64,000 nucleotides of DNA from Nitrospirota bacterium. GTDB lineage: Bacteria; Nitrospirota; UBA9217. The notes below the pieces were generated by a model that saw nothing but the letters and a program-made list of their open reading frames with translations, was not told the DNA's origin and ran no database searches. This document shows, one piece after another, positions 1-64,000 of this stretch. Made by a program: the position numbers and the translations under genes. Location of the stretch: positions 192,001 to 256,000 of the forward strand of contig CAWIYV010000014.1 of the NCBI GenBank assembly GCA_963840455.1, read 5' to 3'. The first letter of the stretch is position 1; every line of letters starts with the position of its first letter.

Positions 1-30
1 TAAAATACACTGTTTTGCTTTTAGATCATC

Positions 31-705
31 ATGGCTTCCATAGTAATCATCTTCCTCGCCTTCGCCCTCGTCCACAGCATCACGGTCGCCACCTGGTTCA
101 AGGAGCTGTGCCGGCGCGTGTTCGGCGAGACGTTCATGCGCGTTTGGTACCGCTTCCTCTATACGAGCGTGAGCGGCATCACCGCATGCGTTGCGATCTA
201 TCTTATCACCCAGGTCTCCGACCGTGCCCTCTGGCAGGGGCCTCTGTGGTTTCGCCTGGTCATGCACGGGATACAGATCGCGGGCTTTGTGTTCGGCGCG
301 CAGGCGTTCCAGTATCTGGACAAATGGGAGTTCATGGGTTTCCGGCAGGTGTGGCGGTATGTGACGAAAGGGGAGATTGCCGGCAACAGCGAGGGTTTGA
401 CCGAGAAGGAACTGGTCACGACCGGGGTTTACGGCATCGTCCGTCATCCCCTGTATGTCGCGGGCCTCATCATCTTCACCTTCAGTCCGCATATCACCGT
501 GAATGGCCTTACCATCACTGTCCTGGCAGACCTCTATTTCCTCTTCGGCATGTTCATCGAAGAGCGGCGGTTCCTGAAGATATTCGGAGAGCAATACTGG
601 GAGTACATGACGAAGGTGCCGAGGATGGTGCCGAGGATATTCTCACGGCAGGGGAAGGAGAGGCATAACGGGAAAAACGCATTGAACAAAGGAGGCCCGA
701 TATGA
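31..705 (+). CDS. Isoprenylcysteine carboxylmethyltransferase/NnrU-like membrane methyltransferase (MddA-like)
   Basis: Multi-TM protein with 'LVTTGVYGIVRHPLY' and 'EERRFLKIFGEQYWEYMTKVPR' motifs typical of the ICMT/PEMT family. Confidence 0.8.
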   Translation: MASIVIIFLAFALVHSITVATWFKELCRRVFGETFMRVWYRFLYTSVSGITACVAIYLITQVSDRALWQGPLWFRLVMHGIQIAGFVFGAQAFQYLDKWEFMGFRQVWRYVTKGEIAGNSEGLTEKELVTTGVYGIVRHPLYVAGLIIFTFSPHITVNGLTITVLADLYFLFGMFIEERRFLKIFGEQYWEYMTKVPRMVPRIFSRQGKERHNGKNALNKGGPI

Positions 706-1727
706 TGCGGATGCTGCTGGCGCTGGTCCTGTGCATGGCAGGCGTCGCGAACGCGGAAATGCGCAAAGAGGCTGACACCATCTTCCTCTCCGCGCCGAGG
801 TCCTCGTGGGAGCTGAAAGTGCCTGCCCGAGGCATGGAATTGAAAAGCGAAGAGCGGAACGAAGACGGGAGTGGCGTCTACTACTTGTATCAGAACGCGG
901 GAACGGGACTGATCTTCTCGCTCTACCTGGAGCCGGCCGGAGAATGCAGGGCCGCCCAGGACTGTCGCGAGATGGCATGGAAACGGCCAAACCCCGCCAT
1001 CCAGGATCCCCGGGAGGTCGAGCGGTTCGATGAGAACGGTTTCGCGGTGATAAAATATGTCGTTCCGAGCTACCAGGGCGCAACGGTAAACCAGCTGAAC
1101 TATTCCGCCCATGCAGTGCGCGACGGCATCTGGGTCGACATCCACCTGTCGAAGTCCGACGCCCGGAGCGAGGACGCGGTCCTGCTTCGCAGTTTTCTCA
1201 AGGGCATTTCCTTCACGAAGAGGGAGCAGGGAACGACCGCTACGAAGAGCTCGGATCGGCGATTCCCCCTGCCCGACCATGGAACTGTCACCATGACGGT
1301 GCCGCCCATCTGGACCGACCAGGTGCGCCAACCGCCCGACCGGCTCCCCCCGACCATTGTGTTCTCTCCTGAGCTGGGCAACGCGTTCAGGATCATGATA
1401 ACGCCGATCTGGCCTGCGAACAAGGACATCCCCGTTCCCTCGGACCGAGATATCCGGTCGAGCGTGGAACAGTCCCTGGAGGGCATCCGCGGCCAGGCAG
1501 TGGAATCGTCGATCCCGGTTCGCGAGCTGAAGCGGGCAGGGGTGCGGGGATACTATTTCTCGGTCACGGATAGGGCGCCGAAGCCCGGCGAGTTCAAGTT
1601 TATGACCCAAGGGGCCGTCGCATCCGGGAGCTTGATCATCACCTTCACAGTGCTTTCGAACGACGGGACGGGGAAGGTCGAAAAGGACGCGATCACCATG
1701 ATCAGCAGCATCAAACACGTGCAGTGA
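702..1727 (+). CDS. Secreted hypothetical protein, two-domain
   Basis: GGAGG RBS, signal peptide MRMLLALVLCMAGVANA, start overlaps upstream stop. Confidence 0.7.
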   Translation: MMRMLLALVLCMAGVANAEMRKEADTIFLSAPRSSWELKVPARGMELKSEERNEDGSGVYYLYQNAGTGLIFSLYLEPAGECRAAQDCREMAWKRPNPAIQDPREVERFDENGFAVIKYVVPSYQGATVNQLNYSAHAVRDGIWVDIHLSKSDARSEDAVLLRSFLKGISFTKREQGTTATKSSDRRFPLPDHGTVTMTVPPIWTDQVRQPPDRLPPTIVFSPELGNAFRIMITPIWPANKDIPVPSDRDIRSSVEQSLEGIRGQAVESSIPVRELKRAGVRGYYFSVTDRAPKPGEFKFMTQGAVASGSLIITFTVLSNDGTGKVEKDAITMISSIKHVQ

Positions 1728-2368
1728 GCGGAAAGATGAGAAACAAAGGCCGGAGGAGCATACACGCGGCTATTGTCCTGGCCGCGGTCGTTGCCGTGCT
1801 GCTGCTAGTGCTTCAGCTCAAGAATCGCCACCGGGGTGACGAGGCCATCACGATCGATGCTGCCGTCGAAAGGGAGATCGTCGAGAAGGACCGGGCGATC
1901 CTGAGGACGAAGATCGCGGCGGTCTTTCCGCATTGGGTTCAGGCATGGAGGTCAGACGATGACCGCTTCGATCCCGCGGAACTCCAGCGGGACGGACTGG
2001 AGTCCATCGACTTGCTGCTCGATATCCAGGAGGACGAGCCTCACCTGCCGCTTGATGATGAGGCCCTTCGGCCGCTCATCTCCCCGGATGGAACGAAGTA
2101 CATCGAATACGGTGGATACAGCGAAGAGGCGGAGCCTGACTCGGAATTGACCCTCGTTGATACGCTCAAGAAGGAGCGGCGCCGCCTGTTGTTCTACGGT
2201 CCCTCGGTCCGCATCGATGATGCTGCGTGGGCCGATAACGAGACGGTCCTCGCGGTTGGGACGGAAGAGGCGGAGGCAGGACCGCAGAAGACGGCGGTCC
2301 TGCCGCTCGTCTGGATATTCCATCTGCCGCAGCGTCTCGTTTCCACCTACTCGCCGACGCAGCGCTAG
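1724..2368 (+). CDS. Membrane-anchored hypothetical protein
   Basis: N-terminal TM helix, acidic soluble domain with 'SPDG' beta-propeller-like motif; translationally coupled to upstream gene. Confidence 0.65.
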   Translation: MSGKMRNKGRRSIHAAIVLAAVVAVLLLVLQLKNRHRGDEAITIDAAVEREIVEKDRAILRTKIAAVFPHWVQAWRSDDDRFDPAELQRDGLESIDLLLDIQEDEPHLPLDDEALRPLISPDGTKYIEYGGYSEEAEPDSELTLVDTLKKERRRLLFYGPSVRIDDAAWADNETVLAVGTEEAEAGPQKTAVLPLVWIFHLPQRLVSTYSPTQR

Positions 2369-3204
2369 GCTCGTTCTTCCTGTTCACGCCGCGGGTCCAG
2401 GAGGGCGAGAACCGCATCGAGCTCCACCGACGTGGGAAGGAACTCCCCCATCCACCGGGCGCAGCGGTTGGCGTTCAGAGGGACCCCCACAACGGGGATC
2501 TCCAGCTTCGTGCACATCCGCATGCCCCGGACCAGTTCGGGAACGCAGGCGATCCCCATCACGCCGAGCCCGCCTTCGTCCTTCTTCAGCTCCCTGAACA
2601 ACGATTTGAGATTCGCCTGCATCCAGATATAGGACTCGACGCCGCGCTGCCGCAGGAGCGTGCTGACCGCGTTTACGTTACAGCGGACCGAGCATCCCTT
2701 GCATGCATAGTCGATGCCCGAGTCAGATGCGCGGCACGCCGCTTCGAGGTCGCGCAAACAGTGGGGGAGGAAAGCAAGCTTCCGGCCAGCCCTCAGGAAC
2801 GCGGGGCCGAACGCCCGGTTCATCAGCTCGATCTCGAGCATAGCGAGGTGATACTGCTCTTCAGTGAAGGAGAGGACGCCGTCGAGGCGCTTCAGGAGGG
2901 AGAGCTCGCGGAGGTGCTGATGGACCGCCTGCGTATAGGGAGACAGGCGTGTGCTGGCGGTCTGAACGAGGAAATGGGCAAACGAAGGACCGTCGCCCGA
3001 GGACAGTCTCCTCGCCAGGCGCGGTCGCTTCCCGAGCCTGCGAACCTCGGCGATGAGGGCCGTGGTGTCCGGCTGGCGCACAAGGCAGGCATCGGCAAGT
3101 TCTCCCACAGCACGATAGTAGCCTTCGGCGGCGTCAGCGGTCCCGAAGAGGGAAAAGGTCTTGCCCGGCACCGGCGGAGCATGGGTCCCATGATAGGTCG
3201 TCAT
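2365..3204 (-). CDS. DUF116 family Cys-rich protein
   Basis: 'FLPHCLR', 'CKGCSVRC', 'GIACVPEL' and 'GVPLNANRC' motifs. Confidence 0.75.
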   Translation of the reverse strand: MTTYHGTHAPPVPGKTFSLFGTADAAEGYYRAVGELADACLVRQPDTTALIAEVRRLGKRPRLARRLSSGDGPSFAHFLVQTASTRLSPYTQAVHQHLRELSLLKRLDGVLSFTEEQYHLAMLEIELMNRAFGPAFLRAGRKLAFLPHCLRDLEAACRASDSGIDYACKGCSVRCNVNAVSTLLRQRGVESYIWMQANLKSLFRELKKDEGGLGVMGIACVPELVRGMRMCTKLEIPVVGVPLNANRCARWMGEFLPTSVELDAVLALLDPRREQEERA

Positions 3205-3282
3205 GGGACATTATACGACTTCAGAAGACAATTGCGGAGTGCGGATTGCAGAATGCGGAGTGTACAAGAACCTGATCATACA

Positions 3283-3363
3283 TCGTTGCGAGGAGCGCGG
3301 CGGCGAAGCAATCTCGTATTTATCTGCGAGATTGCCACGCTCCCGTCGGTCGCTCGCAATGAC
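3283..3363. repeat. Palindromic REP-like element (TTGCGAG..GAAGCAATCT..AGATTGC..CTCGCAATGAC)
   Basis: Inverted-repeat structure; related copy at 7792-7914. Confidence 0.7.
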
Positions 3364-3376
3364 AGTTTGTAATGAT

Positions 3377-3907
3377 CTATTCCTGCCTGACCGCCGCGAT
3401 ATACGGCAGATTCCGGTACTTCTCCCCGCTGTCCATTCCGTAGCCCACGACGAACCTGTCCGGTATCTCGAAACCCCGGTAGTCGATCGGGACATCGACG
3501 GTCCTGTGCGCGTGTTTGTCCAACAGGACCGCGACCTTGAGGCTGGCAAGGCCCCTCTCCCGGTACCGCTTCAGCAGGAAATCCATGGTGGTGCCGGTGT
3601 CGATAATGCCGTCCACGAGCAGGACGTGCTTTCCGCTGATGTCGGAACCGATGTCCTTCGTCACCGTCACGACCCGGGAGGATACGCTGCCGCTTCCATA
3701 GCTCGAGACCTGGGCGAATTCGAGCATTACCGGGATGGTCAGCCGGCGCGCCAGGTCGGTGAAGAAGATCGCCGCGCCTTTCAGGATGCAGACCAGCAGC
3801 AGGTCCTTCCCGGCATAGTCGCGCGATATCTGCGCGGCAAGCTCGAGGACCGTTCGTTCAATGGCCTGCTCGTCGAAGAGTATTTCGAGGTCATCTTCCC
3901 TGGTCAT
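3377..3907 (-). CDS. hpt: Hypoxanthine phosphoribosyltransferase
   Basis: 'VCILKGA', PRPP loop 'VLLVDGIIDTGTT', 'FVVGYGMD..KYRNLPYI'. Confidence 0.95.
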   Translation of the reverse strand: MTREDDLEILFDEQAIERTVLELAAQISRDYAGKDLLLVCILKGAAIFFTDLARRLTIPVMLEFAQVSSYGSGSVSSRVVTVTKDIGSDISGKHVLLVDGIIDTGTTMDFLLKRYRERGLASLKVAVLLDKHAHRTVDVPIDYRGFEIPDRFVVGYGMDSGEKYRNLPYIAAVRQE

Positions 3908-3928
3908 GCTGTTTCGGCGATGTCGAAG

Positions 3929-4513
3929 CTAAGGGCCGGTACCGCGGGGCCTGGTGCCAGTCTGTCCCGTTGCCAGCGTTGTTGCCGTCGGTAAGGTATA
4001 AACGAACTTCCATTCGTTATAGGCCTTCTTGTTCTCGAAATCCGGATACTGTTCCGGGAATCCCGTCTTCTTGAGCGGCTCTTTATCGCTCTTGCTGTAC
4101 ACACCGGTGATGCGGTTCAACTTCGTTTGGTCGCGCACCACTTCGAAGTCCTCGCCGGTGATGGGGTCCTTGTAGGCCTGCCGGAGGTGCCGCTTGCCCG
4201 TGGGGGTCCTGCTGTCCTTCAAAAGCTCCTCAATGCTCGGTGGATATGCGCTTCTGCCGGGCAGGGCACGGTAATACCGCTCGATTGCCAGCCGGTACTG
4301 CTCTCCCCGGAACAGCAGCTCCTCCTCCTTTTCCCGCTGCATGACGAACGACCAGTACTTTCCCGCGGCTCCCATGCTGATGCCGAGGATGACGATGGCG
4401 ACCAGGAGGGCGACGTAGGTAAAACCAGATGCATTCCGAATTTCGGATTTCGGATTCCGGATTTTTCCCCGCATCAATCCGCAATCCGCATTCCGCAAGA
4501 TGTTTTGATCCAC
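3929..4513 (-). CDS. Type II secretion/type IV pseudopilin-like protein
   Basis: Class III signal G|FTYVALLVAIVILGI, then 'QREKEEELLFRG' and 'YKDPITG'. Confidence 0.85.
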   Translation of the reverse strand: MDQNILRNADCGLMRGKIRNPKSEIRNASGFTYVALLVAIVILGISMGAAGKYWSFVMQREKEEELLFRGEQYRLAIERYYRALPGRSAYPPSIEELLKDSRTPTGKRHLRQAYKDPITGEDFEVVRDQTKLNRITGVYSKSDKEPLKKTGFPEQYPDFENKKAYNEWKFVYTLPTATTLATGQTGTRPRGTGP

Positions 4514-4514
4514 C

Positions 4515-4745
4515 TCATTCCACCTTCCCCTGGCTCACGAACGCTCCTCCGCACTCCATGAATACCTCGGTCGAGGTTTTCGTTCCGCCGGGCTCCGCCG
4601 GCGGGAACAGGGAGAGGACCTTCTTCGCCTCGCGTTCGGCGATCGATTCGAAGGTGAGCGTCCCGTCCTTGCCGATGAGGGGTCATGAAGGGGTGAAATA
4701 CGTGCTGCTGGTTTTTCCTGACGAGTGTCTGAAGAAGTTTCCGCC
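4515..4745 (-). pseudogene. 5'-truncated, frameshifted gene fragment
   Basis: Removing one base near 4680 gives RKLLQTLVRKNQQHVFHPFMTLIGKDGTLTFESIAEREAKKVLSLF...QGKVE*; no start codon or RBS. Confidence 0.4.
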
Positions 4746-4768
4746 TACCTGCTGTCTCCTGATTTTTG

Positions 4769-6490
4769 CTATTCTATGAACGTGACCCGGTTGATCTCCT
4801 TGAGCGTTGTATCACCTTTCAAGACCTTGGTGACGGCCGACTGACGGAGGGTGGTCATGCCCTCTGCGATCGCGGTCTTCCTGATCTCCGACGAGGGGCG
4901 TTTTTCGAGGATCATCTCGCGGATGCGGTCCGACAGGTCGAGAAACTCGGTAATTGCCTTCCTGCCCCGGAAACCCGTGAAGTTGCACTCCTTGCACCCC
5001 GCGGCGTCGGAGAAAGCATGGTTCTGGTACCGGTCCGCGTCCAGGGCGGACTCTTCGAGCTCCTTGCGGGTCAAGCGCACCTGCTTCCGGCACTTGGGGC
5101 AGAGCATGCGCACGAGGCGCTGGGCCAGGATGCAGTTGAGGGACGAGACGAAGTTGTAGGGCTCGATGCCCATGTTCAGGAAGCGGCCGAGCACGTCGAA
5201 GGCGTTGTTGGCGTGGACCGTGGTGAAGACCAGGTGTCCCGTAAGGGCGGACTGGACCGCGATCTGGGCCGTCTCGGCGTCGCGGATCTCGCCGACCATG
5301 ATCTTGTCCGGGTCGTGGCGAAGGATGGACCGGAGGCCGCGGGCGAAGGTGAGGCCCTTCTTCTCGTTCACCGGGATCTGGACCACGCCGCGCAGCTGGT
5401 ACTCCACCGGGTCCTCAATGGTGATCATCTTGTCCTCTCCCGTGTTGATCTCGCTGATCGCGGCATAGAGCGTCGTGGTCTTGCCGCTGCCCGTGGGGCC
5501 CGTGACGAGCACCATGCCATAGGGCTCCCGGATGCTCTTGCGGAAGCGCTTGAGGTCCGTCTCGTCGAAGCCGAGGCTCTCGAGCCGGAGGCTGTTGACG
5601 CCGGCGGTGATGGACTCTTTGTCGAGGATGCGGATCACGATGTCCTCGCCGAACGTCGAGGGCATGATGGAGACGCGGAAGTCGATGGTCTTGGCGCTGG
5701 TGCGGATCTTGAACCGCCCGTCCTGGGGCACGCGGCGCTCGGCGATGTCCAGGTCGCTCATGACCTTGATGCGCGAGACCATGGCGCTGTGGAACTTGAT
5801 GTCGATGGGTTCCGTGGCCGGGTAGAGCACGCCGTCGATGCGGTACTTGATCATCACGTTCCTGTCCGTGGCCTCGATGTGGATGTCACTGGCGCGGCGC
5901 TGGATGGCGTCGAAGATCGTGGTGTGGATGAGCTTGATGATGGGGCTCTCGTCCTTCTCGATGGATTCGAGGGAGAGCACTTCCTCAGCGCCGTCCTCCT
6001 GCTCCTTCACGATGGAGAACTTGAAATCCTCGGAGACTGTCTGGAGCTTTCGCTCCGAGGAACCGCTGCGCTGCAGGGTCTCCTGGATGCCCGAGGTTGT
6101 GCTCACGCAGACCTCGATCGCGCGCTGCAGAAGGAGCTCCAGTTCGTCGATGACCGGGATGTTGTTGGGGTCGGCCAGGGCGACGACCAGCACCTCGCCG
6201 CTGTCCTCCAGGGGGATGAACTGGTAGCGCTGCATGATGTCCATGGGCACGAGCTCGAAGAACGCGGGGTTGATCCGGTGTTCCGCGAGGTCGACGTAGC
6301 GGAGGTCCCGCTGCTCTGCAAGGGACTGGGCGAGCAGCTCCTCGGTGATGAGGCCTTCGGCCAGCAGGATCTCGCCGATGCGCTTCTGGCGGTTGTCTCC
6401 CCGGGCGAGCGCCTCGTTGATGCGGGCCGCGGTGATGACGCCCTTTGCAACGAGGATCTCTCCCAGCCGTTTTCTGCGGAATGACGTCAT
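4769..6490 (-). CDS. gspE: GspE/PilB family assembly ATPase
   Basis: N-terminal 'RLGEILV' repeats (MshEN-like), Walker A GPTGSGKT, 'LRHDPD', His box 'TGHLVFTTVHAN', CPKC/CKEC. Confidence 0.95.
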   Translation of the reverse strand: MTSFRRKRLGEILVAKGVITAARINEALARGDNRQKRIGEILLAEGLITEELLAQSLAEQRDLRYVDLAEHRINPAFFELVPMDIMQRYQFIPLEDSGEVLVVALADPNNIPVIDELELLLQRAIEVCVSTTSGIQETLQRSGSSERKLQTVSEDFKFSIVKEQEDGAEEVLSLESIEKDESPIIKLIHTTIFDAIQRRASDIHIEATDRNVMIKYRIDGVLYPATEPIDIKFHSAMVSRIKVMSDLDIAERRVPQDGRFKIRTSAKTIDFRVSIMPSTFGEDIVIRILDKESITAGVNSLRLESLGFDETDLKRFRKSIREPYGMVLVTGPTGSGKTTTLYAAISEINTGEDKMITIEDPVEYQLRGVVQIPVNEKKGLTFARGLRSILRHDPDKIMVGEIRDAETAQIAVQSALTGHLVFTTVHANNAFDVLGRFLNMGIEPYNFVSSLNCILAQRLVRMLCPKCRKQVRLTRKELEESALDADRYQNHAFSDAAGCKECNFTGFRGRKAITEFLDLSDRIREMILEKRPSSEIRKTAIAEGMTTLRQSAVTKVLKGDTTLKEINRVTFIE

Positions 6491-7674
6491 TTCAGTTTCG
6501 CCCCCATTTCAAAGATCGGCAGGTACAGCGCCACGACGATGAACGCGATCACGATGCCCATGATGAGCATGAGCACCGGCTCGATCATGGTCGTGAGGTC
6601 GGTAAGCTTGTTCTCCACTTCCTGCTCGTAGAAATCCGCCACGTCCTCGAGCATCTGCGGGAGGTCTCCCGACGACTCTCCCACCTCGATCATCCGGACG
6701 GTCATGTCCGGCGCCAGCTTTGTCCGGGCGAAGGCGTCGGCGAGGCTCACGCCCTCGGTCAGGAGCTCACGGCTCTCCGTGAGATGCTTCGCGATGACGC
6801 GGTTGCTGATCACGCCGGCCGTGGTCTCCATTGCCTGCACCAGCGGGATACCGCCCCGCAGCACCGTTGCCAGGGTGCGGGTGAGCTGGGCCATGTAGTA
6901 TTGGGTGAGGATCGTCCGCACCAGCGGCACCCTGAGCGTGAGCGCGTCGAGGACCTGCCGGCCGGAAGCGGTCCTCTTCCAGAACGACAGCCCGACGACA
7001 GCGGCAACGAGCCCTGCGCCGAGGAGGGGCGCGGAGGAGACGATGAAAGCGGTGAACGACACAAGCGCCGTGGTCAGCATGGGGAGCTTCGCCTGGTCGC
7101 TGTACATCTGGGTGAAATTGGGGATGATATAGAGGAAGAAGACCGCGAGCACGGCGACGAGCATGAGGACAAGGAAGACCGGATAGATGAGGGCAGAGCG
7201 GACCTTCCGTTTCAGGGCGATCGTCCGTTTCTGGTACGCGATGTACCGCATCAGGACGTCCACGAGTGCGCCGCTCTGCTCGCCTGCCCGGACCGTTGCC
7301 GTGAAGAGGGGCGGGAAAAAGGCAGGGTGGGCGGCCATGGCGTCGGAAAGGGCGGAGCCGCCCTTGACCGCCTCGATGATGCCCGCGAGGGCCGAGCGGT
7401 ACCCCGGCTTCTCCATGCGCTTGTGCAGGATATCCAGGGCCTGCAGGATGGGCAGGCCCGCCTTGATGAGCGTCATGAACTCCTGGTTGAAGAGCAGGAA
7501 GTCCTTCGGGCTCGCGCCGCCGCCCCCGAAAACCGCCTGCTTCTTCTGGACGTCAAGGACCAGATAGCCCCTGGTCTCCAAGGCCTGGCGCACTTCAGCC
7601 ACGGTTGCGGCCGTGAACTCATCGGCAACAGACGTCCCGTCCTCGCGTACGGCCTTGTAGGTGAAGATCGGCAT
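6487..7674 (-). CDS. gspF: GspF/PilC inner-membrane platform protein
   Basis: Two T2SSF repeats 'AGEQSGAL' and 'VGESSGDL', C-terminal 'IEPVLM..YLPIF'. Confidence 0.95.
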   Translation of the reverse strand: MPIFTYKAVREDGTSVADEFTAATVAEVRQALETRGYLVLDVQKKQAVFGGGGASPKDFLLFNQEFMTLIKAGLPILQALDILHKRMEKPGYRSALAGIIEAVKGGSALSDAMAAHPAFFPPLFTATVRAGEQSGALVDVLMRYIAYQKRTIALKRKVRSALIYPVFLVLMLVAVLAVFFLYIIPNFTQMYSDQAKLPMLTTALVSFTAFIVSSAPLLGAGLVAAVVGLSFWKRTASGRQVLDALTLRVPLVRTILTQYYMAQLTRTLATVLRGGIPLVQAMETTAGVISNRVIAKHLTESRELLTEGVSLADAFARTKLAPDMTVRMIEVGESSGDLPQMLEDVADFYEQEVENKLTDLTTMIEPVLMLIMGIVIAFIVVALYLPIFEMGAKLK

Positions 7675-7682
7675 ACGTATTG

Positions 7683-7711
7683 ATAATACAGAGAAAAGAA
7701 GGCGAAGTCAA
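7683..7711 (-). promoter_or_regulatory. Sigma70-type promoter of the gspF operon
   Basis: TTGACT-17 bp-TATTAT, 8 nt before the ATG. Confidence 0.6.
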
Positions 7712-7791
7712 TGAAGGACGCGGGACTGGACGGTTACCGGTGCAGGTATGTGAAATATTTGTTGCTCTCTTTGCGAGCGGGTCCCTCGTTC

Positions 7792-7914
7792 GTCATTGCG
7801 AGCCGAAGGCGAGGCAATAACTCCCTTTAACTCGGGATAAACTCCGCAATCTCGGTGTTTGCGACATCAACAGACCGGTGATTGCTTCGTCGTAGAAAAA
7901 AGCTCCTCGCAATG
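7792..7914. repeat. Palindromic REP-like element (GTCATTGCGAG...CTCGCAATG) with internal insert
   Basis: Same family as 3283-3363. Confidence 0.7.
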
Positions 7915-7935
7915 CCATCTGAGATTTTCGGCAAA

Positions 7936-8070
7936 CTACAAAGTCCGTCGCCCGGGTTTCTTGCTGGTCTTCTTGGCGCCGCCGGGCCAGCATTTCGGGC
8001 AGGGACCGGCACCGCGGTACTTGTGGCCGCGGCTGCAGGTCTTCCAGCCGCCCCGGTTCGTTCTCAGCAT
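7936..8070 (-). CDS. 44-aa basic Cys/His (zinc-ribbon-like) small protein, absent from the ORF track
   Basis: GGAGGAG RBS; [44 protein letters not shown]. Confidence 0.65.
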
Positions 8071-8085
8071 GACTGCTCCTCCACA

Positions 8086-8143
8086 GCATAACGCCCGCAT
8101 GAGGAGCGAGGTTTTCGCGACTCACTCGTCGGCGTTGTTGGTT
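8086..8143 (-). mobile_element. attC-like site
   Basis: AACCAAC at the stop of the upstream gene, imperfect palindrome, GTTATGC directly before the RBS of the next ORF. Confidence 0.45.
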
Positions 8144-8409
8144 TAATCTTTGCTGTTTCGTTTCGAAACTACTTTATAAATGAGCAAGCCAATAAAAAGC
8201 GGGGTTACCACAAAGAGATCAAACACGACGCCCCATGAACAAGTGGCAATAGGGCCAAGATTTGAAAATTCCAAATTGAGAAACGAATAGAGTGGCCCGA
8301 TAGGAAAGAAAAAAGCCAAATATCCAACGACGATAAAAATGAACAACGCTACTATGTAAGAGATAACGAGCTTCGGGATGCTCATTTGTATTATGCGATT
8401 AATCATCAT
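8143..8409 (-). CDS. Small AT-rich membrane protein
   Basis: Two hydrophobic segments; low GC. Confidence 0.55.
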   Translation of the reverse strand: MMINRIIQMSIPKLVISYIVALFIFIVVGYLAFFFPIGPLYSFLNLEFSNLGPIATCSWGVVFDLFVVTPLFIGLLIYKVVSKRNSKD

Positions 8410-8644
8410 CTCTAGTTACGGGCAGTCTCGCTGGCTTTTTTATCAGTCGTGTGTATTTATTTTGGCACTAGGATAGTCTTGAGGTACCGTCAACCAAAGA
8501 ATTGCCAACAAGACCTACATTTGTCCGATAGTCCAGAATATCATCCATCGTTTATCCGCCGGATAGACCATTGCATAAAACAGAGGATCATTTTATCTAA
8601 ATCGTTCGCCTCCTTCTCTCTTGGTTTATTGCGAGATAGCCGTT

Positions 8645-8707
8645 TCATAACATCGAGTTGTTACATCGCCGCGAAGCGCGTCAGCGCGTCCGACCCGTAG
8701 GTTAGGT
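8645..8707. mobile_element. attC-like site
   Basis: TCATAAC...GTTAGGT (minus strand ACCTAAC...GTTATGA) around a GC-rich imperfect palindrome, 63 nt. Confidence 0.45.
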
Positions 8708-8784
8708 TCATGATATATTGAGCATCATGACTTGATTCGTCGGACCTTTGTTGCCACGTTGTCCATGCGGGGAAGTACGTTCTT

Positions 8785-9232
8785 TTATTTCTTTTCACTG
8801 TCCATTAGTGACTCGATTGATGCAACTTTTTCGTCTCGCTTCAGAAGATAACCAACTTCAGCAGAGCCCGGGGCTCCTCGCTTGACCTCTTTATAATCTC
8901 GTCTGATATTCGGGAATTGATTCGCTTGTGGTTCCACAAGCCTCGCCTGGACGAACACATTATTATAAAAATACAACACAACATCTTTCTCTACGGTAAA
9001 TGCGTATCTACGAGCTTCGAACTCATCTGGTGTCCCTTTTAGTCCGTATACAACCTTTTTAGGTGTGCCGCATATATGTTCAGCCTGGGATATAACATCA
9101 TCTTTTGGAGCTCCGATCATTAATGCTGCAGTATGAGTAAATCCAGGCATCCTTTCAACTGCCGGTGCGCATCCAATCAAGATCTGGCCGACAGTAATTG
9201 CGAATAATGTGCAAGTCGTAATTCCATTTCAT
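8785..9232 (-). CDS. Lipoprotein, apparently frameshifted in its signal peptide
   Basis: Removing one A after ATG AAA TGG restores MKWITTCTLFAITVGQILIGC (lipobox LIGC), joined to ORF 8785-9180. Confidence 0.55.
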
Positions 9233-9464
9233 ATCATATCCTCAGCATCTTCAAGGGCTTAACAAGTAGATTGAGTAGTTTTCCCGGTTTCTCCGGAAAT
9301 CTGAACCTGTTCAAAGCACTATGTTCAAGGTAGCGGTGGAAAGTGCTTATTAATCAAGGTTCGACCCGTCGGCCAACATACCATTTTCATACATGAGGAC
9401 TTTTCGGCCAACATCACTGTTTACTTAGTACACACGATCGGGTTTCCGCGCTGCTCGATCCTGC

Positions 9465-9728
9465 CTACGACTTACCTGCCCGTTTCGGACGATATGCCAT
9501 CTTCATATACCGGTCACCACGGGCAAGTTCATCGAGCATCTGGGCAAGCCGCCGTTGACGGGTCGGTTCGAGCTTTGCCCGGATGATCCAGCCGACGTAA
9601 TCGTTCTGCTGGTACGGAGGTCGCTCCCGATAGGCGCTCATGAGCTTGTTCCTGACCAGAGCAGCTCGCACGAAGGCCGGCATGGCGTGGCGCGGTCGTT
9701 CGAGGCGCGATGTCTGCGGTTTCTTCAT
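9465..9728 (-). CDS. YdeI/OmpD-associated family protein
   Basis: 'AYRERPPYQQNDYVGWIIRAKLEPTRQRRLAQMLDEL' signature. Confidence 0.85.
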   Translation of the reverse strand: MKKPQTSRLERPRHAMPAFVRAALVRNKLMSAYRERPPYQQNDYVGWIIRAKLEPTRQRRLAQMLDELARGDRYMKMAYRPKRAGKS

Positions 9729-9786
9729 GGGTCGTATTCTGCCAGATGATCAGCCCTATCGCCGGTGGTGTTCGTACGGCGATATA

Positions 9787-10832
9787 TTATTTCAGGCTCT
9801 TCCAGTATTTCTTCTGGCGGGCGATGATGCTCTGGATGACGCGCTCGGCAGCGGGCGAGTCCATGACGGGCACGGCCCGGGCCGGTCCGGTTAGCGCCTG
9901 AAGGACCGAGCGCACGCCTTCGCGCAGGCCGTCGGGATTGTACCCGCCTTCGAGGGTGAGCAGGACCTTGCCGTTGCAGGTGGCGTTGGCGATGGCGCGG
10001 ACCAGTGAAGGCAATGTTCCCGAACCCGTCGCCGGTCACTTCCATGCCGCCGAGCGGGTCTTTGACATAGGGGTCGAACCCGGCCGAGACGAGCACCAGT
10101 TCCGGCTTGTACTCTAGGGCAATGGGCCTCAGGATGCGTTCATACACGGCGAGGTATTCCGCATCGCCGAAGCCAGACGGGAAGGGTGCGTTCACCGTGA
10201 AGCCTTCGCCCTTGCCGCTGCCGACCTCGTCGAAGCTCCCGGTCCCGGGGTAGTGAGGATACTGGTGGGAGGAAAAGAACAGGACATCCTTGCGGTCATA
10301 AAAGGCCTTCTGGGTGCCGTTCCCGTGGTGGAGGTCCCAGTCCACGATCAGGATGCGCTTCAGGCCATGCTTCTCGATGGCATATTCAGCCGCTATAGCG
10401 ATGTTGTTGAACAGGCAGAAGCCCATGCCGCGGTTGGGCTCGGCGTGGTGGCCAGGAGGGCGGACGAAGGCAAATACCGATTGCGGATTGCGGGTTGCGG
10501 ATTTCGGATTGAGGATCCTGTCAACAGCCTCAAGCAGGCCGCCGGCGGCAAGGCGGGCGATCTCGTATGACCGGGCCGAGAGGCCGGTATCAGCGTCGAG
10601 GCGGGAGAAGGCCCTGCCTTCGGTGTTCGCCACGGTCTGGATGTAGAAGGGATCGTGGACCGACGCATAGCTCGTCCTCAGTGGCGAGACGCGGTTCGAT
10701 GAGGGGCAGGCCGCTGAACTCCTTCGCGATAAGGTCGTGGATCACGCGGAGCCGGTTCGGGCTCTCCGGGTGGCCCTCACCGGCAATGTGCTCCAGGTAC
10801 CGGTCGTCTTTGATGATGGCGAGGGAGCTCAT
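9787..10832 (-). CDS. Histone deacetylase/AcuC family protein, split by two +1 frameshifts (~10667, ~10009)
   Basis: 'GHPESPNRL', 'RPPGHHA', 'GFCLFNN', 'DWDLHHGNGTQ', 'SAGFD' and 'LEGGY' spread over three ORFs. Confidence 0.9.
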
Positions 10833-10919
10833 AGTTCTGAAGGGGTGACGCGGAGACGCGGCGAGAAATCTTTCTTGCTGGTACGCCTTGTCCCTTCTCC
10901 CTGTCCCCGTGTCCCCGCG

Positions 10920-11393
10920 TCAGCTCTTTTCCAGCGACTCGATGAATTTCTGGAGCGCCGGCGGGGTCGGCAGTTTCTTTGGAACCGCGGTGCCCGGCGC
11001 ACAAACGGTCAGTACCTTGGTCAGCAGGTCCTTGACGCCGAACTCGAGGACCTCCCGGGCGATCTTCGGCGTCACACCGTCCAGGAGCATGCTCTCGCGG
11101 TACCAGCCTTCTCCCCGCGGGGAAAGGAGCATGCATTCACCATAGTGGAGCGGCCGGGAGGTCGCGCCTTTCTTCAGCGCGATGGCCGAGATGTCCGCCC
11201 GCAGGAGCTGGAGACCCTTGAACGCGGGGTTCGAACAGATGCCGCTTGTCCCGCGGCAAAGGGGATCGAACTTCCTGATGTCGATCCCGCAGCACAGCGC
11301 GTACGCCTTCGGCCCGTGCTCCGGCGCCTGACGGATGATGATGTACAGGTAGTCGTTCTTGTACTCGTAGGAGGCGACACGCGTGATGGCCAC
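10920..11393 (-). CDS. Cys-rich hypothetical protein (paralog A)
   Basis: Aligns end to end with 11467-12000; RBS GAAAGGCGG. Confidence 0.8.
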   Translation of the reverse strand: MAITRVASYEYKNDYLYIIIRQAPEHGPKAYALCCGIDIRKFDPLCRGTSGICSNPAFKGLQLLRADISAIALKKGATSRPLHYGECMLLSPRGEGWYRESMLLDGVTPKIAREVLEFGVKDLLTKVLTVCAPGTAVPKKLPTPPALQKFIESLEKS

Positions 11394-11466
11394 GATCTGT
11401 TGACCGCCTTTCAGTGAGGAAGGGAACGGTTTTCGGGGTGCTGCGCCTCAGGAGGATCTCCGGGCG

Positions 11467-12000
11467 CTACCGGCTGCCCTGGGGCTTTGCGATCGGCGGC
11501 GGGGCGGCCTCCCGGTAGTTCTTCACATTGAGCTTATCCAGGAACTTCTGCATTGCAGGCGAGGTCGGAAGCTTGGCCGGGACCCTGGCATCGGGGGCGC
11601 AGACCGTCAGGACCGTCTTGACGAGGTCCAGAACGCTGAACTCCAGGATCTTTTTGATATCCTTCGGTGACGCTTGCTCGATCAGGAGGGGGGTCTCACG
11701 ATACCATCCGTTGCCCACCGGCGGCGTGATAGAGCCGCACGGGAACTGCTCCGCATTTTTCGAACTGAGACCCAGCTTAAGGACGAACGAGGAGACGTCG
11801 GCCCGCAGCTGCTGGAGGCCCTTGAACGCCGGGTTCGAGCAGATCCCCGCTTTCCCCCAGCAGATAGGATCGAAACGCGGCATGTTGATGCCGCAGCAGA
11901 GAACATAGGCCTGCGCTCCCAGTTCCGGCGCCTGGCGCAGGATGATGTAGTAGTAATCGTTCTTGTGCTCGTACGATGCGACGCGCTGCATGGCTGACAT
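11467..12000 (-). CDS. Cys-rich hypothetical protein (paralog B)
   Basis: Shares 'RVASYE.KNDY', 'LCCGI..FDP.C.G..GICSNPAFKGLQ.LRAD' and 'GWYRE' with paralog A. Confidence 0.8.
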   Translation of the reverse strand: MSAMQRVASYEHKNDYYYIILRQAPELGAQAYVLCCGINMPRFDPICWGKAGICSNPAFKGLQQLRADVSSFVLKLGLSSKNAEQFPCGSITPPVGNGWYRETPLLIEQASPKDIKKILEFSVLDLVKTVLTVCAPDARVPAKLPTSPAMQKFLDKLNVKNYREAAPPPIAKPQGSR

Positions 12001-12079
12001 GATGGCTACCGCACTTCTGCTGGAATAGTGAGCGGTCCCCGCTCATGGTCGAACAGCCGGGGCCGCTGCAGGCTCATGG

Positions 12080-12421
12080 CTACTGGGCCGTCTTGGATTT
12101 GGTCGTCTTTTTCTTGGTGCTCTTGGCTGCAGGCTTCTTTTTGTCAGCAGGTTTCGCCTTGGGCTTGGCCTTGCATTCCTCCAGGGCCTTCTTGTACCTT
12201 TCCGACTCCTGGGTCCGCTCTTCGAGCCACTGGGAGAGCTTCGTATTGTCCAGCTTCAGGGCCTCCACTTCCTTGAGCGCCGCGTCGCGCTGGGTCCGTG
12301 CTTTGTTGCCGTACACGAAACTGATGATGAGAAGGATCGTGACCACTGCCGCCAGGGAGATGAAGATCAGCTTTGACTTCTGTGCCTCGTCGATGCTGCC
12401 GCGTTCCGGTCTGCTTTCCAT
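12080..12421 (-). CDS. Membrane-anchored coiled-coil protein with Lys-rich tail
   Basis: AAGGAG RBS, one TM helix, heptad region, KKKPAAKSTKKK tail. Confidence 0.75.
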   Translation of the reverse strand: MESRPERGSIDEAQKSKLIFISLAAVVTILLIISFVYGNKARTQRDAALKEVEALKLDNTKLSQWLEERTQESERYKKALEECKAKPKAKPADKKKPAAKSTKKKTTKSKTAQ

Positions 12422-12477
12422 TTTATTATCACTCCTTCTTCGAAAGATGGGTAAGTTACATGCAGGTCAAACGCTTT

Positions 12478-12570
12478 ATCACGAATGTTACGAATAAGAA
12501 CGAATAGCACGAATACTGACTTGAATAGGGCGTCATTCGTGTCATTTGTACCATTCGTGTAATTCGTGTT
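12478..12570. repeat. Inverted arrays of ~9-nt ACGAAT/ATTCGT units
   Basis: acgaatgttacgaataagaacgaatagcacgaat ... attcgtgtcatttgtaccattcgtgtaattcgtg. Confidence 0.75.
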
Positions 12571-12590
12571 AAAGAGTTTAGATCGTTGTG

Positions 12591-13103
12591 TTAGTGATAC
12601 CGCTTCACTTCGAACCGGAACAGGGTGACGGTTGTGCCCGGAGGGATGCCGGCCTTCTGCATGGCGATGCCGACCTGTTCCTCCACGGTGTCCACGCCCT
12701 CGATGTCCGGCAGAAGGAGGCCCCGCCTGCCGCCCGCCTTGACGATGACGCCGTAGCGCTTGGCGTCCAGGTCCGAGAGGCTGTTCACCTGTTCGGGAGC
12801 GGTGAGCACATCAACGGAATATTCCAGGCGCTCAAGCTCTGCGGGCCTGACCGGGCTGAACCGGGGGTCGCACGTGGCCGAGCTGATGGCGTTTCGGATG
12901 ACCTCGTTCGCGATGTCTCGTTCGCAGGGCTCGAACGTGCCGATGCATCCCCGGAGACCGCCCCGCACCTTGAGGGACACGAAGACGCCGGCTCTATCCT
13001 TCATTTCCTGCGTGAGGTCCTCGTCGCGCATGTTCAGGACCTTTCGCTCGCGAACATAGAGCTCGATGGTTTCCTTTGCAAGCTTGACGATCGGATGCAT
13101 CAC
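12591..13103 (-). CDS. amrA: AmmeMemoRadiSam system protein A (AMMECR1 domain)
   Basis: 'GVFVSLK..LRGCIGT', 'DPRF.PV', 'RRGLLLP'. Confidence 0.9.
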
Positions 13104-14083
13104 ATCTCCCGCTGCACCACGTAGTCCGCCAGCGCCATGAGCGCCTGACGCGGGGGCGAATCAGGGAAGAGGTTGAGGGCCGCCTTGGCCTCATCGGACA
13201 GTGTCTGGGCGACCTTGAGCGCCTCATCGACGGCACCGTGCTTCGCCATGAGGCCCAGGGTGTAAGTAAGGTCGTTCTCGGTAACGGCGTCGGCCTGCAG
13301 AATGCTCCTCAGGGCTTCCTGTTCGGCCGGCTCCGCCTTGCGCATGAGATAGATCAGGGGCAGGGTGACCTTGCCTTCGTCAAGGTCCTTGCCGAGCTCC
13401 TTGCCGAGCTGCTTCTGGTCAGCCGCGTAGTCCAGCGTGTCGTCGGTGATCTGGAAGGCGAGGCCCAGCTTCTTGCCGTAGGCCGTGAGGGCGTCCTCCT
13501 GGGAAAGGGGGGCCTTGCTGATGATGGCGCCGAGTCGACAGGCCGCGGAGATGAGCACGCCGGTCTTGCACTCCACGAGCCGGAAGTAGTCCGCCTCGGC
13601 CATGTCCGCGTTCTGGATCTGCATGAGCTGCAGCACCTCGCCCTCGGACATGGTGGTGGTCGTTTCGGAGAGGACGTCCATGACCCGCTGGTTGTGAAGA
13701 CGAACGCCGTGGAACAGGGCCTTGGAGTAGAGGTAATCGCCGACGAGGATGCTTGCCTGGTTGCCCCAGATCGTGTTCGCTGAAGAGCGGCCCCGCCGGA
13801 CCTTGGCCTCATCGATCACGTCGTCATGCAGGAGCGAGGCCGTGTGGATGTATTCCACGACGCTGCCCAGAACGTACTCGCCGCTGTGTTCCCGGTACCC
13901 GCAAAGCCGGGCTGACAAGAGGTGCAGGAGCGGCCGGAAACGCTTGCCGCCGGCCCCCAGGATGTATTTGCTGACCTGGCGGATGAGCGGCACATCGGTG
14001 CCCAGGCTCTCATGGATCCGCGACTCCATGCGCTCCATGTCGGATTTGTATTCCTTGAGGATGTCCTGAAGGGTCGTGATCAT
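13100..14083 (-). CDS. ispB: Polyprenyl (octaprenyl-type) diphosphate synthase
   Basis: 'GGKRFRP', FARM '[11 protein letters not shown]', SARM 'FQITDDTLD'. Confidence 0.9.
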
Positions 14084-14112
14084 CGAGGTGTTCCCAGGGG
14101 AAAACTGCTTGA

Positions 14113-14141
14113 ATAATAGGGGAGAATCCGAGGAAAGTCAA
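14113..14141 (-). promoter_or_regulatory. Sigma70-type promoter of ispB-amrA
   Basis: TTGACT-17 bp-TATTAT. Confidence 0.55.
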
Positions 14142-14348
14142 GGGATTTGGGGTGGACATCTGCACACCAGGCGGCGTCGTACTATGTCGTAATATATTGT
14201 CATACCGTTGCGGCTGCGGTATTATAAAAAAAGTATCTTCTCCTTATTGAGTGGGCAAAAAGACGGTTCTTTGTCAGTTAGAGCAGCACGTGTCTGGCTA
14301 TTGCACCTGTTTGCTGGGGATGTTTTTGCACATCCCTTTCGCGTCCTT

Positions 14349-14768
14349 AATCCAGGAGCGAGCGCATAGCGAGCGGTTAGAATAGCAACTTCCTTGAGGA
14401 TCGGAGACCCCTGCAGTGTGTTGCAGGGGGCGACAATGCCTTTCTTGACCCATCTAAGGCCACGTCCGCTCGATCGCGCAAACTCGGCCTTCGGCCTCAA
14501 ACACCCTGCACTCGCGCATGCGCACTCGTAAGCGCTGGGTGCAGGCAGTGCGCATCGCCCTGCGGGACGCGGCCTTAGGCCAAGATGGGTGCCCAAGAAA
14601 CGCATAGGTCCGCTTCAGAGACGTGCCGAGTTTGGGTAAAGCCTCAAGCTTCTGCCTCTCCCAAGGCCCCTGCATCCCAGTGAATCCAGGAGCGAGCGCT
14701 TAGCGAGCGATTAGAATAAACACTACCCTGAGGATCGAAGCTCCAAGCATTTAGCAGCTGGGAGCTTT
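14349..14768 (+). repeat. Composite palindromic element: two AATCCAGGAGCGAGCG...TGAGGATCG units flanking a long nested hairpin
   Basis: About 65 nt from 14681 are identical to the copy at ~24448; IS200/IS605-like GC hairpins. Confidence 0.8.
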
Positions 14769-15009
14769 AACAGGTCCGCGCACACGCATGCGGAAGCAAC
14801 AACAGCCAGTGCCACCACGAAGACAGGCAGACACGGCCGAGGCCGGCCGTGCCGGGCGAGGGGAAGAGCTGCTATGCCTGAAAAAGCCCGGTATCAGAAC
14901 CGGCAGTGCATGCCTGCGCGGACCTGTGAGCCGGGGTGCAGAAAAATAATCATCGCCGTGCATACTCGACCCACTTGCGAATGAGAAGACCCAAAATAAA
15001 AAAGCCATC

Positions 15010-16437
15010 ATGAACATCCTCCTGATCAGCACGAACCGGAATGCCCTGCCCATGCCGGTGATGCCCATCGGCGCCTGCATGGTGGCCGAGGCCTGCGAGC
15101 GCGCAGGCCATCGCGTCACGCTCCTGGACCTCATGTTCGAGCGGGAACCGCTCGCCGCGGTGCGGAGCGTGGCCCGGTCGTCCCGGCCCGATGTCGTGGG
15201 CTTGTCGGTGCGGAACATCGACAATAACGACATGCGGGACACGGTGTTCTTTCTCGAGGACCTCCGCACTATTGTACATGCGGTGCGTGAGCAGAGCAAC
15301 GCACCGGTTGTCCTGGGCGGCGCTGCCCTGGCGGTCATGCCTGAGGCGATCCTGCGGTTCTCGGAGGTCTCCTGCGCCGTGCTCGGCGACGGAGAGAAGG
15401 TCTTTCCCCTGCTCCTGGAGCGCATCTCCGAAGGGGAGCCGTTCGGCGATGTGCCCGGCATCGCCTATCTCGACCATGAGGGTTTTAACAGCACGCCCTG
15501 TCCCGACGGGGGCGGAAGGGCGGAATGCGGCGCGCCCGACTACGGCCGCTGGGTGAACGTCGCCGCGTACCGTTCCCAGCTTGCCACAGCGCCGCTCCAG
15601 ACCAAGCTGGGATGCGCATTCCAGTGCGTCTACTGCACCTACCGAAAGATCGAGGGGAATGGTCACCGGCTGGCCGAGCCCGCGGCCGTGGCCGATGCCG
15701 TGGCACGGCTCGCAGCATCGGGGCTCAGGGACATCGAGCTGGTGGACAGCGTGTTCAATGCTCCCTATGACCACGCCCGGGCGGTGTGCGGCGCACTGGC
15801 AGGTGCGAAGCATGGCGCGCGGCTCCAGAGCCTGGAGCTGAACCCGCGGGCATTCGACGACGAACTGGTCGCTGACATGGAACGTGCAGGGTTCGTGGGC
15901 ATGGGGCTGACGGTGGAGAGCGCGTCCGATGTCGTGCTCGCGGGCCTGCGCAAGGGCTTCACCACCAGGGAAGTGCACCATGCCGCTGACGTGGTGCGGA
16001 GGCACGACCTCCCCTGCGCCTGGATCTTTCTGCTTGGCGGGCCGGGCGAAACGCAGGAAACGGTCCGGGAGACTCTTCGCTTTGCCGAGAGCCGCACCCG
16101 GCCCCAGGATGTGGTATTCTTCAACATCGGCATTCGCGTCTATCCGGGCACGGAGCTGGAATCCATCGCCCGGCGGGAAGGAGTCCTTACCGCTTCACCG
16201 GAGAACATGCTCTCCCCGGTGTTCTATGTATCGCCCGACGTCGATGCCGGCTGGATGATGAACGAGGTCAGGCGGTCCATGGGCAGCCACATGAACTTCA
16301 TCAATACTGACTCCATCGGGCTTTCCATCCTGCCATCGGTCCATCGCATTGCCTACCGATTGGGCGTGCGGCCGCCGTTATGGCGCCATACTCGGTTCAT
16401 CCGCAGGATCCTTCGGCTAGCGGGGATGGATGTGTGA
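15010..16437 (+). CDS. Cobalamin-binding radical SAM protein (lipid-biosynthesis type)
   Basis: N-terminal B12-binding domain ('PDVVGLSVRNIDN'), CxxxCxxC 'GCAFQCVYC', 'LLGGPGET', 'GIRVYPGT'. Confidence 0.9.
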   Translation: MNILLISTNRNALPMPVMPIGACMVAEACERAGHRVTLLDLMFEREPLAAVRSVARSSRPDVVGLSVRNIDNNDMRDTVFFLEDLRTIVHAVREQSNAPVVLGGAALAVMPEAILRFSEVSCAVLGDGEKVFPLLLERISEGEPFGDVPGIAYLDHEGFNSTPCPDGGGRAECGAPDYGRWVNVAAYRSQLATAPLQTKLGCAFQCVYCTYRKIEGNGHRLAEPAAVADAVARLAASGLRDIELVDSVFNAPYDHARAVCGALAGAKHGARLQSLELNPRAFDDELVADMERAGFVGMGLTVESASDVVLAGLRKGFTTREVHHAADVVRRHDLPCAWIFLLGGPGETQETVRETLRFAESRTRPQDVVFFNIGIRVYPGTELESIARREGVLTASPENMLSPVFYVSPDVDAGWMMNEVRRSMGSHMNFINTDSIGLSILPSVHRIAYRLGVRPPLWRHTRFIRRILRLAGMDV

Positions 16438-16472
16438 GGCAGGGTCAGGAGTCAGGGGAAGCCCAACATCCA

Positions 16473-17621
16473 ATGCTCAAAGAAAAGAACAACAATACCT
16501 CCATTGTATCCTTCGCGACCGCGGTCCCGAAGTATCACTGCGATCAAGGCTTTGCCGAAGAGTTCATGAAGAAGCACTTTGGCAACAGGCTGAACAGCCG
16601 GAGCATGGGGCTCATCCGTACCATCTTCTCCCACCCGAGCATCCAAAAGCGCCATTTTGCCATTGATGATCCGTCGTGCCTCGTGGACGAGGACCCGGAC
16701 CGCCGTATCGAACGGTTCACCGAGCAGTCCATCGAACTGTCCGCGCAAGCGATCGGGTCGGCGCTGGAGAAGGCCGGCATCGGCGTGAAGGATGTGTCGG
16801 GCATCGTGGTGAACACCTGCACGGGATACATCTGTCCGGGCATCTCGACCTACCTGATCGAGCGCCTTGGCCTGTCGCGGAGCGTCCGCGCCTTCGATAT
16901 GGTCGGGAGCGGCTGCGGCGGGGCGATCCCGAACCTCCAGGCTGCGGAATCACTTGCGAAGACCATGGGCGGCGCAGTGCTCAGCGTATCCGTCGAGATC
17001 TGCAGCGCAACGCTCCAGATGGACAATGACCTGGACCTGATCCTTTCGAACGCCCTCTTCGGCGACGGGGCTGCCGCGGCCGTGGTCCGGGACAGCCGAG
17101 AAGGATGGGAGATGGTCGCGTCGGCAGGGAGGTACGTGCCGGAACAGCGAGAGACCATCCGGTATGTCCATAAGAAGGGCCAGCTCCACAACCAGCTTTC
17201 GCTCAAGCTGCCGGAGCTCGTGAAGAAGGCCGCGGCAGAGGTCGTGGGGGAGGTGCTTTCGTCCCAGGGCCTGAGCGCAGGCGACGTGAAGCACTGGGCG
17301 CTGCACACGGGCGGGGAGAAGATCATCAATGCTGTCCGGGACGAGATCGGCATCGCCGAGGAGCGGCTGGCACCGACGCGCAAGGTCCTTTTAGAATACG
17401 GAAACATGTCGTCGCCCACTGTCTGGTTCGTGCTGGACGAGGTCCAGAAGAACGGCGTGGCTTCCGGCGACTGGTGCGTCATGGTTGCCTACGGCGCGGG
17501 CCTGTCGGCGCACGCGTATCTCCTGGGAAAGGCGATGCCGCGACAGTTTTCAGCATTAGCCCCCTTCCTCGTTTCTTATTCTTGCCATTTACTTTTCATT
17601 ATAGTATTCTCTTCCTCATAA
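16473..17621 (+). CDS. Type III polyketide synthase (chalcone synthase-like)
   Basis: Catalytic Cys 'GSGCGGA', His 'WALHTGG', Asn 'YGNMSSP', plus 'LFGDGAAA'; C-terminal tail looks extended. Confidence 0.92.
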   Translation: MLKEKNNNTSIVSFATAVPKYHCDQGFAEEFMKKHFGNRLNSRSMGLIRTIFSHPSIQKRHFAIDDPSCLVDEDPDRRIERFTEQSIELSAQAIGSALEKAGIGVKDVSGIVVNTCTGYICPGISTYLIERLGLSRSVRAFDMVGSGCGGAIPNLQAAESLAKTMGGAVLSVSVEICSATLQMDNDLDLILSNALFGDGAAAAVVRDSREGWEMVASAGRYVPEQRETIRYVHKKGQLHNQLSLKLPELVKKAAAEVVGEVLSSQGLSAGDVKHWALHTGGEKIINAVRDEIGIAEERLAPTRKVLLEYGNMSSPTVWFVLDEVQKNGVASGDWCVMVAYGAGLSAHAYLLGKAMPRQFSALAPFLVSYSCHLLFIIVFSSS

Positions 17622-17654
17622 TGAAGGCAACTTGAAGGCGAACGAGGATGCACG

Positions 17655-18131
17655 ATGCCGATCAATTCGGACAAACCGCATTTATGGAAAGCCGACGTAG
17701 CCCAGTCGATCGATTTCTATAACGACTGGTTCCTTCGCTTCGCCCCCGGCACTTACCGCAAGCAGCGCATCATCCGCACAAAAGAAGTTATCGACACCTT
17801 CGAAAAAACCTACAACCTATCCCAGATCACGCCTAATGTTCTGAAGGAAAGCCCCGGAATCCTGCCCATCCTCCGTATGGTCACTGCACCGCCCCTAGCA
17901 AGAGACCGCCTTATTGGACTTGCTCACCTCAACAAGGCAATGATCGGCGCGATGGAAGGCAGCGAAGACAAACCACCGAGACTGCCGGTCCGCATGGACA
18001 AGGCCGACCTTGATGAGGGATTGCAGCGCATAAACCGAGGATCGTTAGTTACGGTGAAATCAAGTTTTACCCAAGTGGATAGAAATAATCTCAAACCTTT
18101 TGAGATTTTTGTTCCGGCTTGTCCGGGTTAG
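17655..18131 (+). pseudogene. Truncated XamI-family type II restriction endonuclease
   Basis: N-terminus 'INSDKPHLWKADVAQSIDFYNDWFLRFAP' and 'LRMVTAPPLARDRLIGLA'; coding character fades after ~18040; no methyltransferase nearby. Confidence 0.6.
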
Positions 18132-18145
18132 GATATAATTTATCC

Positions 18146-18925
18146 ATGTCCACCACAAGGAACACCGAGAACTGCATGGTCTGCGGCGAAAAACTTGATT
18201 ACCTGCAGACTGCCGTGGACGTCTCCTGCACGTACTGCGGGGCATCCTTTCATGCGCACATCAAGTGTCCGAAGGGCCACTCTGTCTGCGATCTCTGCCA
18301 CGGCAAGGAAGCGCGCGCCCTCATCGAGGGTCTTGCCTTGAGCTCGACATCCCCGGACCCCGTGGAGATCGCCGAGTTGATGATGGCCCTTCCTCAGCTG
18401 CCCATGCTCTCATGCGACCATGCCTCTATCGCGGCTGGCGCGCTCATGGCTGCGCTCAGGAACTCGCCCTACGGATCGAAGATCGGGGAGGCGGAGGTCC
18501 GGGAGGCTTTTTCCCGGACCGGGAAGCAGGCGCACGGCGGTTATTGCGGCCTCACCGGCGTGTGCGGCGTCGCGCCGGCCATCGGCGCGGTCGTCTCGAT
18601 CTTCCTCGGCGCATGCTGCGGATCGGACCGGGAGCAAAAGATCGTGATGGAAGCGGTCACGCGGGTCTCTCAGGCCATCACGGACCTGACGGGACCAAGC
18701 TGCTGCAAGGCCTATGTGCGCGCGGCGCTTACGGTCGCGGTCCCGATGTTCTCCGAGAAGTTCGGTATCGTCCTGCCGGTGAAGAATTCGTCGGTCGTCT
18801 GCAACCACAGCGAGAAACACCCACACGGATGCCGCGAGGAGCAATGCCCATACTACCGGAAACCGTCGAAGGACCTCTTCGCCGGATCGAAGTTCGTGCC
18901 CGGAACCATTGCCTGCGTCACCTGA
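18146..18925 (+). CDS. DUF5714-type Cys-rich metal-binding protein
   Basis: CMVCG, CTYCG, CPKGH.VCD.CH, 'GGYCGLTGVCG', 'GPSCCK', C-terminal Cys cluster. Confidence 0.8.
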   Translation: MSTTRNTENCMVCGEKLDYLQTAVDVSCTYCGASFHAHIKCPKGHSVCDLCHGKEARALIEGLALSSTSPDPVEIAELMMALPQLPMLSCDHASIAAGALMAALRNSPYGSKIGEAEVREAFSRTGKQAHGGYCGLTGVCGVAPAIGAVVSIFLGACCGSDREQKIVMEAVTRVSQAITDLTGPSCCKAYVRAALTVAVPMFSEKFGIVLPVKNSSVVCNHSEKHPHGCREEQCPYYRKPSKDLFAGSKFVPGTIACVT

Positions 18926-18959
18926 AAGCCCTGAACCCGCCCCGGAGGGGCGGTTCGGG

Positions 18960-19090
18960 ATTCAAAATTCAAGATTCGATATTCAATAAAACGGCATGGA
19001 GATCCTGAGAAGCGGAATTCAAGATTTGACATTCAAAATGCCACAAGGATGAAAAGTTACGCTCTTGAATCTTGAATATTGAATCTTTAA
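18960..19090. repeat. Inverted heptamer arrays (ATTCAAG/CTTGAAT)
   Basis: ttcaaaattcaagattcgatattcaa ... tcttgaatcttgaatattgaatc. Confidence 0.75.
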
Positions 19091-19092
19091 CG

Positions 19093-19875
19093 ATGTCTAT
19101 TCCCTCCACCCATATCCATACCTGCCCGAACTGCGGCACGACGATCGAGGAAAGCCGGTACGTGATGCGGCCGGACGGCACCTTCCGGTGCGAGCACTGC
19201 TACTTCAACAACACCTACCTCGAAGGCGTCGTACACTCCATCGATACCGCCTACCTGGTGACCCTTGAGGCATTCGTGAACGCCATCGATGCACACGAAC
19301 ACGAGGTGGGGAACCACTCGCTGCGGGTGACGGAGTTCTCGATGATCATCGGGAAGGCCTGCGACGTCCGGGGCAGGGACCTCGTGGACCTCTACTGCGG
19401 AGCGCTGCTCCACGACATCGGCAAGATCGGCGTACCCGACGCGGTCCTGCACAAGACCGGCCCGCTCGCGCCGGAGGAGCAGGACGCCATGCACCAACAT
19501 CCCGAGATCGGCTATCGCATCATCGGCCACATCGGTTACTTTGCGCGGGCTGCCGAGATCATCAGGACGCACCACGAGCATTACGATGGATCGGGATATC
19601 CCCGCGGGCTCAAGGGAGACGAGATCCCGCACGGGGCGCGGGTCTTCGCCATTGCCGACGTGCTCGACGCCTTGACCGTTAAAAGGCCGTACCGGGAGGC
19701 GCTCAGCTTCGAAGCTGCGCTGGAGGAGATCATCAGGGAATCGGGAACGATCTATGATCCGGCGGTGGTCCAGTCGGCGCTCAAAGCTTCGGCCGAGCTC
19801 AAGGACTATGTGGGGAGGATCGTTTTCAGCGGTATGGACCATGGACCGGAACGAACGACCGTTCTTGGCGAATAA
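19093..19875 (+). CDS. HD-GYP phosphodiesterase with N-terminal zinc ribbon
   Basis: CPNCG..CEHC; 'HSLRV', 'LLHDIGK', 'HHEHYDGSGYP', 'RPYR'. Confidence 0.9.
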   Translation: MSIPSTHIHTCPNCGTTIEESRYVMRPDGTFRCEHCYFNNTYLEGVVHSIDTAYLVTLEAFVNAIDAHEHEVGNHSLRVTEFSMIIGKACDVRGRDLVDLYCGALLHDIGKIGVPDAVLHKTGPLAPEEQDAMHQHPEIGYRIIGHIGYFARAAEIIRTHHEHYDGSGYPRGLKGDEIPHGARVFAIADVLDALTVKRPYREALSFEAALEEIIRESGTIYDPAVVQSALKASAELKDYVGRIVFSGMDHGPERTTVLGE

Positions 19876-19890
19876 GGCGGTCGCCGTACC

Positions 19891-20050
19891 TTAAAGGTCC
19901 CTGCAGCAAGCTGCAGGGTATCTGCGATCCTCAAGGTAGTAATAATGTACTCTCATCGCCCGCGAACCCCCTGCACTCGCGGTTCCACTCGTAAACGCTG
20001 GAGGCAAGACCCCGCACCAAGCTTCGGGGAATGCGCTCGTTCCTGGTTCA
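19891..20050 (-). repeat. Reverse copy of the AATCCAGGAGCGAGCG palindromic element, with internal insert
   Basis: CCCTGCAGCAAGCTGCAGGG hairpin; insert ccctgcactcgcg..cactcgtaa is shared with ~14505-14545. Confidence 0.7.
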
Positions 20051-20162
20051 ACCAAGGGCGGTTCGCCGTGTCGCAGGGTCATGCGATTCGGGGCTGCGGG
20101 AGCAGAATGTGTACCCCGGTGTGCACTATCTATCATGAGGATTATGCAAAGGAGGAGTAGAC

Positions 20163-20582
20163 GTGGAAAAAACTGCCAGTATTTCAAAAGTATTTGCAAG
20201 AGGATGTATGTTGATGTTTGCTGGCCTTGTCATGGTAACGTGGGCCGGAGTAAGTGACGCGGCTCAAGCGCAGGGGCAGGGGCCCTGTGCTGACGATGTC
20301 GCGAAGTACTGCAAGGACGTCCAGCCCGGCGGCGGCCGGATCGTTCGCTGTCTGAAACAACATGAGAATGACCTGTCACCGGCCTGCAAACAGCATGCAG
20401 TAGAAGTGAAAAAGAAAGGGCAGGAGTTCCGCGCAGCCTGCGAGGACGACGTACTCAAGCTTTGCGGGGGCGTCAAGGTCGGCAGCGGCAGGATCATCAA
20501 CTGTCTGAAACAGCACGAGCAGGAACTGACGCCTGACTGCAGGGCACAGATGCAACAGAAGCGGGAGCCAAAGGCAAAATAA
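20163..20582 (+). CDS. Secreted cysteine-rich repeat protein (GLG1-like repeats)
   Basis: Two C..D...C..V..G.GRI..CL......L...C repeats; signal peptide; AGGAGG RBS. Confidence 0.85.
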   Translation: MEKTASISKVFARGCMLMFAGLVMVTWAGVSDAAQAQGQGPCADDVAKYCKDVQPGGGRIVRCLKQHENDLSPACKQHAVEVKKKGQEFRAACEDDVLKLCGGVKVGSGRIINCLKQHEQELTPDCRAQMQQKREPKAK

Positions 20583-20727
20583 AAGGATGGCCATGCCTGT
20601 CATTCCAATGGAACGGGCATAGGCTTCGTTTCCCCCGGGATGTATCATGATTCGTGCATGTCGCACCTTCAACCTTGAATCTTAGACCTTGGCCTTTCAC
20701 CTTGAACGTTGAACCAGTAGTCACTCT

Positions 20728-21606
20728 ATGCCCCACCTCTGGATCGTCCTATCGCTCACCTCTGCGTTCTCCCTCGCGACCAGCGACGCCCTGACGAAGC
20801 GGATCATCACGCCGGGGAACGAACATGCCATCGCCTGGCTCCGCATCGTCTATTCGCTGCCGGTGCTCGGCGCGGCCATGCTGTTCTCCCCCATCCCGGC
20901 CCTCGACGGGGCGTTCTATGCGGCCTTCGGCACCGCCCTTCCCCTGGAGATCGCCGCAATACTGCTTTATTACAAGGCGCTCCGGGTGTCGCCGCTCAGC
21001 CTCTCCCTGCCGTTCCTGTCGTTCACGCCCGTGTTCCTCATGCTCTTCTCCCGGCTCATCATGGGCGAGGCCGTGTCGGCGTCCGGCGCCGCGGGCATCG
21101 CGCTCGTCGCCCTGGGCGGCTACAGCCTGAACCTGTCCGCTCTGCGGGAGGGCCCCCTGGGGCCGCTGAAGGCGGTGCTGCGGGAGCGAGGATCGCTGTA
21201 CATGCTGATCGTCGCCATGATCTACAGCGCCACCTCGGCGCTGGGGAAGCTTGCCATCACGCACTCATCGCCGGCTTTCTTCGGGGCTACGTACTATTTC
21301 GCGCTCGCTGTCTGTCTCCTGCCGGTCATCGCGTTCCGGCAGGGAGGACGGCAGTTCCTCCTCCAGCTTAAGGATACGGCGCGGGCCGCGCTTCTGCCCG
21401 GTGCCTTCGATGCGCTTCAGTCGGTCACCCATTTTTTTGCCGTGAGCATGGCCAACGTTGCCTACATGATCGCCATCAAGCGCCTGAGCCTCATCATCGG
21501 GAGCGGGTACGGGTTCCTGCTCTTCGGTGAACGGAACATCCGCGAGCGCCTGGTCGGCGCCCTGCTCATGTTCGCGGGGTTTGTCGTCATCGTCGTGTTC
21601 ACGTGA
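20728..21606 (+). CDS. EamA/DMT family transporter
   Basis: About ten TM helices in two EamA repeats. Confidence 0.85.
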   Translation: MPHLWIVLSLTSAFSLATSDALTKRIITPGNEHAIAWLRIVYSLPVLGAAMLFSPIPALDGAFYAAFGTALPLEIAAILLYYKALRVSPLSLSLPFLSFTPVFLMLFSRLIMGEAVSASGAAGIALVALGGYSLNLSALREGPLGPLKAVLRERGSLYMLIVAMIYSATSALGKLAITHSSPAFFGATYYFALAVCLLPVIAFRQGGRQFLLQLKDTARAALLPGAFDALQSVTHFFAVSMANVAYMIAIKRLSLIIGSGYGFLLFGERNIRERLVGALLMFAGFVVIVVFT

Positions 21607-21675
21607 CCCGGTCATTGACTTTGGAACGATTCTATGAGAAGGTCGTACACTGGATATCCCCGGAAGGAGCCTGCC

Positions 21676-22140
21676 ATGAAATGGATCACGCGCGAAAAGG
21701 TGAAGGTCGACCGGGTCGCCTGCCCCTGGCTCATCAGGAAGTTCGTGGACCGGGACGCGGAGCTCCTGTTCGTTCCCGTTGACCAGGTCGAGAGCGAGGC
21801 CCGGCGGACCGGCGCCATTCCTTATGACGTGCCCGGCGTCGAGCTGGGCCATGATGGTCAGCGGTGCTCATTCGAGGCGATCATCATGAAGTTCGGCCTT
21901 GGCGCCGACCCTGCGCTCGCGCTGCTTGCGCGGATCGTGAACGGCGCGGACACCGACAACAGCCTCTACCATCAGCCCGAAGGCCCCGGCCTGGCCGCCA
22001 TCGCAGAAGGGTTCCGGCATCTTGGGTTTGCGGACGACCATGCGGTCAACGCGGCCGAGTGGATCGTGTACGACGCTCTCTACGCCTATTGTCAGGAAAT
22101 GGTCAGGCAGAACAGGCCCCATGGCAAATATCAGGAATGA
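21676..22140 (+). CDS. chrB: Chromate resistance ChrB C-terminal domain protein
   Basis: 'MKWITRE..KVDRVACPWLIRKFVD', 'CSFEA', 'YDALYAY'. Confidence 0.85.
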   Translation: MKWITREKVKVDRVACPWLIRKFVDRDAELLFVPVDQVESEARRTGAIPYDVPGVELGHDGQRCSFEAIIMKFGLGADPALALLARIVNGADTDNSLYHQPEGPGLAAIAEGFRHLGFADDHAVNAAEWIVYDALYAYCQEMVRQNRPHGKYQE

Positions 22141-23332
22141 CGTCATTCTGCTCTTCGCAGCCCGGACCGTGAGGCTCTTCGCCTATGGCGGGTTGTCCGT
22201 CATCCTCGCCCTGTACCTGGAAGAGACGGGCATGTCGCGGGAGACGATCGGCCTCCTGTTCACGCTCACCCTGGCCGGTGACGCGGGGATCACGCTCTGG
22301 ATCACGACCACGGCGGACCGAGCAGGCAGGCGGCGGATGCTGCTGCTCGGATCCATGCTTATGGTTGCGGCCGGCTCCGTGTTCGCCTTCACCGGAAATC
22401 CCGCGCTCCTGATCGCTGCGGCGATCGTCGGCGTCATCAGCCCGAGCGGAAACGAGGTGGGGCCGTTCCTGTCCATTGAGCAGGCGTCGCTGTCGCAGCT
22501 GGTCCCGTCGGAAGCGCGGACGCGGGTCTTCGCCTGGTACAACCTGGCAGGCTCGCTCGCCGGCGCGGTCGGCGCGCTTGCAGGCGGCATGCTTGCCCAC
22601 GGCCTCCAGCATGCCGGGTTCACGGCACTCCATTCCTACCGCGCCGTGCTGCTCGGCTACGCCGGGAGCGGCCTGCTGCTCATGCTTCTCTTCACCCGGC
22701 TTTCCACCGATACCGAGGCCGGCGTGGCGGCGCCATCGGAGCGGCGCGTACTGGGGCTTCATCGGTCGAAGAGCGTCGTGCTGAAACTGAGCGCCCTGTT
22801 CGGCCTCGACGCCTTCGCCGGCGGGCTTGTGATCCAGAGCATGGTGGCCTACTGGTTCCATATCACGTTCGGCGCCGACGAGCAGATGCTCGGTGCGATC
22901 TTCTTCGGCGCCAACATACTGGCAGGCGCGTCGGCGCTGCTGGCCGCTAAGTTCGCCGCCCGGTTCGGCCTGATCAATACGATGGTCTTCTCTCACATTC
23001 CCTCGAACATCCTGCTCTGCCTCGTGCCCTTCATGCCGGGGCTGGGCTGGGCGATCTTCGTGCTGATGCTCCGCTTCAGCATCTCGCAGATGGACGTCCC
23101 CACCCGGCAGTCCTACACCATGGCCGTGGTTGCCCCGGACGAGCGTGCAGCTGCATCGGGCGTCACGACCATCGCCCGGTCCGTCGGCGCGTCGCTCTCG
23201 CCCGCGCTCGGCGGGATCCTCCTCGCGACACCGGGGCTCATGGCCGCGCCGTTCGTTGCGGCCGGCGGGATCAAGATCCTGTATGATCTGCTGCTGTACC
23301 GGAGCTTCCGGCACGCGGACAGGACGGGGTGA
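22121..23332 (+). CDS. MFS transporter
   Basis: About 12 TM helices; 'ADRAGRRR' motif A; 'SQMDVPTRQSY'. Confidence 0.9.
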   Translation: MANIRNDVILLFAARTVRLFAYGGLSVILALYLEETGMSRETIGLLFTLTLAGDAGITLWITTTADRAGRRRMLLLGSMLMVAAGSVFAFTGNPALLIAAAIVGVISPSGNEVGPFLSIEQASLSQLVPSEARTRVFAWYNLAGSLAGAVGALAGGMLAHGLQHAGFTALHSYRAVLLGYAGSGLLLMLLFTRLSTDTEAGVAAPSERRVLGLHRSKSVVLKLSALFGLDAFAGGLVIQSMVAYWFHITFGADEQMLGAIFFGANILAGASALLAAKFAARFGLINTMVFSHIPSNILLCLVPFMPGLGWAIFVLMLRFSISQMDVPTRQSYTMAVVAPDERAAASGVTTIARSVGASLSPALGGILLATPGLMAAPFVAAGGIKILYDLLLYRSFRHADRTG

Positions 23333-23892
23333 AGATGACGAAAGAGCGGGCGCTCAAGAGGATTGCCGGGGAGATCACACGTTGCCGATCGTGCAAACAA
23401 GGCTGCTCCGGGGAGGCCGTGCCGGGGGAAGGGGACGCTGACGCCAGGGTCATGTTCATCGGCGAGGCGCCTGGGCGCGAGGAGGCGAAGACCGGAAGGC
23501 CATTCGTGGGGCGTTCGGGAAAGCTGCTGCGCCAGACGATCCGGGAGATCGGGCTCGCAGAGGAAGAGGTCTTCATCACCAGCCCGGTACACTATCTTCC
23601 GGACCAAGGCACGCCGTCGAAGGAGATGATCCGCCACGGCAGGGAGCATCTCTTCGCACAGCTTGCCATCATCGAGCCGGACATCATTGTGCTGCTGGGG
23701 AATACCGCCTGCGCGGCCCTCCTCGACACCAAGGTGGAGATAACGAAGAAGCACGGAACGATTGTTCGAAAGGACGACAGGACCTTTTTCATCACCGTTC
23801 ATCCCGCCTATGCCGTCCGCTTCACCAAGGGGAAGGAACTGCTCTTCCGCGACTTTGCCAGGCTGAAGCGGTTGATCAAGGCCCCGAGGTGA
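23329..23892 (+). CDS. Uracil-DNA glycosylase family 4
   Basis: 'CRSC', 'IGEAPG..E..GRPFVGRSG', 'TVHPA'. Confidence 0.85.
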   Translation: MKMTKERALKRIAGEITRCRSCKQGCSGEAVPGEGDADARVMFIGEAPGREEAKTGRPFVGRSGKLLRQTIREIGLAEEEVFITSPVHYLPDQGTPSKEMIRHGREHLFAQLAIIEPDIIVLLGNTACAALLDTKVEITKKHGTIVRKDDRTFFITVHPAYAVRFTKGKELLFRDFARLKRLIKAPR

Positions 23893-23970
23893 TGTCCCCG
23901 ATGCTCCGGCCCGGACTTGCAATGTATGATGAACGAGTTATGAGAGGGACCGTGAGGTGAGGAGGATGGC

Positions 23971-24381
23971 ATGAGCTTTCAGTGGACCGAAGACCTGAGC
24001 ACCGGCGTCGACGACATCGACGCCCAGCATAGGGAACTGATCCTGCATGTGAACACCCTGCTCGATGCCTGCAGTCATCAGAAGGGCAGGGACGACATCG
24101 GCAGGTTCCTCGACTATCTAAGCGAGTACGTTGCCTTCCATTTTGCTGCCGAAGAGCGGGATATGACGTATTATCACTATCCCGGCCTGGCCGCGCACGA
24201 GCAGGAGCACGAGCATTTCAAGAAAGTGGTCGGGGGTCTGAAACGCGAATTCGCCGAGCACGGGGCGGGCATCAGCGTGGTGCTGATGACGATGCGCGCG
24301 TCCTGCGACTGGCTGGTCAATCACATCAAAAAGACCGACAAGTCAATGGCGGCGTACCTGAAGGACCGGACCGGGAAATAG
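23971..24381 (+). CDS. Bacteriohemerythrin
   Basis: 'W..DLSTGV..ID.QH', 'HFAAEE', 'H...H', 'WL.NHI..D'. Confidence 0.92.
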   Translation: MSFQWTEDLSTGVDDIDAQHRELILHVNTLLDACSHQKGRDDIGRFLDYLSEYVAFHFAAEERDMTYYHYPGLAAHEQEHEHFKKVVGGLKREFAEHGAGISVVLMTMRASCDWLVNHIKKTDKSMAAYLKDRTGK

Positions 24382-24446
24382 CGAAGCTCCGACAGGGGAA
24401 GGCCGACGCGGGGCATGGCATGTGCCGCTTTGCCGTCACGGGGAAG

Positions 24447-24698
24447 TGAATCCAGGAGCGAGCGCTTAGCGAGCGATTAGAATAAACACTACCCTGAGGA
24501 TCGAAGCTCCATGCCTCTTGCAGCAGGGAGCTTAAATCCAGGAGCGAGCGAATGCCCCGCAGCTTGCTGCGGGGTAGCGAGCGATTAGTATGAAGAGTAC
24601 TGCCTTGAGGATCGAAGATTCCCTGCAGCGACTCGACTGAGTGTTCGACTGAGCTCACGCCGAAGTCTCGCCGAAGTCTTGCTGCAGGGAGCTTCAAC
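24447..24698 (+). repeat. Tandem AATCCAGGAGCGAGCG palindromic element with nested insert
   Basis: Two units; CCCCGCAGCTTGCTGCGGGG hairpin; closely matches 54493-54684. Confidence 0.85.
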
Positions 24699-24720
24699 TC
24701 TTTTCGGGCAGGGGCGGACA

Positions 24721-25626
24721 TCACCGATCGCTCGGGAGCGTCACCGCCTTGAGCGCATTGAAGGGGCCGAAGGACCTTAGCCGCTGCAGCTGCAGCTCGT
24801 TCGCCACGTAGAAGGACCCGGCGAAGGCAAGGGCGTTCAGTGAGATATCCTCAAAATGCTCCCGGGAGCGGGGCACGAGGAGCATCCACTGGCGCGTGAC
24901 CAGCAGGCAGTACGGCATTGACTGGCGCGGAAGGATGGCTGCGCCGGGGGTGCCCATGCCGACGCTGCCGAGCATGGCGGCGTACAGATCGAACGATTCA
25001 AGAGCCGCCTCGCGGGGCTTTTCCAGCATATCGTACCGCAGCCGGACGAAGGAGTGGCGGAACGGAAGCACGGGGAGGGGGCCCGGGACGGACATCGGTC
25101 CCGATGCGTATAGCAGGGGTTCGATGGGTATCCGTGGGCGCTCGGGGGTCAGCGGGAGGGGAACGATCTGGAGGTGCTTGTGCGGCTGGCTCGCACCGGC
25201 TTCGCGCCCGCCGTTGTAGAAACCGAGCCCGTCATATTCCGCCATGCAGAGCCAGAGCGCCTCGAAGTCCCTGAGCGTGAGCAGTGTTTCCTGGTCCTCG
25301 AAGTGGCGGGTGACGATGAGCAGGTGGTGGTCCACCACGTTGTACTTGTTCAGGACCGCGATGTGCGTGTCCGTGACGTCCGCGACGGTGAGCTCCTTCT
25401 CGGGAGGGGAAAAGGGATTCGCGTTCCGGCCCGCTCCGGCATCCTTGTCCTGCTGAACGCGAGCGGCCGCCTTCTCTTCGAGGGTTTGGAGAACGCGGAC
25501 GAAGAACCGGACGCCGCCGTCCTCGATGAATACCTGGTTCGTGGGGAAGGAGCGGAGGGCGCCGCTCTTGAGTGCATGCTCCGTGGTCCTGAGCATCTGT
25601 TGCCAAAGGGTCCCTTTTTCCAGCAT
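24721..25626 (-). CDS. ATP adenylyltransferase / Ap4A phosphorylase
   Basis: 'NPF', 'LNKYNVV..HLLIVT', 'FYNGG..AGASQPHKHLQ'. Confidence 0.88.
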   Translation of the reverse strand: MLEKGTLWQQMLRTTEHALKSGALRSFPTNQVFIEDGGVRFFVRVLQTLEEKAAARVQQDKDAGAGRNANPFSPPEKELTVADVTDTHIAVLNKYNVVDHHLLIVTRHFEDQETLLTLRDFEALWLCMAEYDGLGFYNGGREAGASQPHKHLQIVPLPLTPERPRIPIEPLLYASGPMSVPGPLPVLPFRHSFVRLRYDMLEKPREAALESFDLYAAMLGSVGMGTPGAAILPRQSMPYCLLVTRQWMLLVPRSREHFEDISLNALAFAGSFYVANELQLQRLRSFGPFNALKAVTLPSDR

Positions 25627-25793
25627 GTGATTCTCCCTCGTTCCGGATTGGATTATAGCATATCGGCAGCGTGAAGAAAAATACGCAGGAAACCGCCGGG
25701 TCCAACCTATGACCTGGGTCATAGCGCATTCCGACGGCAATGCCTATCATGGAACTGCAGAGTGAAGCTGCGGACAAGAGAAGGAGGGATATC

Positions 25794-26015
25794 ATGAAAG
25801 AGCTGAACGTGACGATCATTGCCCCGCGGGAGCGGCACCCGCTCATCTTCAAGACCTTTGATGAGATGGAAAAGGGGGGCGCATTCGTACTGGTCAACGA
25901 CCACGACCCCAAGCCGCTGTACTATTCGTTCCTCCACGAGCGCGAGGGGCAGTTCGGATGGGACTATCTTGCCCAGGGGCCCGAGGAGTGGAGGGTCAGG
26001 ATCTCGAAGAAGTAA
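25794..26015 (+). CDS. DUF2249 domain protein
   Basis: 'PRERHPLIF..F..LVNDHDPKPLYY..GPEEWRV'; AGGAGG RBS. Confidence 0.88.
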   Translation: MKELNVTIIAPRERHPLIFKTFDEMEKGGAFVLVNDHDPKPLYYSFLHEREGQFGWDYLAQGPEEWRVRISKK

Positions 26016-26073
26016 GTTTGTGTTACCATACTGCGAAGAGGTGAGATCCGGTCCGGGAGGGGGAAAACGGCCG

Positions 26074-26253
26074 ATGGTACCGAACATCGATTATGGGCTT
26101 TGTGAAGGGTGCGGCGGCTGCGCCGAGGCATTTCCCCAGTTCTTCGAGATGCGCGAAGAAAAGGCCTGGGTCATCAATGCTGAAAAGTTCGACGAGGCAC
26201 CGGACCAGGGCATCCTGTTGATCTGCCCCTATTACGCCATTTCGATCGAGTGA
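26074..26253 (+). CDS. Ferredoxin (single cluster)
   Basis: 'CEGCGGC' plus distal 'CPYYAI'; GGAGG RBS. Confidence 0.85.
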   Translation: MVPNIDYGLCEGCGGCAEAFPQFFEMREEKAWVINAEKFDEAPDQGILLICPYYAISIE

Positions 26254-26307
26254 ATCCGCGCAATGCTGATGCGGGGGCTGTTCCGCTTGGATGCGAGGTG
26301 CGGGCCG

Positions 26308-27264
26308 TTATTGACCTTCCAAGGCCGCTTTTCCTACCGAATCATCCACGGAATCCCTGCTTTTCCCCCGCTTGACTTCCCAGAGCTTTTTCGCCAACTG
26401 TTCGATGTATTCCCGATTCTCGACCGTTTCCCGCCACTGTGAGGGGATCCCCTCGATGCCGTAGCAGGCGCCGGCTATGGCGCCGGTCATGGCCCCGATG
26501 GTGTCCGCATCGCCGCCGAGGCTCACGGCATAGATGACGGCGTTCCTGAAATCGCGTGTTGACAGGAATGCGTAGATGGCCGTCGGCACCGATTCCAGAG
26601 ACGACCCGCCGGTCCCGAGGTTCGCAACGACATCCTCCTTCGCCGGGTCCTCTGCCAGCAGCGTGACGACGGTCTTCAGCCTCTCCTGGTACGGGCCTGG
26701 CTTGGCGAACATCCGGAGCGTGCCGAGGTACTCGGTGATTTTGATATCCTGCGGGTCAGCGAGCACGGCAAGGGCAACGGAACAGGCCTGGAGGGCGGCA
26801 CCTTCGAGACCCAGCTCATGGCTGTGCGTGATGCCCGCGCAGTTATAGGCGATATCGCGGAGCATGCGGGGGTCATCAAAGTACATGAGCCCCACGGGCG
26901 CGATGCGCGTCGGAGCGCCGTTCCCGAAGGACCCCTCCGGGTAGATGTCCCGATCGATCATGCCGAATCCCAGTTTACCGTTCCGCATGAGGCGGAAGAC
27001 CCGGGAGAGCGTGTGCCCGTAACGCCGCCATGGTTCCTGTTCGTATTTCTTGAGGATCCGCTCCGCCATGTGCCAGTAGTGGAAATCTTTGTATTCGACG
27101 AGCGATTCGGCGACGGCGATGGTCATGGCAGTATCGTCGGTATAGCGGGGGGACAGGTCGGCGACCTCCACGTACTCCGAAGAGCCTGCGCGCCGCGCGC
27201 CGAGCGAATCGCCGACGGCCGTGCCGATGAGGCAGCCGATGAATTTTGAGAGTTTCCGGTCCAT
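26308..27264 (-). CDS. ADP-ribosylglycohydrolase family protein
   Basis: 'GDSLG', 'YTDDT', 'GNGA', 'ITH', 'GGDADTIGAMTGAIAGA'. Confidence 0.92.
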   Translation of the reverse strand: MDRKLSKFIGCLIGTAVGDSLGARRAGSSEYVEVADLSPRYTDDTAMTIAVAESLVEYKDFHYWHMAERILKKYEQEPWRRYGHTLSRVFRLMRNGKLGFGMIDRDIYPEGSFGNGAPTRIAPVGLMYFDDPRMLRDIAYNCAGITHSHELGLEGAALQACSVALAVLADPQDIKITEYLGTLRMFAKPGPYQERLKTVVTLLAEDPAKEDVVANLGTGGSSLESVPTAIYAFLSTRDFRNAVIYAVSLGGDADTIGAMTGAIAGACYGIEGIPSQWRETVENREYIEQLAKKLWEVKRGKSRDSVDDSVGKAALEGQ

Positions 27265-27506
27265 GGGTGTCAGCGGTGTCCTGATGTGCGGGTACTGCGG
27301 TCCCGCATGAGAGCAGAGATAGCGATACACACTCGATATGATTGCCATTATAGCGGGGAAATCCTTCAGATGCAAGTTGTTGCAGCGGGATGTGTTGCAG
27401 CGGGACGAGGCAGGAGATCAGGATCCGACAACAAGTATTGAGACAGGTCAGACGCGGATCAACATCATGATAAAAGAGAAAAGCGGATACTATCCAAAAC
27501 TAAGCA

Positions 27507-27621
27507 TTGAAGCCCCCTGCAGCAAGCTGCTGGGAATCTTCGATCATCAAAATAGTTTCGTCATTCTGATCGCTCGCCAACCACGCAGAACTCCGCGGGG
27601 AATGCGCTCGCTCCCGGATTC
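27507..27621 (-). repeat. Reverse copy of the palindromic element
   Basis: gaagccccctgcagcaagctgctgggaatcttcgatc ... cgctcgctcccggattca. Confidence 0.75.
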
Positions 27622-27746
27622 ACCTGCCGGCTAAACTGCCGGACGAGGGATAATTCGCTGTTATCCGACTCCTATCCTATTGTATCCGTGTCACATGCCG
27701 TATGGAGGATGGGTACAGCGGCCCGTCTCCGAGGAAGGCAGGTCCG

Positions 27747-29873
27747 TCAGCCGACGATCTGTCCGATGAAATCGTCCCGCGACATCTCAAAGAGGGACTG
27801 GGGAGGAGCGAAGCGGTCCCCGTATTGCGCCGCGTAGGCGTCGAGCCGCTCGACGATATACTTTGCCCCGAGGCTTTCCGCGTACCTGAGCAGGCCGCCG
27901 CGGAACGGCGGGAACCCGATGCCGAAGACCAGCGCTGCGTCCAGCAGGTCCGGCCGGTCGATGATCCCGGCCTCGAGGCAGAGGACAGCCTCCTTGATCA
28001 TCAGGAACACCGCTCGTTCGACGATCTCCTGTTCCGGGATCCATCCCTCGTTCTTCGCCCGCTTCGGCAGAAAGCTGTATACGAGGGGGCTGGCTCCGCC
28101 TCGTTTTCCGTGCAGGTAGAGATAAAATCCCCTCCCGTTCTTCTTGCCGTAGAAATTGTTCTGATAGAGCTTCTCAAGGAGGGGGGATGCCGTTATGCGT
28201 TCGCCCAGTCCCTCGCGAAGGATTCCGGAGACCTTGTGCGCGATGTCGATGCCGATCTCGTCCAGCAGGATGAAGGCGCCCATGGGCATGCCGAAGTTCA
28301 GGAGCGCATGGTCGATCTCCTCGATCCTGCTCCCTTCTTCCAGCATGCGGAGCGCCTCGCCCAGATAGGGCATGAGGATGCGGTTCACCAGGAACCCCGG
28401 GCCGTCGTTCACGACCACCGGGAGCTTGCCAAGCCTCCGGGACAAGGCAGCGACGGCGGCGACGGTCTCGGGCGATGTTCGTTTTCCCCGGACCACCTCC
28501 ACGAGCGGCATTTTCTCCACAGGATTGAAAAAGTGCATGCCCACCACCTGGCCGGGGCGCGCAGAGACCGTTGCCAGCTCGGTGATGGAGAGCGACGAGG
28601 TGTTCGACGCGAAGAGCGCCCTTTCGTTTGCCGCCTGTTCAAACTCGCGCAGCACGTTCTTCTTGACCTCCATGTTCTCCACGACTGCCTCGACAGCAAG
28701 GTCCACGCCGGTGAAGCCGCTCATGTCCGTTGTCCCCGTGATCCGGTCCATGCCGTCCCGCGCCTGGAGCATATCAAAGATCCCTTTTCTTGACCGCTTT
28801 CTGAAGATCTCGTCCGCAGTTCTGAACCCCGCCGCCACCGCCTTCGGCGTGATGTCCTTCATTCGTATGACAAGGCCCTTCTCGGCGAAGAGCTGGGCGA
28901 TGCCGCCGCCCATGACCCCGGCCCCGATGACTCCGGTCCGGGTTATTGCGAGCGCCGAGGGCTGCTCGCCCTTCTTCAGCGCCTCGTTCAGGAAAAAGAC
29001 GTTGATCAGGTTCTTCGAGACCCCGGAGGTGATGAGGCCTCCGATCACCCTTGCCTCGTTCTCGTAACCGGCCGAACGCCCGTGCGCGAGACCGTGCCGC
29101 ACCGCGTCGAGGGCCGCGGGCGGGGCGGGATAGTTGCCTCGTGTCTCCGCAGCTACGCTGCGCCTCGCCGTCCGGTAGATGAGGGCCCGTGTCAGGGGAG
29201 AACTTTCCAGGATCTTGATGAACAGCGGTCGTTTCGCCCGGATGCCCGAAGGCCTCGGTCTGCCGATCGCCTGCTTTGCGACGCTCACGGCAACGTCCAG
29301 GAGCATCTCGGGGTACGTCACCTCGTCGGCGAGTCCGATCTTCTTCGCTTTTTTCGCATGGACGCTTTTCCCCGTCAGGATCATTTCCAGCGCGTTCGTG
29401 AGCCCCACCAGCCGCGGCAGGCGCTGCGTACCGCCGAAGCCGGGGATGATGCCGATCTTGACCTCCGGCAGGCCGAGGGCGGTCTTCGCGTCATTGCTCA
29501 CCACACGGTGTGAGCAGGCAAGGGCCAGTTCCAGTCCACCGCCCATGCAGGCGCCGTGGATGGCGGCCACGGTCGGGAAGGGAAGCGCCTCGAGCTTGTT
29601 CATGACCGATTGGCCCCTGCGGCTCAGTTCCTCCCCCCGCGTTGCGTCGGTGATGGCGCGGATCTCGGCGATGTCGGCGCCGGCGATGAAAATAGCCGGC
29701 TTACCGCTCCTTACGACGAGCGCCTTGACCTGTTGGTCCGCCGCGAGCTCGTCCAGGAGCCGGTCCAGTTCGTCCATCGCCGGCGTGGTGAGCTTGTTCA
29801 CCTTCTCGCCAGGGAGGTCGAAGGTCAGGACGGCGATGCCAGCTTTGTCTATTTCGTAGCTGAATGCTGACAT
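27747..29873 (-). CDS. fadJ: Fatty-acid oxidation complex alpha subunit (enoyl-CoA hydratase/3-hydroxyacyl-CoA dehydrogenase)
   Basis: 'FIAGADI', 'GGGLELAL', 'GAGVMGGGIA', 'SNTSSL', 'HFFNP'. Confidence 0.92.
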   Translation of the reverse strand: MSAFSYEIDKAGIAVLTFDLPGEKVNKLTTPAMDELDRLLDELAADQQVKALVVRSGKPAIFIAGADIAEIRAITDATRGEELSRRGQSVMNKLEALPFPTVAAIHGACMGGGLELALACSHRVVSNDAKTALGLPEVKIGIIPGFGGTQRLPRLVGLTNALEMILTGKSVHAKKAKKIGLADEVTYPEMLLDVAVSVAKQAIGRPRPSGIRAKRPLFIKILESSPLTRALIYRTARRSVAAETRGNYPAPPAALDAVRHGLAHGRSAGYENEARVIGGLITSGVSKNLINVFFLNEALKKGEQPSALAITRTGVIGAGVMGGGIAQLFAEKGLVIRMKDITPKAVAAGFRTADEIFRKRSRKGIFDMLQARDGMDRITGTTDMSGFTGVDLAVEAVVENMEVKKNVLREFEQAANERALFASNTSSLSITELATVSARPGQVVGMHFFNPVEKMPLVEVVRGKRTSPETVAAVAALSRRLGKLPVVVNDGPGFLVNRILMPYLGEALRMLEEGSRIEEIDHALLNFGMPMGAFILLDEIGIDIAHKVSGILREGLGERITASPLLEKLYQNNFYGKKNGRGFYLYLHGKRGGASPLVYSFLPKRAKNEGWIPEQEIVERAVFLMIKEAVLCLEAGIIDRPDLLDAALVFGIGFPPFRGGLLRYAESLGAKYIVERLDAYAAQYGDRFAPPQSLFEMSRDDFIGQIVG

Positions 29874-30076
29874 AAAAATACCTCTCTCAGAATAAACAAC
29901 GCATGAATAGGAATAACTCTTACCGCAGAGTGCGCAGAGGTCGCTGAGGAGAACAGATTGAGAAATACTTCCCTTCAACCGATCGGACTTTGCGGCGAGC
30001 CGATTTCGTTGCTTCTCATATTAATAAAGAACTCACTCGGCGTTCTCCGCGATCTCAGTGGTGAAAATTAATCGCT

Positions 30077-31360
30077 TTACAATCTTTCCACGATCATCGC
30101 GCCGCCCTGGCCGCCGCCGATGCACATGGTGGCGAGTCCGGTGGCAAGCCCCCGCCGCTCCATCTCCTTGAGCAGCGTGATCACGATGCGGAGACCCGAC
30201 GAGCCGACAGGGTGTCCCAGAGCAATAGCGCCGCCATTCACGTTCATGATGTCCCGCCGAAACTCACCGATGGGCTCCTCTCCGGACAGATGCTTCCGGA
30301 AGAACTCCTTCGATACCGCAGCTTTCTCGCAGGCGATCACCTGGGCGGCGAAGGCCTCATTCAGTTCGATGAGCTCGATGTCATGGATCTTCATGCCCGC
30401 AAGCTTCAGCGCTTTGTGCGTGGAAAAAACCGGTCCGAGGCCCATCCTTGAAGGGTCGTTTCCCGCAAAGGCGAAGGCCTTGATCCGCCCCAGGGGCTTG
30501 TACCCCAGCTCCTTTGCCCGGTCGGCGCCCATGATGAGCGCTGCCGCGCCGCCGTCGGTGATGGGGGACGAGTTCCCCGGCGTGACCGTCCCGTACTTCC
30601 TGTCGAAATAGGGCTTGAGACGCGCCAGGTCCTCCAGGGTCTGATGTTTGCGCGGGCCGACGTCCTCTTCCACGGCCTCGAACTTCGGCGGCGCGTAGAA
30701 TGCTGCGATCTCGTTCCTGAACTTCCCCGCCTCGTTCGCCGCCGTCCACTTCTGATGGCTCCAGAGCGCGAACTCGTCCTGTTCCCGCCGCGTGATCCCG
30801 AAGTCTCGCGCCAGGTTCTCTGCGGTCTGGCCCATGTTCAGCCCCGAGACAGGGTCCGTGAGGCCCAGCGTGAGGCCCACGACCGGCACGAGGTCCTTGG
30901 GGCGGATGGACAGGGCTGCCGAGGCCTTGCCCCAGAGCGTCTTCGAACGCCCGATCCGGGTGAAGATCTCCTTCAGTCGCTTCGTGGTGTAGAACCCGAA
31001 ATTGGACATGGATTCGACGCCCGCGACGACAATGATGTCCGAGAGGCCTGCAGTGATCTGGGCGTAGGCGCTGGCGGCTGCCTGCATGCCCGATGCGCAG
31101 TTCCGCTGCACGCTGTAGGCGGGTACGCGCCGGGGGATGCCGGCGCGGAGAGCGATGACCCGGCCGATGTTCGCGGCCTCAGCCGGCATGCCGGCGTTTC
31201 CTACGATGACCTCGTCCACGCGCTCCGGGTCGATGCCGGTCCGGGCCACGATCTCCTTGATCACAAAGGCGCCCAGCGCGTCAGCGGGAACATCCTTGAG
31301 AGCCGTTCCAACCTTTGCGTAGGGTGTACGTATGCCGTCTATGATGACGATGTCTTTCAT
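30077..31360 (-). CDS. fadI: Acetyl-CoA C-acyltransferase (thiolase)
   Basis: 'NCASG', 'NEAFA', 'GHPVG', 'CIGGGQG'. Confidence 0.92.
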   Translation of the reverse strand: MKDIVIIDGIRTPYAKVGTALKDVPADALGAFVIKEIVARTGIDPERVDEVIVGNAGMPAEAANIGRVIALRAGIPRRVPAYSVQRNCASGMQAAASAYAQITAGLSDIIVVAGVESMSNFGFYTTKRLKEIFTRIGRSKTLWGKASAALSIRPKDLVPVVGLTLGLTDPVSGLNMGQTAENLARDFGITRREQDEFALWSHQKWTAANEAGKFRNEIAAFYAPPKFEAVEEDVGPRKHQTLEDLARLKPYFDRKYGTVTPGNSSPITDGGAAALIMGADRAKELGYKPLGRIKAFAFAGNDPSRMGLGPVFSTHKALKLAGMKIHDIELIELNEAFAAQVIACEKAAVSKEFFRKHLSGEEPIGEFRRDIMNVNGGAIALGHPVGSSGLRIVITLLKEMERRGLATGLATMCIGGGQGGAMIVERL

Positions 31361-31512
31361 AACATTACCTCTTAACCACGAATGAACACGGATAAGACAC
31401 GACGCAACGGCATTTTACCGCAGAGGACGCAGAGCTCGCAGAGAAATGACTTAGGAAGTTTTCATTCAAGGCTGTTTCTCTGCGGTCTCAGCGATCTCAG
31501 CGGTGGACAGTT

Positions 31513-33222
31513 CTATATCTGCTCCTTGATCCCGAGCTTGTTCCGCTCCTCGTCGCGCAGGACCCGCCGGAGCACCTTGCCCACCAGGGTCTTGGGGAGC
31601 TGGTCGCGGAACTCGATCTCCTTCGGGACCTTGAACTTGGACAGCTCGGCCTTGCAGAACTCGATGATCTCCTCGGCTGTTGCGGTCTGTCCCTCCTTCA
31701 GGACGATGAAGGCCTTGATCTTCTCTCCCATGTACTCCTCGTGCGGAAGGCCGACGACCACGGCGTCCTTCACCTTGGGGTGCGAGAAGAGCACCTCTTC
31801 GATCTCCCGGGGGTACACGTTTTCGCCCACGGTCTTGATCATGTCCTTGATGCGGTCCACGATCATGAAATACCCTTCCTCGTCGCGCTTCGCGATGTCT
31901 CCCGTGTGGAGCCAGCCGCCCCGGAGCGCCTGGGCGGTCTCCTCCGGCTTGTTCCAGTAGCCTTTCATGACCTGCGGGCCCCGGACCACGAGCTCGCCGG
32001 TCTCGCCGACCGGAAGTTCCCGTGTCCCGGTCTCAAGGTCCACGATCCTGGCCTCGGTGTCGGGCCAGGGAAGGCCGATGGTGCCGCTCTTGCGCCTGCC
32101 GAAGATGGGATTGGCATGGGTCACGGGCGATGCCTCGGACAGGCCGTAACCCTCTACGATGCGGGACTTGGTCAGGTGTTCGAAGCGGTCCTGCACCTCC
32201 TTCATCAGAGGACCCGCTCCGCTGATCGCGGCCTTGATGGAGGTCAGGTCGTACTGGTGGGTCTTCACGTAGTTCCCGATGGCCAGGTACATGGCCTGGA
32301 TGCCGGGGAAGATGGTGGGCCGGTGCTTCTGGATCGCATTGAGCACTTCTTTCGTATGGAACTTCGGCAGCAGGATGAGCTCGGCGCCGATCAGGATACC
32401 GAGGTTCATGGCGGTGGTCATCCCGTATACATGGAAGAAGGGAATGACCGCCAGGATGCGCTCCTCGCCCTCGTTCCGGACCGTGAGCCAGGTCCGGCAC
32501 TGGAAGGCGTTGACCACGAGGTTCCGGTGCGTGAGGACGGCCCCTTTGGGGACGCCCGTGGTCCCACCGGTGTACTGCAGGATGGCGGTATCTCCGGGAG
32601 AGACATCGACGTCAGGCCTTGTCTCCGGCGCGCGGTCCATGATCTCCAGAAAATCAGAGATGGGCGGTACGCGTTTCACGGATACCCACTGATTCTCCAG
32701 CCGCGCCTTGATCGGATAGAGCAGGTTCAAGGGGAAGGGAAGATAATCCTTGATGCCGCACAGGATGAGGTGCCGGAGGCCCGTCTTCGCAAGTACCGGG
32801 GAGATCACCGGATAGAACATGTCCACGGCGACCAGGACCGATGCCCCGCTGTCCCTCAGCTGTACCTCCAGCTCGTGGGAGTGGTACAGCGGGTTCGTGG
32901 CCACGCCGACGGCGCCGGCGCGGAGCGTCCCATAGTAGGCGATGACCATCTGCGGGATGTTGGGGAGCATGAGCGCCACGCGATCGCCTTTGTTCACGCC
33001 CAGGCCCGCGAGGGCGTGCGCGAACCGGTTCGCAAGCAGGTCGAGCGACCCATAAGTTATCTTCTTCCCGTAGAACACCACTGCGGGATGGCCGGGGAAC
33101 TTCCGGGCGGTTTCCGCAAGGACCCCTCCCAGTGTCAGGTCTGGGTAGGTCAAATGCTCCGGCACCCCTTCCTCATAGAACTGCGACCAGGGATGCACAG
33201 GCGCATTTACGGTGGACTTCAT
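31513..33222 (-). CDS. fadD: Long-chain fatty acid-CoA ligase
   Basis: 'YTGGTTGVPKG', 'GYGLSE', 'WLHTGD'. Confidence 0.93.
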   Translation of the reverse strand: MKSTVNAPVHPWSQFYEEGVPEHLTYPDLTLGGVLAETARKFPGHPAVVFYGKKITYGSLDLLANRFAHALAGLGVNKGDRVALMLPNIPQMVIAYYGTLRAGAVGVATNPLYHSHELEVQLRDSGASVLVAVDMFYPVISPVLAKTGLRHLILCGIKDYLPFPLNLLYPIKARLENQWVSVKRVPPISDFLEIMDRAPETRPDVDVSPGDTAILQYTGGTTGVPKGAVLTHRNLVVNAFQCRTWLTVRNEGEERILAVIPFFHVYGMTTAMNLGILIGAELILLPKFHTKEVLNAIQKHRPTIFPGIQAMYLAIGNYVKTHQYDLTSIKAAISGAGPLMKEVQDRFEHLTKSRIVEGYGLSEASPVTHANPIFGRRKSGTIGLPWPDTEARIVDLETGTRELPVGETGELVVRGPQVMKGYWNKPEETAQALRGGWLHTGDIAKRDEEGYFMIVDRIKDMIKTVGENVYPREIEEVLFSHPKVKDAVVVGLPHEEYMGEKIKAFIVLKEGQTATAEEIIEFCKAELSKFKVPKEIEFRDQLPKTLVGKVLRRVLRDEERNKLGIKEQI

Positions 33223-33355
33223 GGCGGGCCTCCTTGATGCTGCCTGCAGTATGCAGTATATTGACGGCTCCGAGACGGCCGTCCCTTCCATCGAGGATAT
33301 AAATGGTCCTTAATTCCCTGTTTTTATTATATCACAGTAAGGAGAAAACGGAGGG

Positions 33356-34609
<1,254 letters not shown>

Positions 34610-35079
34610 GGTGCTCCGTTCCTGATGAAGACATTTCGTCAACACAAATCTCTTGGTTACTATACCATAAGTGTGTTGTTCGGGAAAGTGAAATCATCAA
34701 CACGCCGGAGGGACCGCAGTGCCTGCTGTTGACAGAAGTACGTGCATGCGTTGCGCGATGATGAGATCGATCACGCTGCATCGCGGATTTTTTTTACTGT
34801 GCGTGCGCGATGCGCCGTACGATGAACCATGACGAAGCTGTCGAACAAGGGACTGTTTGGCGGGAATTTCGTATACTTCGGTCCGGTCCGTGCTGCATGG
34901 CATGCGTGACGTGCCTGTCAGCTGAGAAATTTCGACTGAAGAATGCAAAACATGCGATACTATTAATAGTGGTGAAAATGGCATTCATACCAAAACATAT
35001 TGCACCAAAATATTTTGCGCTGATTTGTGTGTTGATAAATAGTCTAACCCCATGATAGTTAATTTTTTAATTTTTTTTG

Positions 35080-35109
35080 TTGACAAATCGTACACTCTTG
35101 TTGTATATT
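35080..35109 (+). promoter_or_regulatory. Sigma70 promoter with upstream T-tract (UP-like)
   Basis: TTGACA-18 bp-TATATT. Confidence 0.65.
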
Positions 35110-35130
35110 CGTCCACAGAGGTGAGGGAAA

Positions 35131-35697
35131 TTGCTAACAAAACTCTTCTCTTCGACAAGAGCAGAGCTTTTAAGTTTGTTCTTTAACAATCCGGATGAAA
35201 AGTTCTACCTCAGGGAGATAGCCCGCCACATCAGCAAGGACGCGGCGGGGATCAAGCGAGAGTTGGACACCCTGGTGAAGATAGGGCTTCTGGGAGTGGA
35301 AAAGCGGGGCGTGCAGAAATACTACTTTGCAGACAAGAACTCGCCGATCTTCTCCGAAATGAAGGGCCTCATCTTCAAGACCACCGGTATCCAGGGTTCC
35401 ATCAAGGCAGCGCTCTCGAGGCTGAAAGGGGTCCAGGCGGCGTTCATCTACGGTTCCTACGCCAAGGGCTCGGAAAAAGAGGACAGCAACATCAACCTCA
35501 TGGTGGTCGGCCAGGTGAACATCACCGAACTGAACGACGTGGTGATGGGTCTTGAAGAGAAGATGAAGCGCGAGATCGACTACCTGGCATTCGACGAGCA
35601 AGAGTACCGGAAACGGAAGGATGCAAAAGACCCCTTTATCCGGGAGATCGTGAAAGGCAAGAAGATATTCCTGCTGGGTAAGGAAGATGACATATGA
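35131..35697 (+). CDS. wHTH + minimal nucleotidyltransferase (MNT) protein with degenerate active site
   Basis: 'LFSSTRAELL..FYLREIAR' wHTH; 'YGSYAKG..SNINLMVVG' where DxD is expected. Confidence 0.85.
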   Translation: MLTKLFSSTRAELLSLFFNNPDEKFYLREIARHISKDAAGIKRELDTLVKIGLLGVEKRGVQKYYFADKNSPIFSEMKGLIFKTTGIQGSIKAALSRLKGVQAAFIYGSYAKGSEKEDSNINLMVVGQVNITELNDVVMGLEEKMKREIDYLAFDEQEYRKRKDAKDPFIREIVKGKKIFLLGKEDDI

Positions 35698-36169
35698 AGC
35701 GCTGCAAGAGATGGGACTGGAAGAGCGTGCAGCCGAGACCCAGGAGGTCTTGGGGCTCATGATGCGGGCCGAGCGCGATCTTGCCACGGCGCGGCTTCTC
35801 CAGGACAAGGACGAAGAATGGTCCTTTGCCGCAGCATACCAGGCAATGGCGCGGTCCGGACGGGCGCTCATCCTGTCCGAGGGCTACCGCCCCAAGGGTT
35901 CGCGGAGCAGGGACACGCACAAGACGGTGGTCACCGCGTCGGGGGTCATCCTCGGCGAGAAGCATAAGAGCCTCATCAACAAGTTCGACCGGATGAGGAG
36001 GAAATACCAGAACTTCGCGGTCGAGACCGGCAGCATGGTCTCCCGGTACGAGGCGGGGCAGGCGATCAGGGACGCAGAGGAGTTCTTTAGCCTGGTGGCC
36101 TCCCGGCTCAGGGATAAATACTCGCAGATGTCGCTGCTCAACGATGTACCGCAGCTTGTATCCAGATAA
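35687..36169 (+). CDS. HEPN domain protein with degenerate RNase motif
   Basis: 'RAERDLATA..AYQAM..GRAL..H..FDRMRRKYQNFAVE'; overlaps the MNT stop. Confidence 0.8.
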   Translation: MTYEALQEMGLEERAAETQEVLGLMMRAERDLATARLLQDKDEEWSFAAAYQAMARSGRALILSEGYRPKGSRSRDTHKTVVTASGVILGEKHKSLINKFDRMRRKYQNFAVETGSMVSRYEAGQAIRDAEEFFSLVASRLRDKYSQMSLLNDVPQLVSR

Positions 36170-36213
36170 AGCCGCTTAATTGATCGCGGTATCCGAAAGG
36201 GGGTGGACACTCA

Positions 36214-36273
36214 ATGCCGGCGAAGAAGAAAGCTGCCAAGAAGAAGGCAAAGAAGAAAGCGAAGAAGAAGTAG
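36214..36273 (+). CDS. 19-aa Lys/Ala-rich micropeptide MPAKKKAAKKKAKKKAKKK
   Basis: RBS GAAAGGGGGTG; ATG..TAG; paralog at 36421. Confidence 0.65.
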   Translation: MPAKKKAAKKKAKKKAKKK

Positions 36274-36420
36274 CTTTTCTCCTCTACCCCACCATTAATG
36301 GGGAGCGCCGGGGGACCAGGTCCCCCGGCGACATTAACCAGGCGATCCGTGCCCGGTTTTCGGGAACGGTTACCGATAGCTGACAATCCAGCCACTAACA
36401 GAAAGGAAGGTGATCCTCAC

Positions 36421-36480
36421 ATGCCAGCCAAGAAGAAAGCTCCGGCCAAGAAGGCCAAGAAGACCACGAAGAAGAAATAA
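36421..36480 (+). CDS. 19-aa Lys-rich micropeptide MPAKKKAPAKKAKKTTKKK
   Basis: RBS GAAAGGAAGGTGA; same length and N-terminus as the 36214 ORF. Confidence 0.65.
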   Translation: MPAKKKAPAKKAKKTTKKK

Positions 36481-36525
36481 CCGTGCTGCACCAGGCGGTG
36501 TTACCCGATCCAGAATGAACAAATG

Positions 36526-36557
36526 CCACGAAGCTCGCCTTCGTGGTTTTTGTTTTT
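36526..36557 (+). terminator. Intrinsic terminator
   Basis: CCACGAAG-ctcgc-CTTCGTGG followed by TTTTTGTTTTT. Confidence 0.75.
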
Positions 36558-36618
36558 CCGAGGAGGGCATACACGGCACCCTCTTGCATCACTGTGCGAT
36601 CGCTGTCATAATCAGTCC

Positions 36619-36951
36619 ATGGCCAAGCGGAACTATCTCAAGATCCACTCCTCTGCCAGGGCGGTCTGGACAAAAAGACTGCTCATCGCCGGGGCTTTGC
36701 TTGTCAGCATCATCGCCCTCTGGAAATTCGTTGTGGGCGAGATGGGGGTGGTGAAGTATTACCGCATGAGCGCGCACGCCCGCGAACTCCGGGACGGGAT
36801 CGAGCATCTAAAAAAGGACAACGCGCGGCTTTCAAAAGAGGTCACTGCTCTCAAGACGGATGCTGCTTTTCTCGAACGCATGGCCCGCGACAAGATCGGC
36901 CTCGCCCGGCCCGGCGAAGTGGTCTATTACTACGGCGACCCCCGGCAATGA
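36619..36951 (+). CDS. ftsB: Septum formation initiator FtsB/DivIC family
   Basis: TM helix, coiled coil, 'LERMARDKIGLARPGEVVY'. Confidence 0.85.
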   Translation: MAKRNYLKIHSSARAVWTKRLLIAGALLVSIIALWKFVVGEMGVVKYYRMSAHARELRDGIEHLKKDNARLSKEVTALKTDAAFLERMARDKIGLARPGEVVYYYGDPRQ

Positions 36952-37052
36952 CCGCACGGACCGCAGCACCCTCCGCATCGGCGGAAATTTCGTTTGACAT
37001 TATCCTGCCGCTCTTTTAAGATGGTTCGGCATGCCCGTCGTGCCGCTGCGAC

Positions 37053-39257
37053 ATGTCCGATCATCCTCTCTCCATAGCCTTCGTCTGGCACATGCACCAG
37101 CCGTACTACAAGGACGACCTGTCGGGCAGCACGATCCTGCCCTGGGTGCGGATGCACGGGATCAAGGACTACTATGATATGCCCGCGCTCCTCACCGATT
37201 TTCCCGCGATCCACCAGACCTTCAACCTCGTCCCCTCGCTCATCAAGCAGATCCAGGACTACGTCGAGAACGACGCGTCCGACAAGTTCCTCGACATCAC
37301 CCTGAAGCCTGCAGGGGAGCTTGACCACGACGAGAAGATCTTTCTGCTGAAGAACTCGTTCATGGCGAACTGGGACACGATGATCCGCCCGTATCCCGCC
37401 TACTGGATGCTGCTCGATCGGCGGGGAAAGAGCGTCTCTCCCCGTGACCTTGAGAACGCCGTCCGCTATTTCACGACCCATGACTTTCTCGACCTGCAGG
37501 TATGGTTCAACCTGACCTGGTTCGACCCGGTCTTCAAGCAGAACGACCCGCTGGTGAAGGGGATGATCGAAAAAGGGTCCGGCTTCACCGAGGAGGAGAA
37601 GCGGCTCCTTATCGCGAAACAGCGCGAGGTCATGTCCCTCATCATCCCCGAGTACCGGAAGCTTGCCGCTGCGGGACGGATCGAGCTCACGACCACGCCG
37701 TTCTACCATCCTATTCTGCCGCTGCTCTGCGACACGGACCTGGCGAAGGTCGCCACGCCCGACATCAAGCTGCCCGCGAACCGGTTCGTCCATCCCGAAG
37801 ATGCCAGGGTGCAGGTGGAACGCGCCCTTGCCTACCACGAGACGTTCTTCGGGTCCCGCCCGGCCGGCATGTGGCCGTCGGAGGGCGCAGTGGCCGAGGA
37901 GATCCTCCCGCTCCTGGCCGGATCGGGCATCCGGTGGATCGGCACCGACGAAGGCGTGCTGGCGCGCTCACTGGGCGTCGCGATCGACCGCGATTTCAGC
38001 GGGATCATGAAGAACCCCGAGGTGCTGTACAAGCCCTACCTGGCCGGCAAGGGCGACAAGACCGTGTCCATCGTGTTCCGCGACCACACGCTCTCCGACC
38101 TCGCGGGATTCGTCTATTCCAAGTGGGATTCGAAGAATTCCGTGAACGACCTTGTCGACCGGCTGCACCGGATCCGGAAGAGCATGGGCAACAAGCCGCA
38201 CCTGGTGTCGATCATCCTGGACGGCGAGAACGCCTGGGAGTACTACCCGAACGACGGCAGGGACTTCTTCCTCTATCTCTATGAGCGTTTAAGCAAGGAA
38301 GAGGGGCTCCGGTGCGTTACCGTGAGCGAGTATCTCAAACAGCATCCCGCGCAGGACCGCATTGAGAAGCTCCATGCCGGCTCCTGGATCTACTCGAACT
38401 TCCGCATCTGGATCGGCCATGAGGAGGACAATCGCGCCTGGGACCTCTTGGGACAGACGCGGGAGGCCCTGGTGTCCTACGCGGAGCGGAACGGCGATCC
38501 GCAGAAGCTCATGAAGGCCTGGGAGGAGATCTACATCGCCGAAGGGAGCGACTGGTGCTGGTGGTACGGCGACGACCACTTCTCTGAGAACGATGAGGAG
38601 TTCGACCTCCTGTTCCGTACCCACCTTATGAACGTGTACCGCATCATCGACCTGGACGTGCCCGACGAGCTCCGCGTGCCCATCCTGCGCGGGGACCGCG
38701 AGGCCCGCCCGACCGTGGAGCTCACTTCGCTCATCTCGCCGACCATCGACGGCCAGGTCACCAACTACTTCGAATGGCTCTCCGCGGGGGTCTACGACGT
38801 GGCCCATGGCGGTGGCGCAATGCACCGCGGCGCCAGCGTCATCTCCCACATCTATTACGGATTCGATCTCAGGAACCTTTTCCTGCGGCTTGACCCGAGC
38901 CAGAACCTCCAGGACGACAAAGCGGGGGAACTCTCCTTCTTCGTGAACTTCCTTGTTCCCAAAGGATTGCATGCCGAGATCCGCGTCGTTCCCCGGGAGC
39001 GGAGGGTCACGGCGCATCTCTTTCTGGGCGAGAACAGCGACCGGAAGGAGATCGCTGCCATCAACAACGTGGCGGCCAATGAGATCATCGAGCTTGCGAT
39101 CCCCTTCGAGCTCCTGGGCGTCAAGCCGAACGATGAGATCCACTGCTTCGTCACCGTGGAGCGTAAGGGCTCGGAGATCGAGAAGTGGCCCTATCGCGGT
39201 TTCATCCAGGTGAAGGTCCCCACCGAGGACTTCGATGCCATGATGTGGCAGGTCTAG
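37053..39257 (+). CDS. Glycoside hydrolase family 57 (amylopullulanase-like)
   Basis: 'WHMHQP', 'PFYHPILPL', 'WPSEGAV', 'ILDGENAWE', 'AEGSDW.WW'. Confidence 0.93.
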   Translation: MSDHPLSIAFVWHMHQPYYKDDLSGSTILPWVRMHGIKDYYDMPALLTDFPAIHQTFNLVPSLIKQIQDYVENDASDKFLDITLKPAGELDHDEKIFLLKNSFMANWDTMIRPYPAYWMLLDRRGKSVSPRDLENAVRYFTTHDFLDLQVWFNLTWFDPVFKQNDPLVKGMIEKGSGFTEEEKRLLIAKQREVMSLIIPEYRKLAAAGRIELTTTPFYHPILPLLCDTDLAKVATPDIKLPANRFVHPEDARVQVERALAYHETFFGSRPAGMWPSEGAVAEEILPLLAGSGIRWIGTDEGVLARSLGVAIDRDFSGIMKNPEVLYKPYLAGKGDKTVSIVFRDHTLSDLAGFVYSKWDSKNSVNDLVDRLHRIRKSMGNKPHLVSIILDGENAWEYYPNDGRDFFLYLYERLSKEEGLRCVTVSEYLKQHPAQDRIEKLHAGSWIYSNFRIWIGHEEDNRAWDLLGQTREALVSYAERNGDPQKLMKAWEEIYIAEGSDWCWWYGDDHFSENDEEFDLLFRTHLMNVYRIIDLDVPDELRVPILRGDREARPTVELTSLISPTIDGQVTNYFEWLSAGVYDVAHGGGAMHRGASVISHIYYGFDLRNLFLRLDPSQNLQDDKAGELSFFVNFLVPKGLHAEIRVVPRERRVTAHLFLGENSDRKEIAAINNVAANEIIELAIPFELLGVKPNDEIHCFVTVERKGSEIEKWPYRGFIQVKVPTEDFDAMMWQV

Positions 39258-39272
39258 TCCTTGTTTATAGTT

Positions 39273-39311
39273 TTACAGAACAGTTCATCTTTTCAGGCCT
39301 GACCCCATACA
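39273..39311 (+). repeat. 39-bp direct repeat, copy 1 (Y1-transposase end-like)
   Basis: ttacagaacagttcatcttttcaggcctgaccccataca; one mismatch versus 45143-45181. Confidence 0.85.
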
Positions 39312-39513
39312 GGCCTTTTGATTTTCTCTAGCAAGTCCTGCCTGATGTCAAATATCGCAACTCATTGCAACTTTTATCAATACCCTGAAAATCCCCTGAA
39401 TTTCGTCTTGCTTTTTATTTCGATCCATACGAATATTCCCATTAATTTTCTCTAAAATAAACATTAACGAGCTCACAACTTAAATCAATGTCCGCACTCA
39501 AGGAGACTGGAAT

Positions 39514-42500
39514 ATGCGCTCTGTGAGGATCAAATTTCGCTACGTCATCATATTTTTTTTCTCATTAATTATTTTCCTTGATTATACCGCCATCGGCTAT
39601 TGTACCACCGAGCAAGAGGTGGACAAGTACGTTGCCGCCGCTCAGAAGCCGAACTGCACGGTCCTGAAAGATAAGTTTAATACTTCCGACGGGAGGGTCG
39701 GATACAACATATCGCGGAAATGTTTTCAGCAGGATTGGATTAAGAATATTGAGGCCGCAGACACCGGTGTTGGCCCCTTTCAGGGCGCCGGATGCATGGG
39801 TTACCCAATGTCCTGGGCCTATGCATGCGACAACACAGGAAGGAGCATTGGGATTACATCAAGCACGACTGTTTGGAGAAGGTCCTCGAGTAGCAGAGTT
39901 ACGACGTATTGTGATGGAACTACGAGAACAAACGTATACTCTCTAGACTGGAGTGTTGATTGTTCGTATATAACAAAATCTCCTTGTCCGCAATCTTCTT
40001 CCGAATATTCTTGCTACAGCACGGAATTTCTTACCCAATTCCTTCTGGATAAATGCGACATTAAGGTGACGAAAAATACCGGGCAAGCAACCATTGATCC
40101 CTCTTCGGGAGGGAGTGTGGATCTTTCCGCATCGGTCTTGGATTCTTCGGGCAAGCCCATCAGTTGGGAGATTGTGCTGCCGAATGGGAAGAAAGTCGCC
40201 GGCACTGGCAAGTCCCCATCAGCGACATGGGACGGCAAAGATAGCCAGGGAAAGTTTCCGGATCTGACCCCGGGACAATCCACAACCGTTATCGCATCCC
40301 TATCTGTCTGGCATTCCGATGACATGTCGTGCAAAGACACCGCCGGTTGGAACATCAAAATTACGATGAACAAGGACTGCAAGCTCGAAATCGCCTTCAG
40401 CTCAACAGCCAACGCAGGCTCGGGCAATCTCTCGCACAGTCAGCAGCTTTTTTCAACGAAGGGCGCAGAACTTGCACTGAGCGTGACCCTTTATTATAAC
40501 AGCCTTGATTCATACCGCGGTCCCCTCGGCGCAGGTTGGACCCATAACTATGATGTCGAAATCGGCGAAAGCAGTGACGGTTATGCAGTCCTTCGGGAAG
40601 TCGATGGAGGAAGAAAGGTCTACACGAAGAGCGGTACCAGCTACATTTCTCAGCCAGGAGACTACTCCGTTCTTACGAAGACCGCAGACAACGCCTTTGT
40701 CATAACCCATAAGGACGGTATAAAATACATTTTCAGCCAAGATGGGAAGATCGCGTCCATTGTCGACCGGAACGGAAATGCAATCACATTCGCATACACG
40801 AACGGAAATCTAACCGCTGTAACCGATCCCGCAGGCAGGGTCGCCGCATTGATGTACAATGCCGACAACCGGATCAGTGCCATCCATGATCCTGCGGGCA
40901 ACACGCACAGCTTTTCGTATACCGGGAATGACCTCACCACGGTTTCCACTTCCAGCTCGCAGCTCGAAACCCGCACATGGACCTACACTTACTACGCCGA
41001 TTCCTTCATGTACAGCAAGACCGATCCGAACGGCAACACCACGACCTACGCCTACGACGACAATCACCGGGTAGCATTGTCCCTCGATGCCGAAGGGAAA
41101 ACGAAACTCATCAGCTATCCCACGGGAACGGATACGACAAAAACAACCATATTTACCGAAACAGATGGCGGCGAGTGGCAATACACCTATGAAACCCAAG
41201 CGGGGACACTGACACAGAAGACCGATCCTCAGGGCGGCGAAACGCGCTTCACCTATGACGGTGATAGAAACATGACCTCCCGGATCGATCCCGACGGCAG
41301 CGCCACTACCTTTACCTATGACACAAGCGGGAATCTGACCTCAGTCACCGACGCCCTCGATCAGACCACGAACTACACGTACAACAGCTTCGGCCAGGTA
41401 ACGGCTGTCACTGACGCACAGGCGAACACCACCATTAACGGTTATGATGAGAAGGGGAATCTCGTCTCCGTAACCGACTCCAACGGCGCGGCCATTACGT
41501 ATCAGTACGATTCCAAGGGCAATGTCACAACCGTCACGGACGCGGCCGGCCAGACGACAACCTATGCCTATGACCAGAATGGCTATCTTTCCTCCATTGC
41601 CGATCCGACCGGCGCCAGCACGAGCTTAGCTTATGACATAAACGGCAACATCACCAGCCGGACGGACGCCAACGGCAATCCCATGTATTTTGAATACAAC
41701 AGCCAGAACCAGCTTTTAAAGGTCACTGACCCGGCAGGAAATGTCACAACCTTCGCTTACGATAAAAACGGCAACCAGACATCTCAGACCGACGCCAGGG
41801 GGAATACCATTCGTTACGAGTACAATTTCCAGGGTCAGGTCGTCAAGGTTATCGATGCCCTAGGGAACGTGACGAGGTACACGTACGGCGGCGCGGACTG
41901 CGCGTCATGCAGCAGTAGCGGGGACAAGCTTACAGCCGTCACCGATGCTAACGGCAATACGACCCGCTACGAGTATGATCCGTCGGGGAGGAAGACAAAG
42001 GAGATCGACCCGCTTGGCAATGAAACGTCATACACCTATGATCCGAAAGGAAATGTCCTCACGCAGACCGATGCCAACGGGCGTGTAACGTCCTTCACCT
42101 ACGATCCGCTCGGGCGTATAAAAGAACAGTTCGATCCCCTGCTCGGCGTCGTCAAATTCGACTACTCCCCCAAAAGCCAGGTCACGAAGGTAACTGATCC
42201 CCTGGGGAACACCACGATTTACGAGTATGATGCAGCGGGACGTATCACCAAAACCAGTTCACCGGACACCGGTACGACGACCTATGCCTACAATGTCACG
42301 GGCACCCTTGCTGGCAAGATCGACGCAAACGGGACCACCATAGCGTACACGTACAACAGCGTGAACAAACTGATCCGGATAGAATATCCTGATGCGTCTC
42401 AGAACATCACGTACACCTATGACGCCTGCACGAACGGCAAAGGAAGAATATGCACTATGACCGATCCTTCGGGAACGACCGCCTATGGGTATGATAAGCT

Positions 42501-44160
42501 GGGCCGCATAGTCAACGAAACGAAGACCATCCTCAGCGTGGTCTACAGCACAAGCTACGCCTATGATAATGTTGGGAATGTTACGATGATCACCTACCCC
42601 AGTGGGAGGCGGGTAAATTACGGCTATACCAGCATGAATCGGCCTGCATTGGTCAGTCAACTATTGAACCGGAGCATGATGACCGTTGCCTCGAATTTTG
42701 CCTACGACAAAGTTGGAAATCAGGTCTCCATGACATATGGCAATGGCCTCTCCCAGAACCTGACTTATGACCGCGGCAACAGACTCGTGACAACCACGTC
42801 TCCCGGGACCGTGAGCGCCAACTACACCTACGATCCCGTCGGGAATATTGCAGCCATCAACGATTTGCTCGATCCCGCGAAGTCAAAGAACTTTACGTAC
42901 GACCCGCTGGACCGGCTCGCAACCGCACTCGGTCCATGGGGGTCGTTCGTATGGACCTATGATGCAAACGGCAACCGCCTGAGCCAGACAAACGGAGAGC
43001 AGCACACATACGTCTATGATGCAAACCGCCTCCAGACGGTCAGCAACGGCCATATTGATTACTACCGATACGACAAGAACGGAAACACGATTCAAGGGGG
43101 TCAGATGGATTTCGTGTATAATCAGAACCAGCGCCTGATCAAGGCTGTGCAAGGTGACAAGACGTTGGCTGAATATCGGTACAACGGCAACGGTCAGCGG
43201 GTCATCAAGAAGACCGGCCCGGCGGCAACGAACAGCGCCAGCAGTCAGAATACGGTTTATCATTATGACCTGTCTGGCAAACTGATCGAAGAAACCGACG
43301 GCAACGGAAAAATGAGCGTGGATTACGTTTATCTGAGCGGCAAGCCCCTTGCCATGATTACGAAGCAGTCGAATAATGAAAGGGTTTACTATTACCACAA
43401 CGATCATTTAGGAACCCCGCAGAGGATGACGGACGGAGCAAGAGGAATCGTCTGGTCTGCTGACTATAAGCCATTTGGGGAAGCCATGATTAATGTCTCA
43501 ACTATCACGAACAACCTGAGATTCCCGGGGCAGTACTACGATGCGGAGACGGGGTTACACTATAATTACTTCCGCGATTACAATTCCACCATTGGTCGAT
43601 ATATCGAGTACGACCCCATAGGGATGAAAGGAGGCATTAATCTTTTCTCATATGTGGGGAACAATGCACTTTACTGGACCGATCGATTGGGTTTATGGCC
43701 TACCAAGGATCACAATAAAATTATAGAGCGTTTTGTTTTTTTCTCCTTTCCGACACTAGACCCTATGTACCGTATAACGATAAGCCATGCGATAGAAGAG
43801 GGCAGCAGATACGCCGATACGTTCCAAGATCCTCAATACTCATATATTCATCATATGAGAGATGGGAGAACTGATCAGTCAAAGAATGATGCAGAGTTAT
43901 TGATGAACACGTTTATTAATAATCATCTCCAGAAATACAAATGTGACATGGCACAGGGCAATTACAATGAAGCATATAAAAATCTAGGGATGGCGTTACA
44001 CCCAATCATGGATTCGACTTCCCCATCGCATGGTGATTTTCTACCATGGAATGGGATAATACCACTTCTTCTGTCAGGGATACATGTTGCTGAGGAAGCA
44101 ATAATTAATGAGTCGCAGATACAGCAAGCAGTAGATAAAATGATTAAAATCCTTCAATGA
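39514..44160 (+). CDS. RHS/YD-repeat polymorphic toxin with PLC/P1-nuclease-like C-terminal tip
   Basis: Signal-like N-terminus, 'WDGKD' Ig-like motif, many YD repeats, core 'LRFPGQYYDAETGLHYNYFRDY..DPIG..DRLGL'. Confidence 0.93.
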   Translation: MRSVRIKFRYVIIFFFSLIIFLDYTAIGYCTTEQEVDKYVAAAQKPNCTVLKDKFNTSDGRVGYNISRKCFQQDWIKNIEAADTGVGPFQGAGCMGYPMSWAYACDNTGRSIGITSSTTVWRRSSSSRVTTYCDGTTRTNVYSLDWSVDCSYITKSPCPQSSSEYSCYSTEFLTQFLLDKCDIKVTKNTGQATIDPSSGGSVDLSASVLDSSGKPISWEIVLPNGKKVAGTGKSPSATWDGKDSQGKFPDLTPGQSTTVIASLSVWHSDDMSCKDTAGWNIKITMNKDCKLEIAFSSTANAGSGNLSHSQQLFSTKGAELALSVTLYYNSLDSYRGPLGAGWTHNYDVEIGESSDGYAVLREVDGGRKVYTKSGTSYISQPGDYSVLTKTADNAFVITHKDGIKYIFSQDGKIASIVDRNGNAITFAYTNGNLTAVTDPAGRVAALMYNADNRISAIHDPAGNTHSFSYTGNDLTTVSTSSSQLETRTWTYTYYADSFMYSKTDPNGNTTTYAYDDNHRVALSLDAEGKTKLISYPTGTDTTKTTIFTETDGGEWQYTYETQAGTLTQKTDPQGGETRFTYDGDRNMTSRIDPDGSATTFTYDTSGNLTSVTDALDQTTNYTYNSFGQVTAVTDAQANTTINGYDEKGNLVSVTDSNGAAITYQYDSKGNVTTVTDAAGQTTTYAYDQNGYLSSIADPTGASTSLAYDINGNITSRTDANGNPMYFEYNSQNQLLKVTDPAGNVTTFAYDKNGNQTSQTDARGNTIRYEYNFQGQVVKVIDALGNVTRYTYGGADCASCSSSGDKLTAVTDANGNTTRYEYDPSGRKTKEIDPLGNETSYTYDPKGNVLTQTDANGRVTSFTYDPLGRIKEQFDPLLGVVKFDYSPKSQVTKVTDPLGNTTIYEYDAAGRITKTSSPDTGTTTYAYNVTGTLAGKIDANGTTIAYTYNSVNKLIRIEYPDASQNITYTYDACTNGKGRICTMTDPSGTTAYGYDKLGRIVNETKTILSVVYSTSYAYDNVGNVTMITYPSGRRVNYGYTSMNRPALVSQLLNRSMMTVASNFAYDKVGNQVSMTYGNGLSQNLTYDRGNRLVTTTSPGTVSANYTYDPVGNIAAINDLLDPAKSKNFTYDPLDRLATALGPWGSFVWTYDANGNRLSQTNGEQHTYVYDANRLQTVSNGHIDYYRYDKNGNTIQGGQMDFVYNQNQRLIKAVQGDKTLAEYRYNGNGQRVIKKTGPAATNSASSQNTVYHYDLSGKLIEETDGNGKMSVDYVYLSGKPLAMITKQSNNERVYYYHNDHLGTPQRMTDGARGIVWSADYKPFGEAMINVSTITNNLRFPGQYYDAETGLHYNYFRDYNSTIGRYIEYDPIGMKGGINLFSYVGNNALYWTDRLGLWPTKDHNKIIERFVFFSFPTLDPMYRITISHAIEEGSRYADTFQDPQYSYIHHMRDGRTDQSKNDAELLMNTFINNHLQKYKCDMAQGNYNEAYKNLGMALHPIMDSTSPSHGDFLPWNGIIPLLLSGIHVAEEAIINESQIQQAVDKMIKILQ

Positions 44161-44173
44161 TGGGTGATTCCCT

Positions 44174-44602
44174 ATGAAAAAACTGCAGAGGTATCGAAAA
44201 AAAATGATCGTATTGGCAATTCCAGCAATTGTCTTCGTTATTCTTGAAATACCATTCAATCTCGTTGTATCCCCGGAGCGACGATTGACCTTCATTGATG
44301 CTGCAGGGAAGCCAATCGCTCACGCGGAAGTGTGGCAAGTCTGGCATCAATATTCGATAGGGGTGTCAGGAGATGAAAGTTTAAAGACGGATTCTGATGG
44401 CAGAGTCTATCTCCCGAAACATTCCATAAATACAAAAATTATTTCGCTTCTTGCTGGTGCGCTGCGAGAGTTCAAGAGTGTTGGAATTCATGCAAGCTAT
44501 GGTTCAAGTGAACATGTAATGATCAAAACAAGTGATCAAATTGTTAAATCATATTATGATGGAAAGGGATTGGAAAATGAGCTTGTAATTCTAGGCTGGT
44601 AA
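44174..44602 (+). CDS. Putative immunity protein, membrane-anchored
   Basis: 13 bp after the Rhs stop, AT-rich like the tip, N-terminal TM then 'DAAGKPI..AEV..TDSDG' beta domain. Confidence 0.65.
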   Translation: MKKLQRYRKKMIVLAIPAIVFVILEIPFNLVVSPERRLTFIDAAGKPIAHAEVWQVWHQYSIGVSGDESLKTDSDGRVYLPKHSINTKIISLLAGALREFKSVGIHASYGSSEHVMIKTSDQIVKSYYDGKGLENELVILGW

Positions 44603-44721
44603 CGCCTAGCCTCGGGAGAAACATAGGGAAACAAGTAAGGACATATGGGAGACATATGGGCTATTGATGCATTTAATGCATAACGCTTGACAGACAGTAG
44701 GCGGTGGGATAGAAACGCCCC

Positions 44722-45142
44722 ATGCCACGCCAAGCCCGCCTCGATGCTCCCGGCGCACTGCATCACATCATGGTGGGCGGGATCAATAGGACCGATATAT
44801 TCGCTGACAGCCAGGACAAAGCCCGATTTCTCGAACGGTTAGGTGAAAACGTCACCGAGGGGAAATGCTCCATCTACGCATGGGTCCTTATAGACAACCA
44901 TGTACATCTGCTTTTTAAGACGATAAATATTGATTCAGTGATTTTATATTAGCCCTTGAAATCAAGGATAAATTCTTTGATCTCACGGGCTTTTCTTATT
45001 TACCGGACGCGTGCGCTCATCGCGCTTCGGTGCAGGGAAGAGATCGGGTGTTCAGGCGCTGAGATCGCCCGCCATCTCGGCGTCACTACCACCAGTATAA
45101 ATCGTGTAGTCGAGAGGGCGGAGAACGTCCCCAAAGTGCCCC
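44722..45142 (+). pseudogene. Internally deleted Y1/HUH (REP-associated, IS200-like) transposase
   Basis: 'MPRQARLDAPGALHHIM..YAWVLIDNHVHLL' (HUH) plus separate C-terminal HTH 'AEIARHLGVTTTSINR'; ends AACGTCCCC. Confidence 0.8.
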
Positions 45143-45181
45143 TTACAGAACATTTCATCTTTTCAGGCCTGACCCCATACA
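45143..45181 (+). repeat. 39-bp direct repeat, copy 2
   Basis: ttacagaacatttcatcttttcaggcctgaccccataca. Confidence 0.85.
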
Positions 45182-45524
45182 CCACTTCCTGAAGTTGTTG
45201 TCGATGCGAATCTTAATAATATTCAATGCTTCATCTTGTAATTAGTGCTCCGTTCCGCCCTGCAGAATCAATCTTTTTCTTCGGATGTCTATCGTGGACT
45301 GACCTCCTTTTTACGAGAGCAAGTTGACTCCGAATCCCCTTTTTCTGTCTGCTCTTTTTTGATATTTTATGCAAATACCCCAAAAATACCCCGACCGTAC
45401 TCTTTACAGCATCAACAGCCCCTGCTATGCTTGAGATAGATTTTCACCCAAATGCGACGACATTCTGAAAAGCATTCAGAATGGATATAAATTTTTCATC
45501 GACACCTGCGTAACAAATAAATGA

Positions 45525-45641
45525 TTCCACGATAAAGCCAAACCCTTCGCGAGAGGGAGACGGAAAGCAACGGGTCTTGGAAGACAAGACGGCCGAGCTG
45601 CCGAAGGATAAAGCCTTTGGTATGCCCGGCCTTTTCTTTTT
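45525..45641 (+). ncRNA. Cyclic di-GMP-I (GEMM-I) riboswitch with overlapping terminator
   Basis: GCCAAACC-GCGA tetraloop-GACGGAAAGC-CGGGTCT..GCCGAGCTGCCGAA, then hairpin and U tract. Confidence 0.85.
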
Positions 45642-45871
45642 GCGCTACATTTGGCAACAATGAAATATGAAGATGCAAAGATTCTTATGTCTGACAATGA
45701 GAGCGATTTTCCGGTAGCCTGTGGAAAAAGGAATACCGTGAGTGTGAAGTAAGGCATGACGAAGGATCCGAAACGAAAAGGAGGTGGAAAAATGTAAAGG
45801 GCATTATGCAAAAGAATAAGGCATTGGGGAAATGGAAATAAGTTTAAAACCGAAAAGGAAAGGAGGGTGAA

Positions 45872-46465
45872 ATGAAAAGGACAATTGTTTTATTATGCGC
45901 TTTGTATTTGGTACTAGCTTTTGGAACGGCTTTTGCCGCGCCTGCCAAGAAAATTATAAATGTATTGGATGATATCCCCCCTGCCTGGAGTAAGACGCTC
46001 CAGTGCGACACAACGGCATGTCCCAGGTTTGAGCTGGTCATGGGGGGGGCGGCCGTGCTCGACCATGAAACGGGCCTTGTGTGGGAGCAGGCGCCGAATG
46101 CGCAACAGCTTTATTGGGTAGATGCTGTTACTGCTTGCGCTAATAAAAAAGTGGGCGACCGAATGGGATGGCACTTGCCGACATTTGAACAGCTGGCTAG
46201 TCTGGTGGATCCGACGAACGTAAATACCTGCTGCAGCCCCGCGCTTCCCATCGGCCATCCGTTCACCAATATATCGATGGGGGACGCATACCATTCGAGT
46301 ACCACCTTCACGGCCTACTTCTCGGGGCCGGACACCCCTAGTCTTTGGGTTAGAACCGTGCACTTCCGCTATGCCATAACGTCCGGAGTCGGTACTGAGT
46401 ACAACGCCGGAAGCTATGCCCATGTATGGTGTGTGCGTGGTGGACAAAGTCGTGATATTCCTTGA
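45872..46465 (+). CDS. Secreted DUF1566 (Lcl C-terminal) domain protein
   Basis: Signal peptide; 'VLDHETGLVWEQ', 'W.DA..C', 'GWHLPT..L.SL', 'VWCVRGG'. Confidence 0.88.
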   Translation: MKRTIVLLCALYLVLAFGTAFAAPAKKIINVLDDIPPAWSKTLQCDTTACPRFELVMGGAAVLDHETGLVWEQAPNAQQLYWVDAVTACANKKVGDRMGWHLPTFEQLASLVDPTNVNTCCSPALPIGHPFTNISMGDAYHSSTTFTAYFSGPDTPSLWVRTVHFRYAITSGVGTEYNAGSYAHVWCVRGGQSRDIP

Positions 46466-46654
46466 TTTGGTCGTTCGAATTATTTGATGTCTTTTCATGC
46501 GAGGTGCAAGGGGGAGCCGGAAGGCTCCTCCACTTTTTCGGGGGAAGATCAACCAGTATTCTGCACCTCCAGTTTACGATTGTCATTGCAGGCTTGCAGG
46601 TGCAGCTGACGAAATAGTTGAAGAAAAATACTACACAGGAGGGGAGATTACGAT

Positions 46655-47002
46655 TTGACCCTGTATGGAAAAAATAAAAGAATTAATGGAAGAATGAAAC
46701 GGGAAATAGTTGTGGGAATCAAGACCAAAACGGAAGCGCGGGAGGCTTACACGATCGACCTTTCCGTTGGCGGAATTCGGGTTGGCGGCGCACTGCTGAA
46801 TCTTCCCCTGGGTGAGCAGGTGGAGCTAACGATGGCAAAAGGAGGAGAAAAAATTCCCTTCTCCGGCAGAGTTGCACGAGAAGATGGCATGTACCACCTT
46901 AATCGTATTGGACGCGATGTACTCGTATTTTTTATACGAATAACGGATGCGAAGTTCCCCGAGTTCGTGAGCAGTAATTATCATTTAGGATCGCTGCACT
47001 AA
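46655..47002 (+). CDS. PilZ domain protein
   Basis: RxxxR 'RINGR' and DxSxxG 'DLSVGG'; GGAGGGG RBS. Confidence 0.8.
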   Translation: MTLYGKNKRINGRMKREIVVGIKTKTEAREAYTIDLSVGGIRVGGALLNLPLGEQVELTMAKGGEKIPFSGRVAREDGMYHLNRIGRDVLVFFIRITDAKFPEFVSSNYHLGSLH

Positions 47003-47168
47003 TAGCCGTCTAGCATTTTCATATCATACTTCCAAAGCCTGGGATAAATCCTTCTTATCCGAGGCAAGGATTTCCATTTCCACCTTCACCTATGTAAATG
47101 CAGCAAAGTGAAAAGTTGCTCACTCTGAAAATTGACGGTGCATCATATATGTGATTAACTATAATCAG

Positions 47169-47283
47169 TTCCCGATAAAGCCAAACGCTCCATGAGGAGA
47201 GGAAGGAAAGCGGCGGGTCTTCAGGATGCGGAGATAGCCGAGCTGCCGAAGGATGATGCCTTTGGTATGCCCGGCTATTTTTA
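47169..47283 (+). ncRNA. Second cyclic di-GMP-I riboswitch with terminator
   Basis: GATAAAGCCAAAC..GGAAAGC..CGGGTCT..GCCGAGCTGCCGAAGG..GCCTTTGGTATGCCCGGC; paralogous to 45525. Confidence 0.8.
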
Positions 47284-47458
47284 TCTTGTAGTCAAGTCGA
47301 AGGATCTTCGTCGCGGTTTAGAGGCCCAACGGAAAATGAACAGGCCATGACCCGGAGAACAAACAGTACCCGGCCTCGGGCCAGAACTTCTTGCTCAGTT
47401 TATTTTGATATAGTTAGAGATACGCAAATCTGCCCACCAGATGAACACGAGGTGCGCG

Positions 47459-48478
47459 ATGCCAAAGAAAAAAGATCTAATTATCATTGCGTTGCTTATC
47501 GTCTCGATAGCAAGCCTTTCTCCCTATGTGGTCGCAGAATCCACAGATGGCTATGCAATCACAGCTACAGCCAACGTTAACGGTAGTATTTCTCCCTCCG
47601 GAATGGTCTCTGTTGTTGCAGGCGGCAGCCAGACCCTCACCATCACTCCTGAACCCGGGTACCAGATATTAAGTGTGATCGTTGACGGTGCGAACGCGGG
47701 AGCGGTGAACAGCTACATGTTCACGAACATCCAGGCGGACCATTCTATCGCCGCCTACTTTAAGGCCGTCACCTACACACTCACGGCAACGGCAGAAGCG
47801 AACGGCGCCATCAGTGCTCCGGGGGTGAACACGGTCAATCCCGGGAGCAGCATGACCTTCATGATCACTCCGAATGCTGGATATCACGTAGCTGACGTTC
47901 TGGTGGACGGTGCTTCAGCAGGTGCGGTGACTTCCTATGTCTTCACCAATGTGGCGGCCAGTCACACGATCGCAGCCGCGTTTGCTGAAAATGTGTGGTT
48001 CATTGTCAATGCCAGCGCAGGAGCGAACGGCAGCATCTCGCCGTCTGGCAGGGGGGCTGTGCTCGGAGGCACTAACCAGAAGTACGCGATCACCCCTGCT
48101 TCAGGTTACCGGGTGGCTGACCTGGTTGTTGACGGAGAATTCAAGGGCGAGCTTGCCTCGTATACCTTCTACAGCGTCCAGGCAGCACACACGATCAGTG
48201 TCAGCTTCGATCTCGATGTGTATACCATCAATGTTTCGGCGGTTATGGGAGGAAGCGTCACCATATCGGGGTCATCGATCACGGCGACTACGGTGATCGG
48301 TGGAAAGAGCAGCACGATCACGGTGAATCCGGGAGCGAATGTCACCTTGAAGATCACCCCGGACGCAGGGCGATCGGTGCGGAGCGTGATCGATAACGGT
48401 GCGAACAAAGGGGCAGTCACGACCTATACCCTGACGAACATCAAAGCGAATCACACGATTAATGCGTACTTCAAGTAA
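47459..48478 (+). CDS. Secreted protein with four divergent InlB B-like beta repeats
   Basis: Signal peptide; repeats of 'Y.ITA.A..NG.ISP.G...ITP..GY....V.VDG...Y.FTN..A.H.I.A.F'. Confidence 0.85.
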   Translation: MPKKKDLIIIALLIVSIASLSPYVVAESTDGYAITATANVNGSISPSGMVSVVAGGSQTLTITPEPGYQILSVIVDGANAGAVNSYMFTNIQADHSIAAYFKAVTYTLTATAEANGAISAPGVNTVNPGSSMTFMITPNAGYHVADVLVDGASAGAVTSYVFTNVAASHTIAAAFAENVWFIVNASAGANGSISPSGRGAVLGGTNQKYAITPASGYRVADLVVDGEFKGELASYTFYSVQAAHTISVSFDLDVYTINVSAVMGGSVTISGSSITATTVIGGKSSTITVNPGANVTLKITPDAGRSVRSVIDNGANKGAVTTYTLTNIKANHTINAYFK

Positions 48479-48506
48479 TATCATGATGGGATAACAAATT
48501 CTACCG

Positions 48507-48533
48507 AAGCCAGGCAGGAATGCCTGGCTTTTC
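48507..48533 (+). terminator. Intrinsic terminator
   Basis: AAGCCAGGCA-ggaa-TGCCTGGCTTTT. Confidence 0.65.
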
Positions 48534-48772
48534 AATAACTGGGGTTCTCCAAAAAATGATGCAGCCAAAGGTGAGAATTTTTGGTTTGCATGATACAACC
48601 TAGATCCTTTGCCTGTGTCACAAAATTGGCAGTGCAGTCATGTAGGTGAACTCAGCGAAGGCATTGGGCTTATCCGTACCGAATTTGTGCAGTACGCTCA
48701 AGGGGAGTGTTTCCGAGACGGGCAGTTTCAAAGTCCCCGTCAAATAATGAGCATGGATATTGCGAAGGGGGG

Positions 48773-49498
48773 TTACTTGCTTTCTTCGAGGAGGCGGTCC
48801 TTGAGACTTCTGGGTGAGATGCCGAAATGTGAGGGGATAAGTATTTCCTTCAGGTATATTTCCGGTTTTATTTTTTCACGCATCGCAACAGGAAGGAGAA
48901 ATGCAATCAACCCAGTTACGTAAAAATGATTTGGAAAGACTGACTTGTCGTTGCCAGCCCGGTTGTGCAGTATCATCCTGATAGCCCGGGCCGCTTCACT
49001 CTTTTCCTCATACTTGCCGTGGAACACCTGGACGATCCTCTTCTCAAGATGCTCCCGCAGTATCCTCATGCCGGGTTCTTTGTTCTGAAAGAAGTCGGGA
49101 GATATACGGAGGGCGTCAACGACTTGCTCATCGAGATCGAGGAGGCTCATCTTGCCCGACTCCACCATGCCACGGGTAATGTATTTCTCATAAAATGTCT
49201 TTTGCTCCCAAGAAGCATACTTGCCGTTTTCGAGGTCTTTAGTGACCTGGAAGAGAACACCCGATAATGAAAGGTGATCCGCGTAGTCCATGTATGCGAC
49301 ATATCGAAACCATCGGTTCTTCAGCTGTCCCTTTGGGGGTTGCGGAAAATAATTAAACTCGTGGAGACCGCCTTCAATTGGGAACGCGGTACCGACCAAC
49401 TCACCCGGCTTTATCCGAGAGAGTCCCGCCGCCTCCTTGTGGGCGGTGTACCGAAGCAATTGTTCCTTCGTCTTCTTCGTCTCCATCTTCATCACCAT
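48773..49498 (-). CDS. Hypothetical protein
   Basis: 241-aa ORF with no recognised motif. Confidence 0.6.
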   Translation of the reverse strand: MVMKMETKKTKEQLLRYTAHKEAAGLSRIKPGELVGTAFPIEGGLHEFNYFPQPPKGQLKNRWFRYVAYMDYADHLSLSGVLFQVTKDLENGKYASWEQKTFYEKYITRGMVESGKMSLLDLDEQVVDALRISPDFFQNKEPGMRILREHLEKRIVQVFHGKYEEKSEAARAIRMILHNRAGNDKSVFPNHFYVTGLIAFLLPVAMREKIKPEIYLKEILIPSHFGISPRSLKDRLLEESK

Positions 49499-49585
49499 TC
49501 GATATAAATCGTGCAGTCGAGAGGGTGGAGCAACAGTCGTGAAGCGGGTAATGCACTAAATGCATCAACGTCCCCAATGTGCCCC
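49497..49585 (+). mobile_element. Second remnant of the Y1 transposase 3' end
   Basis: tataaatcgtgcagtcgagagggtggag..aacgtccccaatgtgcccc matches ~45096-45142. Confidence 0.7.
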
Positions 49586-49586
49586 A

Positions 49587-49633
49587 GTCCAGTGCCTTTC
49601 CCGGCCATGACTGACGTCTGAGACGGCCGGTAG
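49587..49633 (+). repeat. 47-bp direct repeat with hairpin, copy 1
   Basis: Three mismatches versus 51192-51238; CCGGCC..GGCCGG stem. Confidence 0.8.
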
Positions 49634-49658
49634 TTCCCGGTTTTCAACTTCCGATGGT

Positions 49659-50897
49659 CTACTCGCACGGAAACTGCGCTTTCGCAGCAGCCCTGCACAC
49701 CATGGCCCCGAGACTCGGAAGATACTTGCACGCTTCCAGGGCCGCGACCTGGGAAGCGCAATTCGTCACCGCATCGCTTACCGACGGCCCCTGGCTCTGG
49801 ACCGCGGAGACCGGCATGACGGCGTCCGAAGCCTTTGCGGTCTTCAGGTCAACGAGTTTATTCTGCATCTGCTGGATATCGGCCAGGAGGTCCGCCATCT
49901 TCTTTTTATTCTGCAGCTCCTCCTCATCCCGGGTTGCCCGCGACGTCGATTCGATCATCGCCTCGACCACCACCTCGGGAATGCCCATTGTCTTGAGCTG
50001 GTCTATCTCGTCAAAGGAAAAGTCCTTGTACCTGCCCTTGCCCGACCGGATCTTTGCTGCAATGATATTGTTCCCGACGCCTTTCTTGCGGAACTCGGCT
50101 ATGTCGTGCACCCGTAAGCCTTCAGGACCGGTCAGGACGAGGCGGTATTTCTCAGGGACGAATTCTAATCCGTCCTCGTACGCAACGACGAACTTTCGGT
50201 GGTCCTCATACGACCCGTTCTGCATCCCGATGAGCGCCGCCATTGCCTGCAAGACCGGCCGCCTGTTGCCCGAGGAAGGAAAAGCCTTCAGGAACTGATC
50301 GTACGCATCGAACGTGTTCGCGCTTTTAGCCGCTTCGAACTCCTCTTTTCCGTCCGGAGGCGGAGGCGGGAGGATCCTGGCGTTGTCTGCTTCAGCATTC
50401 TCAGTCCGCGCGGCGGCTGCGGGCAGTCGTGCGGGTTTCTGCTGCTCCAGATAATTCGAAAGAAAAACGAGACACTTGTTAGCGCCTTCGCCCAATTTTG
50501 TAAGTTTCGCCATGGCGCCATCCACATCAGCCCCCTTCTCAATAAGCAGTTTCACCACGCCGGCGTGACCGCCGCAGGCAGCAGCGGAAAGAGGTGTCTG
50601 GCCTATCGTCGTGCCCGCGCTGTTCACGGCTGCACCTCTGTCAATCAAGACCTTGACGGCCTCCATGTGGCCGTTAAGAGATGCACACAACAAGGGAGTC
50701 GCGTTAAAATCGCCGCCGACTGACCACAGTCCACAACCCCCTCTCTCATCCACATTCCCGCCTTTATCAAGCAGCTCTTTTATGACAGGGGTATTCCCTT
50801 CGTATGCGGCGGTTGTTAATGCCCCACCAGTAACTGCGCACCCTGAGAACACGGATGATAAGAGGATGATGAAGACCAATGCCATAAGCTTTTTCAT
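49659..50897 (-). CDS. Ankyrin-repeat lipoprotein
   Basis: Lipobox FSGC; 'TPLLCASLNGH..VKVLI..GA' and 'TPLSAAACGGH..VKLLI..GA'. Confidence 0.85.
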   Translation of the reverse strand: MKKLMALVFIILLSSVFSGCAVTGGALTTAAYEGNTPVIKELLDKGGNVDERGGCGLWSVGGDFNATPLLCASLNGHMEAVKVLIDRGAAVNSAGTTIGQTPLSAAACGGHAGVVKLLIEKGADVDGAMAKLTKLGEGANKCLVFLSNYLEQQKPARLPAAAARTENAEADNARILPPPPPDGKEEFEAAKSANTFDAYDQFLKAFPSSGNRRPVLQAMAALIGMQNGSYEDHRKFVVAYEDGLEFVPEKYRLVLTGPEGLRVHDIAEFRKKGVGNNIIAAKIRSGKGRYKDFSFDEIDQLKTMGIPEVVVEAMIESTSRATRDEEELQNKKKMADLLADIQQMQNKLVDLKTAKASDAVMPVSAVQSQGPSVSDAVTNCASQVAALEACKYLPSLGAMVCRAAAKAQFPCE

Positions 50898-51191
50898 AAT
50901 CCGCCTCCACTTCATTATTCGTATTGTCATGATCTCGGCGTTGCAGTTACATAATTCTTTTGCATCTTATAAAAGATCACTGCAGCAAGGACCGCGGAAA
51001 GGCCAGGAACTTTCTCTTTCCTTGCCTACAAAGATACCATAAATAAAAAGTCTTGGCAAGAAAAATTGTGAATCCAGGGGCAAGCGTTTCTTGCAGCCCG
51101 GTGATGGTGTGGATCTGATGTGGGCCTTACTCGATTGTTGAGGATATCAGGATCAGGACCGTCGAGGGTCAGTCCTGAAAAGATGAAAATT

Positions 51192-51238
51192 GTCCAATGC
51201 CTTTTCCGGCCATGACTGATGTCTGAGACGGCCGGTAG
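51192..51238 (+). repeat. 47-bp direct repeat, copy 2, next to an inverted partial copy of the 39-bp repeat (~51165-51187)
   Basis: gtccaatgccttttccggccatgactgatgtctgagacggccggtag. Confidence 0.8.
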
Positions 51239-51338
51239 ATTACGGCAGATCACCGAAGTCAGATCGAAAGCCTTTCCCTCCCACCGGATAATCATCATTT
51301 CCGCAGCTTATAAATCCTCCAAATAACCCCATATTTGC

Positions 51339-51366
51339 TTGACAAGATAAGGTATTTTTGTATAAT
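51339..51366 (+). promoter_or_regulatory. Consensus sigma70 promoter of glyQS
   Basis: TTGACA-16 bp-TATAAT. Confidence 0.75.
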
Positions 51367-51427
51367 AGCACTCTATTTTTTCAGTACATTCCGATTCCTT
51401 CTCGGTTTTCCGAACAGAGGAAATAAT

Positions 51428-52297
51428 TTGACATTTCAAGAGCTTATACTGACCTTGCAGGATTACTGGGCTTCGAAGGGCTGCGTCATTCATCAGCCCT
51501 ACGATATTGAGGTCGGTGCAGGTACCTTCCATCCAGCCACTTTTTTGCGCGTGCTCGGGCCCGAGCCCTGGAGCACGGCCTACGTTCAGCCCTCGCGCCG
51601 GCCGACCGACGGCCGTTACGGCGAGAACCCCAACCGGATGCAGCACTACTATCAGTTCCAGGTGATCCTGAAGCCCCATCCGCAGAATGTCCAGGAACTT
51701 TACCTCGATAGCCTGGTCCGGCTCGGCATCAACCCCCTGAAGCACGACATCCGGTTCGTCGAGGATGACTGGGAATCGCCGACCCTCGGGGCATGGGGAT
51801 TGGGCTGGGAAGTCTGGCTGAACGGCATGGAAGTGACGCAGTTCACCTATTTCCAGCAAGTGGGCGGCATCGACCTGAAGCCCATCTCGGCCGAACTCAC
51901 CTACGGCATCGAGCGGCTCGCCATGTACCTGCAGGGCGTGAACAACGTCTTCGACCTCGCATGGACCAAGGATGTGAAATACGGCGATATCCACCATGAG
52001 ACCGAGGTCCAGTTCTCGAAGTACAATTTCGAGCTCTCGGATCGGGAGATGCTCTTCCGGCAGTTCGAGGCCTACGAGAAGGAATGCGAGAAGCTGATCA
52101 AGGCGGGCGTGGTGTTCCCGGCCTACGATTACTGTCTCAAGTGTTCGCACACGTTCAATCTCCTTGATGCGGCAGGCGCCATCAGCGTGACCGAGCGGAC
52201 CGGCTACATCGGCCGTGTCCGGAAGCTTGCCCGGCTCTGCGCCCATGCGTACCTGGCTGACCGGGAGGCGAAGGGCTTTCCGATGTTGAAAAGATAG
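51428..52297 (+). CDS. glyQ: Glycine-tRNA ligase alpha subunit
   Basis: 'GAGTFHPAT', '[14 protein letters not shown]', '[10 protein letters not shown]'; TTG start. Confidence 0.97.
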
Positions 52298-52359
52298 AAT
52301 CAAAGCGTATTCCCGTGTTCATCTGTAGTTAATTTGCTGTCGATGGTATCGAGGTAATC

Positions 52360-54438
52360 TTGGCAAAAGAGTTCCTGCTGGAGATAGGCACCGAAGAGAT
52401 TCCGTCCCGCTTCGTCGGCCCCGCGCTGGAGAAGATGAAGGAGCTGTTCAGCCAGCTCCTCGCGTCGGGCCGCGTCGGCTCATCGGGCGAGATCAAGACC
52501 TACGGTACGCCGCGGCGCCTCGTCCTGCACGTCCCGGAACTGGATGAGCAACAGGCCGACATGTCCAAGGAAGTGCTCGGCCCGCCGAAGAAGATCGCTT
52601 TTGACGCGGACGGCAAGCCCACCAAGGCCGCGCTCGTCTTCGCTGAGAAGAACAACGTGACCGTGGACGCCCTGGGTATCAGGGCAACGGACAAGGGCGA
52701 GTACGTCGTCGCCCGCATCGACGAGAAGGGCGGCGACACGGCGGCGTGGCTCGGCCAGGTGCTTCCCGGGTTCATCCTGTCCATCCCGTTCCCCAAGTCC
52801 ATGCGGTGGATGGACAAGGACATCCGGTTCGCCCGGCCCATCCACTGGGTCCTGGCTATCTATGGCGGGGCCGTGGTGCCGTTCGAGCTGGGCGGCATCA
52901 AGAGCGGCAACGTCTCACGGGGCCATCGGTTCATGAGCCCCGGAGCCTTCATGGTCAAGGACTTCAAGTCCTACCAGCTCCAGGCCGAGCCGAACTTCGT
53001 GGTGATCGACCCCGAGGTGCGTAAGGCTCGCATCATGAAGCAGGTCGAGGAGCTGGCCAAGACGAAGAAGGGGATGGTGCTCGAGGACAGCGGGCTCGTG
53101 GACGAGGTGACAAACCTTGTGGAATACCCGGTGGCGGTCATGGGCTCGTTCAGCAAGGATTTCCTGCGCGTGCCAAAGGAGGTCCTGATCACGGCCATGC
53201 GCGAGCACCAGCGCTACTTCAGCGTCGTGGACGATCAGGGCAACCTTCTTCCCTACTTCATCACCATCAGCAACACGCGCGCCGAGGACATGGCCGTGGT
53301 CCAGGCCGGGAACGAGCGGGTGCTCACGGCGCGCATGTCCGATGCCGCCTACTTCTTCGACCACGACCTGAAGGTGCCGCTCGCGGCCCGCGTCGAGGGG
53401 CTCAAGAAGGTGACCTACCAGGAGAAGCTCGGATCGGTCTACGACAAGACCGAGCGGGTGAAGAAGCTTACCGGACACCTTGCCGCCATTATGCAGGCGG
53501 ACGCCAGGACCGCTGAGCGTGCGGCCTATCTGGCCAAGGCCGACCTGCTGTCGGGTGTCGTGGGCGAGTTTCCCAAGCTCCAGGGCGTCATGGGCAGCAA
53601 GTACGCCGTCCTGTCCGGCGAGGACCCGCAGGTCGCTGCGGCGATCGCCGAGCACTACCTCCCGCGCTTCGCCGGTGACGCGCTGCCAGGGTCGCTCGAA
53701 GGCATGTGCGTCGGCATCGCCGACCGGATCGACACCATCACGGGCTGCTTTGCCGTGGGTCTCGTCCCGAGCGGCTCCGAGGACCCCTACGGCCTCCGCA
53801 GGCAGTCCGTGGCCATCCTGTCCATGCTGTTCGACCGGGGTTTGCACCTCTCGCTCGCGGCGCTCGTTGCCGAGGCGTGCAAGGGACACGGTCTGAAGAA
53901 GGCTGACCAGGCGAAGGTGGAGTCAGAGGTCCTGGATTTTCTCCGGCAGCGGCTCGCGGGCCTGCTGACCACCGAAGGGCTCCGCTCCGATGTGGTGGAC
54001 GCGGCGCTCGCGGGGACCTTCGATGACCCGCTCGTCGCGAAGGAAAAGGTTCGGGCCCTTGACGCCTGGCGGACCTCCGACGACTACCGGCCGCTCGTGA
54101 CCGCGCTCAAGCGAGCGGGGAACATCGTGCCGAAGGATTTTGCGGGCGCGGTGAAGAAAGGCCTGCTCAAGGAAGAGGCCGAGAAGGACCTGTTCACCGC
54201 CTACACGGACATCAAGGACCGGGTGAAGGAAAAGACGGCGAAGCTCGATTTCCGGGGTGCCCTTGCCGACATAGCGTCGCTGCGGAACCCTGTTGACGCG
54301 TTCTTCGACAAGGTCATGGTGATGGACAAGGACGCCGAGGTGAAGCAGAACCGCCTGGCGCTGCTCGCCGGCATCACCGGGCTCTTCTCGATGATCGCCG
54401 ACTTCTCGCGGCTGGTGCTGAGCGCGGAGGAAAAGTAG
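52360..54438 (+). CDS. glyS: Glycine-tRNA ligase beta subunit
   Basis: 'LLEIGTEEIP', 'FPKSMRW', 'GS.DPY.LRR', 'NRLALL'. Confidence 0.97.
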   Translation: MAKEFLLEIGTEEIPSRFVGPALEKMKELFSQLLASGRVGSSGEIKTYGTPRRLVLHVPELDEQQADMSKEVLGPPKKIAFDADGKPTKAALVFAEKNNVTVDALGIRATDKGEYVVARIDEKGGDTAAWLGQVLPGFILSIPFPKSMRWMDKDIRFARPIHWVLAIYGGAVVPFELGGIKSGNVSRGHRFMSPGAFMVKDFKSYQLQAEPNFVVIDPEVRKARIMKQVEELAKTKKGMVLEDSGLVDEVTNLVEYPVAVMGSFSKDFLRVPKEVLITAMREHQRYFSVVDDQGNLLPYFITISNTRAEDMAVVQAGNERVLTARMSDAAYFFDHDLKVPLAARVEGLKKVTYQEKLGSVYDKTERVKKLTGHLAAIMQADARTAERAAYLAKADLLSGVVGEFPKLQGVMGSKYAVLSGEDPQVAAAIAEHYLPRFAGDALPGSLEGMCVGIADRIDTITGCFAVGLVPSGSEDPYGLRRQSVAILSMLFDRGLHLSLAALVAEACKGHGLKKADQAKVESEVLDFLRQRLAGLLTTEGLRSDVVDAALAGTFDDPLVAKEKVRALDAWRTSDDYRPLVTALKRAGNIVPKDFAGAVKKGLLKEEAEKDLFTAYTDIKDRVKEKTAKLDFRGALADIASLRNPVDAFFDKVMVMDKDAEVKQNRLALLAGITGLFSMIADFSRLVLSAEEK

Positions 54439-54492
54439 GGGCCAGAAGCCGGGAGCCAGGAGAACTTCCTCTGGCTTCTGACTTCTGGTTTC

Positions 54493-54684
54493 TGAATCCA
54501 GGAGCGAGCGCATCCCCCGCAGCTTGCTGCGGGATAGCGAGCGATTAGGATAAACCTACCCTGAGGATCGAAGCTCCAGGCCTCTTGCAGGAGGGAGCTT
54601 AAATCCAGGAGCGAGCGCATTCCGCAACGATAATATTCATTGAGGATCGAAGATTCCCTGCAGCTTGCTGCAGGGAGCTTCAAT
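54493..54684 (+). repeat. Tandem AATCCAGGAGCGAGCG palindromic element
   Basis: Matches 24447-24698; lies between glyS and ppdK. Confidence 0.85.
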
Positions 54685-54719
54685 TCTGACGATGTAAATC
54701 AGGCAGGGAGGAGCGTACC

Positions 54720-57404
54720 ATGGCAATTGCAAAAAAACTCATCTATTTCTTCGGGAATGGAAAGGCCGACGGGACCGGGACCATGAAGGACCTGCTCGGC
54801 GGGAAGGGCGCGGGCCTCGCGGAGATGACGAACGCGGGCGTCCCGGTGCCCCCGGGGTTCACCATCACGACCGAGGTATGCAACCTTTTCTACGACCTTG
54901 GCAAGCGCGTGCCTGAGGGGCTCGACGGCGAGATGCGGGACTACATGAAGAAGATAGAGGACGCGCTGGGCGGCAAGTTCAAGTTCGGCGACCTTGACCG
55001 TCCGCTGCTCGTGTCGGTGCGGTCAGGCTCCAAGTTCTCCATGCCCGGCATGATGGACACGGTGCTGAACCTGGGCCTGAACGACAAAACGATCAACGGC
55101 CTCATCCGCATGAGCGGCAACGAGCGGTTCGCCTGGGACGCCTACCGGCGGTTCATCCAGATGTTCGGCAACGTGGTGATGGGCATCGAAAAGGACGCCT
55201 TCGAGCACATCATCCACGACGTGAAGAAGAAACGGAAGCTCAAGCTCGACATCGATATGACCGCCGAGGACCTGAAGGGGCTCGTGGCCAAGTTCAAGGC
55301 AAGGGTGAAGCAGATCGCGAAGCGCGATTTCCCGCAGGACGTCTGGGAGCAGCTCATCATGGCCCGCGACGCGGTCTTCGGCTCCTGGAACAATCCCCGC
55401 GCCATCACCTACCGCAAGCTGAACGACATCCCGGGCAACCTCGGGACTGCCGTGAACGTGCAGGCCATGGTCTTCGGCAACATGGGCGAGACCTCTGCCA
55501 CGGGCGTAGGCTTCACCCGCGACCCATCGACGGGCGCCAAGGTGTTCTACGGCGAGTACCTGACGAACGCCCAGGGAGAGGACGTGGTGGCCGGCATCCG
55601 GACGCCGCACCCCATTGCGGACCTCGAGAAGGAGATGCCCGAGGTGTACAAACAGCTCCGCGAGATCACGACCAAGCTCGAGCGCCACTACCGGGATATA
55701 CAGGACTTCGAGTTCACCGTGCAGGAAGGCAAGCTCTTCATGCTCCAGACCCGGACGGGCAAGCGCACGGCCCATGCCGCGGTGAAGATCGCTGTGGACA
55801 TGGTGCAGGAGGGCCTCATCACGAAGGAGGAAGCGGTGCTGCGCGTCGAGCCTGCCTCACTCGACCAGCTGCTCCATCCTGTCATCGACCCCAAGGCGAA
55901 GGTCGAGGTGATCGCCAGGGGCCTGCCGGCCTCCCCGGGCGCCGCATCCGGCAAGGTCGTGTTCACGGCCGACGAGGCGGTCCGGCTCGCGAAGACAGGG
56001 AAGGTCATCCTGGTTCGCCCCGAGACCACGCCGGACGACATCCACGGCATGGACGCGGCCAAGGGCATCCTGACGGCTCGGGGCGGCATGACGTCCCACG
56101 CGGCCGTGGTCGCCCGCGGTATGGGCAAGCCCTGCGTTGCGGGCTGCGAGTCCATCCGCGTGGACCTTAAGGCAGAGAAGTTCTTTGTCGGCAAGTACAC
56201 CGTGAAGGTGGGCGACTTCATCACCATCGATGGCGGCACGGGCCGCGTCATCGTCGGCAAGGTGCAGACCAAGGACCCCGAGGTGAGCGGCGATTTCGGC
56301 ACGCTCATGAAGTGGGCCGACGAAGTTCGCACCATGGGCGTCCGGGCCAACGCGGACATCCCGCGCGACGCCAAGATGGCCCGGCAGTTCGGCGCCGAGG
56401 GCATCGGCCTCTGCCGCACGGAGCACATGTTCTTCGCCGAGGACCGGCTGCCCATCGTGCAGCAGATGATCCTCGCCAATACAACAGAGGCACGCGAGAA
56501 GGCGCTGAACAAGCTGCTTCCCATGCAGCGGTCGGACTTCAAGGGCCTCTTCGAGGCCATGGCCGGCCTGCCGGTCACCATCCGCCTGCTGGACCCGCCG
56601 CTCCATGAGTTCCTGCCGAAGCGTGAGGAGCTCATGGTCGAGATCGCGGTGATGCAGGCCAAGAAGGCATCCCGGTCGGTCATCGCCAAGAAGGAGAAGC
56701 TCCTCCACCGCGTCGAGGAGCTCCACGAGTTCAATCCTATGCTCGGCCACCGCGGCTGCCGCCTCGGCATCGTGTACCCCGAGATCACGCGCATGCAGGT
56801 CCGGGCCATCATCGAGGCCGCCTGCGAGCTCGCGAAGAAGGGCAAGAAGGTCGTGCCGGAGATCATGGTGCCGCTCGTGGGCATGAAGAAGGAGCTGGAG
56901 CACCAGAAGGAGCTCATCAAGCGCACGGCCGACGAAGTGATGCAGAAGAAGGGCGTGAAGATCGAATACATGGTCGGCACGATGATCGAGCTGCCGCGCG
57001 CCGCCATCGTCGCCGACGAGATCGCCAAGGCTGCAGAGTTCTTCTCCTTCGGCACGAACGACCTGACCCAGACCACCTTCGGGTTCAGCCGCGACGACGC
57101 GGGCAAGTTCATCAATTATTACACCGAGAACGGCATCATGGAGAAGGACCCCTTCCAGACCCTGGACATAGAGGGAGTGGGCCAGCTGGTGAAGATGGGC
57201 GTCACCAAGGGACGCTCGACGCGCAAGGACCTCAAGGTCGGCATCTGCGGCGAGCACGGCGGAGACCCGGCGAGCGTGGAGTTCTGCTTCAGGGTCGGCC
57301 TCAATTACGTAAGCTGCTCGCCCTTCCGCGTGCCCATCGCGAGGCTGGCGGCCGCCCAAGCCAAGCTCAAGGAAAAGGGCGTGGGCGGTTCAGGGACGAA
57401 GTAA
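54720..57404 (+). CDS. ppdK: Pyruvate, phosphate dikinase
   Basis: 'LLGGKGAGLAEM', 'GGMTSHAAVVARG', 'GLCRTEHMF', 'SFGTNDLTQ'. Confidence 0.98.
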   Translation: MAIAKKLIYFFGNGKADGTGTMKDLLGGKGAGLAEMTNAGVPVPPGFTITTEVCNLFYDLGKRVPEGLDGEMRDYMKKIEDALGGKFKFGDLDRPLLVSVRSGSKFSMPGMMDTVLNLGLNDKTINGLIRMSGNERFAWDAYRRFIQMFGNVVMGIEKDAFEHIIHDVKKKRKLKLDIDMTAEDLKGLVAKFKARVKQIAKRDFPQDVWEQLIMARDAVFGSWNNPRAITYRKLNDIPGNLGTAVNVQAMVFGNMGETSATGVGFTRDPSTGAKVFYGEYLTNAQGEDVVAGIRTPHPIADLEKEMPEVYKQLREITTKLERHYRDIQDFEFTVQEGKLFMLQTRTGKRTAHAAVKIAVDMVQEGLITKEEAVLRVEPASLDQLLHPVIDPKAKVEVIARGLPASPGAASGKVVFTADEAVRLAKTGKVILVRPETTPDDIHGMDAAKGILTARGGMTSHAAVVARGMGKPCVAGCESIRVDLKAEKFFVGKYTVKVGDFITIDGGTGRVIVGKVQTKDPEVSGDFGTLMKWADEVRTMGVRANADIPRDAKMARQFGAEGIGLCRTEHMFFAEDRLPIVQQMILANTTEAREKALNKLLPMQRSDFKGLFEAMAGLPVTIRLLDPPLHEFLPKREELMVEIAVMQAKKASRSVIAKKEKLLHRVEELHEFNPMLGHRGCRLGIVYPEITRMQVRAIIEAACELAKKGKKVVPEIMVPLVGMKKELEHQKELIKRTADEVMQKKGVKIEYMVGTMIELPRAAIVADEIAKAAEFFSFGTNDLTQTTFGFSRDDAGKFINYYTENGIMEKDPFQTLDIEGVGQLVKMGVTKGRSTRKDLKVGICGEHGGDPASVEFCFRVGLNYVSCSPFRVPIARLAAAQAKLKEKGVGGSGTK

Positions 57405-57423
57405 TGTTACATTAACGAATTGT

Positions 57424-57450
57424 GAGGGCGGCCCTCCCTGGGCCGCCCTT
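57424..57450 (+). terminator. Hairpin after ppdK (probable terminator)
   Basis: AGGGCGGCCC..GGGCCGCCCT with a short U tract. Confidence 0.55.
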
Positions 57451-57479
57451 CGTGTTAGCGGTGAGGGAACGGCGGTGGA

Positions 57480-57899
57480 GTGAAAATGCAGGATGGCAAG
57501 ATACGATTAGCCGACGTAAAATTCAAAGCTGTCATTGTCGGCGCTGTCGCGGACAACGCCGGGACCCTGCTCGTCATGACGCTTCTGGCCGCAGCGCTGG
57601 TGTCAGCGGGCCTTTCCGAGGACGAGGTCATGAGCCGGATGAAGAGCACGAGCGGCCTGCTCCTTGGTCTCATCATCGGCATGGGCTTCACAGTGCTCGG
57701 CGGTTATATCGCGGGCAGGATCGCGCGTCAGCATGAACGCACGCACGGCGCGCTGGTCGCGGTCATCGGCATGGTCATCGCGCTGATCTTCCGGGATGGC
57801 GGCGACCCGGCGTGGTTCGACATCGCGGGGTTCGCCGGCATGCTCCCGGCGGGGATTCTCGGCGGTCGTCTGGCGTGGCAGCGGCGCACACCACGCTGA
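57480..57899 (+). CDS. Four-TM membrane hypothetical protein
   Basis: Hydrophobic helices, 'GGYIAGRIA' motif. Confidence 0.7.
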   Translation: MKMQDGKIRLADVKFKAVIVGAVADNAGTLLVMTLLAAALVSAGLSEDEVMSRMKSTSGLLLGLIIGMGFTVLGGYIAGRIARQHERTHGALVAVIGMVIALIFRDGGDPAWFDIAGFAGMLPAGILGGRLAWQRRTPR

Positions 57900-58062
57900 A
57901 TGATCCGTGCCTGTACGGCATCTCTGCGCCATTCTTTCCAAAAGGGTCAATAGGATATCGAGACTGCTCGAAAACGTTACAACGTACGAAAAGGGCGACC
58001 AAGTGGCCGCCCTTTTCTTTGTCGTCATCATGGTTATCGTCAGACATGCAGGATGTTAGCGT

Positions 58063-58512
58063 TTACTTCCTCCTGTACTTTCCCATCAGCTCCGCCTGTG
58101 CCAGGACATGTCCCTTCATCGCCTTCTCCAGAGCTCCCTTGGTCGTGCCGGAACCAAGGTCGAGCAACACATCCAGTGCGTAGAGCTTGAAGAAGTACCG
58201 GTGCGTGCCGGAAGGCGGGCAGGGGCCGCCATACGGGGTCTTCCGGAAGTCGTTGACCCCCTGCTTCGCTCCGCCAGGAACGCTGTTCTCCCCGATGTCC
58301 CGCGTCTGCGGGTCGATGTTCCAGACGACCCAGTGCACCCACATCCCTCCGGGAGCGTCGGGATCATCCATGATGAGCGCCAGGGACTTGGCCTCAGGGG
58401 GAATGTTGCTGATAACCAGAGCGGGGTTCACGTCCGTTCCGTCACAGGTGAACTTCGATGGGATGAACTCCCCGGTCTTGAACGCGGGACTTGTCATCGT
58501 GAGCGTAGCCAT
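58063..58512 (-). CDS. YbhB/YbcL (PEBP) family protein
   Basis: 'DDPDAP..WVHWV', 'YGGPCPP..HRYFF.LYALD'. Confidence 0.93.
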   Translation of the reverse strand: MATLTMTSPAFKTGEFIPSKFTCDGTDVNPALVISNIPPEAKSLALIMDDPDAPGGMWVHWVVWNIDPQTRDIGENSVPGGAKQGVNDFRKTPYGGPCPPSGTHRYFFKLYALDVLLDLGSGTTKGALEKAMKGHVLAQAELMGKYRRK

Positions 58513-58584
58513 AGTTTCTCCTTCCCTATCTATATAGTATCATAGCATATACTTTTGAACGGGACGGGATTGCATGAGCGGGCA

Positions 58585-58614
58585 TTGACAGCCGAGTAGC
58601 AATTACATTATAGT
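58585..58614 (+). promoter_or_regulatory. Sigma70 promoter upstream of ribD
   Basis: TTGACA-18 bp-TATAGT. Confidence 0.6.
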
Positions 58615-58748
58615 TATTGCGAGAGTGGATAGTGAAGGCGCCCATCGTGCCGATTGGCAACTCGCGGGGACCACGGGCTCCAAGGCAGTGCGGGTGCAAT
58701 GCCACATCGTCCGTTCGCGTAAGATGGTTTAATGTTAATATCATGCTT

Positions 58749-59852
58749 ATGACAAATCAGATTGACGAAAAATACATGCTCCTGGCGCTGCGGCTGGCCG
58801 AGAAGGCCAGGGGCAGGACCAGTCCGAACCCTATGGTCGGTGCCGTGGTGGTAAAGGACAAGCGCGTTATAGCCACAGGCTACCACGAGCGGGCTGGCGA
58901 GCCCCATGCGGAGGCCATCGCGCTTAGGAAAGCAGGTGCGGCAGCGAAGGGCGCCACACTCTACGTGACTCTCGAGCCCTGTTCGCACTTGAACAAGCGG
59001 ACGCCGCCCTGCAGCCCGCTCGTCATCCAGAGCGGCGTGAAGCGGGTCGTGATCGCCATGATCGATCCGAATCCGAGGGTGTCCGGTGGCGGGGTTCGGG
59101 CCATCAGGAAGGCGGGTGTCGAGGTCGTCACCGGTGTTCTTGAGCTGGAAGCGAGTCGGTTGAACGAGGAGTTTATCAAACACGTCACGAAGAAAGTCCC
59201 CTTCGTCACCCTCAAGATCGCCCAAACCCTGGACGGAAAGATAGCGACGGCGACGGGCGAATCAAAGTGGATCACCGGCAAAGAGGCGCGGGAATCGGGG
59301 CACCGTCTTCGCGACCGGAATGACGCGATCCTTGCAGGAATCAACACGGTGCTCAAGGATAACCCATCGCTTACCGCGAGGATCGCCGGAGGCCGCGATC
59401 CGCTCCGGGTGATCGTTGATAGCGCGTTGAGGATTTCCCTCAAGGCCAAGGTCATTACTCAGACGTCAGCCGCTCGGACCATCGTGGCCACGCTCGCGAA
59501 TGCGCCAAAGGAAAAGATAAAAAAACTTCAGAGCGCGGGCGCGGAGATAGTGCTCGTAAAGAGCGACAAGGGCCGCGTTGACCTTCGCGACCTCATGAGA
59601 AAGCTCGGCAGGATGGACATCATGTCGGTGCTGGTGGAGGGCGGCGCTGAGATCCATGCTTCTGCTCTCAGGTCCGGCATCGTGGACAAGGTCGTCATGT
59701 ACATTGCACCCACGCTCATGACGGGGTCTGATTCTCTTTGCTCCATTGGAGGAGTGTCACCAATAAAGCTCGGTCATGCCATCAGGCTGAAGAATATCAC
59801 CTCACGCTTCGTCGGGCAGGACATCATGGTCCAAGGATATATAAGGAAATAG
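58749..59852 (+). CDS. ribD: Bifunctional riboflavin biosynthesis deaminase/reductase
   Basis: 'PNPMVGAV', 'HAE', 'TLEPCSH..PPC', 'TLDGKIA', 'VEGG'. Confidence 0.96.
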   Translation: MTNQIDEKYMLLALRLAEKARGRTSPNPMVGAVVVKDKRVIATGYHERAGEPHAEAIALRKAGAAAKGATLYVTLEPCSHLNKRTPPCSPLVIQSGVKRVVIAMIDPNPRVSGGGVRAIRKAGVEVVTGVLELEASRLNEEFIKHVTKKVPFVTLKIAQTLDGKIATATGESKWITGKEARESGHRLRDRNDAILAGINTVLKDNPSLTARIAGGRDPLRVIVDSALRISLKAKVITQTSAARTIVATLANAPKEKIKKLQSAGAEIVLVKSDKGRVDLRDLMRKLGRMDIMSVLVEGGAEIHASALRSGIVDKVVMYIAPTLMTGSDSLCSIGGVSPIKLGHAIRLKNITSRFVGQDIMVQGYIRK

Positions 59853-59923
59853 GAGACAGGAGACAGGAGACAGGAACTTACACTCCAGGCGTGCTCTCCG
59901 AAGTACTAGGCTGTTATTGCCCC

Positions 59924-60601
59924 ATGCATCCCACCGTTCTCGATATCAAAAAGGCTCTTAACGACCACACCATCACCCATATCCTCCTCGATATGGACGG
60001 GACGCTCTTGGACAAATATTTCGACGATTACTTCTGGGAGCACCTTGTACCGGAGAAATATGCGGACAAGCACGGCATCACGTTCGGGAAGGCAAAGGAG
60101 GACCTCCTCAAGAAGTACAAGTCCCATGAAGAGACCTTGAACTGGACGGACATCGACTTCTGGTCCGGTGAGCTGGGCCTCGACATTCTTGCGCTGAAGG
60201 AGCAGATCCGGCACCTTATCGAAGTCCATCCCCATGTAGAGGCTTTTCTGCAAGTGATGCGTTCCCGCAGGAAGCAGGTCTATATCGCCACGAACGCCCA
60301 CGACAAGGTCCTGGCCATGAAGCTCAAGAAGACGGAGATCGGGAAGTACCTGAACGGCGCGATCACGTCGGCCGAGATGGGTTTCCCGAAGGAGAAACTT
60401 GAGTTCTGGCGGCAGGTGGAAAAAAAGCTCGGGTTCCACAAGGAAAAGACCTTGTTCGTCGATGACACCCTCGCCGTGCTCAGGACCGCGCAGGAATACG
60501 GTATCGGATATATCGTATTCAAGGCACGGGGTAATTCCAGGATGCCGCCCGTGCACAGTCCGGATTTCACGACAGTGCTGGATTTCAACGAGTTGCTGTA
60601 G
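59924..60601 (+). CDS. HAD-family hydrolase (YrfG-like nucleotidase)
   Basis: 'LLDMDGTLLD.YFD.YFW..VP', 'TNAH', 'LFVDD'. Confidence 0.88.
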   Translation: MHPTVLDIKKALNDHTITHILLDMDGTLLDKYFDDYFWEHLVPEKYADKHGITFGKAKEDLLKKYKSHEETLNWTDIDFWSGELGLDILALKEQIRHLIEVHPHVEAFLQVMRSRRKQVYIATNAHDKVLAMKLKKTEIGKYLNGAITSAEMGFPKEKLEFWRQVEKKLGFHKEKTLFVDDTLAVLRTAQEYGIGYIVFKARGNSRMPPVHSPDFTTVLDFNELL

Positions 60602-60636
60602 CCGTTGCGGAAATATCTGGTATAATACAAACCACC

Positions 60637-61686
60637 ATGAATCCATTCAGAAAAAAGACCCTCACGGGAATGTCACGCACCTGCGGTTGAGCGGCGAAGA
60701 TCGGTCCGGCGGACCTGTCGGACGTGCTCTCAACGATCTGTCCCGTTCATGACCCGAACCTGCTCGTGGGGTTCGAGACGAGCGACGACGCGGCCGTCTA
60801 CCGTGTCGCGCCGGACCTTGCCGTCATTAGCACGGTGGACTTCATCACGCCGCCGGTGGACGATCCGGTCTGGTTCGGCAGGATCGCGGCCGCCAACGCG
60901 CTGTCCGACGTCTACGCCATGGGCGGACGGCCTATCGTTGCCCTGAACCTGGTCATGTTCCCGTCGAAGAAACTCGATATTGGCCTGCTTAAGGACATGC
61001 TGACCGGGGGCTTCGAGAAGGTGCAGGAGGCCGGGGCGGCCCTCGCCGGCGGCCACTCGGTGGACGACCTGGAGCCGAAATACGGGCTCGCCGTCACCGG
61101 GACCGTCCATCCCGACAGGGTCCTGACGAATGCGAACGCGAAGCCGGGCGACGCGCTGGTCCTGACCAAGCCGCTGGGTACGGGTGTATTGTTCAACGCC
61201 TGCCGCTCGAAGAAGCTGCCCTTCCGGGAGTTGGAGCCGCTCCTGCCGAAGATCGCCGCGCTGAACAAGGCCGCGATCGAGACGGCCCTCGCCTTCGAGG
61301 TCCATTCCTGCACGGACATCACGGGATTCGGCGTGCTTGGACATACGCTGGAGATGGCCAAGGGGAGCGGGGTCCGGATCCAGCTCTCCTATGACAATCT
61401 GCCCTTTCATCCTCATGCGCTGGAAATGTATCGGAAGGGTGAGACCACGGGGAGCAACAAGTCGAACCGGAAGATCGCCGATGGTTTCTGGGAAAAGGAG
61501 CTTCAGCTGGACCGCCATGCCGAGGAACTGCTCTTCGATCCCCAGACCTCGGGCGGACTGCTGCTTTCGTTGCCTGCGTCGCAGGCCGGTGAACTGGTCA
61601 GGAAACTGAAGCTTGCTGGCGTGGAAGATGCCGTGGTCGTTGGAGAGGTCGTTGCCGGGGAAAAACCTGCCATCGTGGTCCTGTAA
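60637..61686 (+). CDS. selD: Selenide, water dikinase with in-frame selenocysteine (TGA 60688-60690)
   Basis: MNPFRKKTLTGMSRTCG-U-AAKIGP continues in frame into ORF 60724; 'DDAAVY', 'TDITGFG', 'DPQTSGGLL'. Confidence 0.93.
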
Positions 61687-61771
61687 ATGTCCCTTTTCCC
61701 TTCATGTCTGATGGAGCTTCCCCGGGAGCAAGCGTACGCGGCGAGAATGACTTGCCGGTCGTCAAGGTTTT

Positions 61772-62173
61772 CTACATGGTGTGGATGAGGTAGAGGATGA
61801 GGAACAGGCCGACCGCGAGGACCGACAGCATGAGAAGCACGCTCAGGATTGGCAATGGGGCATACTTGTCGTTCTCGATCTGGCGCTCAACGGAACGGTA
61901 CCGTATATACGCGAGAACACCCATGACAGCACCCAGGCCGACGAGGACGATGCCGACCACCGACGAATATCCCGGAGTCGGGGGCGAAGCCTCCTTGCCG
62001 AGATAGTACGACAGCTGCTTTACGAACAGGGAGAATTTCTCCACCACGAAGCCGAAGGCCATGATGGAGATGCTCGTCCGTATCCACGCCAGGAATGTCC
62101 GCTCGTTCGCCATGTGAACACGGCGGTCCCGTGCTTTGGCCGTCGAAGTATCCCTCACTGGAACTTCCATCAC
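61772..62173 (-). CDS. DUF202/YidH family membrane protein
   Basis: 'ANERTFLAWIRT'. Confidence 0.9.
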   Translation of the reverse strand: MMEVPVRDTSTAKARDRRVHMANERTFLAWIRTSISIMAFGFVVEKFSLFVKQLSYYLGKEASPPTPGYSSVVGIVLVGLGAVMGVLAYIRYRSVERQIENDKYAPLPILSVLLMLSVLAVGLFLILYLIHTM

Positions 62174-62182
62174 GTTCCTCTC

Positions 62183-62770
62183 CTATCCTTCGATCAACTT
62201 GAACATCCCGCTCCGGATCAGCTTGACCGCGATGGCAGCGAGGAGGAGCGCCGCGACTTTGGCAAAAGCGCGCGTGCCGCCGATGCCCATGAATTTGATG
62301 ATGCGCTCGGCCTGGGCGAAAATAAGCCAGGCAAGCAGGATGTTGGCGACCAGCGAAAGGATGACCGGCGTATACCCGTAGCTCCCCACAAGCACCAGCG
62401 TGGTGGTGAGAGTGGCGGGGCCGGCGATGAGGGGCGTGCCGAAGGGCACGACGCCGAAGGTAGGGGAAGCGGCGTGCTTCTTCTCACCCGCCTGGACGAT
62501 GTCCTGGATGGCAATGATCAGGAGCACGATGCCGCCGGCGATCATGAAATCCTCGACCATGATGCCGAGCGCCCGAAAGACCGCCCTTCCCAGAAAGACG
62601 AACCCGATGGTCACCAGGAAGGCCGTGATGATGGACTGGCGGATGATGGTCCGGCGCTCGTGCTTTTTGATACCTTCGGTCATCGCCACGAAGAGCGGGA
62701 GCGTCGCCGGCGCGTCCAGCGCGACCATGATGGGAATGAGGCAGACCAAGAAATCGTTCAGCAGTTCCAT
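62183..62770 (-). CDS. MarC family membrane protein
   Basis: 'F.IAGGIVL', 'VPFGTPLIAGPA'. Confidence 0.9.
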   Translation of the reverse strand: MELLNDFLVCLIPIMVALDAPATLPLFVAMTEGIKKHERRTIIRQSIITAFLVTIGFVFLGRAVFRALGIMVEDFMIAGGIVLLIIAIQDIVQAGEKKHAASPTFGVVPFGTPLIAGPATLTTTLVLVGSYGYTPVILSLVANILLAWLIFAQAERIIKFMGIGGTRAFAKVAALLLAAIAVKLIRSGMFKLIEG

Positions 62771-63121
62771 GAATTGTGTCCTGGTGGAGCGGGAAGATAG
62801 GGTATGAAAAGAAGTATATCGGATAGCGGCCATTCTGTCCAGCCGGATGCGCAAATTAAATATAAAAATAATATATTTTCTAACTAAGTGATTGCATTAT
62901 AAGCTTGATACCTGACTCGTGACATGACCGGTGACCAGCAAGGCGTCTGGGGCAAGAACTATCAGATGTGATCGACAGATCAAGGACATCGAGAATGCTG
63001 TTTTGCTCTGGTTGATCGACAACGGCAGTGAGTTTGAACTATATTCTCGGCACTGAGAGAAAGCGGATAGTTAAGAGGGTACAAAACAAATGACGTAAAA
63101 ACTTGATCGGTATCAAACAAG

Positions 63122-63152
63122 AAAAGGGCCGCTTCCTTTCGGGAGGCGGCCT
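63122..63152 (-). terminator. Intrinsic terminator of the cytochrome locus
   Basis: GGCCGCCTCC..GGAAGCGGCC followed by a T tract on the minus strand. Confidence 0.65.
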
Positions 63153-63182
63153 AATCGTTGACAGTCCGATATCGGCTCGTCG

Positions 63183-63880
63183 TTACCAGTTCTCGTTGCC
63201 GTGACACCGAGGATTGCACGAGCCTCCAGAATAGCTATGGATCTGGTTCCCCAGCGCGGCTGCTGCCTGGTTCATGGCTGTTGTGTTGAGATCATTGAAG
63301 TGCACGGTTGCCAGTTTTGTGGTGTCATGGCAATTGATACAGGCAAAATGTTCCCCATTGTATACAAGGCGGTCGCGCACTTGGCATTATAGGTCGCCAG
63401 GACGGATACGCTTACCGTACCGTTCGGGTGGTTTCCAACACAAGCGCTTGCGCCGCTGTGGCAGGCATCGCAGCTTGCCTGAGTGGTGCCGGTAAATGCC
63501 GTGTGGATGGTATGACTGCCCGCTCTATTCGGGGCCTGATTTCCAGCAGGGGGAATGCGGTGGAAAGCTCCACCGGTGACGGTCGCCGGACCGTATGGAA
63601 GGCTGTGAACGCTTGTGCAGGAAGGACCGCTGTCGGCCACACCCTGCAGGTTCGCTCCGTGGCAGTACTGGTTCGAGCAGGACGCCGTTGTAGTCGAGCC
63701 GGAGCTCATTGTTCTGACGGCCGTGGCAGGAGAAGCAGGACGCGGGGTTCAGCTTGCTTCGATCTTATGCTGGTTTCAGGTGACCCCCGCGGTGAGCCCG
63801 GCACAGCGTCAGAACACGATCATGTGCGTCAAAGAGCTTGTTCCCCTCTCTCGTTTGCTTGGTATCGGCTCGATGCCTGC
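63183..63880 (-). pseudogene. Decayed multiheme c-type cytochrome (CxxxxCH/CxxCH type)
   Basis: CFSCH, CSNQYCH, CDACH, CINCH and CNPRCH in different frames; eroded motifs CTSVH and GGAFH. Confidence 0.75.
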
Positions 63881-63894
63881 GGCCTTGCCTTCTA

Positions 63895-64000
63895 CTACCA
63901 CCAGGTTCTGGTCTCGCCCGAGTGACATGCCGCGTAGGTGCATGTTGTCCCGTTGTAATTCAACCAACTCCAGGTGGTCGCTGACGCAGTTCCAGCAGAA
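63895..64000 (-). CDS. C-terminus of a CxxxxCH cytochrome c gene (runs off the window)
   Basis: 'YNGTTCTYAACHSGETRTWW*'. Confidence 0.6.
   Translation of the reverse strand, partial: SAGTASATTWSWLNYNGTTCTYAACHSGETRTWW

Follow-up and report, generated by a model that had tools for sequence, protein, structure and literature searches.

What does a toxin–antitoxin-like gene pair do when both of its catalytic sites are gone? The question is raised by two overlapping genes in a 64,000-nt stretch of DNA (hereafter the window) from a Nitrospirota bacterium (GTDB lineage Nitrospirota; UBA9217; assembly GCA_963840455.1, contig CAWIYV010000014.1, positions 192,001 to 256,000 of the forward strand). 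The original prediction, made from the sequence alone, was that this MNT–HEPN pair had undergone coordinated loss of both sites and was possibly domesticated as a regulator, perhaps of Lys-rich peptides encoded downstream. We first examined whether the observation holds. Both ORFs are intact. Gene A (35131-35697, + strand, 188 aa) has a TTG start 6-7 nt after GAGGTGAGGG and encodes an ArsR-like winged helix (about residues 1-85) fused to an MNT nucleotidyltransferase-like domain. Gene B (35687-36169, + strand, 160 aa) overlaps A by 11 nt and encodes a HEPN domain. The pair lies among a divergent DEAD-box helicase gene, a gene for a DivIC/FtsB protein and one for a GH57 enzyme. GC3 is 0.74 for A and 0.81 for B, compared to 0.75-0.87 for the neighbours, so the description of the codon usage as host-like is fair, though A is on the low side.

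Profile searches assigned both domains. Gene A matched Pfam Polbeta PF18765 (E 1.4e-9, 38.5 bits against a cut-off of 26.9) and PF01909 (24.3 bits against 21), and B matched HEPN PF05168 (2.9e-9, 37.5 bits against 22). The two genes also strongly matched both components of the PADLOC candidate defence system PDC-M05, in which M05A is an ArsR-like HTH plus KNTase-like nucleotidyltransferase and M05B a HEPN protein (PDLC04368, 1.1e-54 and PDLC04374, 2.9e-19). In contrast, the MntA equivalog model for type VII toxin–antitoxin antitoxins (NF047752) scored only 26.4 bits against a cut-off of 60. Sequence-level HTH hits were weak (HTH_20, PF12840, E 0.066; HVO_A0114, 24.1 bits against 27.6). However, in a predicted structure of A (pLDDT 85), the N-terminal 85 residues superposed on the ArsR/SmtB-family repressors SqrR, HlyU, SmtB, CadC and CzrA (rmsd 2.6-3.1 Å over 80-85 columns), although there are no metal or persulfide sensing residues to point to. 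The C-terminal domain was closest to MntA chains (Foldseek E 2e-4 to 7e-4, TM to target 0.58-0.70), as in the HepT-MntA system of Shewanella (SO_3166/SO_3165; PDB 5yep, 6m6u, 7bxo; also 8xeh). A phmmer search of B against PDB sequences gave no hit, but a profile built from its orthologues hit 2hsb (E 0.0018), and the top fold matches of the B model were 2hsb, 1ufb, 1wol, 4nqf and 1o3u. HepT chains were only weak structural matches (E 0.13-1.1).

The catalytic residues are missing from both proteins. Gene A reads GSYAKGSEKEDSNINL, and HMMER alignments to the solved MNTs 2rff and 8xeh place its SNINL on their SDIDI/SDIDL. Among 146 full-length representatives of the wider wHTH-MNT family, 136 read DxD and 138 keep the GS serine, which is also kept, as YGS, in the window and throughout its family. 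D150 (in EIDY) is not supported as a third catalytic carboxylate, as the family consensus at this position is Asn (124 of 146). Gene B reads FDRMRRKYQNFAVE, where three canonical paralogues from the same phylum (loci L052, L053 and L064) read F[DN]RMRxKR[NH]xxIY[DE]. The window thus has R107 to Y, N/H108 to Q and Y112 to V, with E113 kept, whereas the canonical paralogues and 2hsb keep R-x4-Y. The homologous motif given in the original prediction, RRKRHxxxYE, is close to the RVKRHDFIYE of L064. One correction is needed, since the precedent it cited, AMPylation of a Tyr near the HEPN RNase motif, comes from DUF86-type HepT, while B is of the PF05168 HEPN-T type. For this type, Asp is noted often to replace the motif His, and a His elsewhere is conserved (Anantharaman et al. 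2013, PMC3710099). B of the window retains this other His (in DTHKT) together with the acidic residue at +6 (E113), though family-mates have Q, T, P or S at that His.

We next asked whether the losses reflect recent decay. Of the 120 listed homologues of A (80-98% identity), all but a few read S-N-I-N, and all 120 listed homologues of B read FDRMRRKYQNF. Median NG86 dN/dS in the window's family (f1) was 0.056 for A (378 pairs) and 0.092 for B (231 pairs). The pair is present in one copy in the window's own genome and was found in 131 of 301 sampled genomes of the phylum, all-or-none by family (f1, 59/63; f11, 23/23; f9, 0/50); the four f1 genomes without it are 63-87% complete. The order DEAD-box helicase, A, B, two Lys-rich ORFs, ftsB and GH57 is kept across f1. 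Orthologues also occur in Methylomirabilota, in 33 of 121 sampled genomes at E<=1e-64 (a tally that includes the unpublished G349 and G360). These conservation data refute the idea that the pair is a recently inactivated remnant on its way to being lost, for which the only support is the absence of both motifs.

The losses were not strictly coordinated but stepwise and repeated in different lineages. Among B orthologues, the canonical Tyr is absent in 19 of 19, while the Arg position is variable (Y, T, G, Q, W, S or R). Some distant orthologues still keep the Arg (f6, f14 and part of NC10) or DxD (family f2), the latter meaning that some members may still be enzymes. At the other extreme, the GS motif is lost (GP, or none) in distant orthologues, and NC10 orthologues of A have neither GS nor any acidic pair, for example NSHPPGEGLGAILLL. 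One large branch lost HEPN altogether yet kept A and the peptides. Catalysis therefore cannot be the conserved function.

These observations bear on whether the pair could still be a working toxin–antitoxin or anti-phage module, using non-canonical chemistry or a non-catalytic toxic HEPN held in check stoichiometrically by A. The strong PADLOC matches, the retained overlapping two-gene layout and the autoregulator domain would be consistent with this, and one PDC-M05 member protected E. coli against at least one phage (bioRxiv 10.1101/2024.09.26.614923). In addition, some MNT-associated HEPN proteins without the motif were still toxic in a genome-wide screen (PMC3710099), such that loss of the motif alone does not prove harmlessness. 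We nevertheless consider this explanation unlikely. The distribution is that of a core gene, single copy, all-or-none by family, in fixed synteny between housekeeping genes and under strong purifying selection, rather than patchy, multi-copy and in variable neighbourhoods. Moreover, canonical DxD pairs coexist as separate paralogues in related genomes. In a phylogeny, the A proteins linked to Lys-rich ORFs nest inside the PDC-M05A-type diversity and form one clade (SH-aLRT 84, not decisive, with subclades at 95 and 96), with canonical paralogues from the same genomes falling elsewhere.

If the enzymatic residues are not what is kept, what is? The most striking constant is one to three tiny Lys-rich ORFs directly downstream. 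In the window these are K1 (36214-36273, + strand), a 19-codon ORF MPAKKKAAKKKAKKKAKKK with the Shine-Dalgarno sequence AAAGGGGGTGGA 6 nt upstream, and K2 (36421-36480, + strand), a 19-codon ORF MPAKKKAPAKKAKKTTKKK with the Shine-Dalgarno sequence AAGGAAGGTGA. Between them lies a perfect 11+11 inverted repeat, GCCGGGGGACC-A-GGTCCCCCGGC (36307-36329, + strand), which has no T-tract and is possibly a hairpin that sets the K1:K2 ratio. A Lys-rich ORF follows the pair, or A alone, in 50 of 50 loci of a first set and in 77 of 80 of a second, where two of the three misses (L114 and L138) stop at contig ends. In contrast, such an ORF follows 0 of 13 canonical paralogue loci, and only about five such tiny ORFs exist in the whole 4.03-Mb genome. 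The suggested link between the pair and these peptides is the strongest signal of all. The commonest K1 peptide is encoded by 13 DNA variants in which 12 of 12 variable sites are at third codon positions, and for K2 the figures are 12 variants and 15 of 15.

We considered whether the Lys-rich ORFs matter as translated cis-elements rather than as peptides, with runs of AAG/AAA codons reporting Lys-tRNA supply or stalling ribosomes to tune the stability of the A-B message. The ORFs consist of 50-60% Lys codons, lie at the 3´ end of the message, and K1 is followed by a strong hairpin. This explanation is unlikely, however. Two distinct peptide types, K1-like and K2-like with the APAKKAKK stretch, are each conserved at the amino-acid level while the DNA drifts at third positions, and in several lineages the ORF has grown to 67-157 residues of H1-like protein. 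The ORFs also lie downstream of A and B, and in most lineages the next gene (lpxC) is convergent, so there is nothing to attenuate.

The upstream region is also conserved. A sigma-70-type promoter, TTGACA-18-TATATT (35080-35109, + strand; 11 of 12 matches), precedes A and is conserved in orthologues of two phyla. It is embedded in an operator-like element (35078-35117, + strand), TGTTGACA … TGTTGTATA … TCCACA; in relatives, where the element takes the form TGTTGACA…GTTGTATA…TCAACA, the last block is TCAACA, the inverse of TGTTGA. TGTTGAC was present in 90 of 96 unique upstream regions compared to 16 of 2520 shuffles, although TTGACA is also simply the -35 consensus. The inverted TCAAC was found in 19 of 19 NC10-like and 6 of 9 intermediate loci. 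The downstream half-site is degenerate in the window's own family (exact TCAAC in only 2 of 53) and is missing in the HEPN-less branch (0 of 15), so the operator model is weakest exactly here. Canonical paralogues carry different upstream repeats. The composite pattern is unique to this locus in the genome apart from 4 loose matches, giving no sign of further targets. Within A, the invariant columns lie mostly in the wHTH (L5, S8, R10, Y26, R28, K42, R43, E44, L45 and L48). An Rfam scan of 34650-36700 gave only two chance-level matches (E 0.42 and 0.99).

The genes are likely organized as one unit. The only plus-strand terminator, a 9-bp stem followed by TTTTTGTTTTT (36525-36557, + strand), lies after K2 and before ftsB. 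Contigs from RNA libraries of two studies bridge A-B (two records) and B-K1 (three records), and one runs from before K1 to the K2 start, though these libraries may contain DNA and a contig is not proof of one transcript. The absence of contig cover upstream of 35121 and downstream of 36488 fits the promoter and terminator but in itself proves nothing, and summed depth at K1 and K2 was not used because it is inflated by Lys-rich sequences of other organisms.

Collectively, we favour, with moderate confidence, the reading that the locus is an ancient, vertically inherited derivative of a wHTH-MNT/HEPN module of the PDC-M05 kind, built like type VII HepT-MntA pairs, in which neither enzyme activity is needed any longer and the selected unit comprises promoter/operator, A, B and the poly-Lys peptide genes. 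We hypothesize that A binds through its winged helix to the TGTTGA-type repeats overlapping the -35 and -10/+1 of its own promoter, as ArsR/SmtB dimers do on an inverted repeat over the promoter, and thereby sets transcription of the whole unit. The MNT-like domain would serve as a dimerisation or partner-binding scaffold, possibly still with a ligand pocket, and B as a non-catalytic partner or co-regulator that is dispensable in one large branch. DNA binding by A, repression, the A-B complex and the target of the peptides are inferred; a complex prediction of A(86-188) with B (median score 0.25 against a mark of 0.32) was evidence neither for nor against binding. There is precedent in MtlR-type proteins for a HEPN domain that lost the Rx4-6H motif and acts as a non-catalytic operon regulator (PMC3710099), though that HEPN family is a different one, with no MNT partner and no peptide cargo.

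The output of the operon would be one to three very basic 13-30-residue peptides, which probably coat nucleic acid. The long forms of the downstream ORF (loci L051, L040 and L046) share the Lys/Ala-repeat composition of the Chlamydia histone H1-like protein Hc2 and gave PF07382 scores of 38.3 (for the 157-aa form in L051), 32.7 and 18.1 bits. These are below the cut-off of 40 and reflect composition, and K1 and K2 are too short to scan, so no homology can be claimed. A possible but less likely alternative is that A and B do not act mainly on the promoter but work with the peptides as a nucleic-acid-bound assembly, either a chromatin or ribosome/RNA-associated complex or a loader or chaperone for the polycations. 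The linkage of A, with or without B, to the peptides through two phyla, the proposal that inactive HEPN domains bind RNA (PMC3710099), the resemblance of the longer peptides to HC2/H1 nucleoproteins and the net basic charge of both A and B are in line with this idea. The same charge makes a direct electrostatic sink or antidote for the +10 peptides unlikely, and the conserved promoter-embedded repeats and invariant recognition helix are more simply explained by a repressor.

The locus points to a set of 13-30-codon poly-Lys genes that gene callers miss and that are under purifying selection across two phyla; full-text searches, which covered only part of the literature, found no paper on such peptides. 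More speculatively, and only tentatively, a defence or toxin–antitoxin module may have been captured before Nitrospirota and Methylomirabilota diverged, or passed between them early, and rebuilt into the dedicated control unit of a bacterial "protamine". The dead MNT pocket and HEPN groove would now sense a nucleotide or RNA signal and, through the wHTH, set the dose of 2-kDa poly-Lys peptides that compact DNA or coat ribosomes, for example on entry into dormancy. The peptides would then be a new class of ultra-small nucleoid or ribosome-associated proteins with their own exapted pseudo-enzyme regulator. For annotation, PADLOC-type approaches would count this locus as PDC-M05 in every genome of these lineages although it appears to be a core, non-enzymatic derivative, such that defence censuses of Nitrospirota and NC10 are probably inflated by it. 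Finally, canonical paralogues, forms with DxD but a dead HEPN, DxN forms, NxN forms, fully erased motifs and HEPN-less forms together make an unusually clean series of a toxin–antitoxin-type module being exapted, which lets one ask which part of a pseudo-enzyme is kept, and why.

Two intact, overlapping plus-strand ORFs were found in the stretch, A (35131-35697, 188 aa), with a TTG start 6-7 nt behind GAGGTGAGGG at a position that is the same in orthologues, and B (35687-36169, 160 aa), which overlaps A by 11 nt. A matched Pfam Polbeta/NTP_transf_2 and gave weak HTH hits, while B matched Pfam HEPN above its cut-off. Both were matched by the models for the PADLOC candidate defence system PDC-M05 (M05A, 1.1e-54; M05B, 2.9e-19), though the score for the NCBIfam MntA equivalog was far below its cut-off (26.4 against 60 bits). 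An AlphaFold2 model of A (pLDDT 85) superposed N-terminally on ArsR/SmtB repressors (SqrR, HlyU, SmtB, CadC) and C-terminally on MntA/MNT chains (7bxo, 6m6u, 8xeh, 8xeo, 1no5). A model of B (pLDDT 85) was closest to the classical HEPN structures 2hsb, 1ufb, 1wol, 4nqf and 1o3u.

We next examined the two catalytic motifs, both of which had been reported as lost in the original prediction. A reads GSYAKGSEKEDSNINL, and HMMER aligned SNINL to SDIDI/SDIDL of the solved MNTs 2rff and 8xeh. A was also searched against 1.84 billion cluster representatives and the 146 full-length hits among the best 150 were aligned. Of these, 136 read DxD and 138 keep the GS serine; NxN is therefore a derived state. 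For B, we compared paralogous, canonical wHTH-MNT/HEPN pairs from genomes of the same phylum, whose A proteins read SD[IV]DL and whose HEPN proteins read F[DN]RMRxKR[NH]xxIY[DE] and carry a His in 'GHKN/QHKT'. The solved AF0298 (2hsb) shows the same R-x4-Y. The window reads FDRMRRKYQNFAVE, such that the Arg is Tyr, the Asn/His is Gln and the Tyr is Val, while the acidic residue (E113) and the upstream His are kept. The observation is thus confirmed, with two caveats. The precedent cited with it, AMPylation of a Tyr near the HEPN motif, comes from the DUF86/HepT branch, whereas the PF05168 'HEPN-T' group is described as one where D often replaces the motif His and another His is conserved (Anantharaman et al., 2013; PMC3710099). 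In addition, loss of a motif is not proof of harmlessness, given that some motif-less MNT-associated HEPNs were still toxic in a screen (PMC3710099).

To assess the age of these changes, we compared close homologues. All 120 listed for B (91-100% identity) read FDRMRRKYQNF, and of the 120 listed for A (80-98% identity) almost all read S-N-I-N, with a few S-S-I-N or S-D-I-N. The source names attached to homologues and loci are uncultured Nitrospirota/Nitrospirae MAGs, the closest being 99% identical in A, and DNA runs holding the stretch are labelled wetland, subsurface, freshwater and soil metagenomes. The genome has one copy of each gene. In a sample of 301 genomes of the phylum, 131 have A, nearly always in one copy and all-or-none by family, as seen for the window's family, f1 (59/63, where the four misses are 63-87% complete), and for families f11 (23/23), f9 (0/50), f10 (0/28) and f17 (0/25). 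Across f1 the order is fixed: DEAD-box helicase (divergent), A, B, Lys-ORFs, ftsB/divIC and GH57. Outside f1 the module sits next to a convergent lpxC-like gene (about 300 aa), with a tldD/pmbA-like gene (about 462 aa) following it in the loci without HEPN (loci L037-L049, L051 and L035, about +0.8 to +3.3 kb from A; genes named from their translations alone), a second, different fixed synteny. Pairwise Nei-Gojobori dN/dS in f1 has a median of 0.056 for A (378 pairs) and 0.092 for B (231 pairs), and within the genus is 0.01-0.06 for A and 0.03-0.13 for B. In a few assemblies (L121, L125; G209:C6:919389-919953; G227:C1:47211-47717) A or the A-B junction is split, shifted or holds an in-frame TGA, which could be assembly error or real disruption. 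On the basis of these data, we regard recent decay as all but excluded.

Analysis of 20 distant orthologous loci and of 80 named loci from a scan of GTDB species genomes revealed a graded series of A motifs. These read S-N-I-N-L in f1, S-D-[IV]-N-L in families f14 and f6, N-[DE]-I-D-L with the GS shifted in family f2, G-[AT]-I-D-L in two Thermodesulfovibrionia MAGs, and GP… and x-V-[DN]-L in a branch with 40-47% identity. In Methylomirabilota/NC10 there are stretches such as NSHPPGEGLGAILLL, with no glycine-serine and no acidic pair at all. B follows A with the same 11-nt overlap in the f1, f14, f6, f2 and NC10 branches but is absent from the 40-47% branch. In 19 of 19 aligned B orthologues the canonical Tyr is gone, and the Arg position is Y, T, G, Q, W or S, or in some lineages still R. 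The HEPN proteins linked to Lys-rich ORFs also share P-I-[SP]-[RK]-Y-E around window residues 117-122, where canonical paralogues read …[IS]-[TQ]-[ET]-T-[EQ], a clade-specific conserved Tyr that might mark the new function. A quick maximum-likelihood tree (IQ-TREE, 101 rows) placed all these A proteins in one clade (SH-aLRT 84), with support of 95 for the HEPN-bearing subclade and 96 for the HEPN-less one, while canonical paralogues from the same genomes sit in another clade with support 96. In a sample of 121 Methylomirabilota genomes, 33 have an orthologue-level match (E<=1e-64) and 50 match at E<=1e-20, a tally that includes the unpublished genomes G349 and G360. Four loci 43-83% identical in A (L109, L130, L136, L118) carry record titles of other phyla (Betaproteobacteria, Patescibacteria, Baltobacteraceae, Methylomirabilota), most likely reflecting binning or labelling noise rather than transfer. 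The picture is one ancient change of function, followed by relaxed, lineage-by-lineage erosion of the catalytic positions and, once, loss of HEPN. The 'coordinated loss' of the original prediction is true of the outcome but not of the process.

We then asked what is conserved instead. In an alignment of 24 A orthologues (38-90% identity to the window), 10 of the 15 invariant columns lie in the first 50 residues, including K42-R43-E44-L45 in the predicted recognition helix. Upstream of A, loci from both phyla share TGTTGACA (holding the -35), then GTTGTATA (holding the -10), then TCAACA, the inverse of TGTTGA, at about +1. TGTTGAC was found in 90 of 96 unique 133-nt upstream regions against 16 of 2520 shuffles, although TTGACA is also just a good -35. 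The inverted TCAAC was present in 19 of 19 NC10-like, 6 of 9 intermediate, 2 of 53 f1-like and 0 of 15 HEPN-less regions; in f1 it is degenerate, with TCCACA in the window. The presence of this half-site downstream of the -10 where HEPN is present (NC10-like and intermediate loci), and its absence from all 15 HEPN-less loci, could mean that B is needed for the second site, though the lineages are not independent. Canonical paralogues have unrelated upstream repeats, and the composite pattern is unique to this locus in the 4.03-Mb genome apart from 4 loose matches. A promoter was called at 35080-35109 (11 of 12 matches), together with a single plus-strand terminator at 36525-36547 followed by a T-tract.

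Directly downstream of B, or 30-60 nt downstream of A where B is missing, we also detected one to three ORFs of 13-30 codons that are half lysine, corresponding in the window to K1 (36214-36273, MPAKKKAAKKKAKKKAKKK) and K2 (36421-36480, MPAKKKAPAKKAKKTTKKK). With a fixed threshold, such ORFs were found in 48 of 50 loci of the first set, and the two misses (L048, L050) have a longer, less dense Lys/Ala ORF at the same place. In the second set, which shares some genomes with the first, the count was 77 of 80, with two of the misses (L114 and L138) ending at a contig edge. In contrast, none of 13 canonical paralogue loci has one. The whole genome of the window (G000) holds only about five comparable tiny ORFs, the others being a 28-aa MACGTRCCGMTKKKAVKK… with a Cys-rich head (C11:4141-4227, minus strand), a twin pair of 45-aa ORFs 1.6 kb apart (C4:125314-125451 and 126974-127111, minus strand) and a 21-aa ORF (C3:1972-2037, plus strand). 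A longer H1-like protein, encoded by a 108-aa ORF with a CxxC…CC zinc-ribbon-like head and a long AKKKPAKKK tail, lies outside the window in the same contig (C14:46804-47130).

Each of the Lys-rich ORFs downstream of A or B has a strong Shine-Dalgarno sequence, AAAGGGGGTGGA, 6-8 nt upstream. The commonest K1 peptide is encoded by 13 different DNA sequences whose 12 variable sites are all third codon positions, and for K2 the figures are 12 sequences and 15 of 15 sites. This is the signature of selection on the peptide. That the Lys ORFs are instead cis-acting translation sensors seems doubtful. In some lineages the ORF is 67-157 codons long and gave sub-threshold hits to the H1-like nucleoprotein family HC2 (38.3, 32.7 and 18.1 bits against a cut-off of 40), a compositional resemblance only. 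In several lineages (L033, L034, L116, L117, L119, L126, L129, L130, L132) the first peptide after B ends in …GKC, …GRGC or …GKGC, and in f2 in …KKRC or …KKKC. This C-terminal Cys, absent from the window's K1 and K2, may be a lipidation or metal site, or chance.

In the window, promoter, A, B, K1, K2 and terminator form one unit, with ftsB behind the terminator. Contigs from RNA libraries of two studies cover the unit and bridge A-B (X16 record 11, X17 record 19) and B-K1 (X15 record 7, X17 record 21, X18 record 25), and one runs from before K1 to the K2 start codon (X15 record 8). Such libraries can hold DNA, however, and a contig does not prove a single transcript. We also noted a perfect 11+11-nt inverted repeat with a 1-nt spacer and no T-tract between K1 and K2 (36307-36329), which could be a partial terminator, an RNA-processing site or a protein-binding palindrome.

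In light of these observations, we hypothesize, with moderate confidence, that A is a non-enzymatic DNA-binding protein that sits on the TGTTGA-type repeats over its own promoter and thereby doses the operon. DNA binding, repression, A-B contact and the target of the peptides are inferred, and the second half-site on which the model draws is weakest in the window's own family and absent from the HEPN-less branch. Also against the model, f2 members may still be enzymes. In this model, the MNT-like domain is kept as a scaffold for dimerisation, for holding B and perhaps for a ligand, B is a non-catalytic accessory that modulates A or binds the message, and the selected product is the set of polycationic peptides, which most plausibly bind nucleic acid. 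A structural assembly of A, B and the peptides on DNA or RNA is possible but less likely. A and B are both net basic, which argues against their being a simple electrostatic antidote to the peptides. It is unlikely that the pair is a still-active toxin-antitoxin or defence pair with non-canonical chemistry, though motif-less HEPNs can be toxic (PMC3710099). One PDC-M05 member did protect E. coli from phage (10.1101/2024.09.26.614923), while a survey of archaeal immunity calls the system's antiviral role unconfirmed (PMC12988326).

Inactive HEPN regulators (MtlR) are a precedent for one half of this idea, but we found no paper, in a partial search of the literature, on a core, two-phylum, pseudo-enzyme MNT-HEPN operon or on its poly-Lys micro-ORFs. 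While its function is still inferred, the finding is firmer and broader than could be known from the sequence alone. By descent the locus belongs to the PDC-M05 wHTH-MNT/HEPN group, yet it lacks the defining catalytic features of MNT and of the HEPN motif as well as the patchy, multi-copy distribution in variable neighbourhoods of a defence or mobile module. In our model, it works like an ArsR-type autoregulator with an exapted sensor or partner module.
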